Below are positions 1 to 64,000 of a stretch of DNA of 64,000 nt, one piece after another. How positions within the stretch are numbered: the stretch's first letter is position 1; every line of letters starts with the position of its first letter. This stretch comes from an uncultured Bacillota bacterium (GTDB lineage: Bacteria > Bacillota > Dehalobacteriia > UBA7702). A program made the translations under genes and the position numbers. The stretch covers positions 761 to 64,760 of the forward strand of contig CADBQN010000037.1 of assembly GCA_902796855.1 (NCBI GenBank). Reading direction: 5' to 3'. Below the pieces are notes generated by a model. It made no database searches, was not told the origin of the DNA, and saw only the letters and a program-made list of their open reading frames with translations.

Positions 1-547
1 GCGCCGCGCCGCAGAGCTCGCAGAGGCCGCGCCACGCTTTGAGCCGGGCAGGGGCTTCCTCCCCGAAGAGACGGCGGGGACGAAAGGCGGAGCAGGGATG
101 CACCACCCCGACCCGCCAGGGGACGGGACGGGCCACGGCGTTTCTCACCGCCGCGGCTTCCCCGGCCAGAAAGGGAACGATGTGCTCCGCCGCTTCCCCG
201 CCGCCACAGCCCAGGCCCAAGGGAGCCAAAAAAGCGTTGATCTCCCGGCGATAGGCTCCGTCCTCCGCCAGCCGCGCCTTCACCCGGGCAAAGGCGTTAT
301 AGCAGCCGCCGCAGAGCGTGACCAGAGGTTTCCCCTCTCTCGCCGCCAGCGCCAGGTTATAGGCGGCCAGCCGGTCCTCGCCGATGCCGGCGCCTCTCAG
401 ATAGGAGCCGCAGCAGACCGCCTCCTTTAAAGGGGCGGCGCTGACGCCGAGACGGCCCAGGACGAAGACGGCGCTCTTTTCGTACTCCGGAAAGCGGTAC
501 GCGACGAGACAGCCGGGATATAACAGAACCTCGCGGGGGAATCCCAT
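1..547 (-). CDS. HdrB-like CCG-domain protein (heterodisulfide reductase subunit B family), partial, runs off the window edge
   Basis: Not in the ORF track. Manual translation from ATG 547 after AGGAAGGTGGTG gives MGFPREVLLYPGCLVAYRFPEYEKSA...EAVCCGS...AYNLALAAREGKPLVTLCGGCYNAF...VVHPCSAFRP, open to position 2; complete CCG motif. Confidence 0.85.
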   Translation of the reverse strand, partial: MGFPREVLLYPGCLVAYRFPEYEKSAVFVLGRLGVSAAPLKEAVCCGSYLRGAGIGEDRLAAYNLALAAREGKPLVTLCGGCYNAFARVKARLAEDGAYRREINAFLAPLGLGCGGGEAAEHIVPFLAGEAAAVRNAVARPVPWRVGVVHPCSAFRPRRLFGEEAPARLKAWRGLCELCGAA

Positions 548-582
548 CTTTCGCCACCACCTTCCTGATAAATCTCAAATGT

Positions 583-1017
583 TCAGCCGCCGAGCTCCGC
601 CAGCTTCCGCTGACGGGCGATTTCCTTTTCCAGCCAGCTCATATACGCTTCGCCGCGGAGCAGCTGCTCCAGATCGGCGGGATCGGTCATTTTGATTTTT
701 ACCATCCAGCCCGCGCCGTAACAGTCGTCGTTGATGAGATTGGGCTCAAACTCCAGTTCCTCGTTGACTTCCAATATCTCGCCGCTGACGAGGGCGTAGA
801 CCCGCCCCACCCATTTGCCGGATTCCACCGACATGAAGGGCTTTTCCCGGATGATCTTTTTGCCGGGATTCGGCGATTCCACATAGACGATCTCCCCGGC
901 GGAATCCACGGCGAAGCTGGTAAAGCCCATCGTCACCACGTCGCCTTCGACTCTGCCCCAAAAATGATGTTTGTCATAGTACAACTCGTCGGGATAATTG
1001 TAATCCTCAAACCGCAT
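583..1017 (-). CDS. Lipoate-binding GcvH-family protein (LbpA-like lipoylation motif)
   Basis: PDELYYDKHHFW, lipoyl-Lys motif SVESGKWVG, INDDCYGAGW; no gcvP/gcvT in the window. Confidence 0.9.
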   Translation of the reverse strand: MRFEDYNYPDELYYDKHHFWGRVEGDVVTMGFTSFAVDSAGEIVYVESPNPGKKIIREKPFMSVESGKWVGRVYALVSGEILEVNEELEFEPNLINDDCYGAGWMVKIKMTDPADLEQLLRGEAYMSWLEKEIARQRKLAELGG

Positions 1018-1041
1018 AACCGCGCCTCCTCTGTTTTTTCT

Positions 1042-2217
1042 TTACTGATTTGCCTCGTAAGCCGCCATGGAGCGATCCACCAGTTCCGTGATGTCCGCGA
1101 AGCGCAGACGGATCTTTTTCCGGCGGGCGTTCCCCTGGAGCGTGCGCTTGCACTGCTGGCACCCGGAAACGACGGTCTTCGCCGCCGTCGCCTCGGCCTC
1201 CCGCAGCCGCGCCTCGGCAATGACCTCGGTCAGGGCGGGGTCCACCGCCTCTAAGTTCCCGCCGCCGCCGCAGCAGGCGGCGTCACTGCCGGAACATTCC
1301 ATTTCCACCAGTTCCAGACCGGGGATCTGGTTCAGCACGTAGCGGGGCTCCTCAAAAACGCCGCTGTTGCGCCCGAGGTCGCAGGGGTCGTGATACGTCA
1401 CGCGCTCTTCCACGGGACCCAGCCGCAGGCGGTCCGCAGCGATTTCCCGGGCCAGCCACTGACTGGCGTGGAGCACCTCAAAGGGCGTTTCCCCGCCGAG
1501 AATTTCCGGGTAAAAGTCGCGCCAGGCGTGGAAGCAGGAAGGACAGGTCGTGACGACGGTCCTGACGCCCAGCTCCTTCGCGGCGGCGACATTGTGTTCC
1601 GCCTGTTTTCTGATCCGCTCCGGTTCCCCGGCGGCGGCCAGGGGAAAACCGCAGCAGGACTCGTTTTCACCCAACACGGTGAAATCCGCGCCGGACCGCG
1701 TCAGGATCCGGGTAAAGGCCTGGGGGATGCCGTAAATCTGGGGATAGAGTGCGCCGGAGCAGCCGGTGAAATAGAGGAGCTCCGCCTTTTGCCCCACCCG
1801 CTTTAAAACCGCTTCGTCGTCCATGGCCTCCAGCCACAGGCGGCGGTTCTCCGGGGCGTCCCCGGCGGTGTTGCCGGTCTCGTCGATGGCGGCGGCCAGG
1901 CGCCGCATGTTTTCGGGGCCCTTTTCCCCGGCGGCAATCCGTCGGCGCATTTCCAGCCAGACCGACACCGTGTCGATCCGGGCGGAACAGGTCTCACGGC
2001 ACTGACCGCAGAGGGTACACTGGAATAGCCGCGCGATGTCCTTTTCCGTCAGCTTACCGTGAAAGGCCAGCTTGCGCGTGATTTCCATTTTTGCCCGGGG
2101 GGAGGCGGATTCCCAGCCGAGGCCTTCGTAAACGGGGCAGTCCACGCGGCAGTAGCCGCAGCGGGCGCAGACGAGGGCCTCCTTTTTCAGATTTTCAAAT
2201 ATCGGTTTCCCGCGCAT
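1042..2217 (-). CDS. Fe-S oxidoreductase with two 4Fe-4S motifs and two CCG domains (GlcF/HdrD-like)
   Basis: CARCGYCRVDCP and CTLCGQCRETC; FTGC..SCCG..TTCPSC and HDPCDLGR..CCGGGG..GCQQC; start moved to ATG 2217 (MRGKPIF) after GGAGG. Confidence 0.9.
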   Translation of the reverse strand: MRGKPIFENLKKEALVCARCGYCRVDCPVYEGLGWESASPRAKMEITRKLAFHGKLTEKDIARLFQCTLCGQCRETCSARIDTVSVWLEMRRRIAAGEKGPENMRRLAAAIDETGNTAGDAPENRRLWLEAMDDEAVLKRVGQKAELLYFTGCSGALYPQIYGIPQAFTRILTRSGADFTVLGENESCCGFPLAAAGEPERIRKQAEHNVAAAKELGVRTVVTTCPSCFHAWRDFYPEILGGETPFEVLHASQWLAREIAADRLRLGPVEERVTYHDPCDLGRNSGVFEEPRYVLNQIPGLELVEMECSGSDAACCGGGGNLEAVDPALTEVIAEARLREAEATAAKTVVSGCQQCKRTLQGNARRKKIRLRFADITELVDRSMAAYEANQ

Positions 2218-2218
2218 G

Positions 2219-3658
2219 TCAACGCCTCCTTCCGATCCGCAGCACGCGGCTGCCGAGGTTCGCCGCGAAACAGGCCAGGCCAAAGAGGGCCGGCGGCATC
2301 AGCTTTGGCGGCCGATAGAATTTCCCCGGGTTCATCCGGTTCTCCGGATCCAGCCGTTCCTTCGCTTCCCGGGCCTCGGCGAGGGACGCCGGATCCCGGG
2401 AGCGTTTCAGATAAACGGTGTTCCAGACGCCGGTGCCGTAGGGCCGTCCGCCGCAGGCGATGGCGGCGTCGTTGATTTTTTTCGTTTTCGCCAGGTAAAA
2501 CAGGTAGCGCAGCGTCTGCGATTCGTCGGCGTAATACTGCGCCATCACGTTGGCCTGCTGACCGCTCATCATGTGACCGTAGACGGACACGCGCTGACGG
2601 AGCTTTTTCACCCGGCCGTAAAAGTCGTTCAGCCGCGCCATCGGCAGGATCACTTCCGCCGCCAGCAGCGTCGGGCCGTTTCGCTTGATCCGCAGGGAAT
2701 AGAGACGCTCTTCCCATTCTTCCGCCGCCGTTTCGTCGGAGCAGAGGCGGACGCCGGTCTTCAGGCGGATCGTCTCGGCGTAGGCGCGGCAGGCGGCCAT
2801 ATCCGCCGCGGCGCCGCGGTAGGAGAGCGTCACCAAAAAGCCGCTGACCTCGGGGACTTCATACCCCATCCGCTTTTGAAAATCGAGGCAGGTGCGGTCG
2901 GCAAAATGACCGTTGAACGGCTTGACCGGGCCTTTTTCCGCCATGTCCATGATCTTTGCCGCGACGATGGCCGAGGGGGCCGCGAAGGAAACGTGATACG
3001 CCGCTTCCGCCAGGGGCACCACCTTAAAGGTGAGGCGGGTCACAATGGCGAGGGTGCCCTCCTTGCCCGCGAAGAGGGAGAGGGGCCGCGGGCCGGCGGC
3101 GTCGGCGTCAAATTCCTCACCGGAGGCCAAAATCACGTGGGCGGATTCCACCAGGTCGTGGAAACAGCCCCAGGCCATGCTGCCGATGCCCTGCCCCTCC
3201 ATACTGAACCAGCCGCCCACCGTGGAGGAAACGGCGCTGCTGGGATAGGAGCAGAGGGTGAACCCCTCCCGGTTCAGGTCTTTTTCCAGCGCGCTCCAGG
3301 CGGTGCCGCACCAGACTTCGGCGACGCCCCGTTCCTTATCGAGGCGGATCAGGCCGCTGAGGCCGGTGAGATCCATCACCATGCCGCCGCTGACCGGCAC
3401 CGCGTTCATATAGGCCGAAGTGCCCCCGGCCCGGGGCGTGATGGCCATGTGATTGTCCCGGGCGTAGGCGACCAGCTGACGGACATCCTCCTCGCTTTGG
3501 GGGCGGGCCGCCAGCTCGGCGCCGACCCGGAACATCAGTTTCACCAGAAAACCGGGGAACGAGGCCATATCCCGGGTATAAAACGACGTTTCAAAGGGAT
3601 CGTCGGTGACGCGGCCGTTCAGTTTTTCCTTTAAGAGATCAAAATTTTCCGCTGTCAT
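2219..3658 (-). CDS. FAD-binding oxidoreductase, GlcD/D-lactate dehydrogenase family
   Basis: RPQSEEDV..ITPRAGGTS, YPSSAVSSTVGGW, GKEGTLAIVT, C-terminal LDPENRMNPGK. Confidence 0.9.
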   Translation of the reverse strand: MTAENFDLLKEKLNGRVTDDPFETSFYTRDMASFPGFLVKLMFRVGAELAARPQSEEDVRQLVAYARDNHMAITPRAGGTSAYMNAVPVSGGMVMDLTGLSGLIRLDKERGVAEVWCGTAWSALEKDLNREGFTLCSYPSSAVSSTVGGWFSMEGQGIGSMAWGCFHDLVESAHVILASGEEFDADAAGPRPLSLFAGKEGTLAIVTRLTFKVVPLAEAAYHVSFAAPSAIVAAKIMDMAEKGPVKPFNGHFADRTCLDFQKRMGYEVPEVSGFLVTLSYRGAAADMAACRAYAETIRLKTGVRLCSDETAAEEWEERLYSLRIKRNGPTLLAAEVILPMARLNDFYGRVKKLRQRVSVYGHMMSGQQANVMAQYYADESQTLRYLFYLAKTKKINDAAIACGGRPYGTGVWNTVYLKRSRDPASLAEAREAKERLDPENRMNPGKFYRPPKLMPPALFGLACFAANLGSRVLRIGRRR

Positions 3659-4959
3659 AGGGTCTCCTTTCTCTTTCTCCCGGGCGGGCGGAACTCCCGC
3701 AGATACGATGATAGCTGATGGGGAATGACGATGTTTCGGCGGATATCGCCGATATCGCCGGCGGCAGCGGGCAGCGCCGCGCCTTTTTCCATCAGCGCCA
3801 GCAGCGGCCCGGCGAATTCCAGCGTTCCCACCATCTGCGCGCCGACAAGGCGGTTCCGCCGCAGCAGCAGACGGGTATAGCCGCCGCCGGCAGACCGTTC
3901 CGCCACACGATACCGCCGCCCTTCCAGATCGTCTTCCGTCGCGCCAAAGGCCAGCACCGGCGTTTCGCCGACGTAGGTCAGCAGCACCGCCAAAGAACCG
4001 GGAAAGGGCTTACGCCGTCCCGCCGCGGCGAGACCGGCGGTCTCGCCCTGACGGGCGGCGGCTTCCCACAGCAGGTTCAGCACCGGCTTTTGGGTAAGCC
4101 GGTCCGTCGATTCGGTACAGTCCCCGGCGGCGTAGAAATCGGGGAGGTTCGTGGCCATGCAGTCATCGACGAGGATGCCGCCGGTCTCGCCCAAAGCGAC
4201 GCCGGCGTCTGCGGCCAACTCGACCCGGGGACGGACCCCCACGGCCCAAAGCACCAGGTCACAGGGGATCTTTTCGTGATTTGTCTCCGCGAAGGCGACT
4301 TTGCCTTCGCCCTTCACGGCGTTGACGCTCTCGCCGGTGAGGACGCGGATTCCGCGTTTTTCCACCTCGGCGGCGACCAGCGCCGCGGTATCCCGGTCGA
4401 GGGATTTCGGGATGACCCGATCCATCAGCTCCACCAACGTCACCCGTTCGCAGCCGCTTTCCTTCAGCGCCAGGGCGCCCTCGAGGCCGATGGCGCCGGA
4501 GCCGACGACCACGGCGGAAGAGGCCTTCTGCGCCAGCAGGCCGTCAACGTCGGCGACGGTCTTCATCACCCGGTTCCCCGGCAGGCCGATGCCCTCGATC
4601 CTCCGGGGCAGAATGGGAAAGCTGCCGGCGGCGTAGATCAGCCGGTCATAAGCGATGACGTGTTTTTCCGTCACGGCTTTTTTCTCCCCGTGGCGGATCT
4701 CCAGCACCTCTTCCCCGAAAAGGACGCCGACGCCGTCTTTTTCGTAATCCTCGGCGCGGCGGATGAAGATCTCCTCCCGGGGGATATGCCCGGCGAGATA
4801 ATCCGGCAGGGCCCCGGCGGCGTAGGCGGGACAGGACTCGCCGCTGACGATGAGGATCCGCAGCGCAGGGTCTTCCCGGCGGGCCGCGGCGGCGGCGCGG
4901 ATACCGGCGACGCCGTTGCCGATGATCAGCAGATCCGTTTCGCGATTCGGTTTTGCCAT
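3655..4959 (-). CDS. FAD-dependent pyridine nucleotide-disulfide oxidoreductase (NirB/AorC-like)
   Basis: IIGNGVAG, VVGSGAIGLE and TNLPDFYAAGDC motifs; start at MAKPNRET. Confidence 0.9.
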   Translation of the reverse strand: MAKPNRETDLLIIGNGVAGIRAAAAARREDPALRILIVSGESCPAYAAGALPDYLAGHIPREEIFIRRAEDYEKDGVGVLFGEEVLEIRHGEKKAVTEKHVIAYDRLIYAAGSFPILPRRIEGIGLPGNRVMKTVADVDGLLAQKASSAVVVGSGAIGLEGALALKESGCERVTLVELMDRVIPKSLDRDTAALVAAEVEKRGIRVLTGESVNAVKGEGKVAFAETNHEKIPCDLVLWAVGVRPRVELAADAGVALGETGGILVDDCMATNLPDFYAAGDCTESTDRLTQKPVLNLLWEAAARQGETAGLAAAGRRKPFPGSLAVLLTYVGETPVLAFGATEDDLEGRRYRVAERSAGGGYTRLLLRRNRLVGAQMVGTLEFAGPLLALMEKGAALPAAAGDIGDIRRNIVIPHQLSSYLREFRPPGRKRKETL

Positions 4960-4963
4960 GGTC

Positions 4964-5881
4964 TCACCTTCCTTTCCCAAGCAGTTCGCGGCCTTGGCGC
5001 GCCGCCTTGCGGGCGGATTCGGTCAGTTCCGTTTCCCGGCAGTTCGCGCCGGTCACGGCGTTATACAAAGCCAGGGCTTTCCTGAGCTTATCATCGATAA
5101 AATCATAGTTCTCCCAGGCGAGGCCGAGGAGGGAAAGGGCCGTTTTTTCCAGTTCCTCCCGGGAATCCGCGAAGGACAGAAGACGCCCGGCGCCGAGGTT
5201 CCGCTCACCGCCCGGGGAGAGATAACGGGCGGGACGCGCCGTCGTTTCCCCTGCGGGACAGTCCCCGCGGAATTCGGCGCAGAGGCGGAGGAACCGTTCG
5301 GGATCGGCGACGGGGATGCCGCCGTGGCCCGACACGACGACGGCGGAGAGGTTCTTTTCCCGGAAGAGACCGGCGAAAAAAGCGTCGCCCAAAGGGAAAT
5401 CGCCGTCTTCCGACAACGCGCCGTCGGCTTCGGTGACGATGACGCGCTCACCGTCGGCGGTAAAGGAGCGAAGCTCCCGCAAAAAGTCCTCTTCCCTTCT
5501 CTTCCGCAGCGGCACGACGGAGACTTCCCCGTCCCGGATCAAAAGCGCCGCTTTTTTCGCGGCTTTTCCCGTGACGCAGAGATGCTCAAAACCGCTGTGC
5601 CGCAGATAGGCCCCGAAACGCCCCTCGGCCGCGGCCGCGGCGAACACGCCGCCGGACGCGCCGCACCAGGTCATGCCGGCGGAACCCGGCGCGCCGGTGC
5701 CGGTGACTTTGCCGGCGGAGACGGAAACAAAGGGACGCCCCTTTTCCAGCAGGCACAGGAAGAGCGGCGGCAGAAAGCCCCAGCCGCTTCGGGGGAACCC
5801 GTTTTCCTCGCCGCCGAGACTCAGCGTCTCGGCGCTTTCGGTATTCAGATCAACAAACAGGCATTTCGATACGTCGCGCAC
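4964..5881 (-). CDS. Shortened, divergent aldehyde:ferredoxin oxidoreductase-like protein (mostly the N-terminal domain)
   Basis: LFVDLNTES, GRFGAYLRHSGFEHLCVTGKAAKKAALLIRDGEV and EKNLSAVVVSG resemble the AOR N-domain; only 305 aa; lies between Fe-S and FAD subunit genes. Confidence 0.65.
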   Translation of the reverse strand: MRDVSKCLFVDLNTESAETLSLGGEENGFPRSGWGFLPPLFLCLLEKGRPFVSVSAGKVTGTGAPGSAGMTWCGASGGVFAAAAAEGRFGAYLRHSGFEHLCVTGKAAKKAALLIRDGEVSVVPLRKRREEDFLRELRSFTADGERVIVTEADGALSEDGDFPLGDAFFAGLFREKNLSAVVVSGHGGIPVADPERFLRLCAEFRGDCPAGETTARPARYLSPGGERNLGAGRLLSFADSREELEKTALSLLGLAWENYDFIDDKLRKALALYNAVTGANCRETELTESARKAARQGRELLGKGR

Positions 5882-5902
5882 GCGCCATCCCCTCCTTTGA
5901 TG

Positions 5903-6367
5903 TCAGCGGTTCCCGCCGAACCGCTCCCGGGCATGACCTTCCCGGAAACGGCGGCTGATTTCGGCTTCCTCAAGATAGGCCAACGCTCCCGTCGGGCAGA
6001 CTTTCACGCAGAGCGGGTCGCCCCCGCACAGATCGCAGGTGACGTAAACGTCACGGACGCTGTCGTACACCGGCGCGCCGAAGGGGCACATGACCTCACA
6101 GGCGCCGCAGGCGAAGCAGCCCTCCTCCCGGCGCGTCACGGCGCCGTCGGCGCCGCGGTCGACGACCCCTTTTAAGCAGGCGGTCACACAGACGGGATCG
6201 GCGCAGTGCTGGCAGTAGACGACGTTCAGACCGTCGGCGCCGGCATAACGCTCCACACGGATGGCGCTTTCGCCGGGGCGCACCTCCCCGGCGCGTTTCA
6301 GGGAGCACAGCGCCTGACAGACGCCGCAGCCGCCGCACTTGGATCGCTCGATCATCAGTTTTTTCAC
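5903..6367 (-). CDS. 4Fe-4S dicluster electron-transfer protein (DmsB/CooF/AorA-like)
   Basis: Four Cys clusters: CGGCGVCQALC, CQHCADPVCVTAC, CFACGACEVMCP, CDLCGGDPLCVKVCP. Confidence 0.92.
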   Translation of the reverse strand: MKKLMIERSKCGGCGVCQALCSLKRAGEVRPGESAIRVERYAGADGLNVVYCQHCADPVCVTACLKGVVDRGADGAVTRREEGCFACGACEVMCPFGAPVYDSVRDVYVTCDLCGGDPLCVKVCPTGALAYLEEAEISRRFREGHARERFGGNR

Positions 6368-6465
6368 AAGGCCTCACCTTCCTCCCCCGGCCCCGCCAAA
6401 GCGCGGATCAGCCGTTGCCGGGGAGCGCCCGAAACGACCGCCCCCGCGCTGTTTGCCTTTGGAAT

Positions 6466-6482
6466 ATGCAAAAACGATACCA
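6466..6482 (-). promoter_or_regulatory. sigma54 (-24/-12) promoter of the redox operon
   Basis: Minus strand TGGTATCGTTTTTGCAT = GG-N10-GC, about 100 bp upstream of the first gene. Confidence 0.7.
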
Positions 6483-6614
6483 AAACGATGCCGGGGCGCA
6501 AAAAAAGAGGAAGCCCGCCGGGCTTCCCTTTGCCAAAGAGCCGTTTTTTTATCATGCGTTTTTCTTATCACCGGCCGCCGCGCCCCCGTTCCCCCGGCCG
6601 AAGCCTCGGCGGGA

Positions 6615-6683
6615 TGTCCCACCGGGCGGCGGCGCGGAACAAAAATGTCTCATTTGCCGGAAGCCGGGACAAATCTGTCTCAT
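6615..6683. promoter_or_regulatory. Putative sigma54 enhancer (activator-binding) repeats
   Basis: TGTCCCAC (6615), TGTCTCAT (6646) and TGTCTCAT (6676) at about 30-bp spacing, with an inverted GGGACA at 6666, 130-200 bp upstream of the sigma54 promoter. Confidence 0.5.
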
Positions 6684-6721
6684 CAAATAAAATCCCTGTT
6701 CAAGATCGGTTCGACGCCGTT

Positions 6722-7378
6722 TCAGCGGCCCCGGTAACGGCGGCGGCGCAGCAGGAGCCGCGCCCGTTCCTCTTCCCGGACGGCATCGATTTTGCCCTCG
6801 TCGGGAACGCAGCCGGAAAAACGGCGGAACGACGCGATGACCTCGGGGAAACGCCGTTCCGGCCGGGGAAAATCCCCGACATCGAGAAGGGAAACCGCCG
6901 CGAAGATCCGCCCCAGCGTCACCTCGGCCGGTTCCTCCATGATGCCGTCCCAGTCGAGGAAGAAGAGCTCTTCCCCATGAACCAGGAGGTTCCTGGCGTT
7001 CACGTCGGGAGGAGAAAACAACGTCGTCGGCCCGCTCCCCGCCGCGGCGAGGCGGGAAACACCCTTTGCCAGCGGCAGCGGCCAGGGTCCGTCCGATTCA
7101 ACGAGAGAGGTCAGCAGCGTCCCCGGGAGATACCGCCGCAGGAGCCAGCCGTCCCCGAGGACGACGGCGGCGGGAGCGGGAAGGCCCAGCTCCCGACAGC
7201 GCTCCAGGACGGAAAATTCCGTTTTCTCGCCGCCGTCGGGGAAGATCTTCAAAATATAGGTCTCATCACCGCCGGCGACGCGGTACACGTCGCCGCGGCG
7301 GCTGAAATAATGCTGTTTTACGGTCAATCGCCGCCCCGATTTTGCCGCCGCCTCGTTCAGAATCCGTTCCGCAATCAT
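6722..7378 (-). CDS. Kinase-like phosphotransferase (APH/Kdo/RIO fold), function unknown
   Basis: VYRV..YILKIF, catalytic-loop-like DVNARNLL and Mg-binding-like FLDWD; RBS GGAGGTGG. Confidence 0.7.
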   Translation of the reverse strand: MIAERILNEAAAKSGRRLTVKQHYFSRRGDVYRVAGGDETYILKIFPDGGEKTEFSVLERCRELGLPAPAAVVLGDGWLLRRYLPGTLLTSLVESDGPWPLPLAKGVSRLAAAGSGPTTLFSPPDVNARNLLVHGEELFFLDWDGIMEEPAEVTLGRIFAAVSLLDVGDFPRPERRFPEVIASFRRFSGCVPDEGKIDAVREEERARLLLRRRRYRGR

Positions 7379-7489
7379 CGTCCCACCTCCATAAAATCGT
7401 TCTTGAGCTGGTATTTTTTAAAACCGGTTCCGTTCTCGCTTTCAGTATGCCACAAAGGACGGAAAAAAGCAACAAACCGAAATCCGTAT

Positions 7490-7518
7490 TTGCCTTTTGA
7501 AAATCCCCGTGGTATAAT
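7490..7518 (+). promoter_or_regulatory. sigmaA promoter of the ABC-mobA operon
   Basis: TTGCCT-N17-TATAAT with extended TGn. Confidence 0.65.
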
Positions 7519-7549
7519 GTGGAAAATTTCAACTGAGGGCAAATATTTA

Positions 7550-7676
7550 CACTCTCCGAGTCGTTTTTCCTGTCTTGAAGAAAGTGGAAATCCGACCTGG
7601 GCGCGGTTCCCGCCGGGAGTCCGGGCCCACGGGGCGCGAAGGGAAACGTTCGCGCCTGCCATTTCGCAAAGGAGCG
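7550..7676 (+). ncRNA. Moco/Tuco-type riboswitch candidate
   Basis: 5' CTCCGAG and 3' GCCTGCCATTTCGCAAAGGAG (cf. recalled consensus GCCUCCCG..UGGAAAGGAG), GCGCGAAG-GGAAAC-GTTCGCGC hairpin; operon ends in mobA. Confidence 0.75.
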
Positions 7677-7775
7677 GTTTTTTTGACGTGCCGTCTTCGG
7701 CTGAATGATCGTATGTATCGCGTCCTTTTTTGGGGGGAACGCGGTTTTTTTGAGGTTTTGGGGAAGAGGTGGCTT

Positions 7776-8813
7776 ATGAGACCGGGAAATGAAACGGCGG
7801 GGTTCCTCCGCCGCCGGAAATACCTTTTGCTGGCGGCGCTGACGTTGGCCGCCGCCGCCGTCAGTCTGACGCTGGGCCGTTATCCCGCCGACGCCGCCGA
7901 CGTCTTCACGGTGATGCGGCTCCGCCTCACCGGCGCGGACCCCGGGGAATACGCCGCGCTCTCCGGCATCATCTTTGCCGTTCGGCTCCCGCGGGTCGCC
8001 GGGGCGCTGCTCATCGGCGCGGCGCTGGCCGTTTCCGGCGCGGCGTATCAGGGTGTTTTCAGGAATCCATTGGTCTCCTCCGACCTCTTGGGAGTCTCCG
8101 CCGGGGCGGGATTCGGCGCGGCCATGGCGATTTTGGCCTCGGCCAACATGATCACCGTCCACTTTGTCTCCTTCTTTTGCGGCCTCGGCGCCGTCGCCGC
8201 CAGCTATTTCATCAGCGCCCGCCTCAGCGGCGGCCTGAAAGAAGGAACCCTCGTGATGGTACTCGCCGGGATATTGGTCTCCACGGTGTTTCAGGCGCTG
8301 ATCGCCTTTATTAAAACGGTGGCGGATCCCTTTAACAAGCTGCCGGCGATTACCTATTGGCTCATGGGCGGCTTATCCTCTCTCACCTCCGCCCAATTGA
8401 GCCTTATCGCGCCGCCGATCATCGTCGGCGCGCTCCCCCTGCTCCTGCTGCGCTGGAAGCTGAACCTGCTCACCCTCGGCGAGGAGGAATCCCTCGCGCT
8501 GGGGCTCCGCCCGGCGCTGGTGCGGACCGTCGCCGTCGTCTGCGCCACGCTGGTGACCGCCGCGGCGGTGAGCGTCAGCGGCATCATCGGCTGGATCGGT
8601 CTGGTCATTCCCCATCTGGTCCGGTCGCTGACGGGGCCGGACTACCGGGATCTGATCCCGATGTCCCTCTTTTTGGGCGGCCTCTATCTGCTGGTCATCG
8701 ACACCGTCGCCCGCACCGTTCTGACGATGGAGATTCCCTTGGGCATTCTCACCGCGCTCATCGGCGCGCCCTTCTTTGTTTATCTTCTGCGGCGCATGAA
8801 GGAGGCCTGGTAA
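7776..8813 (+). CDS. Type II (FecCD/BtuC/MolB) ABC transporter permease
   Basis: VRLPRV..GAALAVSGAAYQGVFRNPLVS, GIIGWIGLVIPH, EIPLGILTALIGAPFF; in-frame TTG at 7683 behind the riboswitch SD is an alternative start. Confidence 0.93.
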   Translation: MRPGNETAGFLRRRKYLLLAALTLAAAAVSLTLGRYPADAADVFTVMRLRLTGADPGEYAALSGIIFAVRLPRVAGALLIGAALAVSGAAYQGVFRNPLVSSDLLGVSAGAGFGAAMAILASANMITVHFVSFFCGLGAVAASYFISARLSGGLKEGTLVMVLAGILVSTVFQALIAFIKTVADPFNKLPAITYWLMGGLSSLTSAQLSLIAPPIIVGALPLLLLRWKLNLLTLGEEESLALGLRPALVRTVAVVCATLVTAAAVSVSGIIGWIGLVIPHLVRSLTGPDYRDLIPMSLFLGGLYLLVIDTVARTVLTMEIPLGILTALIGAPFFVYLLRRMKEAW

Positions 8814-9601
8814 TGAATCTGACGCTGGAAAACGTCATCTATCGCTACGAAACGGGGAACGAGGTGCTGAACGGCATCGACCTGACGCTGAGCGACGGCG
8901 AAATCCTCTGTCTCCTCGGACCCAACGGCAGCGGCAAGACGACGCTGTTCAAGCTGATTTTGGGGCTGATGCCCCCTTCCGGCGGCCGGGTGACGCTGAA
9001 CGGCAGGGACGTCACCGCCTATCCCCGGCGGGAACTGGGGAAGATCCTCGGCTACGTACCGCAGAACCACATCCCCGCCTTTCCCTACAGCGTTTTGGAC
9101 ATGGTCGTGATGGGCCGCAACGCCCACCTGGAGAACGGCCGCGCCCCGAAACAGAGGGATTACGACATCGCCCGCGGCGCCCTTGAGGACATGGGCATCG
9201 AGAGCCTGGCGGAAAAGAACTACATCCGCATCAGCGGCGGCGAACGGCAGCTGGTGCTCATCGCCAGAGCCCTGGCCCAGCAGGCGAAGATCCTCATTTT
9301 GGACGAACCCACCGGCAACCTCGATTTCGGCAATCAGGTCCGGGTGCTGCGGCAGATCCGCCGCCTGGCCAAAACGGGCATCGCCGTCCTGATGTCCTCT
9401 CACTTCCCCGGCGACGCCTTTCAGAACGCCAGCAGAGCGGCGCTTTTGAAGGATGGGAAAATCCGGGAAAGCGGCGCGCCGGAGGAGGTCATCACCGAAA
9501 AGAACCTAAAAGCGCTCTACGGCGTCGACGTCTCTGTCGCCGCCGCCCGGGACAGGGCGGGCAATCTGTACCGCGTCTGCGTACCGGCGCGGCGGGACTG
9601 A
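8813..9601 (+). CDS. ABC transporter ATP-binding protein (FepC/MolC-like)
   Basis: GPNGSGKT, ISGGERQ, ILDEPT; TAATG overlap with the permease stop. Confidence 0.95.
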   Translation: MNLTLENVIYRYETGNEVLNGIDLTLSDGEILCLLGPNGSGKTTLFKLILGLMPPSGGRVTLNGRDVTAYPRRELGKILGYVPQNHIPAFPYSVLDMVVMGRNAHLENGRAPKQRDYDIARGALEDMGIESLAEKNYIRISGGERQLVLIARALAQQAKILILDEPTGNLDFGNQVRVLRQIRRLAKTGIAVLMSSHFPGDAFQNASRAALLKDGKIRESGAPEEVITEKNLKALYGVDVSVAAARDRAGNLYRVCVPARRD

Positions 9602-9701
9602 GCCTTTCTATATAAAACACTGCCAACCAGCTTTTTTTATGACGCGGCCGCCGGGCGGAAAGCTCCGCCGCGCCGCGGCAAAACCCCAAAGGAGGTTCAC
9701 C

Positions 9702-10769
9702 ATGAAAAAAATCATCACCTTGTTTCTCTGCCTGACCCTTTTGTTTTCTTTCTGCGCCTGCGGCGAGGAACCGGAACCCGCCGCGGATACGAGGACCGTC
9801 ACGGACATGGCCGGAAGGGAAGTGGATATCCCGGCAGACGTCGAGACCGTCTTCGCCACCGGCGCCGTCGGCGGCGTGTTCATGTATACCCTGGCTCCGG
9901 ATATGCTGGCGGCCTGGAACGGCGATCTCCGCGACAGCGAAAAGGCCTTCATCGACGAGGCTTATTGGGATCTGCCGGCGCTGGGCACCTGGAAGGGCAC
10001 GAATTTCACCGGAAGCATGGAAGATCTCATCGCCCTGGAGCCCGATATCATCATCAGCATGGGCGACGTCACCGTGGACCACGCCTCGGAAGCCGATGAG
10101 ATCGAATCGTTATGCGGGATTCCCGTGGTCATGGTCGACGGCGGACTCGGGAATTTGGATAAGGCCTACACCTTCCTCGGCGACATCCTGAACCGACAGG
10201 AGCGCGCCGAGGAGCTGGGGGCCTATTGCTCGGAAACGCTTGCCGCCGTGGAAGAAGCGGTGAAGACCGTCCCCGAGGAAGAGATCCGGACCGTCTATTA
10301 CGGTGAGGGCGTCGACGGCCTGGAAACGGAAGTGCCCGGTTCCCTCAACGCCGAAGCCATCGCCGCCGCCGGCGGCGTCAACGTGGCGGAAACGGCGGAG
10401 ACCGGCGTTTCCCGGATCAGCGTCTCCCTGGAACAGGTCGCCGCCTGGGATCCCGATGTCATCCTCCTCAGCGGTGACGGCGACACCGCTCACGAACTCT
10501 ATCAGTACGTCCGCGCCAACGAAGGCTGGGCCACGGTGCCCGCCGCGGCCCGGGGCGACGTCTTTGAAATCCCTTACGGGCCCTACGACTGGATCAACCG
10601 TCCGCCCTCGGTGGCCCGGATCATCGGCGTGGAATGGCTGGCGCGGCTGCTGTATCCCGAAGCGTACCCCGTTGACCTGAACGAGCGCATCCGCCAGTAT
10701 TACTCCCTCTTCTACCACCGTGACCTCACCGACGAGGAAATCACGGCCCTGCTGGAATACGCGGGATAA
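9702..10769 (+). CDS. ABC transporter substrate-binding lipoprotein (type III, BtuF/MolA-like fold)
   Basis: Lipoprotein signal ending FSFCAC, VTDMAGREVDIP, VSLEQVAAWDPDVI; RBS GGAGG. Confidence 0.9.
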   Translation: MKKIITLFLCLTLLFSFCACGEEPEPAADTRTVTDMAGREVDIPADVETVFATGAVGGVFMYTLAPDMLAAWNGDLRDSEKAFIDEAYWDLPALGTWKGTNFTGSMEDLIALEPDIIISMGDVTVDHASEADEIESLCGIPVVMVDGGLGNLDKAYTFLGDILNRQERAEELGAYCSETLAAVEEAVKTVPEEEIRTVYYGEGVDGLETEVPGSLNAEAIAAAGGVNVAETAETGVSRISVSLEQVAAWDPDVILLSGDGDTAHELYQYVRANEGWATVPAAARGDVFEIPYGPYDWINRPPSVARIIGVEWLARLLYPEAYPVDLNERIRQYYSLFYHRDLTDEEITALLEYAG

Positions 10770-10781
10770 GGAGGGAAAAGG

Positions 10782-11372
10782 ATGGAACTGACCGGCATCG
10801 TTTTAGGCGGCGGCAAGAGCCGGCGCATGGGCGGGGAAGATAAGACGCTGCTGAAAATCAACGGCGAGACCTTGGTGGAACGCGCCGTTAAAGCGCTGCG
10901 GCCCTGGTGCGGCGATATCATCATCGCCTCCAACGCCGCCGCCAAATACCGCGTCGCTAACACCGTCGAGGTGATCGACTCCTGGCCGGACATCGGCCCC
11001 CTCGGCGGGATCCACGCGGGCCTCGCCGCCGCGGAACATGACTTTGCCATGGTCGTCGCCGGGGATATGCCCTTCTTTTCCGGCCGTCTGACGGCGTGCC
11101 TGCTTCGCCGCAGAACGCCGGAAGCCCAGATCGTCATCGCAGACGGCGGCAGGGGGCCGGAGCCCCTCTGCGCCCTCTATGGCAGAACGTGCCTGCCGCT
11201 GATCGAGGAGATGGTCCGGCGGGGCGTTTACGCTCCCCGGGAGCTGCTGCGCGAAACAAAGCACGTCATCGTGACGAAGGAGGAACTTCGCCGGGATGAC
11301 GTGCCGGAAAACATCTTTTTTAATCTGAACTCCGCCGAGGACAAACGCCGCTGGCTCGGGGGGACGCTTTGA
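10782..11372 (+). CDS. mobA: Molybdenum cofactor guanylyltransferase
   Basis: GIVLGGGKSRRMGGEDK, GPLGGIHAGL, GDMPF, EPLCALY, FFNLNS. Confidence 0.9.
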   Translation: MELTGIVLGGGKSRRMGGEDKTLLKINGETLVERAVKALRPWCGDIIIASNAAAKYRVANTVEVIDSWPDIGPLGGIHAGLAAAEHDFAMVVAGDMPFFSGRLTACLLRRRTPEAQIVIADGGRGPEPLCALYGRTCLPLIEEMVRRGVYAPRELLRETKHVIVTKEELRRDDVPENIFFNLNSAEDKRRWLGGTL

Positions 11373-11378
11373 CGCGCC

Positions 11379-13685
11379 TCAGCCGCCGCTTTGCCGGAAA
11401 GTCGTGATCTCATAGCCGCCGCCGTCGCTGAAAACGGTGACGGCGCCGTCGAGATCCGTGCGGTAGCAGGGAATCTTCCGCTCCCGCCAGTAGGAGACGA
11501 CGTCGTCATCGGGGTGTCCGTAGTTGTTTTTGCCGACGCTGATGACGGCGGCCTCGGCGTCCACGGCTTCGTAGAAGGCGGGGTCGAAACTGTTTTTACT
11601 GCCGTGATGGGGAATTTTCAGAACGTCGGCGTCCAGGCCGGCGTTTTCTTTTGCCCCCGCGTCGAGGGCGGCGAGGCCGGAACCCTCGACGTCGCCGGTG
11701 AAGAGGACGGAAAAATCACCGTAGGTCAGCCGCGCCACCAGGGAAAGGTCGTTGTCCTCACCTTCGCTGTCCGCGTCGGGCCAGAGGATTTCCAGGCGGA
11801 CACCGCCGCCAAGGTCGAGGACGTCGCCGCTTTTCACGGTGGCGACGGCGGCGTCTTCGCCTTCGGCGACGGCGATCTTATCGGCGAAGCGGCCCTCCGC
11901 CGCGGCGGGGAAGCAGAGGGCTTCCAGCTCGAAATCGGCGGCAAGATACGGCAGGGCGCCGCTGTGATCGTCGTCGTTGTGGGAGAGAAAGACCGTCTCA
12001 ATGTCGTCGACGCCCCGGGAGAGCAGGAAGGGACGCAGCGTATAGTAGGTCTCGCCGCCGCCGCGGCGGTCGCAGGCGTCCATCAGATAGTCGGAGCCGT
12101 CGGGGGTGCGGATATAGATGGCGTCGCCCTCGCCCACGGACAGAAAGGTCACTTCCAGCCCGCTGCCGCCGCCAAAGGACAGGGGCAGCGAAAACAGGAC
12201 GAACACCGCCGTCATGGCGGCGAGGGAAAAGAAGCGCCGCTCCCGGACGGCGGGGAGAAAGACGATGAGGGCGACGGCGGCGTAAACGGCAAGGAGCCAG
12301 ACGAGACCGAAATCGCCTTTATACAGATAGGCGAAGGGCAGACGGGCGCCGAGGGTCGCGACCGTCAGGATGAAACTGCCCAGCAGACCGCAGGGGATCA
12401 GCGCCAGCGCGCCCAGGACCGGCGCGACCAGGCAGAGGATCAGCGCCGTGAAGCAGAGCGCCACCATGGCGCCGACGATCATACAGCAGAAGGAGCCGAG
12501 GAGCACGGCGACGAAACTGACGACGTGGAAGTAATAAGCCAGCATGGGGATCAGGCCGATCTGCGCCGCCAAAGTCACGAAAAGCGCGTCCCGACCGGGG
12601 AAAGACCACGGCACGCGCTGTTTCAGCCAGGGGACCAGAATCAAAATAGAGAAGATCGCCAGGAAAGAGAGCTGGAAGCCGGGGCGCGTCAGCGTCAGCG
12701 GGTCCCAAAGCAGCAGCAGGATTGCCGCCAGACCGAGGCCGTTAAAGGCGTTCCGCTCCCGGCCGAGGAGGACGGCGCCGGCGACCATCAGGCACATCAC
12801 CGCGGCCCGCACCACCGACGGGGAGAACCCCGTCATGGCGGCGTAGAGCAGGAGACAGACGGCGGTGAGCGCCGTTTTGCCCTTTGAACCGAGGCGGAGC
12901 AGGGCGCCGAGAGCGCCGAGGAACAGCGCGGCGTAACCGACGTGCAGACCGGAAACGGCGAAACAGTGCCGGATGCCGCTTTGGGAGAGGACGCTGTTGA
13001 CGCCGTGGCTGAGACCGGAGGTATCGCCGAAAAAGACGCCGCGGATCAGCGCCGCCTGTTCCTGCGGCAGATAGGAGAGGCTCCGCTCAAAACGGTGCTT
13101 GAGGGCGTAGGCCAGCCGCAGCAGCGGCTGACCGCCGCCCCGCTCAGCGACGGTGACACCGCCGCCGTACAGCGCGGAAAAGACGCCGTAAAGGCGGCTT
13201 TGGCGGTGATAGGTCTCAAAATCGAAACTGCCGGGGTTCAGCGTTTCCGAGGAGAGGAACGAGCCGTCGAGAACGAGGCGGTCCCCGTAACCGACGTCGG
13301 CGTCCTTTTCGGTGACGGCGATGACGTCCACGGGATGTATCAGCGCTTCCCCGTCGACATCTTCCACGCGGAAGCGGAAGCGCAGGGAGCGTTCGCGGGG
13401 CGAAGGATCGTCGGCGACGCGGCCGCCGAGGGAGGCCGTTTCCAGGCCTGCGAAGGGATCGGCGGCCGTGATGGCCTCACGGAACTCCCCGTAGACGAAA
13501 CCGAGGACGAGGACGGCCAAAGCCAAGGCGAACAGCGGCTTTTTGCCGAAACGGAGCAGACAGAACACGGCCGCGGCGGCGGGGAGACAGCCAACGGCGA
13601 TGAGGAGCGGCGTAAGGTTGAACAGCAGACTCAGGGTCAGCGACGCCATCAGGGCGGCGGCGCTGACGAACAGCGGCGTTTTCAT
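11379..13685 (-). CDS. comEC: DNA uptake competence protein ComEC/Rec2
   Basis: HCFAVSGLHVG, SPSVVRA, GFQLSF, metallo-beta-lactamase domain SHNDDDHSG and HHGS, YGHP. Confidence 0.95.
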   Translation of the reverse strand: MKTPLFVSAAALMASLTLSLLFNLTPLLIAVGCLPAAAAVFCLLRFGKKPLFALALAVLVLGFVYGEFREAITAADPFAGLETASLGGRVADDPSPRERSLRFRFRVEDVDGEALIHPVDVIAVTEKDADVGYGDRLVLDGSFLSSETLNPGSFDFETYHRQSRLYGVFSALYGGGVTVAERGGGQPLLRLAYALKHRFERSLSYLPQEQAALIRGVFFGDTSGLSHGVNSVLSQSGIRHCFAVSGLHVGYAALFLGALGALLRLGSKGKTALTAVCLLLYAAMTGFSPSVVRAAVMCLMVAGAVLLGRERNAFNGLGLAAILLLLWDPLTLTRPGFQLSFLAIFSILILVPWLKQRVPWSFPGRDALFVTLAAQIGLIPMLAYYFHVVSFVAVLLGSFCCMIVGAMVALCFTALILCLVAPVLGALALIPCGLLGSFILTVATLGARLPFAYLYKGDFGLVWLLAVYAAVALIVFLPAVRERRFFSLAAMTAVFVLFSLPLSFGGGSGLEVTFLSVGEGDAIYIRTPDGSDYLMDACDRRGGGETYYTLRPFLLSRGVDDIETVFLSHNDDDHSGALPYLAADFELEALCFPAAAEGRFADKIAVAEGEDAAVATVKSGDVLDLGGGVRLEILWPDADSEGEDNDLSLVARLTYGDFSVLFTGDVEGSGLAALDAGAKENAGLDADVLKIPHHGSKNSFDPAFYEAVDAEAAVISVGKNNYGHPDDDVVSYWRERKIPCYRTDLDGAVTVFSDGGGYEITTFRQSGG

Positions 13686-13686
13686 C

Positions 13687-14040
13687 CTATTTCACCGTCA
13701 GCGCCGCTTCGATCTCGCTTAGCTTCCCTTGGCCGACGACGCCCCGGGCCGTGAGATCGGCGACGGAGGTGAAGGCGCCTTCCGCCTCGCGGCTGGCGAC
13801 GATCTTTTCGGCGGTGACGGCGCCGATGCCCGGCACCGCCGCCAGTTCCTCCGCCGAAGCCGTGTTGAGGTCGACGGCAGCCTTTTCCGTCTCCGCGCCG
13901 CTTTCGCCGTCCGCGGCGTTCTCCTGATAGACAAAGCCCGTCGCTCTCAGGACGTGCTGACCGCAGAGGACGCCGCCGCCGAAGCAGACCGCGCCGAAAA
14001 TCACCAGCGCCAGCAGGATCCATGTTTTCTTTTCGCTCAT
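13687..14040 (-). CDS. comEA: ComEA-family helix-hairpin-helix DNA-binding protein
   Basis: N-terminal TM segment, VDLNTASAEELAAVPGIG; directly upstream of comEC. Confidence 0.9.
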   Translation of the reverse strand: MSEKKTWILLALVIFGAVCFGGGVLCGQHVLRATGFVYQENAADGESGAETEKAAVDLNTASAEELAAVPGIGAVTAEKIVASREAEGAFTSVADLTARGVVGQGKLSEIEAALTVK

Positions 14041-14067
14041 TATTTTCCCCTCATTTCCCGTTTTCGA

Positions 14068-14097
14068 TTGACAACGCTCCGTTTGTCATTGTATAAT
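14068..14097 (+). promoter_or_regulatory. sigmaA promoter of the tRNA
   Basis: TTGACA-N18-TATAAT. Confidence 0.8.
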
Positions 14098-14114
14098 AAA
14101 TATTGCGTTAAAGC

Positions 14115-14189
14115 GGGCCTATAGCTCAGCGGCAGAGCCCCCGGCTCATAACCGGTTGGTCCTTGGTTCGATCCCAAGTGGGCCCACCA
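14115..14189 (+). tRNA. tRNA with CAT anticodon, most likely tRNA-Ile2 (lysidine)
   Basis: GGGCCTA acceptor pairs with TGGGCCC, then ACCA; anticodon arm CCGG-CTCATAA-CCGG; T-loop GGTTCGATCCC; sequence style of Firmicute Ile2 rather than Met. Confidence 0.92.
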
Positions 14190-14246
14190 AAGGGCGGCGA
14201 GGGCCGAAAGGTCTTTAAAGATTCCGGCCTTCCCCGCCTGCCCGCG

Positions 14247-14277
14247 AAACCGCGCCCGCCGACGGCGCGGTTTTTTT
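14247..14277. terminator. Intrinsic terminator between the tRNA and the Crp/Fnr gene
   Basis: AAACCGCGCC-CGCCGAC-GGCGCGGTTT followed by a T run. Confidence 0.75.
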
Positions 14278-14968
14278 ATTTGAACAGCTCGTCGGGACGC
14301 TTGATGATAAAGTGGTTCTTCTCAAACTCGATGAGCCCTTCTCTCTTCATCCGCGACAGCTCCGCCGACAGCGCCGAACGGTCGGCGCCGAGGTAATCCG
14401 CCATTTCCTGGCGGTTGAAGGGGATCACAAAATCAACGCCGCCCTGATACTGAGCCTGTTCGTCCAAAAAGGAGCTGATTTTCCGGCGCAGGGAGTGCTG
14501 GGTGATGTGGCGGAACTTCCGCATCAGGCTTAGATTCGTCTGAGAAAAAATGGTGATGACGTTGAAGATCATCCGCTTGTGGATATCGCACAGCGTTTCG
14601 CAGCCCCAAAAGAGCCGCTCGGCGTCGATGAGGAGGACATGGCTGTCCTCCGCCGCGACGATGCTGAGATTCTCGTAAAAATCGTCCATCAGCAAAGCCA
14701 TGCCGAAGATCTCGTTTTGGCGGGCGTTCGTCAGGATCGACCGGTTCCCTTCCAGATCGGTGCAGGCCATAAAGACGCTCCCCCGCAAAACGATGCCGAG
14801 GAGGCGCTTTTCCTCGTTTCGGCGGAGGATGGCGCAGTCCTTGGGGAAGAAATAGCCCCGGGCCGAAAGGCAGCCGAGGGCCTTTTCGATCTCGGCCGCG
14901 GTCAGCCCGGCAAAGAGCTGAACTTCGGCCATTTCCGCGGGTTCGATCTTTTCGGAAAAACGCTCCAT
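14276..14968 (-). CDS. Crp/Fnr family transcriptional regulator
   Basis: cNMP-like domain (GIVLRGSV..GNRSIL..EIFG) and HTH IPFNRQEMADYLGADRSALSAELSRM. Confidence 0.92.
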   Translation of the reverse strand: MERFSEKIEPAEMAEVQLFAGLTAAEIEKALGCLSARGYFFPKDCAILRRNEEKRLLGIVLRGSVFMACTDLEGNRSILTNARQNEIFGMALLMDDFYENLSIVAAEDSHVLLIDAERLFWGCETLCDIHKRMIFNVITIFSQTNLSLMRKFRHITQHSLRRKISSFLDEQAQYQGGVDFVIPFNRQEMADYLGADRSALSAELSRMKREGLIEFEKNHFIIKRPDELFK

Positions 14969-15050
14969 TTTTTCTCCTTCCCGTTGTCATTACAACGGAT
15001 TTTTTCCTTATTATACACTATAATTAAGAAAAATCAACAGGAGGTGTTCT

Positions 15051-15425
15051 ATGAATCCCAAATTTTTTATCTGTAAACACTGCGGGAATGTCATAACCCA
15101 TGCCTATGCCTCCGGAGCTACCGTCAGCTGCTGCGGAGAGGAAATGCTCGAATTGATTCCCAACACCGTGGATGCCGCCAAGGAAAAACACGTGCCCGTC
15201 ATCGAAAAGATCGACTGCTGCACCGTGAAAGTCAAGGTCGGCGAAGCGGAACACCCGATGACGGAAAAGCACTACATCAGCTGGATCGCCCTGGATACCG
15301 GGAAGAACCTGCTGCTTCGTCAGCTGACGCCGTCGGACGCGCCGGAAGCCGTTTTTGCCGTTGCCGAAGGGGACGGGCTCACGGCCTACGCCTATTGTAA
15401 TTTACATCAGCTTTGGAAAAACTAA
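15051..15425 (+). CDS. dfx: Desulfoferrodoxin / superoxide reductase
   Basis: [31 protein letters not shown]. Confidence 0.95.
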
Positions 15426-15462
15426 ACCATATTTCACCGAAACAGAAAGGAACCTGAGAAAC

Positions 15463-15624
15463 ATGCAAAAATACGTATGCGAAATCTGCGACTGCATCTA
15501 TGACCCCGCCGTCGGCGATCCCGATAACGGCATCGAACCCGGCACCGCCTTTGAAGATCTTCCCGATGATTGGACCTGCCCCGACTGCGGCGCCGGCAAA
15601 GATTCCTTTGCCCCGATGGACTGA
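15463..15624 (+). CDS. Rubredoxin
   Basis: [32 protein letters not shown]; start ATG 15463 after AGAAAGGAA. Confidence 0.95.
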
Positions 15625-15660
15625 GCGGGAAGCGCTTCTCAACCGTAAGGGAGTAACAAC

Positions 15661-15900
15661 ATGGATAACAAAGTAGCCGTCGTCGGCATCATCCTTCGGG
15701 ACGTTGCCGCCGTACCGGCGCTCAATGAAATTCTCAGCAGCTACGATCAGTACATCGTCGGCAGGATGGGTCTGCCCCACGTCAAGGATGATCTCCGCGT
15801 GATCAGCATCATCATCGACGCCCCCTCTGACGTCATCGCCTTTTTCACCGGAAAGATATCCCAGCTTGAGGGCGTGTCCTCCCAGGCGCTCTACGCCTGA
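15661..15900 (+). CDS. TM1266-family ACT-like protein (putative Fe-hydrogenase system regulator)
   Basis: VAVVGIIL..LNEILSSY..IVGRMGLP..ISIIIDA..TGKISQLEGV. Confidence 0.8.
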   Translation: MDNKVAVVGIILRDVAAVPALNEILSSYDQYIVGRMGLPHVKDDLRVISIIIDAPSDVIAFFTGKISQLEGVSSQALYA

Positions 15901-16027
15901 GCGGCGCGGCCTTAACGGATCGATGGAATTTCCTGCTTACTCTCAAACCTCATAAAAACACTTCAGCGGTTGCGATGCCATTGCAACCGCTTGATGTGCG
16001 TATAATTCCAATTCTTATTCAGAAAGG

Positions 16028-17248
16028 ATGAACGTATACCCCATGAAATGCGTAAAAAAAGTTACCGATAACCTCTACTGGGTCGGCGCCAACGACCGCA
16101 CCACCGAACGCTTTGAAAGCGTCTATCCCATCCCCGAAGGCGTCTCCTACAATGCCTATGTCCTCATCGACGGCGACAAGACCGTGCTCTTCGACACCGT
16201 TGATTTCGCTTTCTGCCGCCCGTTTTTGGAAAACGTCGCCGCGGTGCTCGACGGCAGAAAACTCGACTATATCGTCGTTAACCACATGGAACCGGACCAC
16301 GCCGCTTCCTTTGAGTTCACCGCCAACGCCTACCCCGAAGCGACCATCGTCTGCAACGCCAAGATCCAGACGATGATGGGCCAATATTTCAACACCGACT
16401 TTACCGAACGGTTCCACACCGTGAAGGAAGGCGACACCCTCGCCCTCAACGACCACACTCTGACCTTTGTCATGGCGCCCCTCGTCCATTGGCCCGAAGT
16501 CATGATGACCTATGACATCACCAGCAAAACGCTGTTCTCCGCCGACGCCTTCGGCACCTTCGGCACTCTCAACGGCAAGCTCTTCAACGACGAGTTCGAC
16601 TTTGACCGCGACCTCATCGATCACGCCCGCCGCTATTACTGCAACATCGTCGGCAAATACGGCAAACAGGTCCAGAACGTCCTGAAAAAGGCCGCGTCCA
16701 TCGACATCCAGCGCATCTGCCCCCTCCACGGCCCGATCTGGCGGAGCGATCTCGGCTACTTCATCGAAAAGCACGACCTCTGGAGCAGCTATAAGGAAGA
16801 AAAGAAGGGCATCGTCATCATCTATACCTCGATGTACGGCGGCACCCAGAACATGGCTGAAATCTTCGCCGCCGGCCTCAACGACAGAGGCGTCACCGAA
16901 ATCACGATGTACGACGCCGCGAAGACCCATCCTTCCTACCTCATCGCCGACATCTTCAAATACAGCCACTTCGCCATCGCCTGCCCGACCTACACCGGGG
17001 AAATCCATCCCCTCATCGAAACGCTGCTGATGGAAATGAAGCACCTCTCCGTCCAGAACAAGACCGCCGCGGTGATGGAAAACGGCAGCTGGGCCCCGGC
17101 CTCCGGCAAAAAGATCCGCGCCATGCTGGATGAAATGAAGAACATCAACGTCATCGACCCGACGGTCACCATCAAATCCACGATGAAAGACGCCCAGACC
17201 GCTGATATGGACGCGCTCCTCGACGCGATGGCCGCGTCGCTGAAATGA
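16028..17248 (+). CDS. fprA: Flavodiiron protein (FprA, O2/NO reductase)
   Basis: GVSYNAY, NHMEPDHA, HWPE, FSADAFG, PLHGPIW, flavodoxin SMYGGT; start may be ATG 16043. Confidence 0.95.
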   Translation: MNVYPMKCVKKVTDNLYWVGANDRTTERFESVYPIPEGVSYNAYVLIDGDKTVLFDTVDFAFCRPFLENVAAVLDGRKLDYIVVNHMEPDHAASFEFTANAYPEATIVCNAKIQTMMGQYFNTDFTERFHTVKEGDTLALNDHTLTFVMAPLVHWPEVMMTYDITSKTLFSADAFGTFGTLNGKLFNDEFDFDRDLIDHARRYYCNIVGKYGKQVQNVLKKAASIDIQRICPLHGPIWRSDLGYFIEKHDLWSSYKEEKKGIVIIYTSMYGGTQNMAEIFAAGLNDRGVTEITMYDAAKTHPSYLIADIFKYSHFAIACPTYTGEIHPLIETLLMEMKHLSVQNKTAAVMENGSWAPASGKKIRAMLDEMKNINVIDPTVTIKSTMKDAQTADMDALLDAMAASLK

Positions 17249-17271
17249 GCGGGAACAGGAAGGAGGACACC

Positions 17272-18429
17272 ATGAATCCTACCGCGATGTTCCGCATCGG
17301 CTATGGCCTTTACGTCGTCACCGCCAAGGACGGCAAGGACAACGGCTGCATCGTCAACACCTTTTCCCAGGTCACCTCGGAGCCGAACCGCGTGTCGCTG
17401 ACGGTGAACAAACAAAATTATACCCATGACATGATCGCTTCCACCGGTCTTTTCAACGTCTCCATGCTGACGACGGCGACGCCCTTCTCCGTTTTTGAGC
17501 ATTTCGGGTTTCAAACCGGCAGGGAAACCGACAAATTCGCCGATTTCACCAAAATCGGCAGAAGCGAAAACGGCCTGATCTACCTCACCCAATACACCAA
17601 CGCTTACATCTCCGGCCGGGTGATCCAAAGCATTGACCTCGGCACCCACACGATGTTCATCGCCAACGTCACCGCCGCCGAAGTCCTCAACGACGAAACG
17701 TCGCTGACCTACGATTTTTACCAGAAATTTGTCAAGCCGAAACCGAAAAAGACAAAGAAAAAGGGGTGGCGCTGCCGGATCTGCGGCTACGTCTACGAAG
17801 GCGACGAGCTCCCGGCGGACTTTACCTGCCCGGTGTGCAAACACGGCGCCGCCGACTTTGAGCCGATCCCCTCGGACGAACCGGCGGAAGACGCCGCCGA
17901 CTTTGCCGGCAGCCGCACCGAAGCCAACCTGCAGGAGGCCTTTGCCGGGGAATCCCAGGCGAGGAATAAATACACATATTTCGCCGAGCGGGCCAGAACC
18001 GACGGCTTTGAGGAAATCGCCGCCATCTTTGAGGAAACGGCGCTGAACGAACGGGAGCACGCCAAGATCTGGTTCCGGCTCCTCCATCAGAACCGCGTTC
18101 CCGATACCGCCGAGAACCTCCGCGCCGCCGCCGCCGGGGAAAACGGCGAATGGACCGATATGTATCCCCGGATGGCCGAGGAAGCCAGAAAAGAGGGCTT
18201 CGACGACATCGCCGCTCTCTTTGAGCGGGTCGGCGCCATCGAGAAGGGCCACGAAGCCCGCTATAAGAAGCTCCTGGCCAAGGTGGAAGGGGAAACCGTT
18301 TTTGAAGAGGAAGCGGAAGTCACCTGGATCTGCCGGAACTGCGGCTATGAGGTAAAAGCCGCCGCCGCGCCGAAGGTCTGCCCCATCTGCAGCTACGGCC
18401 AGAGCTACTTTGAAAAAAAGATAAGATAA
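17272..18429 (+). CDS. Flavin reductase-rubredoxin-rubrerythrin fusion protein
   Basis: YGLYVVT..NGCIVNT..GTHTMFI; CRICGY..CPVCKH; AFAGESQARNKY..EREHA..EKGHE..CRNCG..CPIC. Confidence 0.9.
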   Translation: MNPTAMFRIGYGLYVVTAKDGKDNGCIVNTFSQVTSEPNRVSLTVNKQNYTHDMIASTGLFNVSMLTTATPFSVFEHFGFQTGRETDKFADFTKIGRSENGLIYLTQYTNAYISGRVIQSIDLGTHTMFIANVTAAEVLNDETSLTYDFYQKFVKPKPKKTKKKGWRCRICGYVYEGDELPADFTCPVCKHGAADFEPIPSDEPAEDAADFAGSRTEANLQEAFAGESQARNKYTYFAERARTDGFEEIAAIFEETALNEREHAKIWFRLLHQNRVPDTAENLRAAAAGENGEWTDMYPRMAEEARKEGFDDIAALFERVGAIEKGHEARYKKLLAKVEGETVFEEEAEVTWICRNCGYEVKAAAAPKVCPICSYGQSYFEKKIR

Positions 18430-18445
18430 AACGCTGAAACGCGGG

Positions 18446-18480
18446 AAAGCCCGGAACACACCGTTCCGGGCTTTGCTTTT
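18446..18480. terminator. Intrinsic terminator between convergent genes
   Basis: AAAGCCCGGAAC-ACACC-GTTCCGGGCTTT. Confidence 0.75.
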
Positions 18481-18492
18481 GTAAAAACTTCG

Positions 18493-19791
18493 TCACTCTT
18501 CCCGCAGCGCCGCCAACGCCAGCCCCCAGCAGAGGAAGAGGAACGGGGCGGCGATGCAGACACGCAGACCGAAAAAGGCCTGGACACCATAGCCGAAGGC
18601 GCCGCTGCCCCAGATGACGGCAGCATTGTTTTGCCGATGTCTCACGACCAGCGCCAACGAAAGAACGAGGGCGGCAGCATAGGCCGAAAAGGCCAGCAGC
18701 CCCTCGCTGACGAGGATGTTCAGATACTCGTTGTGGGCGGCGTCGATGGCGGCGGTGTAGGTGACGTCCTTCGCCGCGTCGTAGCGCCGGAACTCCGCCG
18801 TCATCCGCTGACCCAGAGTGTCGCAGCCGCCGCCAAAGAGCGGGCGCTCCGGCACGAGGGCGGCGACGCTGCGCCAGATGAAGAGGCGCCCGGTGCCGAA
18901 ACCGTCGTCCCACTCGCCCCGGGACAGGGCGTGGAGCTCATGGAGGGTGCCGCCGCCGATGTCGAAACAGTAAATCCCGGCGATGGCGAGGAGCACCACG
19001 AGGAGCAGGACAAGAGCGAAGCGGCGGCGGTGGGCCGGATTTCTCAGGATCACCGACGGCAGGAGCAGCAGCGTGCCGCCGAAAACGGCGGCGACGGCGG
19101 CGGCGACGCGGATCTTAAGCGTCACCGCCCAGACCATGACGACGGGGATCAGCAAAAGAAAGCGGCTTTTCCCCTGCCCCCGCAGGAGAGCGGCGGTCAG
19201 CAGCGGCCCGGCCGCGGAAAGCACCGCCCCGGTGAGACCGGCGTTGCCGGCGGTGCCGATGAACTCGTAGCGGTACGCGTCGTTGCCGTCGTAGTAAGTG
19301 AGCCCCTCGGGATAGAAATGAAAGGGGTTCCCGCCCAGGAGCTGACTGAAGCAGACCAGGCAGAAGAGAACGACGGAAACGGCGAAAACAGCGATGAGAC
19401 GGCGGGAAGGACGACCGAAAAGCGCCGCGCCGAAAAAGCACAGTCCGTAGCAGGCAACGGTGAGCAGCCCCTCACGGCGGTGGAAGCCGAGGAGCGTTTG
19501 GGGAAAATACGGCGAAAGGCAGGCGCTGACGGCGGTGAAGAGCAGAAACAGCCCCATCAGCGCGAGGACGGCGGCGACGCCCCGGCCGACTTTCGGCCGC
19601 GTGCGGCGGCGGCAGAAAAGCGCCGTCAGACCGAAAGCGTAAGCGCCGCAGATCGCCAGGAAGAGCCCGTATTTAAAGGACGTGATCGACGTATAGCCGC
19701 CCTTTCCCACCGCCAGCAGATAGACGCTGAACAGAACGGCGATGAACAGCGACGTCAGCGCCGACGCCGACAGCGTTTTTCCCTTCTCCAT
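18493..19791 (-). CDS. O-antigen ligase (Wzy_C) family membrane protein
   Basis: Multiple TM segments, GTAGN, GTGRLFIW, PLFGGGCD, DAAHNEYLNILVSEG. Confidence 0.85.
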   Translation of the reverse strand: MEKGKTLSASALTSLFIAVLFSVYLLAVGKGGYTSITSFKYGLFLAICGAYAFGLTALFCRRRTRPKVGRGVAAVLALMGLFLLFTAVSACLSPYFPQTLLGFHRREGLLTVACYGLCFFGAALFGRPSRRLIAVFAVSVVLFCLVCFSQLLGGNPFHFYPEGLTYYDGNDAYRYEFIGTAGNAGLTGAVLSAAGPLLTAALLRGQGKSRFLLLIPVVMVWAVTLKIRVAAAVAAVFGGTLLLLPSVILRNPAHRRRFALVLLLVVLLAIAGIYCFDIGGGTLHELHALSRGEWDDGFGTGRLFIWRSVAALVPERPLFGGGCDTLGQRMTAEFRRYDAAKDVTYTAAIDAAHNEYLNILVSEGLLAFSAYAAALVLSLALVVRHRQNNAAVIWGSGAFGYGVQAFFGLRVCIAAPFLFLCWGLALAALREE

Positions 19792-19954
19792 GGCGAATCC
19801 CTCCCCAAAGTTTTTTTCTATTATACCCCTTCGCCGAAAAAGGCGCAACACCGGTAAAAAATTCCTGCATAACGGCGGCAAAAACGGTCATCCTAAGGAA
19901 AAAGAAGGCCGCCGCGGAACGGCGGCGGCGAAAAACACCAAAGGAGAACGAACC

Positions 19955-20248
19955 ATGAAAAAGATCACAGCGATCCTGCTGATCCTCTGTCTGTGCCTTT
20001 CCTTTGCCGCCTGCGGCGACAACAGCGGCAGCGCCGCCGACGCCGGAGACGACGCCGGGGACATCGTGGAAGACGTCACCGATACCGGCAAAGACGTTGT
20101 GGACGACACCGTCGACGCCGGCAAGGACGTCGCCGACGAAGCCGAAGACGCCGCCAAGGACGTCGGCGACGGTGTGAAGAACGCCGTTGAGGACGAAAAA
20201 GACATGGTGGACGACGCCGTGGACAGCGACACCGAAAACGACCGCTGA
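19955..20248 (+). CDS. Small acidic lipoprotein with 11-residue repeats
   Basis: Lipobox LSFAAC; repeats GKDVVDDTVDA/GKDVADEAEDA/AKDVGDGVKNA; RBS AAAGGAG. Confidence 0.85.
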   Translation: MKKITAILLILCLCLSFAACGDNSGSAADAGDDAGDIVEDVTDTGKDVVDDTVDAGKDVADEAEDAAKDVGDGVKNAVEDEKDMVDDAVDSDTENDR

Positions 20249-20382
20249 AAAACAAGCGCAGAAACGAGCAGAAAGGCCATGCCCGCCCCGGCGGGAGCGG
20301 CCTTTTTCGTTTGACACGGCGGCGAAAATCATCTATAATTTGAGTGGAATCCGTTCCGAAAAACGAGGAGGAAGACCCGGCC

Positions 20383-21192
20383 ATGATGAACGATCCCCTG
20401 TTTCTGTGCCGCATGATGATGCGCCTGTATACCGTCGCCCCGGACGAAAACGGCGTCAGCCGCAGCCCGGCGCTGTGGGAAAGCTATCAGGAAATCGAGG
20501 AAGGGCTTTTCGCGGCCTTTCGGGCCGAGAACATCCGCCCCGTGCCGGTGCGGGTGCTTTCCGATTTCAACGGCACGATCCGTTCCGTACTGGAACTGGT
20601 GTTCTGCGCCGCGGAGCCAACGATCCCCATCCCCGAGGAGCTCTACCGCCTCTTTGGCGATTACGGCGTCAAAGGCTTTACCGCCCCGGCGGAGCCGCCG
20701 GTGATCCGCCTGGCCTATACGGGGCGCTGCTACGACTACGAGACGAAAACGCGGCTCATCACCGACGGCCTGCAGATCGGCTCTCTGGGGAAAATCGCCC
20801 TGGATTTCTACTCCCTGGACGAAATGACAAAGGCCGGCGTCTCCTGCCGCCTGACCCACGAGATCCTCCACGTCTTCGGCGTTTCCGAAGAGGAAATGGT
20901 CTACTATAAACCCAAAGCCTACCTCGGGCTCCTCGACCACGTCAACCGCCTCAGCGATAAAGTCCTCGCCGCCGCCGAAGCGGCGCGGCCGGTCTTTGAG
21001 CGCTCGGCGGGGAGCATCGCCGCGGCGAACCCCCAATGGTTGGCGGCCCTGACCGACCTGGGCCAAAAGCTGAAGGACAGCGGCTATCCCGACGCGCCGG
21101 AGCGCGCCGCCAAAACAGCGCTGCGGCTGCCGGAGAACGTGATCGACGGCGGCACCGTCACCTACGCCGTCCGCGACGTCCTCTATATGTAG
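20383..21192 (+). CDS. Hypothetical protein with HEXXH motif (possible zincin-like metallopeptidase)
   Basis: LTHEILHVFG; RBS GAGGAGG; host-like codon usage; TAG stop. Confidence 0.7.
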   Translation: MMNDPLFLCRMMMRLYTVAPDENGVSRSPALWESYQEIEEGLFAAFRAENIRPVPVRVLSDFNGTIRSVLELVFCAAEPTIPIPEELYRLFGDYGVKGFTAPAEPPVIRLAYTGRCYDYETKTRLITDGLQIGSLGKIALDFYSLDEMTKAGVSCRLTHEILHVFGVSEEEMVYYKPKAYLGLLDHVNRLSDKVLAAAEAARPVFERSAGSIAAANPQWLAALTDLGQKLKDSGYPDAPERAAKTALRLPENVIDGGTVTYAVRDVLYM

Positions 21193-21281
21193 CGCCGCGC
21201 CGGCCTTCAACAAAAAAAAGAATAAACAAGCCTCCTTTCGCGAAAACTATAATTAAAGTTCAGCGTAAGGAGGCCTTTTTT

Positions 21282-21446
21282 ATGTTACACTGCAAGAACT
21301 GCGGCAGCGTCATCGTCCCGGGCAGGATCTACCTGTCCAGCGACGGGTTCTACTGTCACCGCTGCGCCGAGGGAGTCCGTTCGTATCTACCGCTCTCCTT
21401 CCCGGGGAAACGGCCGGAAGGGAGGAACGATCATGTCACGATGTGA
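21282..21446 (+). CDS. Small CxxC...CxxC zinc-finger protein
   Basis: AAGGAGG then MLHCKNCG-x-YCHRCAE (54 aa). Confidence 0.6.
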   Translation: MLHCKNCGSVIVPGRIYLSSDGFYCHRCAEGVRSYLPLSFPGKRPEGRNDHVTM

Positions 21447-21621
21447 GCACTGCGGCAGGACCGTCCGAAACAAAGAGGACGTCTACACCTACAAGGGGAA
21501 AGAGCTCTGCGAGGACTGCGCGGTGATGTTCCAGAACCGCGATTTCAGTTCCACCAAGATCATGGGCTGCGACGGCCCCGTCGGCCGGGCCATGCACAAA
21601 GCGGAGCAGTCCCTGAAATAA
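21433..21621 (+). CDS. Small CxxC...CxxC zinc-finger protein
   Basis: GGAGG then MSRCEHCG..ELCEDCA..GCDG (62 aa). Confidence 0.75.
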   Translation: MSRCEHCGRTVRNKEDVYTYKGKELCEDCAVMFQNRDFSSTKIMGCDGPVGRAMHKAEQSLK

Positions 21622-21655
21622 CCGCGAAAGCGGATGGGAGCACAATACTCCCACA

Positions 21656-21693
21656 AAGAACGCCGCCGGGAGCATTCCTCCGGCGGCGTTCTT
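21656..21693. terminator. Terminator hairpin between convergent genes
   Basis: AAGAACGCCGCCGG...CCGGCGGCGTTCTT, 14-bp stem. Confidence 0.75.
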
Positions 21694-21709
21694 GCCTTCG
21701 TTCTTTATT

Positions 21710-22957
21710 TCAGACGAAGCGGCGGTCAAAGACGCGCTTCGATTTCTTTTCGCTCCGGGGCAGTTCGCCGAGGGCGACGGCTTCCGTCTCCACGGTGATG
21801 TTGATCCTCGTTTTAAACAACGTTTTCAGCTTGGCTTCCAGCGATTTGCGGCTTTCACCGGCGGGGAGGGACGTTTCCACCCGCACCTTCATGTGATCCT
21901 TGCCCTCCAGGTGGTCGATGAGGACCTGATACTCACTGGAGGCGTCGTCCAGTTCCTTTAAAATATCCTCGATCTGACCGGGGAAGATGTTGACGCCCTT
22001 GACCTTGACCATGTCGTCGGTGCGGCCGAGGATCGTGTCGATGCGGGGATAGTCGCGGCCGCAGGGACAGGGCTCGTCGGCGGGGATGATCCGGGTGAGG
22101 TCGTGGGTGCGGTAGCGGATCAGCGGCGCGCCTTCCTTTTCCAGGGTAGTGATGACCAGCTCGCCGAGTTCCCCGTCGGGGAGCACCGCGCCGGTCTTCG
22201 GGTCGATGATCTCAAAATAGAGATAATCGTCAAAATAGTGCATGCCGGTCTCATATTCACAGTTCACGGCGATGCCGGGGCCGTAGATTTCCGTCAGGCC
22301 GTAGATATCGTAGAGCTCGATGCCCAGCTCGTCGGCGATGCGGCGGCGCATCTTCTCGCCCCAGCGTTCGGAACCGATGACGCCCTTTTTCAGTTTGATA
22401 TGCTCCCGGATGCCGCGCTTCTCGATTTCCTCCGCCAGCAGCAGAGCGTAGGACGAAGTGGAGCAGAGCACGGTGGAGCCGAGATCCCGCATGAACTGGA
22501 TCTGCTTTTCGGTGTTGCCGGGGCCCATCGGCACCGCCATAGCGCCGAGGAGCTCCGCGCCAAGCTGAAAGCCGATGCCGGCGGTCCACAGACCGTATCC
22601 CGGCGTGATCTGGATGCGGTCTTCCCGGGTGATGCCGGCGATTTCGTAACAGCGCTTGAAGAGGATCGCCCAGTCGTCGACATCCTTTTGGGTATAAGGG
22701 ATGATGACCGGCGTCCCGGTGGTGCCGCTGGAAGAATGGATACGGACGATCTCCGAATCCGTCACGGCGGAGAGCCCTAAGGGATAGGCGTCCCGGAGGT
22801 CGGCCTTTTCCGAAAAGGGCAGTTGCTCAAAATCCTCTTTGCCGCCGATGGCCTCGATGTCGAAGCCCTCCAATTTCTGAGCGTAGAAGCTCCCGGCCGC
22901 TTTGACGCGGCGGAGCTGTTTTTTGATTTTTTCTAACTGTGTCTGGGATAATTCCAT
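21710..22957 (-). CDS. Phenylacetate-CoA ligase family (aryl-acetate CoA ligase)
   Basis: RIHSSSGTTG, YGLWTAGIG, DIYGLTEIYGPG, RYRTHD, GRTDDMVKVKGVNIFP. Confidence 0.93.
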   Translation of the reverse strand: MELSQTQLEKIKKQLRRVKAAGSFYAQKLEGFDIEAIGGKEDFEQLPFSEKADLRDAYPLGLSAVTDSEIVRIHSSSGTTGTPVIIPYTQKDVDDWAILFKRCYEIAGITREDRIQITPGYGLWTAGIGFQLGAELLGAMAVPMGPGNTEKQIQFMRDLGSTVLCSTSSYALLLAEEIEKRGIREHIKLKKGVIGSERWGEKMRRRIADELGIELYDIYGLTEIYGPGIAVNCEYETGMHYFDDYLYFEIIDPKTGAVLPDGELGELVITTLEKEGAPLIRYRTHDLTRIIPADEPCPCGRDYPRIDTILGRTDDMVKVKGVNIFPGQIEDILKELDDASSEYQVLIDHLEGKDHMKVRVETSLPAGESRKSLEAKLKTLFKTRINITVETEAVALGELPRSEKKSKRVFDRRFV

Positions 22958-22963
22958 GATCTC

Positions 22964-23554
22964 TTATCTCTTTTCTGATAGGGTCTTCGCGCCGAGTTCC
23001 AGCGCTTTTTTGTTCATATCGAGAAACCGCGGCCTGATTTTTTTGGCCATGGCGGTTTCGATTTCACTGAGGGTCAGCCCCATTTCACCGCTTTCGGCGA
23101 GGGCGCCGAGGAGCGCCATGTTGACCACGCGGGGGGACCCGCAGACGGCGACAATGGCAGCGGTATCGAGGACGGCGGCTTTTTCCAGGTGCTCCCGCAG
23201 ATAGGCCAGGATCGCCCCGCCGTCATAGGCGGTGCCGCCGAGGGAGGCGGTGACCGGAGCGACGGTCTCGGGACAGGTGATCACCGTGCCGCCTTCCTTT
23301 AAGTAACGAAGATTGCGGAGCACCTCGCCGGGCTCAAAACCGAGGAGCACATCGGCGCCGCCGTTGGGGATCAGCGGCGAGGGCACCGACGCGCCGACGC
23401 GAACGTGGCTGACGACGGAACCGCCCCGCTGGGCCATGCCGATGGTTTCGGCGGTGCGGGCAAACAGCCCCTTTCCCATGGCGGCGGCGGCAATGATCCG
23501 GGAAGCGAGAACGGTGCCCTGACCGCCGACGCCGCAAAGCAGACAACTCTTCAT
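22964..23554 (-). CDS. iorB: Indolepyruvate:ferredoxin oxidoreductase beta subunit
   Basis: GVGGQGTVLAS, ETIGMAQRGGSV, NMALLGA; start MKSCLL. Confidence 0.92.
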   Translation of the reverse strand: MKSCLLCGVGGQGTVLASRIIAAAAMGKGLFARTAETIGMAQRGGSVVSHVRVGASVPSPLIPNGGADVLLGFEPGEVLRNLRYLKEGGTVITCPETVAPVTASLGGTAYDGGAILAYLREHLEKAAVLDTAAIVAVCGSPRVVNMALLGALAESGEMGLTLSEIETAMAKKIRPRFLDMNKKALELGAKTLSEKR

Positions 23555-23555
23555 C

Positions 23556-25322
23556 TCACTGTTCCTCCTTCCCGATGCAGCCCTTGGGACAGACGCTTTG
23601 ACAGAGGCCGCAGCCGACGCAAAGCGCCGGGTCGATGGCGGTCTTTTCCCCATTCTTCCGCAGAGCGGGACAGCCCAGCTGACGGATGCACTTGCCGCAG
23701 CCGACGCAGGTCTCCGCGTCCACCGCAAGGGGGGTTCCGCCTTTTTCCAGCGCGACGCAGGGAGAGCGGAAGATGATGGCGCGGACGCCCTCTTCCGCGG
23801 CGGCGGCCTTCACGGCATCTTCCGCGGCGGCCCGGTCAAAGGGATCCGCCGTCCGCACCGAGGCGACGCCGCAGCCTTTCAGCACCGACGCGATGTCGAT
23901 GACCTGGGTCGGCTCGTTCATCACGGTAATACCGAGACCGGGATGGGGCTGGTGCCCCGTCATCGCCGTGGTGTGGTTGTCGAGAACGACAAGGATCAGA
24001 TCGGCCTTGTTGTAGACGGCGTTGATGACGCCGGTGATCCCCGAGGCAAAGAAGGTGGAATCGCCGACAAAGGCAAAGGTCTGCCCCTCTTCCCCGGCGT
24101 GATACAGCCCCTGTGCCACGGTGATCCCGGCGCCCATGCAGAGGCAGGTATCCACCATATCGAGGGGCGCGGCGTTGCCTAAGGTGTAACAGCCGATGTC
24201 GCCGCAGAAGATCGCCTTTTTCCCCTTCATCGCCTGTTTCACGGCGTAGAAGGAGGCACGGTGGGGGCATCCGGCGCAGAGCACCGGCGGCCGCGGCGGC
24301 AGGAACGGCGCGTCTTCATTGAAGGGCGGCGCCGCCTTGGCGGTACCGAGAATGCTCCCGACGATGTCGGCGCTGAGCTCCCCGGCGGCGGGGACGGTGC
24401 CGTCCCGTTTCCCAAAAAGGGGAACGGCGGGGCGGAGCATGGTCAGGGCGTCCTCAATGACGGGATCGAGCTCCTCAAAGACATAGACTTTCTCAACACC
24501 GGCCAAAAATGACGCGGCCTTTTCCGCCGGGAAGGGATAGGGCGTGGCGACTTTGAAAACAGTGTAATCCTCTTCATGGCCGCGGATGGCGTCCATGACA
24601 TAGGCAAAGCTGACACCGCCGCAGGCGATGCCGATTCTGCCGCCGCCGATGATCTCGTTGCGGCCGTATCCGGAAAACGTTTCGGCATAAGTCTTTTCCG
24701 CGGCGAAGAGCCGCTTTTTGCTCTCGAAGGAAAGCCGGGGGAAGATCACCCAGCGGGGATCCTTCTCAAAGCCGGGAGCACGCTCCGGCGCTTTCGGTTC
24801 CGGCACGTCCACCGAGGCGCAGGAGTGGCACACCCGGGTGGTGGAACGCAGGATCACCGGCACGCCCTCTTTTTCGGAGAAATCAAAAGCTTCCATGGTC
24901 ATAGCGAAGGCCTCTTCCGGCGAGGAACAGTCGAAAACGGGGATCCGCGCGTAGCGGCCGAAATGGCGGGTATCCTGCTCCGTCTGGGAGGAGATCGGCC
25001 CGGGATCGTCGGCGACATAGACCACCATGCCGCCTTTCACGCCGATGTAGTTGACGCACATCAGCGGGTCCGAAGCGACGTTCAGCCCCACCTGTTTCAT
25101 CGTGACGAGGCTCCGCGCCCCGGCGTAGGCGGCGCCGGCGGCCACTTCCAGACCGGCCTTTTCGTTGACCGACCACTCCACGTGAACAAAACCGGGGTTC
25201 CGTTTGGCAATGGTCTCCAGCACCTCGGTGGAGGGCGTTCCCGGATAGCCGGAGACGACCCGCACACCGGCGGCGATGGCGCCCAGCGCCACGGCCTCGT
25301 TCCCCATGAGCAATTCAAGCAT
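23556..25322 (-). CDS. iorA: Indolepyruvate:ferredoxin oxidoreductase alpha subunit
   Basis: LMGNEA, YPGTPSTE, NEKAGLE, PPVLCAGCPH, GDIGCY, GDSTF, TAMTGHQ, C-terminal ferredoxin; true start ATG 25322. Confidence 0.95.
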   Translation of the reverse strand: MLELLMGNEAVALGAIAAGVRVVSGYPGTPSTEVLETIAKRNPGFVHVEWSVNEKAGLEVAAGAAYAGARSLVTMKQVGLNVASDPLMCVNYIGVKGGMVVYVADDPGPISSQTEQDTRHFGRYARIPVFDCSSPEEAFAMTMEAFDFSEKEGVPVILRSTTRVCHSCASVDVPEPKAPERAPGFEKDPRWVIFPRLSFESKKRLFAAEKTYAETFSGYGRNEIIGGGRIGIACGGVSFAYVMDAIRGHEEDYTVFKVATPYPFPAEKAASFLAGVEKVYVFEELDPVIEDALTMLRPAVPLFGKRDGTVPAAGELSADIVGSILGTAKAAPPFNEDAPFLPPRPPVLCAGCPHRASFYAVKQAMKGKKAIFCGDIGCYTLGNAAPLDMVDTCLCMGAGITVAQGLYHAGEEGQTFAFVGDSTFFASGITGVINAVYNKADLILVVLDNHTTAMTGHQPHPGLGITVMNEPTQVIDIASVLKGCGVASVRTADPFDRAAAEDAVKAAAAEEGVRAIIFRSPCVALEKGGTPLAVDAETCVGCGKCIRQLGCPALRKNGEKTAIDPALCVGCGLCQSVCPKGCIGKEEQ

Positions 25323-25339
25323 AACTCTCTCTCCTCCAA

Positions 25340-25605
25340 AATAAAAAAAGCCCCCGCGAACGCAAGGACAAAACAGCATAATTCTGCGGTGCCACCTTGA
25401 TTGACCGCGAAGGCGGCCCCTCTCACCGCGGCGCATAAGCGCCGCCGCCGTTAACGCCGGCATACGTCCGGGGATACTCTCCCAAAGGGATTTGTCCCCG
25501 CCCCTCAGCGGTCCATATTCCACGCGCAGCCTGCCGGGGAGCTTCCACCGTCCTCCCCTCGCTCAGCGGCGCTTACGCGCTTTTCTCCGCTTCAGCGGTT
25601 TAGAT
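25340..25605 (-). ncRNA. T-box riboswitch, Trp (UGG) specifier
   Basis: T-box AATCAAGGTGGCACCGC (25402-25386), terminator with U-tract; stem I closes AGCGG/CCGCT with specifier loop GAATA-TGG-A (TGG at 25515-25513). Confidence 0.85.
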
Positions 25606-25619
25606 TGTGTGTATCATTT

Positions 25620-25648
25620 ATTGTACCATTGAAACGGAGCCGTGTCAA
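25620..25648 (-). promoter_or_regulatory. sigmaA promoter of the T-box/iorAB operon
   Basis: TTGACA-N17-TACAAT. Confidence 0.8.
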
Positions 25649-26185
25649 AGGTTTTTGAGCGAAAAGTCCGCAAAATCCGATTTTTTGGTCAGGGCCGAAA
25701 AAACCGACCGATGACCCCTACTGTCAAAAAGCGCATCAGCGTGGTGTTCCGGAACCTTGTTTATCCGTATATTGACACGGATTTTTGCTGATGACGTTAA
25801 AGAACGACAGGGCAACAGAAAGGTGAGGCAGCCGTTTTTTGCTCCCTTTGCGCTTACCTTTTTATCAAAGAACATTTTTCTTTTCAACATATTTCTTTCC
25901 GGGACGCGTGTTCCCGGGGGTCTTTCACATACCGCCAAAGGAAAGGGCTCCCCTCGGCGGATCAAAACGACCCTTCCGTTTTATTCAATAAGGCGCCGCG
26001 TCCTCTTTCATCCGTTTTCCTCCCGAGAGACTAAAAGGTTCCATATTCGGAAGGGGGACGGGAGGAACCCCGGCGATAAAACGTCAGCAGACCTCCGCGC
26101 GAAAAGAAGCGATTGAAATCGCGTGCCGCCTATGGTAAAATTTTCCCAGAGGAACATTGATCCGAAAAAAGGAGCTGACCACAAC

Positions 26186-26839
26186 GTGAGCGAAAACGCC
26201 AAACAGAACAATTACGAAAAGACCCTGCTTCGGGCCGAAAAGGAATTTACCGCCTTCGATCAGGATGAGATCATCGCCGCCTCAAACCTCCGGGCCGACG
26301 ACGACTACGTCTACGTGACCTTTTTCTACGCCCCCTACCGCGTCGACCGGAAGACCGGCCGTGTAGAGGCCATAGAGGCCGACGGCTCCTGCCGCCACGC
26401 CACCTTCAACGAGGGCATGTCGATTTTGGACGCCATCTGCGAACCGCCGCCCTTCCGCTGCCTCAGCGGCGATCTGGTGGACATCGGCTACTTCAACAAC
26501 GTCAATTTCAACATGAACAAGAGCCACATCCGCTACTGCCAGTTCTTCCTCGATCATCAGCAGCGCTTTCAGGAAGTCTGCGCCGAGCTGGGAGCCAAGC
26601 CCTACGGCCGCTGCGACGTCGGCTTTCTCTTCGATCTCTTTGACTTCCTGCCCGTGGCGATCCAGCTTTGGGAGGGGGAAGAAGGAATCCCCCCGGCGAT
26701 GCGCTTTCTCTGGGACCGCAACACCAAGGATTTCCTCCGCTTTGAGACGATGTTCTACGCCCTTGGCCATGTCCTGCGGACACTGACCATCGCCGTCGGT
26801 GGGGATGAAGTGGAAGAAGTACTGAACTACTGGGTCTGA
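26186..26839 (+). CDS. DUF3786-like protein
   Basis: GTG start after AAAGGAG; C-terminal LPVAIQLWEGEEGIPPAMRFLWDRN matches the recalled family pattern. Confidence 0.7.
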   Translation: MSENAKQNNYEKTLLRAEKEFTAFDQDEIIAASNLRADDDYVYVTFFYAPYRVDRKTGRVEAIEADGSCRHATFNEGMSILDAICEPPPFRCLSGDLVDIGYFNNVNFNMNKSHIRYCQFFLDHQQRFQEVCAELGAKPYGRCDVGFLFDLFDFLPVAIQLWEGEEGIPPAMRFLWDRNTKDFLRFETMFYALGHVLRTLTIAVGGDEVEEVLNYWV

Positions 26840-26857
26840 CCGGCCGCCGCGCCGCCC

Positions 26858-26885
26858 AACCGCGCCCGCCGAAGGCGCGGTTTTT
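26858..26885 (+). terminator. Intrinsic terminator
   Basis: AACCGCGCC-CGCCGAA-GGCGCGGTT followed by a T run; near-identical to the one at 14248. Confidence 0.75.
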
Positions 26886-26994
26886 CCTTTGGGGCGCTGT
26901 ACTTTTCCGTTTTTGCGGACTTCGCCCCAAACCCTTGACTTTTTCACAGCCATGAGGTATGTTAAAAACACAAAGGAAAAAGGAGAGTGACCCG

Positions 26995-27963
26995 ATGAAG
27001 AGAATGGTGAACATGACGACCAGCTGCGATGACCTCGACCGCTTTGAAAAGCGCGAAGATATGCTGAATCTCATCGAAGGTTTTGACGGCGTGGAGCTGA
27101 TGTACTTCGGCGAGGATGAGCGGGAGATCATCCCCCATGAGCGCATCATCGGCTACCACATGAGCTATTACCCCTATTGGTTCGATTTTTGGCGGGGCGA
27201 TACGGAAGCCGTGCTGAAGGAATTCGACACCAAGGAAAATTACGTCCGCTACTACGGCGGCGAGGACAAAGACGCCATCATCCGCCGCTTTAAAAAGGAA
27301 ATGGCAAACGCCCACCGCTACGGCGCGGAATACGCCGTGTTCCACGTCTCCGACGCCACCATCGAGGAGTCCTTTACCTGGAACTACCGGCACGGCTCCG
27401 CCGAAGTGCTGGAAGCCACGGCGGAAATCCTCAACGAGGTCTTTCGGGACGAGGACGGTTCCGTCGCCCTGCTGATGGAGAACCTATGGCAGCCGGGGCT
27501 GACGATGACGGACCCCGCCATGACAAAGCTCCTGCTGGACGCCGTGGATTACGAAAACAAAGGGATCATGCTGGATACCGGGCATCTGCTCCACACCAAT
27601 CTGGAGCTCCGCACCGAGGAACAGGGCGTGGCCTACATCAACGAAATGCTGGACCGCCACGGCGATCTGATCAAAAACATCCGCGGCATCCACCTGAACC
27701 AATCCCTCACCGGGGAATACTGCCAAAAGACCATCGCGAACCCGCCGACCATGGGCAAGACCTTTGAGGAGCGCTACATCCAAATGTTCACCCACGCCTT
27801 TGCCGTGGATGGGCACCGCCCCTTCACCTGCCCCGGCGTGGATCGGCTCATTGAGCGGATCGCCCCGGAATACCTGACCTTTGAGTTCATCACCGACAAC
27901 AACGAGCAGCACCGCGGTTTTCTCGCCGCCCAGAAGGAAGCGCTGAAGGACTTGAAACTGTAA
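26995..27963 (+). CDS. AP endonuclease 2 / xylose isomerase-like TIM barrel protein
   Basis: GVELM, AVFHVS, LMENLW, MLDTGH, GIHLN, TFEF metal-binding pattern. Confidence 0.8.
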   Translation: MKRMVNMTTSCDDLDRFEKREDMLNLIEGFDGVELMYFGEDEREIIPHERIIGYHMSYYPYWFDFWRGDTEAVLKEFDTKENYVRYYGGEDKDAIIRRFKKEMANAHRYGAEYAVFHVSDATIEESFTWNYRHGSAEVLEATAEILNEVFRDEDGSVALLMENLWQPGLTMTDPAMTKLLLDAVDYENKGIMLDTGHLLHTNLELRTEEQGVAYINEMLDRHGDLIKNIRGIHLNQSLTGEYCQKTIANPPTMGKTFEERYIQMFTHAFAVDGHRPFTCPGVDRLIERIAPEYLTFEFITDNNEQHRGFLAAQKEALKDLKL

Positions 27964-28042
27964 AAAAAGATAAAAAAAGGACGCCCCAACGGTCTGTGCC
28001 AAGACCCGGCGGGACGCCCTTTTTTTCTGTTCAGCGGTTATT

Positions 28043-28696
28043 TTACTCAAATTCCGCGCGGTCATTCGCCGCGAAGTAGTTCACGGCCTCGATGATCAGA
28101 TCCGCCGTGGGCCTCAGTCCCAGCCGCCCCGAATCGAGGATCAGATCGAAGCTGCCGGCGCTCCCCCAGGTACGGTCGGTGTGGGCTTCGTAGTAGGCGG
28201 CGCGGATCTTGTCGGTGCGCCGGATCAGCTTTTTCGCCTCCGACGGCGAAATATCGTAGAGCCGCTCGGCCCGGGCCATCCGCTTTTCCATATCCGCCCG
28301 GATGAAAACGGAGAGCACGTCATCGCGGTCGCTCAGGACGTAATCGGCGCAGCGGCCGATGAGGACGCAGGGCCCTTCCTCGGCGAAGCGGCGGATCTCG
28401 GCGAACTGCGCTTCGGCGATGGAATCGTGGAGCGGCTGCACGAGGGCGGGATCATAAGTATACCAGCCGTAGCCGTACTGATAGCCGGAGAAATTCCGCC
28501 ACATGCTGTTGGAACGCTCATCATATTTTTCCACCAATTCTTTATCAACGTGGAGCTTTTCCGCGGTTTTATCGAGGATCGTCTTGTTATAGCAGGGAAT
28601 CCCGAAATGATCGGCGACCATATGACCGATATCGGCGCCGCCGCTGCAGAATTCTCTGCCGATGGTGATGATTTTGGATTTGGACATCATTTCCAT
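28043..28696 (-). CDS. Cytidylate kinase-like family protein
   Basis: IITIGREFCSGG, CVLIGRCADYVL, DKIRAAYY. Confidence 0.88.
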   Translation of the reverse strand: MEMMSKSKIITIGREFCSGGADIGHMVADHFGIPCYNKTILDKTAEKLHVDKELVEKYDERSNSMWRNFSGYQYGYGWYTYDPALVQPLHDSIAEAQFAEIRRFAEEGPCVLIGRCADYVLSDRDDVLSVFIRADMEKRMARAERLYDISPSEAKKLIRRTDKIRAAYYEAHTDRTWGSAGSFDLILDSGRLGLRPTADLIIEAVNYFAANDRAEFE

Positions 28697-28787
28697 GATC
28701 GCGCCTCCCGTCTTTTGATGATTCCATTGTACCACAAAACGAAAACGGTTTCAAAAGAAAATCGGGCCGCGGCCCGATTTTCTTTTC

Positions 28788-29063
28788 TTATAACTGTATT
28801 TCTTCTTCTTTGACGCGCCTGTCCTCCAGGACCTCATACAAAGTATCGGCCTCGGCGGCGCGGACAGTCTCCCGCAGCTCCGCCACGCGGATCTTCAGCC
28901 GGCGGCTGCCCATGGACACGGTGACGGTGTCCCCTACCTTCAGCTCCTTCCCGGCTTTGGCCGGGAGGTCGTTGACGAGGATCTTTCCCGCCTCGCAGAT
29001 CTCTTTTGCCACGGTGCGCCGCTTGATGACGCGGCTCACCTTCAAAAACTTATCCAGTCGCAT
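28788..29063 (-). CDS. yabO: S4-domain RNA-binding protein YabO/RqcP
   Basis: MRLDKFLKVSRVIKRRTVAKE; conserved mazG-hup-yabO order. Confidence 0.92.
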   Translation of the reverse strand: MRLDKFLKVSRVIKRRTVAKEICEAGKILVNDLPAKAGKELKVGDTVTVSMGSRRLKIRVAELRETVRAAEADTLYEVLEDRRVKEEEIQL

Positions 29064-29093
29064 CGGTCTTCCCTCTTCCTCACGGGGTCTTCC

Positions 29094-29366
29094 TCAGCGG
29101 AGCGCCTCTTTCAGATTCTTCCCGCAGCGAAAGACCACGGTCTTCCCGGCGGGGATCGTCAGCGCCTCGCCGGTGCGGGGGTCTCGGCCCCGGCGCGCCG
29201 CCCTTGACCGGGGCTCAAAAGCGCCAAAACCGATGAACCGCACCGTTTCCCCGGCGGCCAGCGCTGAGGTCAGCGTTTCGCCCAGGGCGATGAGGAACAG
29301 CTCCGTATCTTTTTTGGTCGCGCCGCGCCGCTTCGCGACGTCGGCGATGACTTCCTGTTTCGTCAT
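29094..29366 (-). CDS. hup: HU family DNA-binding protein
   Basis: MTKQEVI..GFGAF..RAARRGRDPRTGE. Confidence 0.93.
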   Translation of the reverse strand: MTKQEVIADVAKRRGATKKDTELFLIALGETLTSALAAGETVRFIGFGAFEPRSRAARRGRDPRTGEALTIPAGKTVVFRCGKNLKEALR

Positions 29367-29435
29367 AAAAAAACAGCCTCCTTTTTTAGCTTCCTTACAA
29401 AGTCTGCCCTGCGGAGGCTGTTCTTATGTATGGTC

Positions 29436-30239
29436 TTATTCTTCTTCCGCCTTGATTTCTTCCCAATAGCGGTCCATTTCCGCTAAACTCATGGCGGAGA
29501 GGTCTTTGCCGTCGGCGGCAATGCGGTCCTCCATGGCGTAAAAGCGGCGGCGGAATTTTTCGGTGCTCTCCCGGAGCGCCTCTTCGGCGTCGACCCGGAA
29601 AAAGCGGCTCCAGTTCACAACGGCAAAGAGCAGATCGCCGATTTCATCCTGGACCGCGGCTTTGTCGCCTTTGGCGGCGGCCTCGCGGACCTCGCCGATC
29701 TCTTCCAGCACTTTTTCCTTTACCTCGTCGCTCTCGTCCCAGTCAAAGCCGACGTCGGCGGCTTTTTTCTGTACCTTTTCGGCGCGGTAGAGCGCCGGAA
29801 ACGTGGCGGGGATGTCGAGGCGGCGGCTCACTTTGCCCTTGTCCTTTTTTTCCTCCTCCTTGATGGCGGCCCAGTTGACAAGCACCTCGTCGGAGGTGTC
29901 GCAGTGGATGTCGCCGAAAACGTGGGGATGGCGGCGCACCATCTTCTCGCTGATGCCGTCGGCAACGTCGGCAAAATTAAACACGCCCCGTTCCCGGCCG
30001 ATTTCGGCGTGGAAAACGACCTGGAGCAGCAAGTCGCCTAATTCCTCGGCGAGATCGTCGTCATCCTCGCGGTCGATGGCGTCGATGACCTCATAGGATT
30101 CCTCGATGAGGTATTTTCTCAGGGAGACATGATCCTGCTCCTTATCCCAGGGGCAGCCGTTCTCCGAGCGGAGCTTCTCCATCACCGTGAGCAGACGGCT
30201 CATCGCCGACGTGTTTCGTTCCATTTCTTCTTTGGTCAT
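29436..30239 (-). CDS. mazG: Nucleoside triphosphate pyrophosphohydrolase MazG
   Basis: GCPWDKEQ, EELGDLLLQVVFH, RRHPHVF, EIGDLLF. Confidence 0.95.
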   Translation of the reverse strand: MTKEEMERNTSAMSRLLTVMEKLRSENGCPWDKEQDHVSLRKYLIEESYEVIDAIDREDDDDLAEELGDLLLQVVFHAEIGRERGVFNFADVADGISEKMVRRHPHVFGDIHCDTSDEVLVNWAAIKEEEKKDKGKVSRRLDIPATFPALYRAEKVQKKAADVGFDWDESDEVKEKVLEEIGEVREAAAKGDKAAVQDEIGDLLFAVVNWSRFFRVDAEEALRESTEKFRRRFYAMEDRIAADGKDLSAMSLAEMDRYWEEIKAEEE

Positions 30240-30261
30240 ATCGTTTTATTCCTTTTTTCTT

Positions 30262-31602
30262 CTATTCGTTTTCGTCCCCGTTCCGGGTCATCAGTTCCAG
30301 CAGCTCCTGATTTTGGACGCGGAGCTGCTGCATCTGATGGAGCCTGGTGAGGATCGTGGCGGCCTGGGCGCGGGTGGCGTTGTCCAGCGGCGAAAAAGCG
30401 CCGCCGCCGGTGCCGTTCATCACGCCTTTTTCCGTCACCGAGGCCACGGCTCCCTTCGCCCAGTGGTGGATATCGGCTTCGTCGGTGTAGCTGACCTGGG
30501 GCTGGTCGCCGACGTGGAAACCGATGAATTTCATGTAGTTGACGATCATCACCGCCGCCTGTTCCCTGGTAACGTAATCATCGGGGCCGAACCTGCCGCC
30601 GCCGTAGCCGGAAACGATGCCGTTCTCGGCGGCCCAGGCCACGGCGTCGCTGTAATATTTGCCCAAAGCGACGTCGTCAAAGGGCGTTTCCTTCGCCGCG
30701 GGGATGCTCTCCCCGGACATACGGCAGAGCACCGTGGCGAACATCGCCCGGGTCATCGGGTATTCGGGGCCGAATTTATCCTCGCTGAACCCCAGCATCA
30801 GACCGTTTTCCTTGACGTAGCAGATGTATTCATAGGCCCAGTGCTCCGAAAGCTTCGTTTCGTCGTAGGCGTAGGGATCCACCGGTTCCGGCGGACCGAG
30901 GTCGACGCCGTCGGCGGGAGCGTTCGTATAGGTGCGTCCGTCCGCCATTTCAATGCCCTTGCGGCGGAAGAGCTCGCTGACGGTGACAAAGGTATAGCCC
31001 TGGCTTTGCAGCTCGTCGATGGCGGCGACGGAGCCCTTCACCGACGTGGGGTGGATATCGTGGACGAGAATGATGGAGCCTTCCCTGGCGGCGCTGACGA
31101 TGTTCCGCTTCACGGTGGCGGCATCGCGGTATTTCCAGTCCAGTGGATCCACGGACCAAAGGATGATCTTGCGCCCGGCCATGCTCTTCTGAGAGGCGGA
31201 GATACTGCCGTAAGGCGGGCGGAGCATCAGTTTGCCGACATCCTCACCGACGGCGCTGTCAATGGCGTTTTCCGTGGATTCCAGCTGATTGAAGAAAGCG
31301 CTCTGCCCCAGGGTGGTGAGTTTTGGGTGGTTCCAGGTGTGGTTGGCAAGCTGGTGGCCTTCTTCGTATTCCCGCTTCACCACGGCGGGATATTTCTGGA
31401 CGCAGGTGCCGACGAGGAAGAACGTGGCTTTGACGTTGCGGACCGCTAAAGCGTCCAGGAGTTCGTTGGTATAGGCGCCGGGGCCGTCATCGTAGGTGAT
31501 GGCGATGAGCTTCTCAGCGGCGGCGACGCTGCGCGGCGCTGCGGCGGTTCCGGTTAGAGCCAGCGCGGCCGCGAGTACGATTATGAGCAGTGTTTTTTTC
31601 AT
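30262..31602 (-). CDS. Polysaccharide (NodB) deacetylase with three SLH domains
   Basis: Signal peptide, TYDDGP, NHTWNHP, RPPYG, LVHD; SLH repeats FGPEYPMTRA/FGPDDYVTRE/FSPLDNATRA. Confidence 0.92.
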   Translation of the reverse strand: MKKTLLIIVLAAALALTGTAAAPRSVAAAEKLIAITYDDGPGAYTNELLDALAVRNVKATFFLVGTCVQKYPAVVKREYEEGHQLANHTWNHPKLTTLGQSAFFNQLESTENAIDSAVGEDVGKLMLRPPYGSISASQKSMAGRKIILWSVDPLDWKYRDAATVKRNIVSAAREGSIILVHDIHPTSVKGSVAAIDELQSQGYTFVTVSELFRRKGIEMADGRTYTNAPADGVDLGPPEPVDPYAYDETKLSEHWAYEYICYVKENGLMLGFSEDKFGPEYPMTRAMFATVLCRMSGESIPAAKETPFDDVALGKYYSDAVAWAAENGIVSGYGGGRFGPDDYVTREQAAVMIVNYMKFIGFHVGDQPQVSYTDEADIHHWAKGAVASVTEKGVMNGTGGGAFSPLDNATRAQAATILTRLHQMQQLRVQNQELLELMTRNGDENE

Positions 31603-32725
31603 TTGAACGTTCCTTTCCGGCGCGGACATCAAATCTTGAGCGGTTTCGGTTCCCGGCGGTCCGGGCGGCGGCAGCCGTGCCGTTCCTGCCGAGGTGACGG
31701 ACAATCCCCACGGCGGAGACGATGATCACACAGCCGCAGAAAATCAGATAAGCCCAGGGAAAACCTTCTTCCTCATCGTTTTCCCCCGTTTTGGCGCTGT
31801 CTTTCGCCGTTTCCTCCGTCTTCGTCTGATCCTTCGTTTCCTCCGTATCGGCGCTGTCCGCGGCGGGAGCGGCGGCGCCGTTCTTCATCGCCGCCTGTTC
31901 TTCCGCGCTCAGCGGGCCGAGATCCACACCGTTATACTCGGCGTTCATATAAATCTTGCCGGCTTCCAGCGTTTCGCCCTTACGGCGGAAGAGCTCGCTG
32001 ACGGTGACAAAGGTATAGCCCTCGTCCATCAGCTCATCGAGGGTGGCGACACAGCCGTCGACGGAGGTGTCGTAGAGATCGTGCATCAGGATGATGGCGC
32101 CGTCGGCGGCCTGGGCGCGGATCCGCGAGGCCACGGCGTCGGCGTTGCGCGATTTCCAGTCCAGCGTATCCACGGACCAGAGGATCAGCGGCACGTCCAC
32201 GGCGGCGCAGACGGCTTCGTTGGCGCTGCCCCCGGGGGGACGCAGCAGCGTTTTGCCGATGTCGGTGCCGATAACGTTGGAGATGGCCTCGTTGGTGCGG
32301 TTGACCTGGTCGTTGATCGTGGCGGCGTCACCGCCGGTGAGGGTGAAATGGGTATACGTGTGGTTGGCGATTTCGTGGCCTTCATCGTATTCCCTTTTGA
32401 TCAGATCGCTGAATTCTTCAATCCGCTCACCGACAACGAAGAACGTGGCTTTGATGTTTCGGGCTTTCAGTTCGTCCAAAAGCTTTTCCGTATTGGCGCT
32501 GGGCCCGTCGTCAAAGGTCAGGGCCATGAGGCCGCCTTTGATTTTCACCGAGGAGGTCTCCCCGGCGGCCTTCAGCTCCTGCGCCTTGGCGGCGGCGTTT
32601 TCCTTGCCCGCGGCGACGGTATCGGCGAAGGAGGTGCCTCCTTCCCCGGCGCCGAGAACGGGCAGGGCGTATATCATCAGCGAAACAGCGATCACGGACA
32701 GGATCGCGACGATTTTTCTTTTCAT
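31514..32725 (-). CDS. Polysaccharide (NodB) deacetylase with C-terminal membrane anchor
   Basis: TFDDGP, NHTYTH, RPPGG, LMHD; acidic linker then TM FPWAYLIFCGCVIIVSAVGIV. Confidence 0.9.
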   Translation of the reverse strand: MKRKIVAILSVIAVSLMIYALPVLGAGEGGTSFADTVAAGKENAAAKAQELKAAGETSSVKIKGGLMALTFDDGPSANTEKLLDELKARNIKATFFVVGERIEEFSDLIKREYDEGHEIANHTYTHFTLTGGDAATINDQVNRTNEAISNVIGTDIGKTLLRPPGGSANEAVCAAVDVPLILWSVDTLDWKSRNADAVASRIRAQAADGAIILMHDLYDTSVDGCVATLDELMDEGYTFVTVSELFRRKGETLEAGKIYMNAEYNGVDLGPLSAEEQAAMKNGAAAPAADSADTEETKDQTKTEETAKDSAKTGENDEEEGFPWAYLIFCGCVIIVSAVGIVRHLGRNGTAAAARTAGNRNRSRFDVRAGKERSNEKNTAHNRTRGRAGSNRNRRSAAQRRRR

Positions 32726-33744
32726 GATACCGGACTCTTTTTCTGTGCAGATTTCGGGCAGATCAGCCCGATGAGGAAGCCGTAGACCCCGTGGAAGGCA
32801 CGGCGGTAGAGCGGCGTGGAGAACACGGCGACCAGGAGGACGCAGAGGGAAAGAACAACGGCGTATTCCGCGCCGTGGGGCAGGGAGACAGCGGCAAAGA
32901 GCATGTCGCAGAGGATCAGGAAATAGGTGTGCGAAAGGTAGAGCGGCAGCGTATCGCCGCCGATATAGGCGAGGAAGTTCTTTTTCGCCGGCATGGCGGC
33001 AAGAACGAGGCCGCCGGTGAGCACCGCCATGGCAAGGGCGCCGTAATAGAGACCGAGGCCCAGCCAGACGCTGTCGAAGGACGCCATGTTCATGGTGTGC
33101 AGCAAAAGGCTCTTCGCGCCGCCGTAGGAGAGGATCCCCGCTTTCATCAGCATGACCGTGGCAGCGTAGATCGCCGCGAGGAGCGCGATTGCCAGAGGCC
33201 GCGGCAGACGCCGTACTTTGGCGACGTGCTCCGGTCCCGCGCAGTAGCCCAGCAGAAAGAAGAAGAGGAAACCGACGGTCTTATTGATCGCCAGCACCAG
33301 CTCAGCGTCGCTCAGAAACATGATCAGCGGCGAGACGAGAAAGGAGATCAGCAGAATATGCGGGATCCGGATCAGGTCTTTCAGGAACAGCCGCCAGAAA
33401 AACAGCGCCACGATGTACCAGATGGCGTAGCCGGGGTCGAGAAAATGGCGGATGTAGTGGACGCTGCCGTTGGTGAGATATTTGAAGATCACCCAGAAGA
33501 CCTGGGCGACGACGTAGACGAGAAACAGGTTCCGAAACGCCGTTTCCCGGCACTTTTCGACATTCTTTGAGAAAAAGCCGGAAATAAAGATGAACAGCGG
33601 CATATGGAAATAGTAGATGAACACTACAAGGGACCGGGGGATGAGATCCTGTTTCGCGATACAGCAGCCCAGCAGGTGACAGAGGACGACGGTAATGATC
33701 AGCAGGCCTTTTACGTTGTCATACAGATAATCTCGTTCCGACAT
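32722..33744 (-). CDS. Acyltransferase-3 family membrane protein
   Basis: DNVKGLLI..H, IYYFHMPLFIFISGFF, WYI, LYLSH. Confidence 0.9.
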   Translation of the reverse strand: MSERDYLYDNVKGLLIITVVLCHLLGCCIAKQDLIPRSLVVFIYYFHMPLFIFISGFFSKNVEKCRETAFRNLFLVYVVAQVFWVIFKYLTNGSVHYIRHFLDPGYAIWYIVALFFWRLFLKDLIRIPHILLISFLVSPLIMFLSDAELVLAINKTVGFLFFFLLGYCAGPEHVAKVRRLPRPLAIALLAAIYAATVMLMKAGILSYGGAKSLLLHTMNMASFDSVWLGLGLYYGALAMAVLTGGLVLAAMPAKKNFLAYIGGDTLPLYLSHTYFLILCDMLFAAVSLPHGAEYAVVLSLCVLLVAVFSTPLYRRAFHGVYGFLIGLICPKSAQKKSPVS

Positions 33745-33911
33745 AGCGACTCCTTGCGGCGGCGCGGCGTTCCCGCCGCGAAATAGGGATAGCCCTTCTT
33801 ACCATTATATAAAAAACGGCACGTTTTTACAATTGATTTTATCAATATTTAATAAAAAAAACAAAACGGATCCCGCGGGGCGGTTTCCACCGCGAAAGCC
33901 CCGGCGCGGCG

Positions 33912-34895
33912 TCAGCGAAGACCTTCGCCCCGAACGGGAGCCGCGGCGTCATGCTTCGCGAAGAACGACACCGTTTCCCCGAAGCAGAGATCGGGATCGG
34001 TATAGAAGCACTTGCCGTGGGCGGCGCCGCCGACAAAGACCAGCTCCTTTTCGCCGCCGCTGGCGGCGTAGTTCCGCCGGGTCATCGCCGTGGGGACAAA
34101 ATCATCGTCGAGACCGTGAAAGAACAGAACGGGATAACGGTTCTTCGGCAGCAGCGCCTCGGTGGTGGGAGCGTCGATATCGAAGCCGCAGCGGCGGCGG
34201 ATGTGCTCCCGATACACCGCGGCGACGGTCTTTTCGCCAAAGCGGAGCCGCTTTTTGATGAGGTGCTCCATTTCCTCCCGGGCCCCGGTAAAGCCGCAGT
34301 CGGCGATAATACCACGCAGGGAAGCGGGGAGTTCCTCCACGGAAGCCGCCCGAAGCACCGTCGTGCTCCCCATCGAAAGTCCCCAAAGGTACAGCGGCAG
34401 GCCGGGGAACTCCGCCGCCGCGGAAGCCGCCCAAAGGGCGCAGTCCTCCGCCTCTTTAATACCGTAGGTGATATAGTCGCCGCCGCTCTTGCCGTGGGCG
34501 CGCTCGTCGGCAAACAGCAGCGCGCAGCCCATTTCAAGCAGCGGCTTCACCAGCACGGCGAAGTCCTTCATCCAGGAGGAGCGCCAGCCGTGCATCAGAA
34601 CGACAACCCGTTTCGGCTCCCGGGGAACGAACAGCTCCGCCCGGAGCAGCAGGCCGTCGCCGCTGCGGAGCGTCCGCCGCCGCCGGGGAAGGTCGTCGAT
34701 TTCCCGTTCCAGCGCGGTGACGACGGGGCCGTAAACGTCGTCGCCCTGTTCCTTCGCGAGGAGCCGCCGGATCGGTCCGGGGATCCGCGGCGGTTCCCGG
34801 CAGACAGCCATTTCAAAAAAATAACGGTAGACCCACGCGGCGGCGATCCCGCCGGCGGCGGCGCCGGTCAAAAGCGCTTTTTTCACGGTCAGCAC
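33912..34895 (-). CDS. Alpha/beta hydrolase
   Basis: HGW, DERAHGKS, GLSMG nucleophile, HGLDDDFVP, GAAHG. Confidence 0.9.
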   Translation of the reverse strand: MLTVKKALLTGAAAGGIAAAWVYRYFFEMAVCREPPRIPGPIRRLLAKEQGDDVYGPVVTALEREIDDLPRRRRTLRSGDGLLLRAELFVPREPKRVVVLMHGWRSSWMKDFAVLVKPLLEMGCALLFADERAHGKSGGDYITYGIKEAEDCALWAASAAAEFPGLPLYLWGLSMGSTTVLRAASVEELPASLRGIIADCGFTGAREEMEHLIKKRLRFGEKTVAAVYREHIRRRCGFDIDAPTTEALLPKNRYPVLFFHGLDDDFVPTAMTRRNYAASGGEKELVFVGGAAHGKCFYTDPDLCFGETVSFFAKHDAAAPVRGEGLR

Positions 34896-34993
34896 CTCCT
34901 TTTTCTCCTCTCAGTTTAGCACAGGGAAGCCGAAAAGAAAAGCGGCGATCGCTTCTTTCCGAAAGACTTCACCTTTTGGACACTTCAAAAAAA

Positions 34994-35021
34994 GGGGACG
35001 GTTCCAAAAAGGAACCGTCCC
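34994..35021. repeat. REP-like inverted repeat / terminator after ppdK
   Basis: GGGACGGTTCC-AAAAA-GGAACCGTCCC with a minus-strand U-tract. Confidence 0.6.
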
Positions 35022-35036
35022 GCAGAAAACCGTTTC

Positions 35037-37688
35037 TTATTCGCCGCGTTTTTCGCGAATGGCGGCCTGGGCGGCGGCCAGACGGGCGATGGGCACCCGG
35101 TAAGGCGAGCAGCTGACAAAGTCGAGGCCGAGGCGGTGGCAGAGATCGATGGAATCGGGGTCGCCGCCGTGTTCGCCGCAGATGCCGATGAGGAAGTCGG
35201 GCTTGACTTCTCTGGCGCCTTCAATGGCGATGTTCATCAGTTTGCCGACGCCCTTTTCATCCAGGGAGACGAAGGGGCTGATGGGCAGGACTTTCTGTTC
35301 CACATAGGAGTGGAGGAACTTCCCTTCGGCGTCGTCGCGGGAGAAGCCGAAAGTCGTCTGGGTCAGGTCGTTGGTGCCGAAGGAGAAGAAATCGGCTTCC
35401 ACGGCGAGCTCATCGGTGGTGAGAGCGGCCCGGGGCACTTCGACCATGGTGCCGACGGTATAGGAGAACTTGACGTTTTCTCTCGCCATGATTTCTTTGG
35501 CGACTTCGTCGACGATGGCGCGGAGACGATGGAACTCATTGATATGCACGACGAGGGGAATTTCCACTTCGGGAACGACTTCCACGCCTTCCTTCGTCAG
35601 GTCGGCGCAGGCTTCAAAGACGGCTCTGGCCTGCATTTCGTAGATTTCCGGATAGGTGATGCCGAGGCGGCAGCCGCGGTGACCGAGCATCGGGTTGAAT
35701 TCGGAGAGGGCGACGACTTTCTTCATCAGCTCTTCCTTTTCGGCGATGACGGCGGGGTCGCCGTTGGTGCATTTCAGCGTCGTGATTTCCACCAGGAGGT
35801 CTTCCTTGTTGGGGAGGAACTCATGGAGCGGCGGATCCAGGAAGCGGATGGTAACGGGGAAACCGGCCATGACTTTGAGGATACCGTAGAAATCACCTTT
35901 CTGCATCGGCAGGAGCTTCGCCAGAGCGGCTTTGCGGCCTTCCACGTCGTCGGCCATGATCATTTCCTGAACGGCGGGGAGACGGTCCACTTCCATGAAC
36001 ATATGCTCCGTTCTGGTGAGGCCAATGCCCTGGGCGCCGAAATCGCGGGCTTTCTGGGCGTCGGGCGGATTGTCGGCGTTGGCGCGGACGCCGAGGGTAC
36101 GGACGTCGTCGGCCCAGCCGAGGTATTTTTCAAAATTGTCGTCCATGGCGGAGGAGGTCATCGGCACTTCACCGATGAAGATGCGGCCGGTGGCGCCGTC
36201 GATGGAGACGATGTCGTTTTCGGTGAGGGTTTCGCCGCCGATGGTGACTTTCTTCCCTTCGGCGTCGATGTTCAGGGCTTCGGCGCCGCAGACGGCGGGA
36301 ACGCCCATGCCCCGGGCCAGGACCGCCGCGTGGGAGGTCATACCGCCGTGGCTCGTCAGGATCCCCTGAGCCTGCACCATGCCGTGAATGTCCTCGGGGG
36401 TGGTTTCGGTGCGGATCAGGATGACTTTTTCACCGGCTTTGCCCATTTCCTCGGCGGTGTCGGCGTCAAAGACGCATTTGCCGCAGGCGGCGCCGGGGGA
36501 GGCGGGGAGACCGCCGGCGACGGCTTCGATCTTCGCTTTCGGGTCGATGCCGGGGTGGAGCAGCTGGTTGATCTGGAGGGGATCGAGGCGCATCAGCGCT
36601 TCTTCCTTATCGATGAGGCCTTCTTCCACCATTTCAACGGCGGCGCGGACAGCGGCGGCAGCGGTGCGCTTGCCGTTTCTCGTCTGGAGCATAAAGAGCT
36701 TGCCGCGTTCAACGGTGAATTCCATATCCTGCATATCGCGGTAATGTTTTTCCAGGGTGGAGGCGATGTTCAGGAACTGCCCGTAGACTTCGGGCATATC
36801 CTGTTCCAGGCTGGCGATGGGCTGGGGAGTGCGGATCCCGGCGACGACGTCTTCGCCCTGGGCGTTGATGAGGTATTCGCCAAAGAGGCCCTTTTCGCCG
36901 GTGGCGGGATTGCGGGTAAAGGCCACGCCGGTGCCGCAGTCGTTGCCCATGTTCCCAAAGACCATGCACTGGACGTTGACGGCGGTGCCGAGGTCATCGG
37001 GGATCTTGTTGGCTTTGCGGTAATAGATGGCGCGGTCGGAATTCCAGGAGCGGAACACGGCCATAACGGCTAAGAGAAGCTGTTTTTCCGGTTCCTGGGG
37101 GAATTCGTCGCCGGTGCCTTCTTTATAGATGGCTTTGTAGGTGTCGATGAGGCCGGCCAGAGCTTCGGCGGAGAGCTGATGGTCGTGCTGAACGCCTTCG
37201 GCGTCTCTCAGTTTGGCGAGAGCGTTTTCAAAGAGGGCGGCGTCCACGCCCATGGCCACGTCGCCGAACATCTGGATAAAGCGGCGGTAGCAGTCCAAAG
37301 CGAAGCGGCGGTTATCGGTGGCGGCGGCCATGCCTTCCACCGTATCGTCATTGAGACCGAGATTCAAGATGGTGTCCATCATCCCGGGCATCGAGATCTT
37401 CGCGCCGGAACGGACGGAGACAAGAAGCGGGTTTTCTCTGTCGCCCAATTTTTTGCCGATGGTTTCTTCCACGACTTTGAGTTTTTCCTTCAGTTCCTCC
37501 TCAAGGCCGGCGGGAAGCTGCTCGTTCTGAACGTAGTATTCATTGCAGGCTTCGGTCGTAATGGTCAAACCGGGAGGTACCGGCAGGCCGATGTTGGTCA
37601 TTTCGGCAAGGTTGGCGCCCTTCCCCCCTAAAAGTTCTCTCATCTCGCTGTTACCTTCGTTAAAAAGGTAAACATACTTCTTACTCAT
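35037..37688 (-). CDS. ppdK: Pyruvate phosphate dikinase
   Basis: LLGGKGANLAEM, SMPGMMDT, GGMTSHAAV, FSFGTNDLTQ, GICGEHGG. Confidence 0.98.
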   Translation of the reverse strand: MSKKYVYLFNEGNSEMRELLGGKGANLAEMTNIGLPVPPGLTITTEACNEYYVQNEQLPAGLEEELKEKLKVVEETIGKKLGDRENPLLVSVRSGAKISMPGMMDTILNLGLNDDTVEGMAAATDNRRFALDCYRRFIQMFGDVAMGVDAALFENALAKLRDAEGVQHDHQLSAEALAGLIDTYKAIYKEGTGDEFPQEPEKQLLLAVMAVFRSWNSDRAIYYRKANKIPDDLGTAVNVQCMVFGNMGNDCGTGVAFTRNPATGEKGLFGEYLINAQGEDVVAGIRTPQPIASLEQDMPEVYGQFLNIASTLEKHYRDMQDMEFTVERGKLFMLQTRNGKRTAAAAVRAAVEMVEEGLIDKEEALMRLDPLQINQLLHPGIDPKAKIEAVAGGLPASPGAACGKCVFDADTAEEMGKAGEKVILIRTETTPEDIHGMVQAQGILTSHGGMTSHAAVLARGMGVPAVCGAEALNIDAEGKKVTIGGETLTENDIVSIDGATGRIFIGEVPMTSSAMDDNFEKYLGWADDVRTLGVRANADNPPDAQKARDFGAQGIGLTRTEHMFMEVDRLPAVQEMIMADDVEGRKAALAKLLPMQKGDFYGILKVMAGFPVTIRFLDPPLHEFLPNKEDLLVEITTLKCTNGDPAVIAEKEELMKKVVALSEFNPMLGHRGCRLGITYPEIYEMQARAVFEACADLTKEGVEVVPEVEIPLVVHINEFHRLRAIVDEVAKEIMARENVKFSYTVGTMVEVPRAALTTDELAVEADFFSFGTNDLTQTTFGFSRDDAEGKFLHSYVEQKVLPISPFVSLDEKGVGKLMNIAIEGAREVKPDFLIGICGEHGGDPDSIDLCHRLGLDFVSCSPYRVPIARLAAAQAAIREKRGE

Positions 37689-38496
37689 GAAGTGCCTCCT
37701 TATAGATTTCTAATATATTTCCTGCCGTTTCCTCCACCGCTTTGTTGGTGACATCCAGCACGCGGCAGCCGAGACGGCGGTAAACCTTGTTGGCGTAGTC
37801 CAGCTCTTCCAAAAGCCGGTTGGGGTCGGCGTAATTGGTGCCGCAGGCGGCGGCGCCCATGATCCTCAGCCGTTCGCTGCGGATCTCGTTCAAAACGCCG
37901 GGACGGATCGTCAGGCCGATGAGTTTTCGGCGGGGAAGCTCCGCAACAACCTGAGGCAAAGGGACCTCGGGGACGAGAGGCAGATTGGCCACGCGGAGAC
38001 CCCGGTTGGCCAGATACATCGAGACCGGCGTTTTCGACGTCCGGGAGACGCCCAAAATCACCAGATCCGCCCCGCGAAAGCCGCGGGGGTCTTTGCCGTC
38101 GTCGTACTGAACGGCGAATTCCACGGCGGAAACGCGGTGGAAGTAATCCTCGTCGAGCTGACGGAGTTTGCCCACCTCATAGCCGGGAGCCAGGCGAAAG
38201 CCGGTGGCGATGGCGTCGATGCAGGGCGAGAGCACATCCACGGCGGTGACGTCCCTTGCCGCGGTCTCCGCCCACATCACGCTCTTCAGATCCGGCGTGA
38301 CCAGGGTATAGAAAATCACGGCTTTTTCCGCGGCGGCCTCGGCGACGATCTCGCCGATCCGGGCGGCGTCGTCGACCCGATGAAAGCGGCGCGTTTCCAG
38401 GGCGCCGTCGCTGAACTGCGACAGCGCTGCCTTGGCGACGACTTCCGCCGTCTCGCCGATGGAGTCGGAAACAATGTATACGTAGTGATCAGCCAT
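37681..38496 (-). CDS. PPDK regulatory kinase/pyrophosphorylase (YqfL/PpsR family)
   Basis: SDSIGETAE, YDDGKD, GVSRTSKTP, AVEETA. Confidence 0.93.
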   Translation of the reverse strand: MADHYVYIVSDSIGETAEVVAKAALSQFSDGALETRRFHRVDDAARIGEIVAEAAAEKAVIFYTLVTPDLKSVMWAETAARDVTAVDVLSPCIDAIATGFRLAPGYEVGKLRQLDEDYFHRVSAVEFAVQYDDGKDPRGFRGADLVILGVSRTSKTPVSMYLANRGLRVANLPLVPEVPLPQVVAELPRRKLIGLTIRPGVLNEIRSERLRIMGAAACGTNYADPNRLLEELDYANKVYRRLGCRVLDVTNKAVEETAGNILEIYKEALHE

Positions 38497-38644
38497 ATGC
38501 ACCTCATTCACGTCAAAACGCGGCGGCGGCTCTCTCCAAAAGAAAAAAGACGGTAAAACTTCCGCGCCGGCGCGGACCCGCGCCGGAGACGAAGATTTTT
38601 TACCGAATTTCAGTTTCAATAGACCGCTTTCCCCGTACACATTT

Positions 38645-38672
38645 ATTGTATACGATAAAAATCCCATGTCAA
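38645..38672 (-). promoter_or_regulatory. sigmaA promoter of the regulator-ppdK operon
   Basis: TTGACA-N16-TACAAT. Confidence 0.65.
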
Positions 38673-38816
38673 GGGATTTCCGCGAAATTGACGGAGTTTT
38701 TTTGTCTTTTTTCTGAAAATAAATGAAGAATTACCGCATTTTTGTTAATCGATTTATAAGATTTTTTTCATTGTTCTTTTATGGAACAAATCGGCGGCAT
38801 ATGGTATGATACAGAT

Positions 38817-38912
38817 AACCGGGAAAGTAAACGCACTGTTCCTTTCCTTCTCCTTTCTTTTTTCCCTTTCATAAAAGTTCCCCGCGCCGAACGGCACGGG
38901 GAACCTTTTTTT
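38817..38912 (+). ncRNA. Candidate small regulatory RNA with C/U-rich anti-SD tract
   Basis: Extended -10 TGGTATGAT (38802-38810), tract TTCCTTTCCTTCTCCTTTC, terminator GTTCCCCG...CGGGGAAC followed by a T run. Confidence 0.5.
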
Positions 38913-39063
38913 ACCGACGCGGCAAAACGGGTCACGAAAGTTTTAAAAATGTTCCACCGAACGTCTATGGCTTTTTGCGGCAAATCGGGTTATTCTGTTA
39001 GTGGGTTATTTATATATATTTTGTTGTTTTACTTCTTCTCCGAAATAACAACAGGAACCCCGG

Positions 39064-39093
39064 ACCCCCGCGATTTCATTCGCGGGGGTTTTT
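39064..39093. terminator. Hairpin downstream of glyS
   Basis: ACCCCCGCGA-TTTCAT-TCGCGGGGGT. Confidence 0.65.
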
Positions 39094-39107
39094 GGTTTGA
39101 CACGTCT

Positions 39108-41183
39108 TTATTTCGCCATAACGATCTGCGTGAAATCGGCGGCTTTCAGCATATCGTCGCTGATGGCTCTAAGCAGGCCGAGGCGGCTCGCTTTCAGCGC
39201 TTCGTCGTCGCACATCACCATGATGTCGGTGAGGAAAGCGTCGATGGGGGCGCGGAGAGCGGCAATGGCGGAAAAGGCCGCTTTGAAATCGTCCTTCGCC
39301 AAGGAGGCGGAAAGCTCTTCCTTAAAGCGCTTCCCGGCGGCGACCAGCTGCCGTTCGGCGTCTTCCGTCAGCAGACTTTCGTCAAAGACGGCGCTTTCGG
39401 CGTTCTTCGCCAGATTGTTGACGCGGGTGAAGCCCGCCATCAGCGGCTCGAAATCAGCGTCGCCGCGGAAGGCTTCCAGCGCCTCGCCCTTGCGGCGGAT
39501 GAGGCAAAAATCGTCGGGCGTATCGCTCATCACGGCGTTGACGGTGTCATAGCTCAGTCCCTCGTCGCTGAGGACGTTGTTGAGCCGCTGGGCCATAAAG
39601 GCGTAGACCCGTTCTTTCGTTTCCTCTTTCGACTTTTTCGTTTCATAGCCGGCGGCGATCTGCGCGTAGGCCACGTCGACGAGGGCGCCGAAATCCAGCG
39701 TGAGGCCGCCGTTTAAGATAATCTGGGTGATGCCCATGGCCTGACGGCGCAGGGCGTAGGGGTCCTGGGAACCGGTAGGTTCCAGATCCATCGAAAAGAA
39801 ACCGACGACACTGTCGATCTTGTCGGCGATGGAGACGATCATCCCCAAAAGGCTTTCGGGGAGGTCGTCACCGGCGAACCGGGGCATATAGCTTTCGCGG
39901 ATGCTCCGCCCCACTTCGACGTCTTCGCCCTGGGCGACGCTGTAATACTCGCCCATGATCCCCTGGAGCTCGGGGAATTCATAGACCATGTTGGAGACAA
40001 GGTCGGCCTTGGCCAGATACGCGCCGCGGCGGGCCTTTTCCTCATCGGCGCCGAGGTTCTTCGCCAGATACCCGGCGAGATCCACCATGCGTTCCACCTT
40101 TTCGTAGAGGGTGCCCATGGTGATGTGGAAGACGATGGGCTTCAGCCGTTCCACGTTGGAGCCGAGGTCAATCTTGAGATCCTCGTCATAAAAGAACTCG
40201 GCGTCGGCGAGACGGGCGCGGAGCACCTTTTCGTTGCCGGCGGTAACGATATCGATGTGACGGGGCAGACCGTTGCGGACGGTGACAAAGTGCGGGAGCA
40301 GATTGCCGTTCTCATCGGTCACGGGGAAATAACGCTGGTGCTCCTTCATCGGCGTGATGACGGCTTCCTTCGGGATGCGCAGGTATTTTTCCTCAAAGGA
40401 GCCCATCAGCGCCGTGGGATATTCCAAAAGGAAGACGACTTCGTCGAGGAGCTCCTCGTCCTTCTCAACGAGGACATGATGCTCCCGCTCGATGGCGGCG
40501 ATCTGCTCTTTGATGACGGCGCGGCGTTCCTCGGGATCCACCATCACGTAGTTCTCCCGCAGCTGATCCACGTAGGTGCCGGGATTTTCAATGACGACGT
40601 CGCCGCTGCCGTAGAAGCGGTGGCTCCGGGAGACGCGGCCGCTCTCCACATCGACGATGCGGACGGGAACAATCTCTTCGCCGAAGAGGGCGACGATCCA
40701 GTGAATGGGACGGATAAAACGCAGGTCGTGGTCGCTCCAGCGCATCGGTTTCGGGAATTTGAGGCTGAGCACCGTTTTCGCGAGGAGCTCCGGCAGAATC
40801 GCCATGGCGCTTTCGCCTTTTTCCTCTTTGACGGCAAAGACGTATTCGCCGCCTTTCAGCGCCCGGATGGTGATGTCCTCGGCGCTGAGCCCCTTGGAGC
40901 GCAAAAACCCTTCCAACGCTCTGGTGGGGCTGCCCTCGGCGTCAAAGGCGGCTTTCCGGGCCGGCCCTTTGATCTCCTCTTTCAAATCCTTCTGCTGTTC
41001 GGCGAGACCGTCGACGAAGAGGGTCAGGCGGCGGGGCGTACCCATGCCGCGGACGTTTTCAAAATCAAGGCGCGCTTCGGTCAGCGCTTTTTTCGCCGCT
41101 TCGACGAGGCCGCTGATGCTCCCGGCCATAAAACGGGCGGGAATCTCTTCCACGCCGATTTCAAATAAAAGATCTCTTGCCAT
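39108..41183 (-). CDS. glyS: Glycine--tRNA ligase beta subunit
   Basis: LFEIGVEEIP, TPRRL, FIRPIHWI, HQRYF, GNEKVLRARLADA, SQDPYALRR. Confidence 0.98.
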   Translation of the reverse strand: MARDLLFEIGVEEIPARFMAGSISGLVEAAKKALTEARLDFENVRGMGTPRRLTLFVDGLAEQQKDLKEEIKGPARKAAFDAEGSPTRALEGFLRSKGLSAEDITIRALKGGEYVFAVKEEKGESAMAILPELLAKTVLSLKFPKPMRWSDHDLRFIRPIHWIVALFGEEIVPVRIVDVESGRVSRSHRFYGSGDVVIENPGTYVDQLRENYVMVDPEERRAVIKEQIAAIEREHHVLVEKDEELLDEVVFLLEYPTALMGSFEEKYLRIPKEAVITPMKEHQRYFPVTDENGNLLPHFVTVRNGLPRHIDIVTAGNEKVLRARLADAEFFYDEDLKIDLGSNVERLKPIVFHITMGTLYEKVERMVDLAGYLAKNLGADEEKARRGAYLAKADLVSNMVYEFPELQGIMGEYYSVAQGEDVEVGRSIRESYMPRFAGDDLPESLLGMIVSIADKIDSVVGFFSMDLEPTGSQDPYALRRQAMGITQIILNGGLTLDFGALVDVAYAQIAAGYETKKSKEETKERVYAFMAQRLNNVLSDEGLSYDTVNAVMSDTPDDFCLIRRKGEALEAFRGDADFEPLMAGFTRVNNLAKNAESAVFDESLLTEDAERQLVAAGKRFKEELSASLAKDDFKAAFSAIAALRAPIDAFLTDIMVMCDDEALKASRLGLLRAISDDMLKAADFTQIVMAK

Positions 41184-41184
41184 C

Positions 41185-42102
41185 TTATTTTCCTCCTTTC
41201 AGCGGGGAAAGTCCCATCGCCGCGCGTTTCGCCTCGTCTTTGATCAGCGGATAACCGAGCCGTTCGCGCTGGGCGCAGTAGGCTTCGGCGGCGATCCGGG
41301 CCAGATTGCGGACGCGGAAAATGTAGTTCTGCCGTTCCGCCACGGAAATGGCGTTCCTGGCGTCGAGGAGATTAAAGGTGTGGGAGCATTTGAGGATATA
41401 ATCATACCCCGGGAGCACCAGTCCCTTATCGAGGACGCGGGTGGCTTCCTTTTCGTACATATCGTAGAGCTTGAAGAGCATGTCGATATCGGCTTCCTCA
41501 AAGTTATAGTGGCTGTGTTCCACCTCGCCCTGATGATGGACGTCGCCGTAGGTGATGCCGTCGACCCATTCGATGTCGTAGACGCTGTCCACCTTCTGAA
41601 TGAACATGGCCAGCCGCTCGATGCCGTAGGTGATCTCCCCGGAGACGGGTTTACAGTCGATGCCGCCGAACTGCTGGAAGTAGGTGAACTGGGTCACTTC
41701 CATGCCGTCGAGCCAGACTTCCCAGCCGAGGCCCCAGGCGCCGAGGTTGGCGCTTTCCCAGTTGTCCTCCACAAGGCGGATATCGTGTTCGTCGGGGTCA
41801 ATGCCGATGGCCTTGAGGCTGTCCATGTAGAGTTCCACGATGTTTTCCGGCGACGGCTTTAAGATGACCTGATACTGATAGTAATGCTGGAGCCGGTTGG
41901 GGTTCTCGCCGTAGCGGCCGTCGGTGGGACGGCGGGACGGTTCCACATAGGCCACGTTCCACGGTTCCGGGCCCAAAGCGCGGAGCGCCGTAGCCGGGTT
42001 CATCGTCCCGGCGCCTTTTTCCATATCGTAGGGCTGCTGGATGATGCAGCCCTGTTTCCCCCAGAACTCATTGAGGGTCAGGATGAGGTCTTGAAAATTC
42101 AT
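41185..42102 (-). CDS. glyQ: Glycine--tRNA ligase alpha subunit
   Basis: [49 protein letters not shown]. Confidence 0.98.
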
Positions 42103-42144
42103 TTTTTCACTCCTTCGGTTTTTAACTTTATCTGTGATCGGACG

Positions 42145-42345
42145 AAATAAAAAAACTCCCCCGCCGCAAGGGACGGCCAAAGCCGCGGTTCCACCCTTTT
42201 TGACAGAAAAGTCCTCTCATGAGCCGTATAACGGCGGCAGGCCGGCGGTGATGAGACCGCTGCTCCGGGGCGCCTTCTCTCTCCACGCCGCCTCTCACCG
42301 CCGCGGCTCGCTTGTTTCGGAAAGATACTTGTTCCCTTCATCGCG
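42145..42345 (-). ncRNA. T-box riboswitch, Gly (GGC) specifier
   Basis: AAGGGTGGAACCGCG T-box plus terminator; specifier GAA-GGC-G (42274-42272); upstream of glyQ; promoter TTGACA-N17-TACATT at 42396-42368. Confidence 0.9.
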
Positions 42346-42434
42346 TTTCGTTTTCGTGTACCTATATAATGTATCAAATCGCCGCGCCGATGTCAAGTCC
42401 AACCTGTTGTTTTCCCGCGGCGGAACGGCGGCCG

Positions 42435-43163
42435 TCAGGGCCGCAGCTGTTTCAAAATATCCAGGGACTTCACCTTTTTCTCAAGGCTCGTCTCAATGAG
42501 CCGCCGCGTCACGGCGGCAAGGAGCTCCAGCGTCGCCTCATCCACCTTTAAGCGGCGGACGAGACCGATCTCGGCGGAGACGAGGTATTTCAGGGCGAAC
42601 AGCGCCTTGGGAGGGACCTCAAAACCGCCGCCGCAGCGGCCGCAGGTCAGCCCGGCGGCCCGGGGGCCGAAAAAGCCGTTCCGCAGCGGCGCGCCGCAGA
42701 GCGCGCAGGTGCCGAAATCCGGCGCGTAGCCCGAAAGCGTCAGCAGGCGGAGTTCAAAGAACCGCGCCAAAAGCGCCGGTTCCGTCGCCGAAAGCTCCTT
42801 TAAAGCGCCGTCCAGGAGGTCAAAGAGCGTCGGATCGGGCTGATCCTCGGGAACGAAGTCGTTGAGCAGCTCCAGAAAATAGGACATATAAAAGTAGCGG
42901 TCGGCGTTTTCCCGGTTGGCGGGATACGTCTCCTTCGCCTGGGCCGAAGCGATGGTGGGCAGCCCCCGGCCGCGCACCAGCTGCAGGTCGCACCTGTTGC
43001 CGAGCTGCAGGTGGCCCTTGAGTTTGCTCTTCGGCTTCCGCACCCCCCGGGCCACGGCGGAGAACTTCCCCTCTTCCCGGCCAAAGCAGGTAAAGATGCG
43101 GTTCCCCTCGCCGTAGCTGACGGCGCGGAGCAGGATGGCGTCGGCGGACAGATGTTTCTCCAT
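42435..43163 (-). CDS. recO: DNA repair protein RecO
   Basis: YGEGNRI, ARGVRKPKSKL, FELRLL..GYAP, CxxC..CxxC. Confidence 0.93.
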   Translation of the reverse strand: MEKHLSADAILLRAVSYGEGNRIFTCFGREEGKFSAVARGVRKPKSKLKGHLQLGNRCDLQLVRGRGLPTIASAQAKETYPANRENADRYFYMSYFLELLNDFVPEDQPDPTLFDLLDGALKELSATEPALLARFFELRLLTLSGYAPDFGTCALCGAPLRNGFFGPRAAGLTCGRCGGGFEVPPKALFALKYLVSAEIGLVRRLKVDEATLELLAAVTRRLIETSLEKKVKSLDILKQLRP

Positions 43164-43176
43164 GGCGTCACGCTCC

Positions 43177-44547
43177 TCAGATAAGGTTCAGCAGCAGGGG
43201 CATAAAGGCCGAGGCCAGAACGGAATAGATCAGCAGGCCGATGATGTCGATGCCGGTGCTGATGAAGGGCGCCGAGGCCACCGCCGGATCGATGCCGACG
43301 CGTTTCAGCGTCAGCGGCACAAAGGTGCCGATGAAGGCCGAAAGGAACATATTGCAGAGCAGCGTCACGCCGACGAGGAGGCTCAGCGCCGGGCTTTTGA
43401 GCCAGACATAGGCCACGACGCAGAGAACGACGGCGCAGCAGACGCCGGCGATAAGGCCGACGCAGGATTCTCTCAGAACATTGATGAAGATGCGGGAGGA
43501 ATCGACCTGGCCCGTGGAGATCCCGCGCACCGTCACGGTGGAGCTCTGAGTACCGACGTTGCCGCCGAGCCCCAGCAGCAGCGGGATGAAATAGGCCAAA
43601 GCGACGACGGCCTCGAGGTCCGCCTCAATGTTGTTCATGATGAGCCCCGAGACGAAGCCGCCGAACAGCGTCACCAGCAGCCAGGGCAGCCGCGCCCGGA
43701 CAGCCTTGACGATCTTTTCGCCAAAGTGATCGTCCTCGTCGAGCTCATCCTCGCTGGAACCGGCCATACGCAGGACGTCCTCGGTGGTTTCTTCTTCGAT
43801 GACGTCCAGGATGTCGTCGACGGTGATGATGCCGACGAGGCGGTGATCCTTGTCGGTGACGGGGATCGCCATGATGTCGTAGCGCGAGACCAGGGAAGCG
43901 ACTTCTTCCTGGTCGGTATAGTCGGTGACGAACTTCACCCGGGTGTGCATGATGTGCTCAATGGTCCAGTTCGGCGGTGTGACGATGAGGTCTCTCAGCG
44001 ACAGCACGCCGACGAGGACGCCGTCGTCATCGACGACGTACACATAGTAGACCGTTTCCGCCGACGGCGCGTTCTCACGCAGGATGTTGATGGCCTCCTC
44101 GGCGGTGACGTTTTCGTTCAGCGCCACAAATTCCGTGGTCATGATGGAACCGGCGGTATCTTCCGGGTAGACCATCAGTTCCCGGACGTCTTCGGCGTCT
44201 TCGTCCTCCATCATGTCGAGGAGGGCGTTCTGTTCGGTGGGTTCCAGTTCTCCGAGAATATCCGCGACATCGTCAAGATTCATCGAATCGAGAATCGCCG
44301 AGCCTTTGACCTCGCCGAGGGCGCTGAGGATTTCCGGCGCCAGGTCGGGATCGAGATAGGTCATGATCTCCCCGGTGATATCGGCGGGGAGGTATTTCAG
44401 GATCTTAATGACCGTATCCGTTTCCAGCTCCGACAGGAGCTCCCCGATATCAACGGGAGCCGAGGGCGCGAGAATGGCGGCAATCGCGGGATAATCACGG
44501 TTTTCCAGGAACGGAGAGATCCGTTCCATTTTTTCCTTGATATCCAT
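43177..44547 (-). CDS. mgtE: Magnesium transporter MgtE
   Basis: YPEDTAGSIMT, CBS pair, RLPWL, GGNVGTQS, DPAVASAPFI. Confidence 0.96.
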   Translation of the reverse strand: MDIKEKMERISPFLENRDYPAIAAILAPSAPVDIGELLSELETDTVIKILKYLPADITGEIMTYLDPDLAPEILSALGEVKGSAILDSMNLDDVADILGELEPTEQNALLDMMEDEDAEDVRELMVYPEDTAGSIMTTEFVALNENVTAEEAINILRENAPSAETVYYVYVVDDDGVLVGVLSLRDLIVTPPNWTIEHIMHTRVKFVTDYTDQEEVASLVSRYDIMAIPVTDKDHRLVGIITVDDILDVIEEETTEDVLRMAGSSEDELDEDDHFGEKIVKAVRARLPWLLVTLFGGFVSGLIMNNIEADLEAVVALAYFIPLLLGLGGNVGTQSSTVTVRGISTGQVDSSRIFINVLRESCVGLIAGVCCAVVLCVVAYVWLKSPALSLLVGVTLLCNMFLSAFIGTFVPLTLKRVGIDPAVASAPFISTGIDIIGLLIYSVLASAFMPLLLNLI

Positions 44548-44591
44548 GATTCATTTCCTTTCCCCGAGGGAAACGAAATCGGAAAGCGGAT

Positions 44592-44666
44592 TCAGCCGAT
44601 GTTTCCCTCGTCTGTTTTGTTGTCTTTCAAAGATGCTTTTTCACGCCATCGAGGGACACCGTCCAT
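44592..44666 (-). CDS. Candidate 24-aa leader peptide (uORF) of mgtE
   Basis: RBS AAAGGAAGTGAG then MDGVPRWREKASLKDNKTDEGNIG*; its stop lies inside a hairpin abutting the mgtE RBS. Confidence 0.35.
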   Translation of the reverse strand: MDGVPRWREKASLKDNKTDEGNIG

Positions 44667-44715
44667 GGTCTCACTTCCTTTCATGCCGGAGCTTTCTCCG
44701 GGAAAATAAAGCATA

Positions 44716-45624
44716 TCATTCGTCTAAGGTCTTTTTGTCAAAACCGAAATTGCGCAGGTAGATTTCCTTGTTGCGCCAGTCCTTTTTCACCTTGACCCAC
44801 AGTTCCAGATAAAACTTGGAGCCGAGGGTCCGTTCCATCTCGATCCGGGCGGCGCGCCCGATCTTTTTCAGCATCGCGCCGTGCTTGCCGATGAGGATGC
44901 CCTTTTGGGACTCGCGCTCGGTGTAAATGACGGCGCTGGCGTAAACGGTGCCGTCGGGCCGTTCCCTCACTTCCAGCATTTCCACGGCGACGGCGTGGGG
45001 GATCTCGTCGCTCGTCGATTCCAGCACCTTCTCGCGGACGATCTCCGCCATGATGGCCCGTTCCGGCTGGTCGGTCACCATGTCCTCCGGATAGTAGCAG
45101 GGGCCTTCCGGCAGGTAGGAGACGACCGTTTCCAAAAGCCGGTCCACATTATCCCTTTTCAGCGCCGAGACCGGCACGATCTCGGCAAAGGGAAAGCGCT
45201 CGCTGTATTCGGCGGTCAGCCGGAAGAGATCTTCCTTCTGCATCAGGTCGATCTTGTTCAGCAGCAGAAAAACAGGGACGTCCTTCGGCAGGGAGGAGAT
45301 GATAAAGGCCTCCCCTTTGCCGTAGGGCTCGTGACCGTCGACGATGTAGAAAATGACGTCCACGCCGCTGACGGCGCTTTTGGCCGCCTCGTTCATGAAC
45401 TCGCCGAGTTTATGCTTGGGTTTGTGGATCCCCGGCGTGTCGATAAAGATCAGCTGGGCGCTGTCGGTGGTGTAAAAGCCGCGGATCTTGTTTTGGGTCG
45501 TCTGGGGCTTATCAGAGACGATGGCGATCTTCTGTTCAAGGATCGTGTTCATCAGCGTGCTCTTGCCGGCGTTGGGCCGGCCGATGATGGTGATGAACCC
45601 GGAGCGGAAGGGGGTCTTTGTCAT
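44716..45624 (-). CDS. era: GTPase Era
   Basis: GRPNAGKST, DTPG, NKID, KH domain GILIGKHG. Confidence 0.97.
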   Translation of the reverse strand: MTKTPFRSGFITIIGRPNAGKSTLMNTILEQKIAIVSDKPQTTQNKIRGFYTTDSAQLIFIDTPGIHKPKHKLGEFMNEAAKSAVSGVDVIFYIVDGHEPYGKGEAFIISSLPKDVPVFLLLNKIDLMQKEDLFRLTAEYSERFPFAEIVPVSALKRDNVDRLLETVVSYLPEGPCYYPEDMVTDQPERAIMAEIVREKVLESTSDEIPHAVAVEMLEVRERPDGTVYASAVIYTERESQKGILIGKHGAMLKKIGRAARIEMERTLGSKFYLELWVKVKKDWRNKEIYLRNFGFDKKTLDE

Positions 45625-45625
45625 A

Positions 45626-46669
45626 TCAGTCCTCGCCTCCGCCGCTCAGCGTGTATTCCGCCTTCCGGTCGGGAGAAATCACCTGGATGATCGTTCTCCC
45701 CGGCAGCAGTTTGACGGCGGAACCGTCCTCGGCGTCGTAGAAGGAGAAGCCGCGGCCGTTCTGCTGATCCCAGGTGATGGGAATGGCGCGGCCGTACTGC
45801 AGCAGGAGGCCCTCGCCGGCGTCGATGTCCATATCGAGGCGGCCCTCGCTGTCGATGACGGAACTGCTGACATAGAGCACGACGACATTGTCGGCGGTGA
45901 CGGCCTCATCGAGGCCTTCATCCATGTGAAGGTGACCGTCGGAATAGCGCTGATACGTTTCGGCGCTCTCGTCCCATTCGTAGCGGACGGGCTTATAGCG
46001 GTAAGGGAGCGACAGCTCGCTGACGCCGCCGAAGGTGAGTTCATCGGCTTCCGCTTCCGTGAGGAAGGAGAAAGCGGGACAGTCGTCGAGGGAGACCGCG
46101 CCGTAGCCGCGCTTATCCGCGGCGGCGCGGAGGTCTTTATACGAGGTATAGAGATTGTGGGGCGCCTTGCGGCCGCCGACACGGCGGAACGGGCCGCTGA
46201 GACTGATTTCGTCGATGTCCTTGACCGGCGTGTTCTCAATGACGTTATAGGCCTGCTCGCTGCCGCCGCAGTGGACCATGATCGCGTCGTAGCCGTTGAC
46301 GACGTCATAGAAATAGTGGCGGGCGGAACGGACCGGGCCGATGGAATCGGGCATGTGATGATAGAAGAACGCCATAAAACGGGTGATCCCGGCCTCTACC
46401 GGCACCTCAATGAGAAGATCGGCCTCGCCGATGGCGGTCTGCGGCTCCGAGTCGGGGCCGTTCTCGATGGAGACGATAAAGACGTAATCGCCGACGGAGG
46501 CGGGGGAATCGAGCCGTTCACCGTCGAGGGGACAGGTCACGGACGCTTTTTCGCCGCTGTCAGGGACGTAGGAGGCGTCCTCCTCCCCTCCGCCGCCGCA
46601 GGCGGCAAAGGACATCAGCAGCAGCGCGGCGGTGACGCCGGTGAGACAAAGTTTCAGCCATTGTTTCAT
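45626..46669 (-). CDS. DUF3048-family lipoprotein
   Basis: Lipobox SFAAC, VEAGITRF, IGPVRSAR, APHNLY. Confidence 0.85.
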   Translation of the reverse strand: MKQWLKLCLTGVTAALLLMSFAACGGGGEEDASYVPDSGEKASVTCPLDGERLDSPASVGDYVFIVSIENGPDSEPQTAIGEADLLIEVPVEAGITRFMAFFYHHMPDSIGPVRSARHYFYDVVNGYDAIMVHCGGSEQAYNVIENTPVKDIDEISLSGPFRRVGGRKAPHNLYTSYKDLRAAADKRGYGAVSLDDCPAFSFLTEAEADELTFGGVSELSLPYRYKPVRYEWDESAETYQRYSDGHLHMDEGLDEAVTADNVVVLYVSSSVIDSEGRLDMDIDAGEGLLLQYGRAIPITWDQQNGRGFSFYDAEDGSAVKLLPGRTIIQVISPDRKAEYTLSGGGED

Positions 46670-46694
46670 TTTTTCTCTCCCATCTTGAATAAAC

Positions 46695-47072
46695 TCATAA
46701 ATTGATTTGAAGCAGTTCCGCCAGATGCGGAGCGAAGAGCAGCACGCCGATGACAACGGCGATGACGCAGACGATGAGGACGGCGCCGGCGGCGACGTCC
46801 TTGACGACGGCGGCCAGGGGATGATACTCCCGGGTGAACAGATCGACGAGATTCTCCAGGGCGGTGTTGATCATCTCGGCAAAGAGCACAAAGGCGACGA
46901 GCAGCGACAGAACCGCCAGTTCCGTCCCGGAAAGGCCGAGGACCGCGCCGAGAAGAAAGGCGGCGCAGCCCATGACGAGATGCACGCGGAAATTCCGCTC
47001 ATGACGGAGACAGTGCAGAAGCCCGCGGCAGGCGTAGCCGAAACTCTCCCGAAAGGAGGACGCTTTTTTCAT
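46695..47072 (-). CDS. dgkA: Diacylglycerol/undecaprenol kinase family
   Basis: ERNFRVH, EMINTALE, KDVAAGAV. Confidence 0.92.
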   Translation of the reverse strand: MKKASSFRESFGYACRGLLHCLRHERNFRVHLVMGCAAFLLGAVLGLSGTELAVLSLLVAFVLFAEMINTALENLVDLFTREYHPLAAVVKDVAAGAVLIVCVIAVVIGVLLFAPHLAELLQINL

Positions 47073-47548
47073 CGCGTCACCCCCATGGCCGTCAGGCAGC
47101 GGTCGGCGGCGTCTTCCATCTCAAGGCGGTCCGCCTCCTCGATGTGGTCGTAACCGAGCAGGTGCAGAAAACCGTGAAGCGCCAGAAAGCAGATTTCCCG
47201 CTCAAAGCCGTGGCCGTACTCGGCGGCCTGAGCGGCGCAGCGCTCCGTCGAGATCAAAATATCCCCGAGGGACGGCCGCTCCATTCCGGGCAGCGGCGCG
47301 GGCAGAGCGGACCATTCGGCTCTCCCCGCCGTCATCGGGAAGGAGAGGACGTCGGTGGCGCGGTCAATCCCGCGGAACCGCCGGTTAAAGCGGCGGATCG
47401 TCGCGTCGTCGGTAAAACCGATGGTCACGGAGAAAAAGCCGGGCACCGCCTCGGTCTTGGCCGCGCGGCGCAGCACGGAGCCTGTTTTTTTCATCATCGC
47501 CGCGTCGGGAGCGAGCTCCCGACGGCGGGCGCGCATTTCAATCCTCAT
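47069..47548 (-). CDS. ybeY: rRNA maturation endoribonuclease YbeY
   Basis: TDVLSFP, LGDILIS, HGFLHLLGYDH. Confidence 0.95.
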   Translation of the reverse strand: MRIEMRARRRELAPDAAMMKKTGSVLRRAAKTEAVPGFFSVTIGFTDDATIRRFNRRFRGIDRATDVLSFPMTAGRAEWSALPAPLPGMERPSLGDILISTERCAAQAAEYGHGFEREICFLALHGFLHLLGYDHIEEADRLEMEDAADRCLTAMGVTR

Positions 47549-49794
47549 GATTCGATCCTCGCCGCTTCCTTTTCCTCGCCTTCCGCGCCTTTTTCCCGGT
47601 CATCATCATGGACGCCGTCCTTTTCCGCCATCTTCGACACCATTTTGATACCGGATTTCTTGGCCAATGCTTTCAGGTCGGGGTAACGGATGCGGTGGTG
47701 GGTCATGCCGTCGTAGACGGCGACAAAGGCGTCCTGAATGACGTGGAGATCACGGAAAGTCAGGTCGCATTCCTCGAACTGTCCCTCTTCCAGCTTATCG
47801 GTGATGAGCCCGTGGATCTTCGCCGCCATTTCCCGCTTGGACATCGGCGGCATGCTCTGGAGCGCGGCCTGCACCGTATCGGCCATCATCACCAGGGCGC
47901 TTTCCCGCGTCTGCGGCTTCGGGAAGGGATAGGAAAACTCTTCCTCGGTGACGTCGTCGCCGTTCTCCTTGGCTTTGTGGTAGAAATACTTGACGACGCT
48001 GCTGCCGTGGTGTTCGGCAATGATGTTGACGACGACGTCGGGAAGGCCGTATTCCCGGGCCATTTCAACTCCGTCCTTCACGTGGGAGACGAGGATCAGC
48101 GTGGACATCGCCGGGGTCAGTTTATCGTGGGGGTTTGTCCCACCCTCCTGATTTTCGGTAAAGTAAGCGGGCCGCTCCAATTTGCCGATATCGTGATAGT
48201 ACGAAGCCACCCGGGTCAGCAGCGGATCGGCGCCGATGGCGTCGGCGGCGGATTCCGCCAGGTTGGCCACGAGGATGCTGTGGTAATACGTCCCCGGCGC
48301 CTCGGCCATCAGCCGCTTGATCAGCGGGTGGCCCGTCGAGGAGAGTTCCATCAGTTTCATCGGCGTCGCCAGTTTCAGCGTGTTTTCCAAAAGGGGAATC
48401 GCCCCCAGGGCGATGAGGGAGGAGAGCAGGCCGCTGATGAAGCCCACGGCGCCGCCGATGAGAGCCGTCCGCGGCGACTGCTCACCGATGAGGGCGAGGA
48501 CGAGAATCATCAGGAAATTGACGAGACCAAGGTACAGGCCGAAACTGACAAGCTGATAGCGCTCGCGGATGCGGCCGACGGTATAAAGGGTAAACAGCGA
48601 GGCCACCGCCGCCACAATCAGGTACAGCGGCTGGCTCAGCACGAGGACGAACATCATCAGCCCGGCAAAGGTCGTGGTGATGAAGGCCACGCGCTGGTTC
48701 GTCAGGGTCGAAAAGATCATCGCCACCGCCGGCAGGGGCAGCAGGAAGCCGAGGACGCTGTGGAGCGTCCCCGTGGCCGAGGAGACCATCAGCATGATCC
48801 CCTGACAGAGCAGGAGAAAGACGATGATGACGAGGCCGACCATGAGGATCCCTTCCCGCTCATAGGCGTAAAGGGGGAAATAGCGTTTGCAGTAGACGAA
48901 GAGGAGCAGATAGAGGAAGAAAACGTAGAGCAGCACGCCGAAGAAATAGGCAATGCCCTTCCCTTCCGTAAGCATCCCGGCTTTTTGCAGCGCTTCCAGC
49001 TGTTCCGCCGTGATTTCGGTGCCCTCGTCCACGATCTTTTCGCCGGAGCGCAGCGTCACTTCCTCGGGCTGGATCTCGGCGACGCGCTTCGCCGTGATCG
49101 CCGCCGTTTCTTCCTCATCAAGGATGTAGTTGGCCTCGATGTCGAGGGTGCTGATGACGGCGTGGCCGACGACTTTTTCATCGTCGCTGTAATCGCTCTC
49201 GTCGATCCACTCGTTGAGCTCGGCGACGTAGTTTTCCAAATCCGAGTCTTTGACGCCGTCAGCGTAGGAAGCGGAAAGATAGGAACGGACGGAAGCGGTG
49301 ACGGTGGCGATGGCTTCCAGGGAGACGCTGTTCAGCGCCGATTCATAGACGGCGGCGTCATCACCGTCGCCAAAAATGTCATGGTAGAGGGAAACGGCTT
49401 CCTCGGAGTCGTGATCCTCAATGGCTTTGATCTCGCTCATATCATTGAGGAACTGATCGAGAGCGTCGTTCAGCGCCTCCAGCTTCGTCTTGTCGAGGAT
49501 ATAGACGTCGTTGACGGCGGCCTCGACTTCGGCCACGGCCTTTTCGTAGGCGACGTCGCTGGTATAGGTGAACGTCGCCCCCTCATAGATCAGGGACTGG
49601 GAGGCGATGTCGCCGGCCTCATAGGAGCGGCTGGAACCAACGGACGTCAGCAGCAGGATGACGGCGGAAAGGACGGCGAAACCGATCCAGTACCAAATCA
49701 GGTTCGTTTTCAGCAGTTTCTCCCGGACTTCCGCGGAGAACAGGCTGCCGGCGGAAAAGAGCCGCCGGGATTTGCGGGTATTATTCTGTGCCAT
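47545..49794 (-). CDS. 7TM-HD phosphohydrolase (YqfF/PgpH-like c-di-AMP phosphodiesterase)
   Basis: Extracellular domain, TM block, EAPGTYYHS, YYHDIGK, EHHG, MMAD. Confidence 0.92.
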   Translation of the reverse strand: MAQNNTRKSRRLFSAGSLFSAEVREKLLKTNLIWYWIGFAVLSAVILLLTSVGSSRSYEAGDIASQSLIYEGATFTYTSDVAYEKAVAEVEAAVNDVYILDKTKLEALNDALDQFLNDMSEIKAIEDHDSEEAVSLYHDIFGDGDDAAVYESALNSVSLEAIATVTASVRSYLSASYADGVKDSDLENYVAELNEWIDESDYSDDEKVVGHAVISTLDIEANYILDEEETAAITAKRVAEIQPEEVTLRSGEKIVDEGTEITAEQLEALQKAGMLTEGKGIAYFFGVLLYVFFLYLLLFVYCKRYFPLYAYEREGILMVGLVIIVFLLLCQGIMLMVSSATGTLHSVLGFLLPLPAVAMIFSTLTNQRVAFITTTFAGLMMFVLVLSQPLYLIVAAVASLFTLYTVGRIRERYQLVSFGLYLGLVNFLMILVLALIGEQSPRTALIGGAVGFISGLLSSLIALGAIPLLENTLKLATPMKLMELSSTGHPLIKRLMAEAPGTYYHSILVANLAESAADAIGADPLLTRVASYYHDIGKLERPAYFTENQEGGTNPHDKLTPAMSTLILVSHVKDGVEMAREYGLPDVVVNIIAEHHGSSVVKYFYHKAKENGDDVTEEEFSYPFPKPQTRESALVMMADTVQAALQSMPPMSKREMAAKIHGLITDKLEEGQFEECDLTFRDLHVIQDAFVAVYDGMTHHRIRYPDLKALAKKSGIKMVSKMAEKDGVHDDDREKGAEGEEKEAARIES

Positions 49795-50743
49795 GTCTTT
49801 CTGCCCTCTCATAGGCGTTGATGATTTTCTGCACCAGGGGATGACGGACGACGTCCAGATGGGTCATATAGGCAAAGCCGATGCCGTCGACATCGCGGAG
49901 AATCCGTTCGGCGTGGACGAGGCCGCTCTTTTCCCCGGGGCCGAGATCCACCTGGGTGATGTCGCCGGTGACGACGGCCCTGGAGCCGAATCCGATGCGG
50001 GTGAGGAACATTTTCATCTGGGGGATCGTCGTGTTCTGCGCCTCGTCGAGGATGATGAAGGCGTCGTCCAGCGTGCGGCCGCGCATATACGCCAGGGGCG
50101 CGACCTCAATGACGCCCTTTTCCATCATCTTCCGGGCGGTATCGCCGCCGAGGATGTCCGAGAGGCTGTCGTAGAGCGGGCGGAGGTAGGGATCGACCTT
50201 GTCCTGGAGGTCGCCGGGGAGAAAGCCGAGCTTTTCACCGGCCTCCACGGCGGGACGGGTCAGCAAAATGCGGCGGACTTCCTTCCGTTTCAGGGCCAGC
50301 ACCGCCTCGACAACGGCGAGATACGTCTTGCCGGTGCCGGCGGGGCCCACGGCAAAGACGATGTCGTTTTCGCCGAGAAGGTCGATATAGCGCCGCTGCC
50401 CCAGCGTCCGCGCCTTGATCTTTTTGCCCCGGGGCGTCACGTAGATGTTCCCCGTCAGCGACGGCGCGACGTTTTCGCCGCTTTCCGCAGCGGAGGCCAG
50501 GGCGTAGTTCAGCACCGTTTCGTTGATCTCGACCCCGGCGGAAGCCAGGGTTTTCAGATGAGCGAAGACCCTGGTGACGGTTTCCCGCTCCGCGTCGCCG
50601 CCTTTGATATGCACTTCATCGCCGCGAACGAGGATCTCGGCGTCGGTTTCCTTCTCGATCCGGAGGAGATTTTCGTCACAGCGGCCGAGAACGGCGGCAC
50701 TCTCCTCGCCCAGGGACAGCACCGTTACATTTTTATTACTCAA
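49781..50743 (-). CDS. phoH: PhoH family ATPase
   Basis: GPAGTGKT, RPAVEAGEKLGFLPG, AYMRGRT, DEAQN. Confidence 0.96.
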   Translation of the reverse strand: MSNKNVTVLSLGEESAAVLGRCDENLLRIEKETDAEILVRGDEVHIKGGDAERETVTRVFAHLKTLASAGVEINETVLNYALASAAESGENVAPSLTGNIYVTPRGKKIKARTLGQRRYIDLLGENDIVFAVGPAGTGKTYLAVVEAVLALKRKEVRRILLTRPAVEAGEKLGFLPGDLQDKVDPYLRPLYDSLSDILGGDTARKMMEKGVIEVAPLAYMRGRTLDDAFIILDEAQNTTIPQMKMFLTRIGFGSRAVVTGDITQVDLGPGEKSGLVHAERILRDVDGIGFAYMTHLDVVRHPLVQKIINAYERAERHGTE

Positions 50744-50870
50744 AAGGCATAATCTCCCAATGTAAAATACTTAAGTTACCGTTATTATACTCCTTTTTTT
50801 TTCGGAGCACAACCCTTTTTCAAAAAACGCCGAAAAACGGGGAAGCGGCCGCTCCCCTTTCGGCGCGTCC

Positions 50871-52046
50871 TCAGCGTTCCCCGGCGGTCATGGCGATGTC
50901 CTCCTCCGTTTCCAGCGTCACGGCGACGCCGACGGCGCCGGGAACGTCCCGGAGGACGCGGCGCTGACGGCCGACGATGACGGCGTTTTCCGGGATCTCC
51001 CGCTCCGCCAGGTTCCCGGCCTTCTTTTCGGCGGCGGCGAGGGCCCGTTCCTCCTTTCGGCGGGAGAGCCGCGGCGCGGAGCGCCGGTACGACACCGCCT
51101 CCACCGTCCAGCCAAAGAGGGAAAGCCGCCGCGTCCCGGTGACAAAATCGTCAAAATCGTTGCCTGGCCCCTCAAAGAGGATCACCTCGGCGCCGTCCTT
51201 TTCCGCCCGGACGCTGCCGGTCACCGCGCCGCCGGGGGAGCCGCTGACGGCGGCGAGGCTGACATAGGCGACCCCCTCGTACCAGACGGCGGCGGTGACG
51301 ACGCCTTTGGCGGCGGTATCAACGAAGACCGGTTCCCGCCCCTCCTCCTCGTAGACGACGTGACCGGAGATGAGGACGTCGCCTTTGCGCACCGTCTGCC
51401 CCACCGCCGCCCGGCCCTGCCCCCGAAGGACGAGGAGCTGTTTAATGACGCCGTCCTTGGCGGCGACGACGTCATCGCCGCCGGGCCCGGTCTCGGCCTC
51501 GGTTCTGGCGGCGACATGGAGCTTTAAGGCAACGCCGCCGGTCTCCACCTCGGCCCAGGAGAGATCGGGGCAGCGGCGCAGCAGGGAATGGGCGATCTCC
51601 CTGCCGTCCACGGCGGATTTGAGCACCGGCGTTTTCAGCCCCGCTTCCCGCGCCGCCGCGGCGATTTCCCTTTTCTCCCCGGCGGAGAGGCCGCCGCCGT
51701 CGTCGACGATCTCCGTCCGCCAGGAGACGGAGGAGACAAAGAGCAGGGCGACGAGGATCAGGCCGAGGGTGACCCAGACCGGTAACCGGCGGCGCAGATA
51801 CCGGGGGAAAAGGACGGCGCCGCCGAAAGCGACAACACGCGGATGGACGTTTTCCGACGCGGCGGCGGCGCGGAGCAGAGGGAGATCCGCCGCGGCGACG
51901 CGGAAGCGGACGCCGTCCTTTTCCTTCCGCGCGGCGGCAACGGAAACGCCGGCGGCGGCGAGACGGCGCAGAAAGGATTCGCCCCCGCCGCTTTCGCAGG
52001 GAAGGAACACCTCGGCGCTGCCGCCGCGCTCTCCGGGGATCCTCAT
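50871..52046 (-). CDS. yqfD: Sporulation protein YqfD (divergent)
   Basis: VVAAKDGVI..G..V.KGDVLISG, ETEEDIA; synteny with phoH. Confidence 0.8.
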   Translation of the reverse strand: MRIPGERGGSAEVFLPCESGGGESFLRRLAAAGVSVAAARKEKDGVRFRVAAADLPLLRAAAASENVHPRVVAFGGAVLFPRYLRRRLPVWVTLGLILVALLFVSSVSWRTEIVDDGGGLSAGEKREIAAAAREAGLKTPVLKSAVDGREIAHSLLRRCPDLSWAEVETGGVALKLHVAARTEAETGPGGDDVVAAKDGVIKQLLVLRGQGRAAVGQTVRKGDVLISGHVVYEEEGREPVFVDTAAKGVVTAAVWYEGVAYVSLAAVSGSPGGAVTGSVRAEKDGAEVILFEGPGNDFDDFVTGTRRLSLFGWTVEAVSYRRSAPRLSRRKEERALAAAEKKAGNLAEREIPENAVIVGRQRRVLRDVPGAVGVAVTLETEEDIAMTAGER

Positions 52047-52333
52047 CGTTCCATCCCCCCTTCCGCCGGGAAGCGGACGCTGTCGACGCGGCCCTCCACG
52101 GCGAGGTCCCTTTCGGTGAGGACCGCGAGGACGAGGCCGCCGCCGCTGACGACGATTTCCCCGACGCCGCTGGCGATCCGCACCTCCTCACCGCTGAAAC
52201 GGCGGACGCCGCCGTGGTTCTCCACGCGCAGACCGTTCCGGCCGGTGACGACGATCCGCGGCACCCCGGCGGCGAGCTCCCCGGGGAGATCCAGGGCGGA
52301 CGTGACAAAACGGCTCAGCTGTTCTCTGTTCAA
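52043..52333 (-). CDS. yqfC: Sporulation protein YqfC/YabP family
   Basis: LDLPGEL..PRIVVTG..VENHGGV..VEGRV; TTG start. Confidence 0.8.
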   Translation of the reverse strand: MNREQLSRFVTSALDLPGELAAGVPRIVVTGRNGLRVENHGGVRRFSGEEVRIASGVGEIVVSGGGLVLAVLTERDLAVEGRVDSVRFPAEGGMER

Positions 52334-52496
52334 GGAAATCCCTCCGCTCTTTCGTTCCCGGACCGGCGGCCCGGGAAAAATGTCTTCAAAAAAGGAACCA
52401 TATGTGGTATAATGAATTATTATCCGGCCCACCGGCCGGGAAAGCGACAAATCGGTTCTACGCCATAAATAATACTATTAAAAAGAGGAACGTCCT

Positions 52497-54236
52497 ATGA
52501 AACAACTGATGACAGGCAATGAAGCCATCGCCTTAGGCGCCTGGGAAGCCGGTGTCCGCGTCGTGGCGGCCTATCCCGGCACGCCCTCGACGGAGATCAC
52601 GGAAAACGCCGCCAAATACGACGAGATCTACGCCGAATGGGCCCCCAACGAAAAGGTCGCCATGGAAGTCGCCATCGGCGCCGCCCTCAGCGGCGGCCGC
52701 GCCATGGCCTGCATGAAGCATGTCGGCGTCAACGTCGCCATGGACCCCCTGATGACCGTGGCCTTTTCCGGCGTCAAAGGCGGTCTCGTGCTGATCACCG
52801 CCGACGACCCCGGGATGCACAGCTCCCAGAACGAGCAGGACAACCGCCGTCTCGGCCGCTTCGCCAAGATCCCCGTGCTGGAACCTTCCGATTCCGAGGA
52901 GTGCCGCGATTTCATCAAGGCCGCCTTTGAGATCAGCGAAGCGTTCGATACCCCGGTGATGCTGCGGCTCACCACCCGGGTGGCGCACTCCCAGTCCCTC
53001 CTCGAAAAGGGGCTGCGGGTGGAAAAGGAACTCCCTCCCTACGAACGGGATCCCCAAAAATACGTCATGGTCCCGGCCAACGCCCGGCCCCGCCACGTCA
53101 TCGCCGAGGAGCGGCTTTTAAAGCTGGCGGCGATGAGCGACGAATCGCCGCTGAACCGCGCCGAGATCAACGATAAAAAAATCGGCGTCATCTGCGCCGG
53201 GATCGTCTATCAGTACGTCAGGGAAGCCCTGCCCGAAGCCTCGGTGCTGAAGATCGGCCTCTCCAACCCCCTGCCCAAAAAGATGATCCGCGCCTTCGCC
53301 GCCGAAGTCGAAAAACTCTATGTCATTGAGGAACTCGACGACGTCATGGAAGAACAGATCCGCGGCATGGGCCTGGACGTCACCGGCAAGGACGTCTTTC
53401 CCCTCGTCGGCGAGATCTTCCCCGAGACCATCCGGGAAAAACTCCTTGGCGAAAAAAAGGAAATCGCCTATCGGTACGACGGCGACATCGTCGTCCGGCC
53501 GCCGGTCCTCTGCGCCGGCTGTCCCCACCGCGGCACCTTCCACGTGCTGAAAAAGGCCAAAGTCAATGTTTTGGGCGACATCGGCTGCTACACCCTGGGG
53601 GCCCAGCCGCCGCTGGCCGCCATCGACACCACCATCTGCATGGGCGCCGGCGTCGGCATGGCGCTGGGCATGGAAAAAGTCCGGGGAAAAGATTTCTCCA
53701 AAGAGACCGTCGCCGTCATCGGCGATTCCACCTTTATGCATTCGGGCATCACCGGCCTCGTCGACGTTTTCTACAACAAGGGCTGCACCACGACGATCGT
53801 TCTCGACAACCACATCACCGCCATGACCGGCCATCAGCAAAACCCCCTCACCGGTTTCACCGTCAAGGGCGAGCCCACCAACGCGGTGGATCTGGAAGCG
53901 CTGATCCGCGGCATCGGCATCCGCCGTGTCACCGTCGTGGATCCCTTTGACGTCAAGGGCTTTGCCAAAGTCCTCAAAGAAGAGCTGGCCGCCGAGGAAC
54001 CCTCGGTCATCATCGCCCGCCGCCCCTGCGAACTGCTGCTCAAAGGCGAAAAGGACAGCTACTACATCGAGGCCGAACGCTGCCTCCGCTGCGGCAAGTG
54101 CCTGAAGATCGGCTGCCCCGCCATTGAGAAAACGGCGAGCAAGGTCCCGATCATTCACGGCGATCAATGCGTCGGCTGCGGCCTCTGCCAGAACGTCTGC
54201 GGCAACGACGGCGTCATCCGAAAGGAAGGTGAATGA
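52497..54236 (+). CDS. iorA: Indolepyruvate:ferredoxin oxidoreductase alpha subunit (second copy)
   Basis: LMTGNEA, YPGTPSTE, SSQNEQD, PPVLCAGCPH, GDIGCY, TAMTGHQ. Confidence 0.95.
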   Translation: MKQLMTGNEAIALGAWEAGVRVVAAYPGTPSTEITENAAKYDEIYAEWAPNEKVAMEVAIGAALSGGRAMACMKHVGVNVAMDPLMTVAFSGVKGGLVLITADDPGMHSSQNEQDNRRLGRFAKIPVLEPSDSEECRDFIKAAFEISEAFDTPVMLRLTTRVAHSQSLLEKGLRVEKELPPYERDPQKYVMVPANARPRHVIAEERLLKLAAMSDESPLNRAEINDKKIGVICAGIVYQYVREALPEASVLKIGLSNPLPKKMIRAFAAEVEKLYVIEELDDVMEEQIRGMGLDVTGKDVFPLVGEIFPETIREKLLGEKKEIAYRYDGDIVVRPPVLCAGCPHRGTFHVLKKAKVNVLGDIGCYTLGAQPPLAAIDTTICMGAGVGMALGMEKVRGKDFSKETVAVIGDSTFMHSGITGLVDVFYNKGCTTTIVLDNHITAMTGHQQNPLTGFTVKGEPTNAVDLEALIRGIGIRRVTVVDPFDVKGFAKVLKEELAAEEPSVIIARRPCELLLKGEKDSYYIEAERCLRCGKCLKIGCPAIEKTASKVPIIHGDQCVGCGLCQNVCGNDGVIRKEGE

Positions 54237-54237
54237 G

Positions 54238-54813
54238 ATGAGCGTAAAAAACATCCTCATCGCCGGCGTCGGCGGTCAAGGCACCGTCCTCACGGCAAAA
54301 GTCCTCTCCCGCCTGCTGATCCGGAAGGGGTACGATATCAAGGTTTCCGAAATCCACGGCATGTCCCAGCGCGGCGGCAGCGTCGTCACCCAGGTGCGCT
54401 ACGGCGAAAAGGTCTTCTCCCCGATCATCGCGCCGGCGACCGCCGACGTGATTCTGGCCTTTGAGAAATTAGAGGCCGTCCGCGCCCTGCCCTACCTGAA
54501 AGAGGGCGGCGCCGTCATCGTCAACGAGCGGGAGATCAACCCGATGCCCGTCGTCATGGGCAAGGCCAAATACCCGGCGGATCTCGAGTCGTTCTTAAAC
54601 TGCTGCGGCGCCGAAGCGTACATTTTCGACGCCTACATCCAGGCCGTTGCCGCCGGGAACCCCAAATGCCTCAACATGGTGATGCTCGGCGCCTGGGCGA
54701 AAAAGGCCGGCTTCGACCCGGAAGAATGCCTCGCCGTCATCGAAGAGAACGTGCCGCCGAAATTCCTGGAAGTCAACAAAAAAGGCTTTATGAGAGGGTA
54801 CGATGTCTTCTAA
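54238..54813 (+). CDS. iorB: Indolepyruvate:ferredoxin oxidoreductase beta subunit (second copy)
   Basis: GVGGQGT, SEIHGMSQRGGSV, NMVMLGA. Confidence 0.93.
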   Translation: MSVKNILIAGVGGQGTVLTAKVLSRLLIRKGYDIKVSEIHGMSQRGGSVVTQVRYGEKVFSPIIAPATADVILAFEKLEAVRALPYLKEGGAVIVNEREINPMPVVMGKAKYPADLESFLNCCGAEAYIFDAYIQAVAAGNPKCLNMVMLGAWAKKAGFDPEECLAVIEENVPPKFLEVNKKGFMRGYDVF

Positions 54814-55072
54814 GAAGCTCTACGCCCCCTTCGTCGACGGCAAACGGTTCCTCTGCTCCCGCTGTTTTTCCAAACTGAATCCCATCGAAAAATACGGCTC
54901 CGACGAGACGGGGCTCTGGTTCATCGCCTCCTGTGCCGGCTGCGGCGCGAAAATGCGCTGGTACCGTCGGGCCGACGGCAACGTGGACACGCCGGACGAG
55001 GAACAGAGCGAGGAAAACGCCTTTTCCTTCCATATCGAGAACGGCGAAGTGCTGATGACAACAGAAGAATGA
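54803..55072 (+). CDS. Small zinc-ribbon protein with acidic tail
   Basis: CSRC...CAGC; overlaps the iorB stop; followed by a terminator. Confidence 0.65.
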   Translation: MSSKKLYAPFVDGKRFLCSRCFSKLNPIEKYGSDETGLWFIASCAGCGAKMRWYRRADGNVDTPDEEQSEENAFSFHIENGEVLMTTEE

Positions 55073-55074
55073 CA

Positions 55075-55101
55075 AAAACCACCGGTTTTACCGGTGGTTT
55101 T
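55075..55101 (+). terminator. Intrinsic terminator
   Basis: AAAACCACCGGT-TTT-ACCGGTGGTTTT. Confidence 0.8.
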
Positions 55102-55169
55102 GCTTTTTCCGCGGCGCTTCCTTAGACACAAAAAAACAGGAGACATAAATCACATCCCCGCTCAAAACA

Positions 55170-55213
55170 TTGGGAACGGTTCCTCTTGACCTATCATTCG
55201 GAACCGTTCCCAA
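55170..55213. repeat. REP-like inverted repeat at the island edge
   Basis: TTGGGAACGGTTCC...GGAACCGTTCCCAA, 14-bp perfect arms; same core as 34994. Confidence 0.6.
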
Positions 55214-55218
55214 CGCTC

Positions 55219-55605
55219 TTAATTATCTTTTTTTAAAACCTGTACAAGTTTCAACAAAAAACTAAAAAACAGGATAAAAACACAGGGATAACCGGGAAAG
55301 AAAGGATGGAAGACCATAAAAGCGCCGCCCATTTCCTCCCAGAAGATACCGTAAGGCAAGGAAAAAAAGATTAAACAGACGCAGGGGATCATCAGCGCGA
55401 TCCACATTTTTCCGGTGTACTCCGATGTAAAAAGGAAATAGAGAAATGCGGACACAAAAAGATAATAGAAAAACAATCCCCAATACGCCGGGCTCGCCCA
55501 GGAAGGCGCCGCAGTGAAATGGGCGAAACCCGAGACCCAATGACCCAGCCATAACAAAAGGATCGGCGCTGAAATCGTAACAACGAATGCCGCTTTTTTT
55601 CGCAT
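55219..55605 (-). CDS. Hypothetical small membrane protein (about 4 TM)
   Basis: Very hydrophobic, Phe-rich; RBS GGGAGTGAG. Confidence 0.6.
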   Translation of the reverse strand: MRKKAAFVVTISAPILLLWLGHWVSGFAHFTAAPSWASPAYWGLFFYYLFVSAFLYFLFTSEYTGKMWIALMIPCVCLIFFSLPYGIFWEEMGGAFMVFHPFFPGYPCVFILFFSFLLKLVQVLKKDN

Positions 55606-55826
55606 CAATCTCACTCCCATCATTTTCACTTACATCAAAAAGACATTTCCTCCGCTGACCGCGGATGAGTCGCTTAAGTTATATTATATAAAAAAATTAA
55701 CATAAATCCATTAAAACCGCAGAGAAAATGGTTGATAAATTTAATCATCACGTATGGTGAAATTTTTCATCGGTATTGAGTTTTGCGTTAAGTGTATAAT
55801 TTTGCGATAAAAAAAGTTATTATACA

Positions 55827-57221
55827 TCAAATATTATGTTTTTTCTTTAACTGTATTACGGTACTTTGTGCGATGTCCAATGCTTTTGCCACCTCGTAAG
55901 AGGATTTATATTTATGATACGCATTGATCAGTAATTGTTTTTCCAGTTCGGCTTTAGCTTTTTTCAGCGGGATGATATCGGAGCAGTGCACTGTAGTTTC
56001 GGTTTTTGCTTCGGGGGAAATCAGCACGGAAAGTGCTTCTCCCGTCAGTTCCGTTCCGTCCTCACTTATCCAAAGCCGTTCCAGGATGTGTTCCAATTCA
56101 CGGATATTACCGGGCCATTCGTAACATAAGAGATGAGATAATATATCTGCCCGAAATGTTTTGCGTCCGTTGTATTTTTTGTTATAACGATTCAGGAAAA
56201 ACAGGGCCAGGAGATAAATATCGTTGCCCCAGGTGCGAAGAGGCGGTACGGTGATGGGGAAGACATTAAGACGATAATAAAGGTCTTCGCGGAAAGTGCC
56301 TTCCTTGCACATGGTTTCCAGGTCGCGGTGGGTCGCCGTAACGATACGGGTATTTATGGGGATCTTTTTGTGACCGCCTACTCGGGTGATGGTTTTTTCC
56401 TGAATAAAATCAAGGAGCTTCACCTGAACCGAAAGGGGCAGTTCCCCGATTTCATCCAAAAATAGGGTTCCGTTGTCGGCAAGTTCCACTTTCCCCACTT
56501 TGCCACCTTTTGCGGCGCCGGTAAAGGCGCCTTCTTCATAGCCGAACAGCTCCGACTCAAATAGATTTTCCGGGATCATTCCGCAGTTGATCTTGATAAA
56601 AGGGCCGCTGCTGTTTTTGCCGAGTTTATGAACCAGCTTGGCGATATCGGTTTTTCCTGTGCCTGTTTCGCCTCGGATCAGGATGCTAATATCCAAGGGT
56701 GCTACTTTTGATAATTCCGTGATGATATGATCATAAACTTTGCCGGAAAGGAATATATCATCGGAGTTGATATATTCCTCCTTCATCCGTGAAAGCAATT
56801 TGATCTCTTGCTGCAGATGGAGATTCTCACGGATCAAACTGTTGCTCAATTCGTTTAATTCGGCAGAGTTTTGCGCGGTGGTGATCACATATTCGATTTC
56901 ACCTTTTTCGTTGAAGATCGGACTGCTGATAGAAACGAGATTTTCTCCTCCGCTTGATTTTAAAACCACTTTACATGTTTTTTTCTCTTTCAGCACTTTC
57001 AATGTGGCGCTGTCGGAAATGGTGCCGTCGTTAACGATGTCGCAGACATTTCGTCCGATGATATTTTGATCGGTTCTTCCGGTGAGAAATTTTGAGATGG
57101 GATTCATGTAAAGAATGGTACCTTTTTGGTCGGTAACAAAAATCTCAAAGATACAATTTTCCACCATTTTTTCAAAAAAGTCTGTGGGGAGAGAGTTTTC
57201 CGAGTGGTTCATATCAATCAT
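55827..57221 (-). CDS. PAS-domain sigma54-dependent transcriptional activator
   Basis: N-terminal PAS, GETGTGK, ESELFGYEEGAFTGA, LFLDEIGE, WPGNIREL, C-terminal HTH. Confidence 0.95.
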   Translation of the reverse strand: MIDMNHSENSLPTDFFEKMVENCIFEIFVTDQKGTILYMNPISKFLTGRTDQNIIGRNVCDIVNDGTISDSATLKVLKEKKTCKVVLKSSGGENLVSISSPIFNEKGEIEYVITTAQNSAELNELSNSLIRENLHLQQEIKLLSRMKEEYINSDDIFLSGKVYDHIITELSKVAPLDISILIRGETGTGKTDIAKLVHKLGKNSSGPFIKINCGMIPENLFESELFGYEEGAFTGAAKGGKVGKVELADNGTLFLDEIGELPLSVQVKLLDFIQEKTITRVGGHKKIPINTRIVTATHRDLETMCKEGTFREDLYYRLNVFPITVPPLRTWGNDIYLLALFFLNRYNKKYNGRKTFRADILSHLLCYEWPGNIRELEHILERLWISEDGTELTGEALSVLISPEAKTETTVHCSDIIPLKKAKAELEKQLLINAYHKYKSSYEVAKALDIAQSTVIQLKKKHNI

Positions 57222-57396
57222 CCTTTTCTGGGTCTTATCTCATTTTTAAGGTCACTGCTTAATATACTTGTTAAATTAATTATATCACAAAAACATGAAT
57301 TCCGGAAGGAACTGTTCGGGGGTATCCTTCCGGTGATTCATGTTTTATTTAAGAAGCGTGAAAACGCTGCTTAGTATGGAGAGGATGAGCCGTTCT

Positions 57397-58317
57397 TTAT
57401 TTTGCGACGGCTTCTGGCTGTGTTTTGGCTTTTCTTGCGCTGCGGAACATGGTGATCGATGTGATGACAAGAACACCGGAAACCATCCATTTAATGGCAT
57501 CAAGAGGAATCGACGTAATGATAAACAATCCGATGAGAACACCTACTGTGCCGGCCAGGCTGACGGCAATGATTGTTTTGATATCATAGAGAGGTTTGCC
57601 GGTTTTCTTATATTCACGAACAAAGCGATAGCTGGCAAAAGGCTGCATGATCGCGGCGGATCCCATAAAGAGGGGATAAGCTACCAAAGGGCTCAACCCG
57701 AGAAGGAATACGGTGGCCATCATAGGGGCATACATCCCGATCCCGATTGTCATAAGAGAACCGAGTATGAAAGCCACTACGCCTAGAACAGCCAGTTTCC
57801 AGCCAAAGAGACCTGTTGCCTCGCCGCCGCCGGGCATCAAGCCGAGCTGACGGGCAACAATGATGGCGGCAACGATGATGAGAGCCACTCCCATGGCATA
57901 CCGAATGGCATTGATATTCAGTTTAGAAACAATGCCTGCACCGATAAAACCGCCCAAACCGCAGCAGGCGGCACTGACGATCAAGGTGATCGGAGCTACT
58001 TCAATGGTCGTGATGGTCCCCAGATTCATAACGATCAACGTAAATAAAGTGCAGGTGTTGAGTGTTCCCGGAATGAGATTATCGGGAACGGCTTTGGTAA
58101 ATTTAAACCATGCGGTTAATGTAGCAAAAGAGCCGATTCCCATAAAATCAAAGAACTGTGTTACAAGACCCGCAAGGCTCAAGTTGATCCAGCCTTTCTT
58201 TTCTTTTAGCGGTTCCCGGAGTTCTTTTTTCTTGAAAACATCGGTAAAAAGATAGGCGAGGACTGCGCCGTTAACCAAAACAACAACAGCGAGAAAGATA
58301 ATTGCTAATGTATCCAT
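57397..58317 (-). CDS. TauE/SafE (TSUP) family permease
   Basis: FFDFMGIGSFAT, IPGTLN, MTIGIGMYAP, AYPLFMGSAA; multiple TM segments. Confidence 0.85.
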   Translation of the reverse strand: MDTLAIIFLAVVVLVNGAVLAYLFTDVFKKKELREPLKEKKGWINLSLAGLVTQFFDFMGIGSFATLTAWFKFTKAVPDNLIPGTLNTCTLFTLIVMNLGTITTIEVAPITLIVSAACCGLGGFIGAGIVSKLNINAIRYAMGVALIIVAAIIVARQLGLMPGGGEATGLFGWKLAVLGVVAFILGSLMTIGIGMYAPMMATVFLLGLSPLVAYPLFMGSAAIMQPFASYRFVREYKKTGKPLYDIKTIIAVSLAGTVGVLIGLFIITSIPLDAIKWMVSGVLVITSITMFRSARKAKTQPEAVAK

Positions 58318-58549
58318 GTGAAACTCCTTTTCTCAGCCGGAATCGGAATATGACAAAAAACGAAAGGTACCGCGATGCAAAACGAATTGTCGTGATATTC
58401 CGTTAAAATAGTTTAGGCCGCGGCAGATTCAGAGAGTCGGCTGTCGCGGCCCGGGAAAAAGCAGTGAGAGAAATAATTTAAAGAAATATGTGAACCGAGG
58501 AGGATCCCGGCGGTAATTATGGCGCTTACCGCCGGTCAAAAAAGTGATC

Positions 58550-59194
58550 TTAGCTTAAAAGTTCCAATGCTTTTTCAACTGCTTCCGCGGCGTCTTCACC
58601 GTAGGCGTCGGCACCGATGCGCTTTGCGAAACGTTCGGTGACGGGCGCGCCGCCAATCATTGTTTTAAAGCGATCCTTTAATCCTCTTTCTTTGAGGATG
58701 TTTTCGAGTTTCTGGCATTCAGCCATGGTGGTGGTCAACAGAGCGGAAGTACCGATGAGCTGTGCGTCATGTTCCACCGCGGCATCAACGATTTTTTCCG
58801 CGGCAACGTCACGGCCGATATCGATCACTTCAATACCCTGGGTTTTGATAAGGGAAGCAACGATACCTTTACCGATGTCATGTACGTCACCCTGTACAGT
58901 AGCAAGGATCATAACGCCCTTCTTTTCCTGAGCGGCGCCGGATTTTGCCATTTCAGCATTGAGTACATCGGATACTTTCTGCATTACATCAGCGGCGAGC
59001 ATCAGTTCGGGAAGGAATACGCGGCCTTTACCGAAGAGGTCACCAACTTCGCGGATACCTGCGGAGAAGCCTTCGGAGAGAACTTCTACCGCGCAACCTT
59101 CCGCAATAGCGTTGTTCATCACTTCAAGAGCAACTTTTTCATCATATTTGACCATGGAATCGATGGCTTGTTTGATCAATGTTTCTTTGGACAT
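58550..59194 (-). CDS. mtbC: Methyltransferase cognate corrinoid protein (MtbC-like)
   Basis: FLPELMLAA, B12 motif GDVHDIGKGIV, SALLTTTM, IGGAP, GADAY. Confidence 0.92.
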   Translation of the reverse strand: MSKETLIKQAIDSMVKYDEKVALEVMNNAIAEGCAVEVLSEGFSAGIREVGDLFGKGRVFLPELMLAADVMQKVSDVLNAEMAKSGAAQEKKGVMILATVQGDVHDIGKGIVASLIKTQGIEVIDIGRDVAAEKIVDAAVEHDAQLIGTSALLTTTMAECQKLENILKERGLKDRFKTMIGGAPVTERFAKRIGADAYGEDAAEAVEKALELLS

Positions 59195-59233
59195 ATTATT
59201 TCCTCCAAATGATTGAGTATAATTAGATTGGGA

Positions 59234-60622
59234 TCAAAGAAGGCCTGCTTCTTTTTTGAATTTGGTTACACTGTTGATGGGAACGTCAAGAATATCGGCA
59301 ATGCGGAATTTTGTCTGAATGCCAAGGCCTGCGTCCGGTCTTACCTGAACCGTACCGATGTTAAGTTCTTCCCTGAGTTCTTTCATTTCGGCACAGTCTG
59401 CAAGATAACTTACAGGACAGTTCAATTTATCCGCGACATATTTTTTTGCGTCGTCGATTTTATAACCTTGAAGCTGCATACGGAAAACGAGGTCGCCGGC
59501 AGTTCTTATGCCGCCCATACCCGCGCATGCTTCATGGGTGAGACCCTGACCGAAGGTGTCTCCACCGCCTACCTACAATCCGTCAACACCGGCGATTTCG
59601 ACCAGAGCCTTATCCACACGGGAAACCGCATCGGCAGAAGGAATGAGGGAAAGCGGGATCGCGCCAACGCCCATGCCTACATTGGCATGAACAGGGATCT
59701 TCGCGACTTTTACGGTTTCTTTGGCAAAGGTTACCACACGGGCAAGATTCCATGCGAGGGATTTGGAGCTGTTGGTATTTACCGCCATACCAAAGATGGA
59801 TACCCCGGCTCTTTCTGCCATTTTTACCTGCTGATGGGGATAAAGGCCGGCAATGATCTCATCGTCAAATTTTAATTCGCCGTGCATACCGATGTTGAAT
59901 TCACCTGCCATACCGACTTCAAAACCGGTGGTGGGGTATTTTTCTCGCAGGATGCGAACGGCTTCGAGGGATGCTTTTACATCAGCGTCGCCGGATGCGC
60001 CAACGGTATCGAAGTTGATGCCGTCTGCGCCGGACTCGATCATGCCCGAGGCAACGTAAACGATATCGCTAATAGCGTGTTCGATTGCTTCTTCCTGAGC
60101 TTCCCTTGCTTCTGTGATCTTACCTGCGGGGAGAAGTTCTGCCCAGTTATCACAAGGACCATCGGGTTTGGTATAGAGCCCCATATTGGGCATCGCACCG
60201 TAAAGCAAAGGCAAAGTGGTCAATAATTGAGCCTGTTCCATTGCCTGGCGTTCTTCGGCTGCAATGGCTTTTAAGGGTTTGTAACTGTAGTCCACATGGC
60301 AAAGTTCAAAACTGTCGGAAGCGAGAGCGCGTTCTTGTGTAATGATGGCCTGCAGACGATCCATGGGGATACCGTTGCGGATGCTGAGTTTCAAGGTACC
60401 CGCGTCATAGGAAAGAACAATCTCTTTTCCCGGTTCCACGGATACGATCTTTTGGGGGCTAGCAATGATTTCATAGAGATAATCCATTTCATCCTGAGTC
60501 ATTGCGGGGATCTGAGCGCGTTCTGCCGCGTCCTGAGTACCGGCTTCGATATCGGCACGGATCTCGGCTTCGGTCATTTCTGCTACAAAGTTGTCGCCGT
60601 AGCGAGTGAGAATTTCAGACAT
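59234..60622 (-). CDS. mtbB: Pyrrolysine-containing dimethylamine:corrinoid methyltransferase family protein (462 aa, UAG at codon 350)
   Basis: The 349-aa and 94-aa ORFs are one frame joined across TAG 59575-59573: AGVDGL-(TAG)-VGGGDTFG..GIRTAGDLV; MtbB motifs DYSYKP, YGAMPNMGLY, ADGINFDT, PHQQ, AWNLAR, GMGVG. Confidence 0.93.
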
Positions 60623-60663
60623 TGAGCATATCCTCCTTCATTTTTTCTTTTGATATTATTTAT

Positions 60664-60679
60664 AGCAATTACCGTGCCA
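60664..60679 (-). promoter_or_regulatory. sigma54 promoter of mtbB-mtbC
   Basis: TGGCACGGTAATTGCT, essentially consensus -24/-12. Confidence 0.9.
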
Positions 60680-60742
60680 AAAAATAATCGCAAATAAATC
60701 ACCTGCTTGATGCGGTGATTGCTGAGGAAGTTATCGATGTAA

Positions 60743-60782
60743 AAAAATTAAGCAATGAAAAAATGATCATTGCTTAATTTTT
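60743..60782. terminator. Inverted repeat after the upstream activator gene (terminator or binding site)
   Basis: AAAAATTAAGCAATGA...TCATTGCTTAATTTTT. Confidence 0.55.
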
Positions 60783-60820
60783 GGATTTGTATGGATCACT
60801 TAAGTCCCTACTAAACGGGG

Positions 60821-60859
60821 ATCAAAAAAATGATTGGCGATAATCAAAAAAATGATTGG
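60821..60859. promoter_or_regulatory. Putative upstream activator sequences
   Basis: ATCAAAAAAATGATTGG repeated exactly at 60821 and 60843 (22-bp period, ATCA-N6-TGAT dyad). Confidence 0.65.
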
Positions 60860-61798
60860 TCATAAATTATGCTTTTTCTTTAGTTTGATCACGGTGCTTT
60901 GGTCAATGCCGAGGGCTCGTGCCACCTCATAGGAGGAGTTGTATTGACTGTATGCTTTGGTAAGCAGCTGTTTCTCGATTTCTGCTTTAGCCTCTTTCAG
61001 AGGTACGATCTCGGAGCAGACGATGCTGTTCCCTACTTCCTCTTTTTTGCTCAGAAGTTTGGTGAGATCGGAACCTGTGATTTCGTTTGTATCTTTATAA
61101 ATATACAGTCGCTCGATGATATGTTCCATTTCTCGGATGTTGCCGGGCCAATCGTGTTGTTTCAGAGGTACCACAACATCTTTGCTGAAGGTTTTTGTCT
61201 TTTCGTATTTCTTATTATATTGGTAGAGAAAGAATTGAGCCAAATGGAGAATATCGTCGCCCCAGTTTCGAAGAGGTGGTACGGTGATGGGGAATACATC
61301 CAATCGGTAGTAAAGGTCCTGACGGAAGGTTCCTTCTTCGCTCATGGCGCGGAGGTCTCGGTGGGTTGCTGCCACGATACGGGTATTGATCGGGATCTTT
61401 TTGTGACCGCCCACTCGTGTGATGGTTTTTTCCTGGATGAAATCCAGCAGTTTTACCTGAACGGGGAGGGGGAGTTCACCGATTTCATCGAGGAACAGCG
61501 TTCCGCCGTCGGCCATTTCGATTTTCCCTTTTTTCCCGGAACGGCTGGCGCCGGTAAAGGATCCGGCCTCATATCCGAAGAATTCCGATTCCAGCAAATG
61601 CTCGGGGATCATGGCGCAGTTGATTTTTACCATGGGTTTATCGCTGCGGGCGCTGAGCTTATGAATAAGATCGGCGGCAACCTCTTTCCCCGTACCGCTT
61701 TCCCCGTCGATCAATACCGTGGCGTCTGTCGGCGCCACTTTCTCAATATTTCGTTCCGCCTCGCGCATCGCGGGGCATCCTCTTTCCCCGGCAATCAA
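60860..61798 (-). CDS. sigma54-dependent activator lacking an N-terminal sensor domain
   Basis: GESGTGK, GSFTGA, LFLDEIGE, WPGNIRE, HTH; starts just before the AAA+ domain (TTG 61798 or ATG 61768). Confidence 0.88.
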   Translation of the reverse strand: MIAGERGCPAMREAERNIEKVAPTDATVLIDGESGTGKEVAADLIHKLSARSDKPMVKINCAMIPEHLLESEFFGYEAGSFTGASRSGKKGKIEMADGGTLFLDEIGELPLPVQVKLLDFIQEKTITRVGGHKKIPINTRIVAATHRDLRAMSEEGTFRQDLYYRLDVFPITVPPLRNWGDDILHLAQFFLYQYNKKYEKTKTFSKDVVVPLKQHDWPGNIREMEHIIERLYIYKDTNEITGSDLTKLLSKKEEVGNSIVCSEIVPLKEAKAEIEKQLLTKAYSQYNSSYEVARALGIDQSTVIKLKKKHNL

Positions 61799-61829
61799 AA
61801 TTTTGCCGTACCGATCCGCGGACCTCCTT

Positions 61830-62372
61830 TTAAAAGGTCAGCTCGGCGTCAATGAGGCGGCAGTAAAGCTGATCGTCCTCCATATAGGTATCGAAAACGC
61901 CGGTCACGGTGATCTCACTGTCAATGGCGGGGTAATCGTCGGGGTAGCTGTGATCTCCCTCCCAGACGAACTCGATGCCCTGGGCGCAGCAGGCGGTGGC
62001 GTCGGCGATGAGGCAGGCGAAATAATTCTGGCTTTCCCCCTCATACACCTGGAACGTCCCGGCCATTTTCACCGATTTGCCGAGATAGGAATCGGGGTCG
62101 TTGACCATATCGAAGACCTGGGAATAGACCATCGTGGCGTTGAGCTCCGTCAGGTCGATGTCATAGCTGCCGCTGTCCGTCCCGGCATCGCCGGAGGAAG
62201 CGGCGTTCCCGCCGCCGTTTTCGTCACCGCCGCCGTTCTCCGCTTCGTCCATGATATCGGAGACCGTCGGCGAAGTGCTGTTATCGCCGCGGCTCGCGGC
62301 GGAATCGCCGCCGCAGCCGACGAAAAAGACAACAAGACACAGCGACAAAAGAATCAAAACTGTTTTTTTCAT
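61830..62372 (-). CDS. Lipoprotein associated with a metal ABC transporter
   Basis: Lipobox FFVGC, YLGKSVKMAG, ACLIADATACCAQGIEF; ends the metal ABC operon. Confidence 0.8.
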   Translation of the reverse strand: MKKTVLILLSLCLVVFFVGCGGDSAASRGDNSTSPTVSDIMDEAENGGGDENGGGNAASSGDAGTDSGSYDIDLTELNATMVYSQVFDMVNDPDSYLGKSVKMAGTFQVYEGESQNYFACLIADATACCAQGIEFVWEGDHSYPDDYPAIDSEITVTGVFDTYMEDDQLYCRLIDAELTF

Positions 62373-63223
62373 GATCTGACACCTCCGGGAATCATACCGA
62401 TCAGATAGCAGAGAGCGAACACGACGATGTCCACGGCGACGATGGTGGAGCCGACGGGCGTACCGCCGACGATGGAAACAACCATCCCCAGCAGGGAACA
62501 GGCCACCGAAAGCACGGCGGAACAGATCGTCACCGAGCGGAAGCTCTTGAAGAGCCGCATCGCCGAAAGCGCCGGGAAGATCACCAGCGCCGAAATGAGC
62601 AGGGAACCGACGAGGTTCATGGCCAGAACGATGATGACGGCGATGATGACGGCGATCAGCAGGTTATAGCCGTTGGCCTTTGTCCCCGCGGCTCTGGCGA
62701 AATCCTCGTCAAAGGTAACGGCGAAGATCTTGTTGTAAAAGAGAATGAACACGGCGACAACGATGACGGAGAGGATGATGCAGAGCCACACCACCGGCAG
62801 GGTCAGCGTCAGGATCGACGTGGAACCGAACAGCGTGGAACAGACGTCGCCGGAGATGTTGGCGGATTTGGAGAACAGGTTCATCAGCAGATAGCCGATG
62901 GCCAGGGAGCCGACGGAGATCATGGCGATGGCGGCGTCCCCCTTGATCTTCGCGTTCTGCCCGGTGCGCAGCAGCAGCACGGCGCAGGCCACGGTAATCA
63001 CCAGCACCAGCGGCATTTCGTTGCTCATGTCGAGGATCGTCGCCACGGCCAGCGCGCCGAAGGCCACGTGGGAGAGACCGTCGCCGATGAAGGAGAACCG
63101 TTTCAGCACCAGCGTCACGCCGAGGAGCGAGGAGCAGAGGGCGATGAGCACACCGACGATGAGGGCGTAGCGGACGAAGGGATATTGAAAATAGAGAAAG
63201 AGCTTTTCCCAAAGGGCGTCCAT
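62369..63223 (-). CDS. Zn/Mn ABC transporter permease (ZnuB-like)
   Basis: GDGLSHVAF, LFGS, TFDEDFA, VGSLLISAL. Confidence 0.93.
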   Translation of the reverse strand: MDALWEKLFLYFQYPFVRYALIVGVLIALCSSLLGVTLVLKRFSFIGDGLSHVAFGALAVATILDMSNEMPLVLVITVACAVLLLRTGQNAKIKGDAAIAMISVGSLAIGYLLMNLFSKSANISGDVCSTLFGSTSILTLTLPVVWLCIILSVIVVAVFILFYNKIFAVTFDEDFARAAGTKANGYNLLIAVIIAVIIVLAMNLVGSLLISALVIFPALSAMRLFKSFRSVTICSAVLSVACSLLGMVVSIVGGTPVGSTIVAVDIVVFALCYLIGMIPGGVRS

Positions 63224-63924
63224 CAGCGATCCCCTCCTTTCCCGAAACCGCTGGCGGCGGCGGTCAGATACTCCTCTTTCGTGCCGAAAAAGACGGCGCC
63301 GCCGACGCGGAGGATGTGACTGCCGTAGCGCAGGGCGGCGTCGATGTCGTGGGAGATCATGATGACCGTGATGCCGTCCTCACCGTTGAGCCTGGCGATG
63401 AGGTCATACATCTCCCCGGTGACCTGGGGATCGAGACCGGAAACCGGCTCGTCCAGCAGGAGCATCTTCCCGGTGGCGCAGAGCGCCCGGGCCAGCAGAA
63501 CGCGCTGCTGCTGACCGCCGGCAAGCTCCCGAAAGCACCGTTTTGTCAGGGGTGTGAGCCCCATCTTGGCGATGTTTTCCGCGGCGAGGGCCTTTTCCGC
63601 CCTGCCGTAGAAGGGGCGCAGGCCGCGGCGGCCCTGACAGCCGGAGAGCACGACCTCCCAGACGGAGGCGGGGAAATCCCGCTGAATGGCGGTCTGCTGC
63701 GGCAGATAGCCGATCTCCGTCCGTTTCAGTCCGTCCCCGGTCAGGACGCGGCCGCCGAGAGGGGCGCGCAGACCGAGGATCGTCTTCATCAGCGTCGATT
63801 TCCCGGAGCCGTTCTCCCCGACGACGCAGAGATAATCGCCGGCCTCCACCTGAAAATTCAAATCCTTTAAAATCGCTTTCCCTTCGTAGCCGAGGGAAAG
63901 GTCTTCACAGATGAGCTGTGCCAT
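63223..63924 (-). CDS. Zn/Mn ABC transporter ATPase (ZnuC-like)
   Basis: GENGSGKST, YLPQ, LAGGQQQR, LLDEP, ISHD. Confidence 0.93.
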   Translation of the reverse strand: MAQLICEDLSLGYEGKAILKDLNFQVEAGDYLCVVGENGSGKSTLMKTILGLRAPLGGRVLTGDGLKRTEIGYLPQQTAIQRDFPASVWEVVLSGCQGRRGLRPFYGRAEKALAAENIAKMGLTPLTKRCFRELAGGQQQRVLLARALCATGKMLLLDEPVSGLDPQVTGEMYDLIARLNGEDGITVIMISHDIDAALRYGSHILRVGGAVFFGTKEEYLTAAASGFGKGGDR

Positions 63925-63941
63925 GTTCTTTCAACTTCTCC

Positions 63942-64000
63942 TTACTGAAGCGCTTTTTTGAGGACGGCGAGGTTATCCTCCATCACCGAAAGATAGGTCA
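63942..64000 (-). CDS. Zn/Mn ABC substrate-binding protein, C-terminal fragment
   Basis: TYLSVMEDNLAVLKKALQ*, a typical ZnuA/AdcA C-terminus. Confidence 0.75.
   Translation of the reverse strand, partial: TYLSVMEDNLAVLKKALQ

Follow-up and report, generated by a model that had tools for sequence, protein, structure and literature searches.

Pyrrolysine (Pyl, O) has been known since the 2000s, and in the MtbB proteins of Methanosarcina it stands in the context AGVDGI-O-IGVGD. Bacterial methylamine methyltransferases that contain pyrrolysine are an already known kind of genetic-code expansion, to which the locus described here adds a further gut lineage. The MtbB1-3 proteins of Methanosarcina barkeri, whose pyrrolysine is UAG-encoded, carry a single UAG at a position conserved within their class (PMC2933860). 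The mtbB gene in the window (the whole 64-kb stretch of DNA that was analysed) belongs to the same family and has in common with them the single UAG at the conserved position; next to it lies a gene for a candidate cognate corrinoid protein. In contrast, its host is a bacterium with a two-part synthetase (PylSc plus PylSn), its promoter is of the sigma-54 type, and the methyl group, judging by the genes present, probably goes to tetrahydrofolate and the Wood-Ljungdahl pathway, not to coenzyme M.

The delta1 symbiont of Olavius algarvensis has several Pyl-MtbB and Pyl-MttB genes together with pylT, pylSn, pylSc and pylBCD, and no common RNA structure was found after its UAG codons (Zhang and Gladyshev 2007, PMC1976440). 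That symbiont is a deltaproteobacterium with eight such genes (six MtbB and two MttB), whereas the present host belongs to the Bacillota and, in a genome of 2.1 Mb, has 16 methyltransferase genes with a TAG: six MtbB genes, one of them partial, and 10 of its 18 MttB-family genes, with one TAG each. Within the Bacillota, 'Candidatus Formimonas warabiya' DCMF, whose genome is far larger than this one, has 82 MttB superfamily genes, seven of them with Pyl, as well as a non-Pyl MtmB homologue; its description discusses neither MtbB regulation nor sigma-54 (PMC9768040). The named homologues of the window protein include MtbB proteins of DCMF, which are 81% and 60% identical to it.

Bilophila and the gut bacteria of MAGICdb use Pyl-MttB, and their genes are misannotated, with gene callers stopping at the TAG (PMC7593587, PMC10653893); the Bilophila genomes in the study of trimethylamine metabolism in the human gut by Kivenson and Giovannoni (2020) lack mtbB (PMC7593587), versus six copies here. 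A computational survey of Clostridia places MttB (COG5598) among the predicted sigma-54-regulated genes (PMC12316311); here, by comparison, this promoter type also precedes mtbB, and 14 of the 25 sigma-54 motifs in the genome lie upstream of methyltransferase genes.

The mtbB reading frame and its UAG codon

The frame begins with ATG at 60622 on the minus strand, runs for 349 codons to a TAG, and continues for 112 codons to a TGA at 59236-59234 (Table 1). The codons around the TAG are GGA TTG TAG GTA GGC GGT GGA GAC, giving the peptide AGVDGL-O-VGGGD. An earlier note on this DNA had located the TAG at 59575-59573 in this peptide with 112 codons beyond it, which both the sequence and its translation bear out, and had taken it for the pyrrolysine position. 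The alignment agrees: exactly one in-frame stop is present in 86 of 86 MtbB loci (six copies in this genome and 80 elsewhere), in every case a TAG that occupies one shared column, and positions 1-3 (UAG) of the Rfam model RF02509, which begins there, align to the mtbB TAG. Moreover, MtbB genes with one TAG occur in all six genomes of the same genus and in 12 of 13 genomes of the same family.

The read-through protein matches PF09505 with 605.1 bits (E 9.4e-182; profile search with a cut-off of 25), where residues 4-457 correspond to profile positions 3-462 of 463, and it reaches 482.2 bits against the equivalog TIGR02368, 113 above the cut-off of 369.1. Because the first alignment is nearly end-to-end and the second score exceeds its cut-off, the read-through frame is not a chance one. 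Among 14 control genomes, both profiles were matched in M. acetivorans only.

The contigs holding the stretch derive from bovine and sheep gut metagenome runs. An assembly error as the origin of the TAG is excluded, since contigs of DNA runs from two studies cover it with no letter different (X1 record 5, 59451-59734; X4 record 17, 59403-59615), X1 being possibly the window's own source. Standard annotation cuts the gene at codon 349. In particular, 118 of the best 120 database homologues span at most 76% of the query, most of them 348-350 aa long, and each of the four named homologues that were aligned terminates at the aligned ...DGL. Despite this annotation, mtbB is, by its sequence, a genuine and complete MtbB gene with one UAG in the family's Pyl column, encoding a complete predicted Pyl enzyme.

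Table 1. Features of the mtbB locus, in window coordinates.
Feature	Position	Strand	Details
Sigma-54 enhancer-binding protein, N-terminal PAS, 464 aa	55827..57221	-	PF00158 221.8 bits, PAS_9, HTH_50
TauE/SafE-family membrane protein	57397..58317	-	PF01925 48 bits
mtbC-like corrinoid protein, candidate cognate partner, 214 aa	58550..59194	-	PF02310 and PF02607 above cut-offs
mtbB, dimethylamine:corrinoid methyltransferase family gene	59234..60622	-	462 codons, one in-frame TAG, TGA end
Rfam PYLIS_2 (mtbB, RF02509) match	59476..59575	-	40.3 bits, gathering score 36
UAG codon 350, predicted pyrrolysine codon	59573..59575	-	Column 86/86 loci; RF02509 anchor; strand 348-351
Sigma-54 (-24/-12) promoter match TGGCACGGTAATTGC	60665..60679	-	Ends 43 nt upstream of mtbB ATG
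Second sigma-54 enhancer-binding protein, 312 aa	60860..61798	-	PF00158 230.7 bits from residue 9; AAA+ and HTH only

Pyrrolysine machinery and the control of decoding

The genes pylSc, pylD, pylT, pylB, pylC and pylSn are all present on a contig other than the window's (C5), where the five Pyl proteins are encoded within 6.7 kb and each exceeds its NCBIfam cut-off: PylSc has 319.9 bits (cut-off 178), PylD 205.4 (150), PylB 458.3 (348), PylC 371.1 (248) and PylSn 131 (51). ARAGORN places tRNA-Pyl, with the anticodon CUA (cta), at C5:50253-50325, and it is the only stop-anticodon tRNA among the 41 tRNAs found, a count that covers the assembled genome (1.6% is unassembled). With these genes, the genome is equipped to read the mtbB UAG as pyrrolysine. 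The earlier note had seen no pyl genes inside the window, which is correct, and had nevertheless proposed that this bacterium decodes UAG as pyrrolysine; the complete pyl set, the conserved column and the sole CUA tRNA support the proposal, and the genome also encodes three RACo/RamA homologues, the RamA-type activators of such a system.

UAG had further been called ambiguous, and rightly so: RF1 is encoded in the genome, so that some truncated MtbB is expected, and TAG still terminates some genes. Three other TAG-ending reading frames had been listed in the window and all exist; two of them (13687..14040 and 30262..31704) are backed by Pfam, but 20344..21192 has no Pfam match and is therefore unverified as a gene. 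In a crude gene set for the window, 28 genes end in TGA, 17 in TAA and five in TAG, the mtbB TAG itself being counted among the five; another of them, the frame 31694..32785 (+), lies antisense to 31514..32725 (-) and is probably its shadow. Across the genome, TAG ends 73 of 1575 crude genes (about 4-5%, Pyl codons included) and, in a genome of the same genus, 11 of 157, versus 35 of 145, 37 of 170 and 36 of 226 in three same-class genomes without a PylB over the cut-off. These differences suggest a lasting suppression pressure, with G+C content as a confounder. Back-up stops are not enriched behind TAG-ended genes: a further stop follows within 10 codons in 16% of them, versus 22% of the genes that end in TAA and 24% of those that end in TGA.

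The mtbB operon has a -24 GG/-12 GC match, the sole exact sigma-54 motif match within the window, and enhancer-binding proteins on both flanks, with rpoN present in the genome (392.8 bits, cut-off 277). The orthologous loci L024 and L025, as well as the paralogue L013, have this motif equally far upstream. The PAS-bearing protein is a candidate activator of the operon, and full-length PAS-containing homologues are encoded upstream of mtbB in L025, L026 and L029. The second, 312-aa protein is without a sensor domain and 67% identical to the PAS-containing paralogue; no open frame continues upstream of it, and a 180-aa frame there was rejected as its missing sensor domain, being in another frame and starting with a lipoprotein-like signal peptide. 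About 16 paralogues of these enhancer-binding proteins exist in the genome, mostly on methyltransferase-carrying contigs. A literature search found no paper joining pyrrolysine and sigma-54.

The earlier note had also suggested that decoding may be conditional, fitting sigma-54 control, with the pyl genes switched on only in the presence of methylamines and UAG acting as a normal stop otherwise. There is a precedent: Prat et al. reportedly found in 2012 that Acetohalobium arabaticum turns on its pyl genes only when methylamines are present. Moreover, RF1 is kept, TAG still ends real genes, and the stretch separating pylT from pylB contains a terminator-like hairpin, so that pylBC could be separately regulated. 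However, the sigma-54 match precedes mtbB and not the pyl genes, in or upstream of which no motif with 0 or 1 mismatch was found when the 20-kb locus was scanned; the only 1-mismatch match there lies 1.4 kb downstream of pylSn. The promoter of pylT is instead near the sigma-70 consensus (TTGATA-17-TATAAT with a TG extension, 11/12, ending 17 nt before the gene), which, together with the missing sigma-54 motif, leaves conditional decoding unsupported. The rarity of TAG stops here and in the same genus, as opposed to the genomes without PylB, also argues against it. Conditional decoding is thus a possible reading, yet one that should be given well under even chances.

Fold, clade and substrate

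AlphaFold2 predicts a TIM-barrel-type fold for MtbB (mean pLDDT 91.4, pTM 0.92), in which residue 350 lies within the strand 348-351, with helices coming after it up to residue 458. A PDB sequence search gave no matches and hence no solved MtbB structure for comparison, and all that Foldseek returned were TIM barrels of a generic kind, from MetH and BHMT modules, at TM scores no higher than 0.38.

The mtbC-like gene, which encodes a B12-binding protein as the candidate cognate partner of MtbB, lies 40 nt downstream of mtbB; its product falls below the cut-offs of TIGR02370 (203.4 bits, cut-off 215.3) and of the MtbC model NF041607 (201.5, cut-off 350), and a homologue follows MtbB in five loci of this genome. 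The TauE/SafE-family protein is a candidate permease for substrate or product, with homologues in or beside the mtbB loci L013, L024, L026 and L028. Elsewhere in the genome, AcsB/CdhC (acetyl-CoA synthase) is present, and a methyltransferase (MeTr) of the PRK07535 type (331.7 bits) is encoded inside the pyl cluster.

From family membership, the substrate of MtbB is presumed to be dimethylamine. The six diverged paralogues could instead serve different methylated amines, and the window protein would then be a pyrrolysine-containing member of the MtbB family with another substrate. In a quick tree, it falls in a separate clade of nine rows (SH-aLRT 100, stem 0.4) that is at most 59% identical to other MtbB copies, and the five full-length copies of this genome are spread over four or five different clades, every one of which includes relatives from other organisms. 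Further, the residues after Pyl are VG[AG]GDT in the window clade, unlike the VGVGDP or IGHGD of most others, and every copy comes with a corrinoid protein of its own, several also with an enhancer-binding protein of their own. Substrate diversification is known from the MttB superfamily (PMC9768040, PMC10653893). Against this stands the equivalog TIGR02368, whose cut-off is exceeded by a wide margin. The MtbB family is not known to act on any substrate besides dimethylamine, and literature searches surfaced none. The distinct window clade might act on another amine, but on balance a change of substrate is unlikely, and dimethylamine or a close analogue is the preferred assignment.

Alternative readings of the UAG and the RNA downstream

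If the TAG were a true stop in a pseudogene or a split gene, a 349-residue product would be made, alone or with a 94-residue product from the ATG at 59518. Public gene callers do truncate the protein at the TAG and RF1 is present, but 86 of 86 loci spread over several phyla would not share a nonsense mutation in one column. Moreover, conservation is about equal on the two sides of the TAG, with a mean identity to the window copy of 59% before it and 54% over the 112 codons that follow. The 19 codons that separate the TAG from the following ATG are conserved as coding sequence, the stop would interrupt a barrel strand in a high-confidence model, and the pyl set of the genome is complete. A pseudogene or split gene is therefore highly improbable. 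That another tRNA reads UAG, such as a glutamine suppressor or under a code in which TAG is Gln, is scarcely credible: two homologues of 468 aa, P0040 and the archaeal-like P0093 (about 49% identical to the window MtbB, with AGVDGI-Q-IGVGD), have Q in the Pyl column, but tRNA-Pyl is the sole CUA-anticodon tRNA among the 41 found, 11 of the 15 members listed for the 90% cluster of P0040 are 352 aa long while the 468-aa forms come from short contigs, and the nearest tree neighbours of P0040 (L080 and L083) carry TAG at the column, so that its Q is explained most simply by the genetic code that a gene caller applied.

The RF02509 match anchors on the UAG in four of the five other mtbB copies of this genome and in all six relatives scanned. 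At mtbB, however, many of the model's pairs are non-canonical, the predicted fold downstream of the UAG has a z-score of -0.34, and 0 of 24 predicted pairs covary in nine close relatives. A PYLIS-type RNA structure after the UAG was accordingly rejected; the match reflects coding-sequence conservation and serves as a positional anchor only. One RNA-library contig (X19, 59339-59537) matches the post-TAG part of mtbB with 0 differences, which does not in itself prove transcription; the two RNA runs held small shares only (0.07 and 0.06), and stretches they leave uncovered carry no meaning.

Proposed mechanism and significance

Overall, the gene product is very probably a pyrrolysine-dependent methyltransferase of the MtbB family, as judged from the gene and its genome. 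Pyl-tRNA(Pyl) would compete with RF1 at codon 350, yielding a 462-residue enzyme with Pyl on the TIM-barrel strand 348-351. MtbB would then methylate the Co(I) form of the adjacent MtbC-like corrinoid protein, with dimethylamine or a close analogue as the donor, and RamA-type activators would re-reduce the corrinoid. A pterin-binding methyltransferase, one gene for which lies within the pyl cluster, would pass the methyl group to tetrahydrofolate and into a Wood-Ljungdahl-type pathway. The mtbB-mtbC-permease unit would be transcribed from the sigma-54 promoter once one of the adjacent enhancer-binding proteins, more probably the one with the PAS domain, switches it on, with the pyl genes apparently under ordinary sigma-70-type control.

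The predicted enzyme adds a small-genome lineage from the bovine and sheep gut to the methylamine-consuming bacteria. As competitors of methylotrophic methanogens for di- and trimethylamine, these bacteria matter for the output of methane from the rumen and for gut trimethylamine levels. A more speculative proposal, to be given well below even chances, is that this ruminant-gut Clostridia lineage is a dedicated methylated-amine methylotroph that decodes UAG as pyrrolysine largely constitutively, much like the archaea that use Pyl. TAG may then have been purged to about 4% of stops, and nearly the whole sigma-54 regulon may have been turned over to the substrate-specific control of single methyltransferase operons. 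The many TAG-bearing paralogues, the predicted sigma-54 control of each operon and the few TAG stops together offer a testable picture of how a bacterium copes with an ambiguous UAG.

The 16 TAG-bearing genes may constitute the densest bacterial Pyl set that we found described; the supplementary tables of the cited papers may list the lineage. Pyl outside the methyltransferases was screened for with a crude, Pfam-dependent filter, by which absence is not proven. The screen gave 84 reading frames with exactly one internal TAG, of which 27 passed the coding filter and 10 of those are MtbB or MttB genes. All of the other 17 were scanned and none has a Pfam domain across its TAG; they were rejected as Pyl genes, being antisense shadows or neighbouring genes that share one frame. 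The neighbour pairs in a single frame include RadA/DisA, MiaB/YlbF and HAD/MntP.

The amber codon of mtbB

The mtbB gene contains an in-frame TAG (minus-strand letters GGA TTG TAG GTA GGC GGT GGA GAC) that divides it, under translation table 11, into two same-frame ORFs of 349 and 94 aa. Reading through the TAG yields 462 residues up to a TGA stop, where residue 350 is the special residue (O, pyrrolysine) in the context AGVDGL-O-VGGGD, followed by 112 codons. The family PF09505 (Dimeth_Pyl) spans the read-through product (residues 4-457, profile positions 3-462 of 463, 605 bits, E 9.4e-182), and the NCBIfam equivalog TIGR02368 scores 482.2 bits (cut-off 369.1). Contigs from DNA sequencing runs of two different studies cross the TAG with 0 differing letters; run X4 is the independent one for this codon, and run X1 is perhaps the source of the window itself. 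The sequence, family matches and contigs thus confirm the in-frame TAG and the 112 codons beyond it that the earlier note had described.

Public databases largely hold the shorter product. In particular, 118 of the best 120 homologues span no more than 76% of the query, most being 348-350 aa long, and four named bacterial homologues all end at the ...DGL aligned with the window MtbB, indicating that gene callers end every one of them at this position. A locus scan with one genome per species gave at least 598 pattern matches, at least 492 of them encoding a relative; the best 80 loci, together with the six copies of this genome (G000), were translated across stops. Each of these 86 loci has exactly one in-frame stop, always TAG and always in a single alignment column (context DG[LF]-TAG-[VILA]GxGD), and identity to the window MtbB averages 59% ahead of the TAG and 54% beyond it. 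Further, the first three positions (UAG) of the Rfam model RF02509 ('Pyrrolysine insertion sequence mtbB') fall on the window TAG; the model is likewise anchored on the TAG in 4 of the 5 other mtbB copies and in all 6 relatives scanned, as is the mttB model RF02510 on the TAG of the 4 distinct TAG-bearing mttB loci of G000 that were scanned. The shared column and the RF02509 alignment bear out the claim that the TAG occupies the pyrrolysine position. A review describes the amber position as conserved within each methyltransferase class (PMC2933860).

Three 'full-length' public MtbB proteins (P0040, P0093, P0130) have Q at this column, originate from short contigs and have cluster-mates truncated at the TAG; they are probably artefacts of gene calling with a code where TAG means Gln. 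For P0040 and P0093, the gene caller's choice of code best explains the Q, because 11 of the 15 listed members of the P0040 cluster are 352 aa long and the nearest tree neighbours of P0040 carry TAG at the column.

The RF02509 match was rejected as an RNA structure: it is a sequence match, many of its model pairs being non-canonical in the window. The 100 nt of the match are no more stably folded than shuffled versions (z -0.34), close relatives fold differently, and 0 of 24 consensus pairs covary, in line with published negative findings on bacterial genes and on mtbB (PMC1976440, PMC2933860).

An AlphaFold2 model of the read-through MtbB (26 sequences; mean pLDDT 91.4, pTM 0.92) places residue 350 within a strand (348-351), with helices from there to residue 458; on this model, a product ending at 349 would lose a piece of a barrel strand together with all that follows. 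Foldseek returned generic TIM barrels only, the best being MetH N-terminal modules (E 1e-5, TM 0.37), and a PDB sequence search gave no matching chain.

Decoding machinery

The pyl genes and a RamA-type activator, for which the earlier note had proposed a genome search, are both present in the assembly (2.11 Mb, 84 contigs, 98.4% complete), in which the window is contig C37: contig C5 carries pylSc, pylSn and pylBCD above their cut-offs with a tRNA-Pyl, and there are three RamA/RACo-type reductive activators. ARAGORN finds 41 tRNAs, tRNA-Pyl being the sole one with a stop anticodon. RF1 is encoded as well (523.8 bits, cut-off 423), so that UAG keeps its termination reading and is ambiguous, as had been proposed.

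The gene order, pylSc, pylD, repeats, small membrane ORF, pylT, pylB, pylC, a methyl-THF:corrinoid methyltransferase-type gene and pylSn, is unusual, the usual Gram-positive order being pylScBCDSn according to a review (PMC2933860). The repeats are two tandem copies of ~210 nt each, 92-95% alike, each with a small hairpin and then a run of T, and an Rfam search with them gave no match. A terminator-like hairpin separates pylT from pylB.

Coordinates and scores of features in the window and in G000 (L008 is the 20-kb pyl locus, contig C5 38000-57999)
Feature	Location	Strand	Detail
mtbB, read through	window 59234..60622	-	
First ORF, table 11	window 60622..59573	-	349 aa
Second ORF, table 11	window 59518..59234	-	94 aa
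In-frame TAG	window 59575-59573	-	codon 350
Stop TGA	window 59236-59234	-	
RF02509 match	window 59575..59476	-	40.3 bits, gathering score 36
X1 record 5	window 59451-59734		
X4 record 17	window 59403-59615		
Exact sigma-54 motif	window 60679-60665	-	TGGCACGGTAATTGC
Inverted repeat	window 60697-60720	-	AATCACC-N10-GGTGATT
Enhancer-binding protein	window 60860-61798	-	
180-aa ORF	window 61830-62372	-	
Metal ABC transporter permease	window 62369-63223		
Metal ABC transporter ATPase	window 63223-63924		
Molybdenum cofactor riboswitch	window 7542-7690	+	RF01055, 65.4 bits
pyl genes, whole span	L008 9259-15924		
pylSc	contig C5		319.9 bits, cut-off 178
pylD	contig C5		205.4 bits, cut-off 150
Tandem repeats	L008 11140-11552		
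tRNA-Pyl (pylT)	contig C5, between membrane ORF and pylB		anticodon CUA
Terminator-like hairpin	L008 12360-12377		
pylB	contig C5		458.3 bits, cut-off 348
pylC	contig C5		371.1 bits, cut-off 248
Methyl-THF:corrinoid methyltransferase-type gene	contig C5, between pylC and pylSn		PRK07535, 331.7 bits, cut-off 259
pylSn	contig C5		131 bits, cut-off 51
MtmB-like gene	G000:C44:12667-14034		PF05369, 223 bits
RamA/RACo homologue with TGA	G000:C44:16139-16912		

Sigma-54 control and the question of conditional decoding

The exact sigma-54 motif ends 43 nt upstream of the mtbB ATG and recurs with identical spacing in the nearest orthologous loci (L024, L025) and a paralogue (L013); overall, 12 of the 84 MtbB loci with enough upstream sequence have it. 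A looser pattern, TGG[CT]A[CT]N5TTGC, has 25 matches in the genome, 14 of which have an MtbB or MttB gene on the same strand no more than 3 kb downstream (11 within 160 nt). The upstream zones concerned cover ~2% of both strands, where chance would give about 0.5 matches. The rpoN gene is on contig C12, 2 kb from an MttB gene, and most of the ~16 sigma-54 enhancer-binding-protein paralogues in 2.1 Mb share a contig with MtbB or MttB genes. For Clostridia, a published survey predicts MttB to be under sigma-54 control (PMC12316311); a literature search joining pyrrolysine and sigma-54 found nothing.

Upstream of mtbB, the relatives L025, L026 and L029 encode a full-length enhancer-binding protein, PAS region included. 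The window's copy has lost the PAS region and has no sensor domain, its AAA+ domain starting at residue 9, and a full-length PAS-bearing protein is located after the permease; two readings fit the sensor-less protein, a constitutive activator resembling PspF or a remnant. The inverted repeat ~20 nt upstream of the sigma-54 motif is a candidate activator binding site.

The suggestion that decoding may be conditional, fitting sigma-54 control, is not supported: the sigma-54 motif precedes mtbB, no such motif (0 or 1 mismatch) occurs in or upstream of the pyl genes, and TAG stops are few. The sole one-mismatch match in the 20-kb pyl locus is 1.4 kb downstream of pylSn; pylT has a promoter match TTGATA-17-TATAAT with a TG extension (11 of 12), and one of 10 of 12 precedes pylSc. 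The share of genes ending in TAG drops as G+C climbs, so the two are confounded. At matched G+C, 11/157 in G001 versus 36/226 in G027 points to TAG depletion in the window's genus, given crude gene calls and few genomes. With the same crude calls and few genomes, the TAG shares are more in keeping with long-standing suppression pressure than with decoding that is tightly conditional.

TAG shares of gene ends in crude gene sets (PylB: over the NCBIfam cut-off or not)
Genome	PylB	G+C	TAG ends
G000, this genome	yes	57%	73/1575 (4.6%), Pyl codons counted in
G001, same genus	yes	46-48%	11/157
G022, same class	yes	45%	19/173
G028, same class	yes	43%	33/148
G014, same class	no	40%	35/145
G019, same class	no	40%	37/170
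G027, same class	no	48%	36/226

Methyltransferases and the methyl pathway

PF09505 has six matches in G000 with one TAG apiece, one of them partial (profile positions 155-462), and the MttB family has 18, ten with one TAG and eight with none. The single MtmB-like gene is without an in-frame stop and is therefore a non-Pyl MtmB homologue, resembling one discussed for 'Ca. Formimonas warabiya' (PMC9768040). A corrinoid protein is encoded 3' of MtbB in five loci, and an acetyl-CoA synthase subunit is present. Methyl groups would likely pass from a methylated amine through a Co(I)-corrinoid protein to tetrahydrofolate and the Wood-Ljungdahl pathway, the steps beyond the first methyl transfer being read from gene content only.

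An in-frame TGA occurs in one of the three RamA/RACo homologues, and tRNA-Sec is absent among the 41 tRNAs found; the gene may be broken, may in fact be two genes, or may encode selenocysteine with the tRNA missing from the assembly.

Distribution and relation to known systems

MtbB with one TAG occurs in 6/6 genomes of the same genus, 12/13 of the same family and 6/8 of a second family, and in 0/9 genomes of four further families in the class; 18 of 31 genomes encode a PylB that scores over its cut-off. Among the matches listed, relatives come from MAGs labelled Bacillota, Thermodesulfobacteriota, Chloroflexota, Spirochaetota, Aminicenantes and others, and the runs in which the window stretch occurs come from gut metagenomes of cattle and sheep.

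Pyl-MtbB in bacteria was described as early as 2007 (PMC1976440) and gut Pyl-MttB is already catalogued (PMC7593587, PMC10653893), so the window mtbB belongs to a known kind. 'Candidatus Formimonas warabiya', which contributes MtbB proteins to the named homologues, expresses Pyl-MttB proteins (PMC9768040); excerpts of the literature on 'Cryptoclostridium', the nearest named relative, yielded nothing on methylamine metabolism. Less ordinary in this genome are the 16 TAG-bearing methyltransferase genes in 2.1 Mb, the few TAG stops, the pyl gene order and a sigma-54 regulon largely devoted to methyltransferase operons.

Elsewhere in the window, the 180-aa ORF, for which no Pfam match was found, starts with a lipoprotein-like signal peptide and Cys and adjoins the metal ABC transporter.
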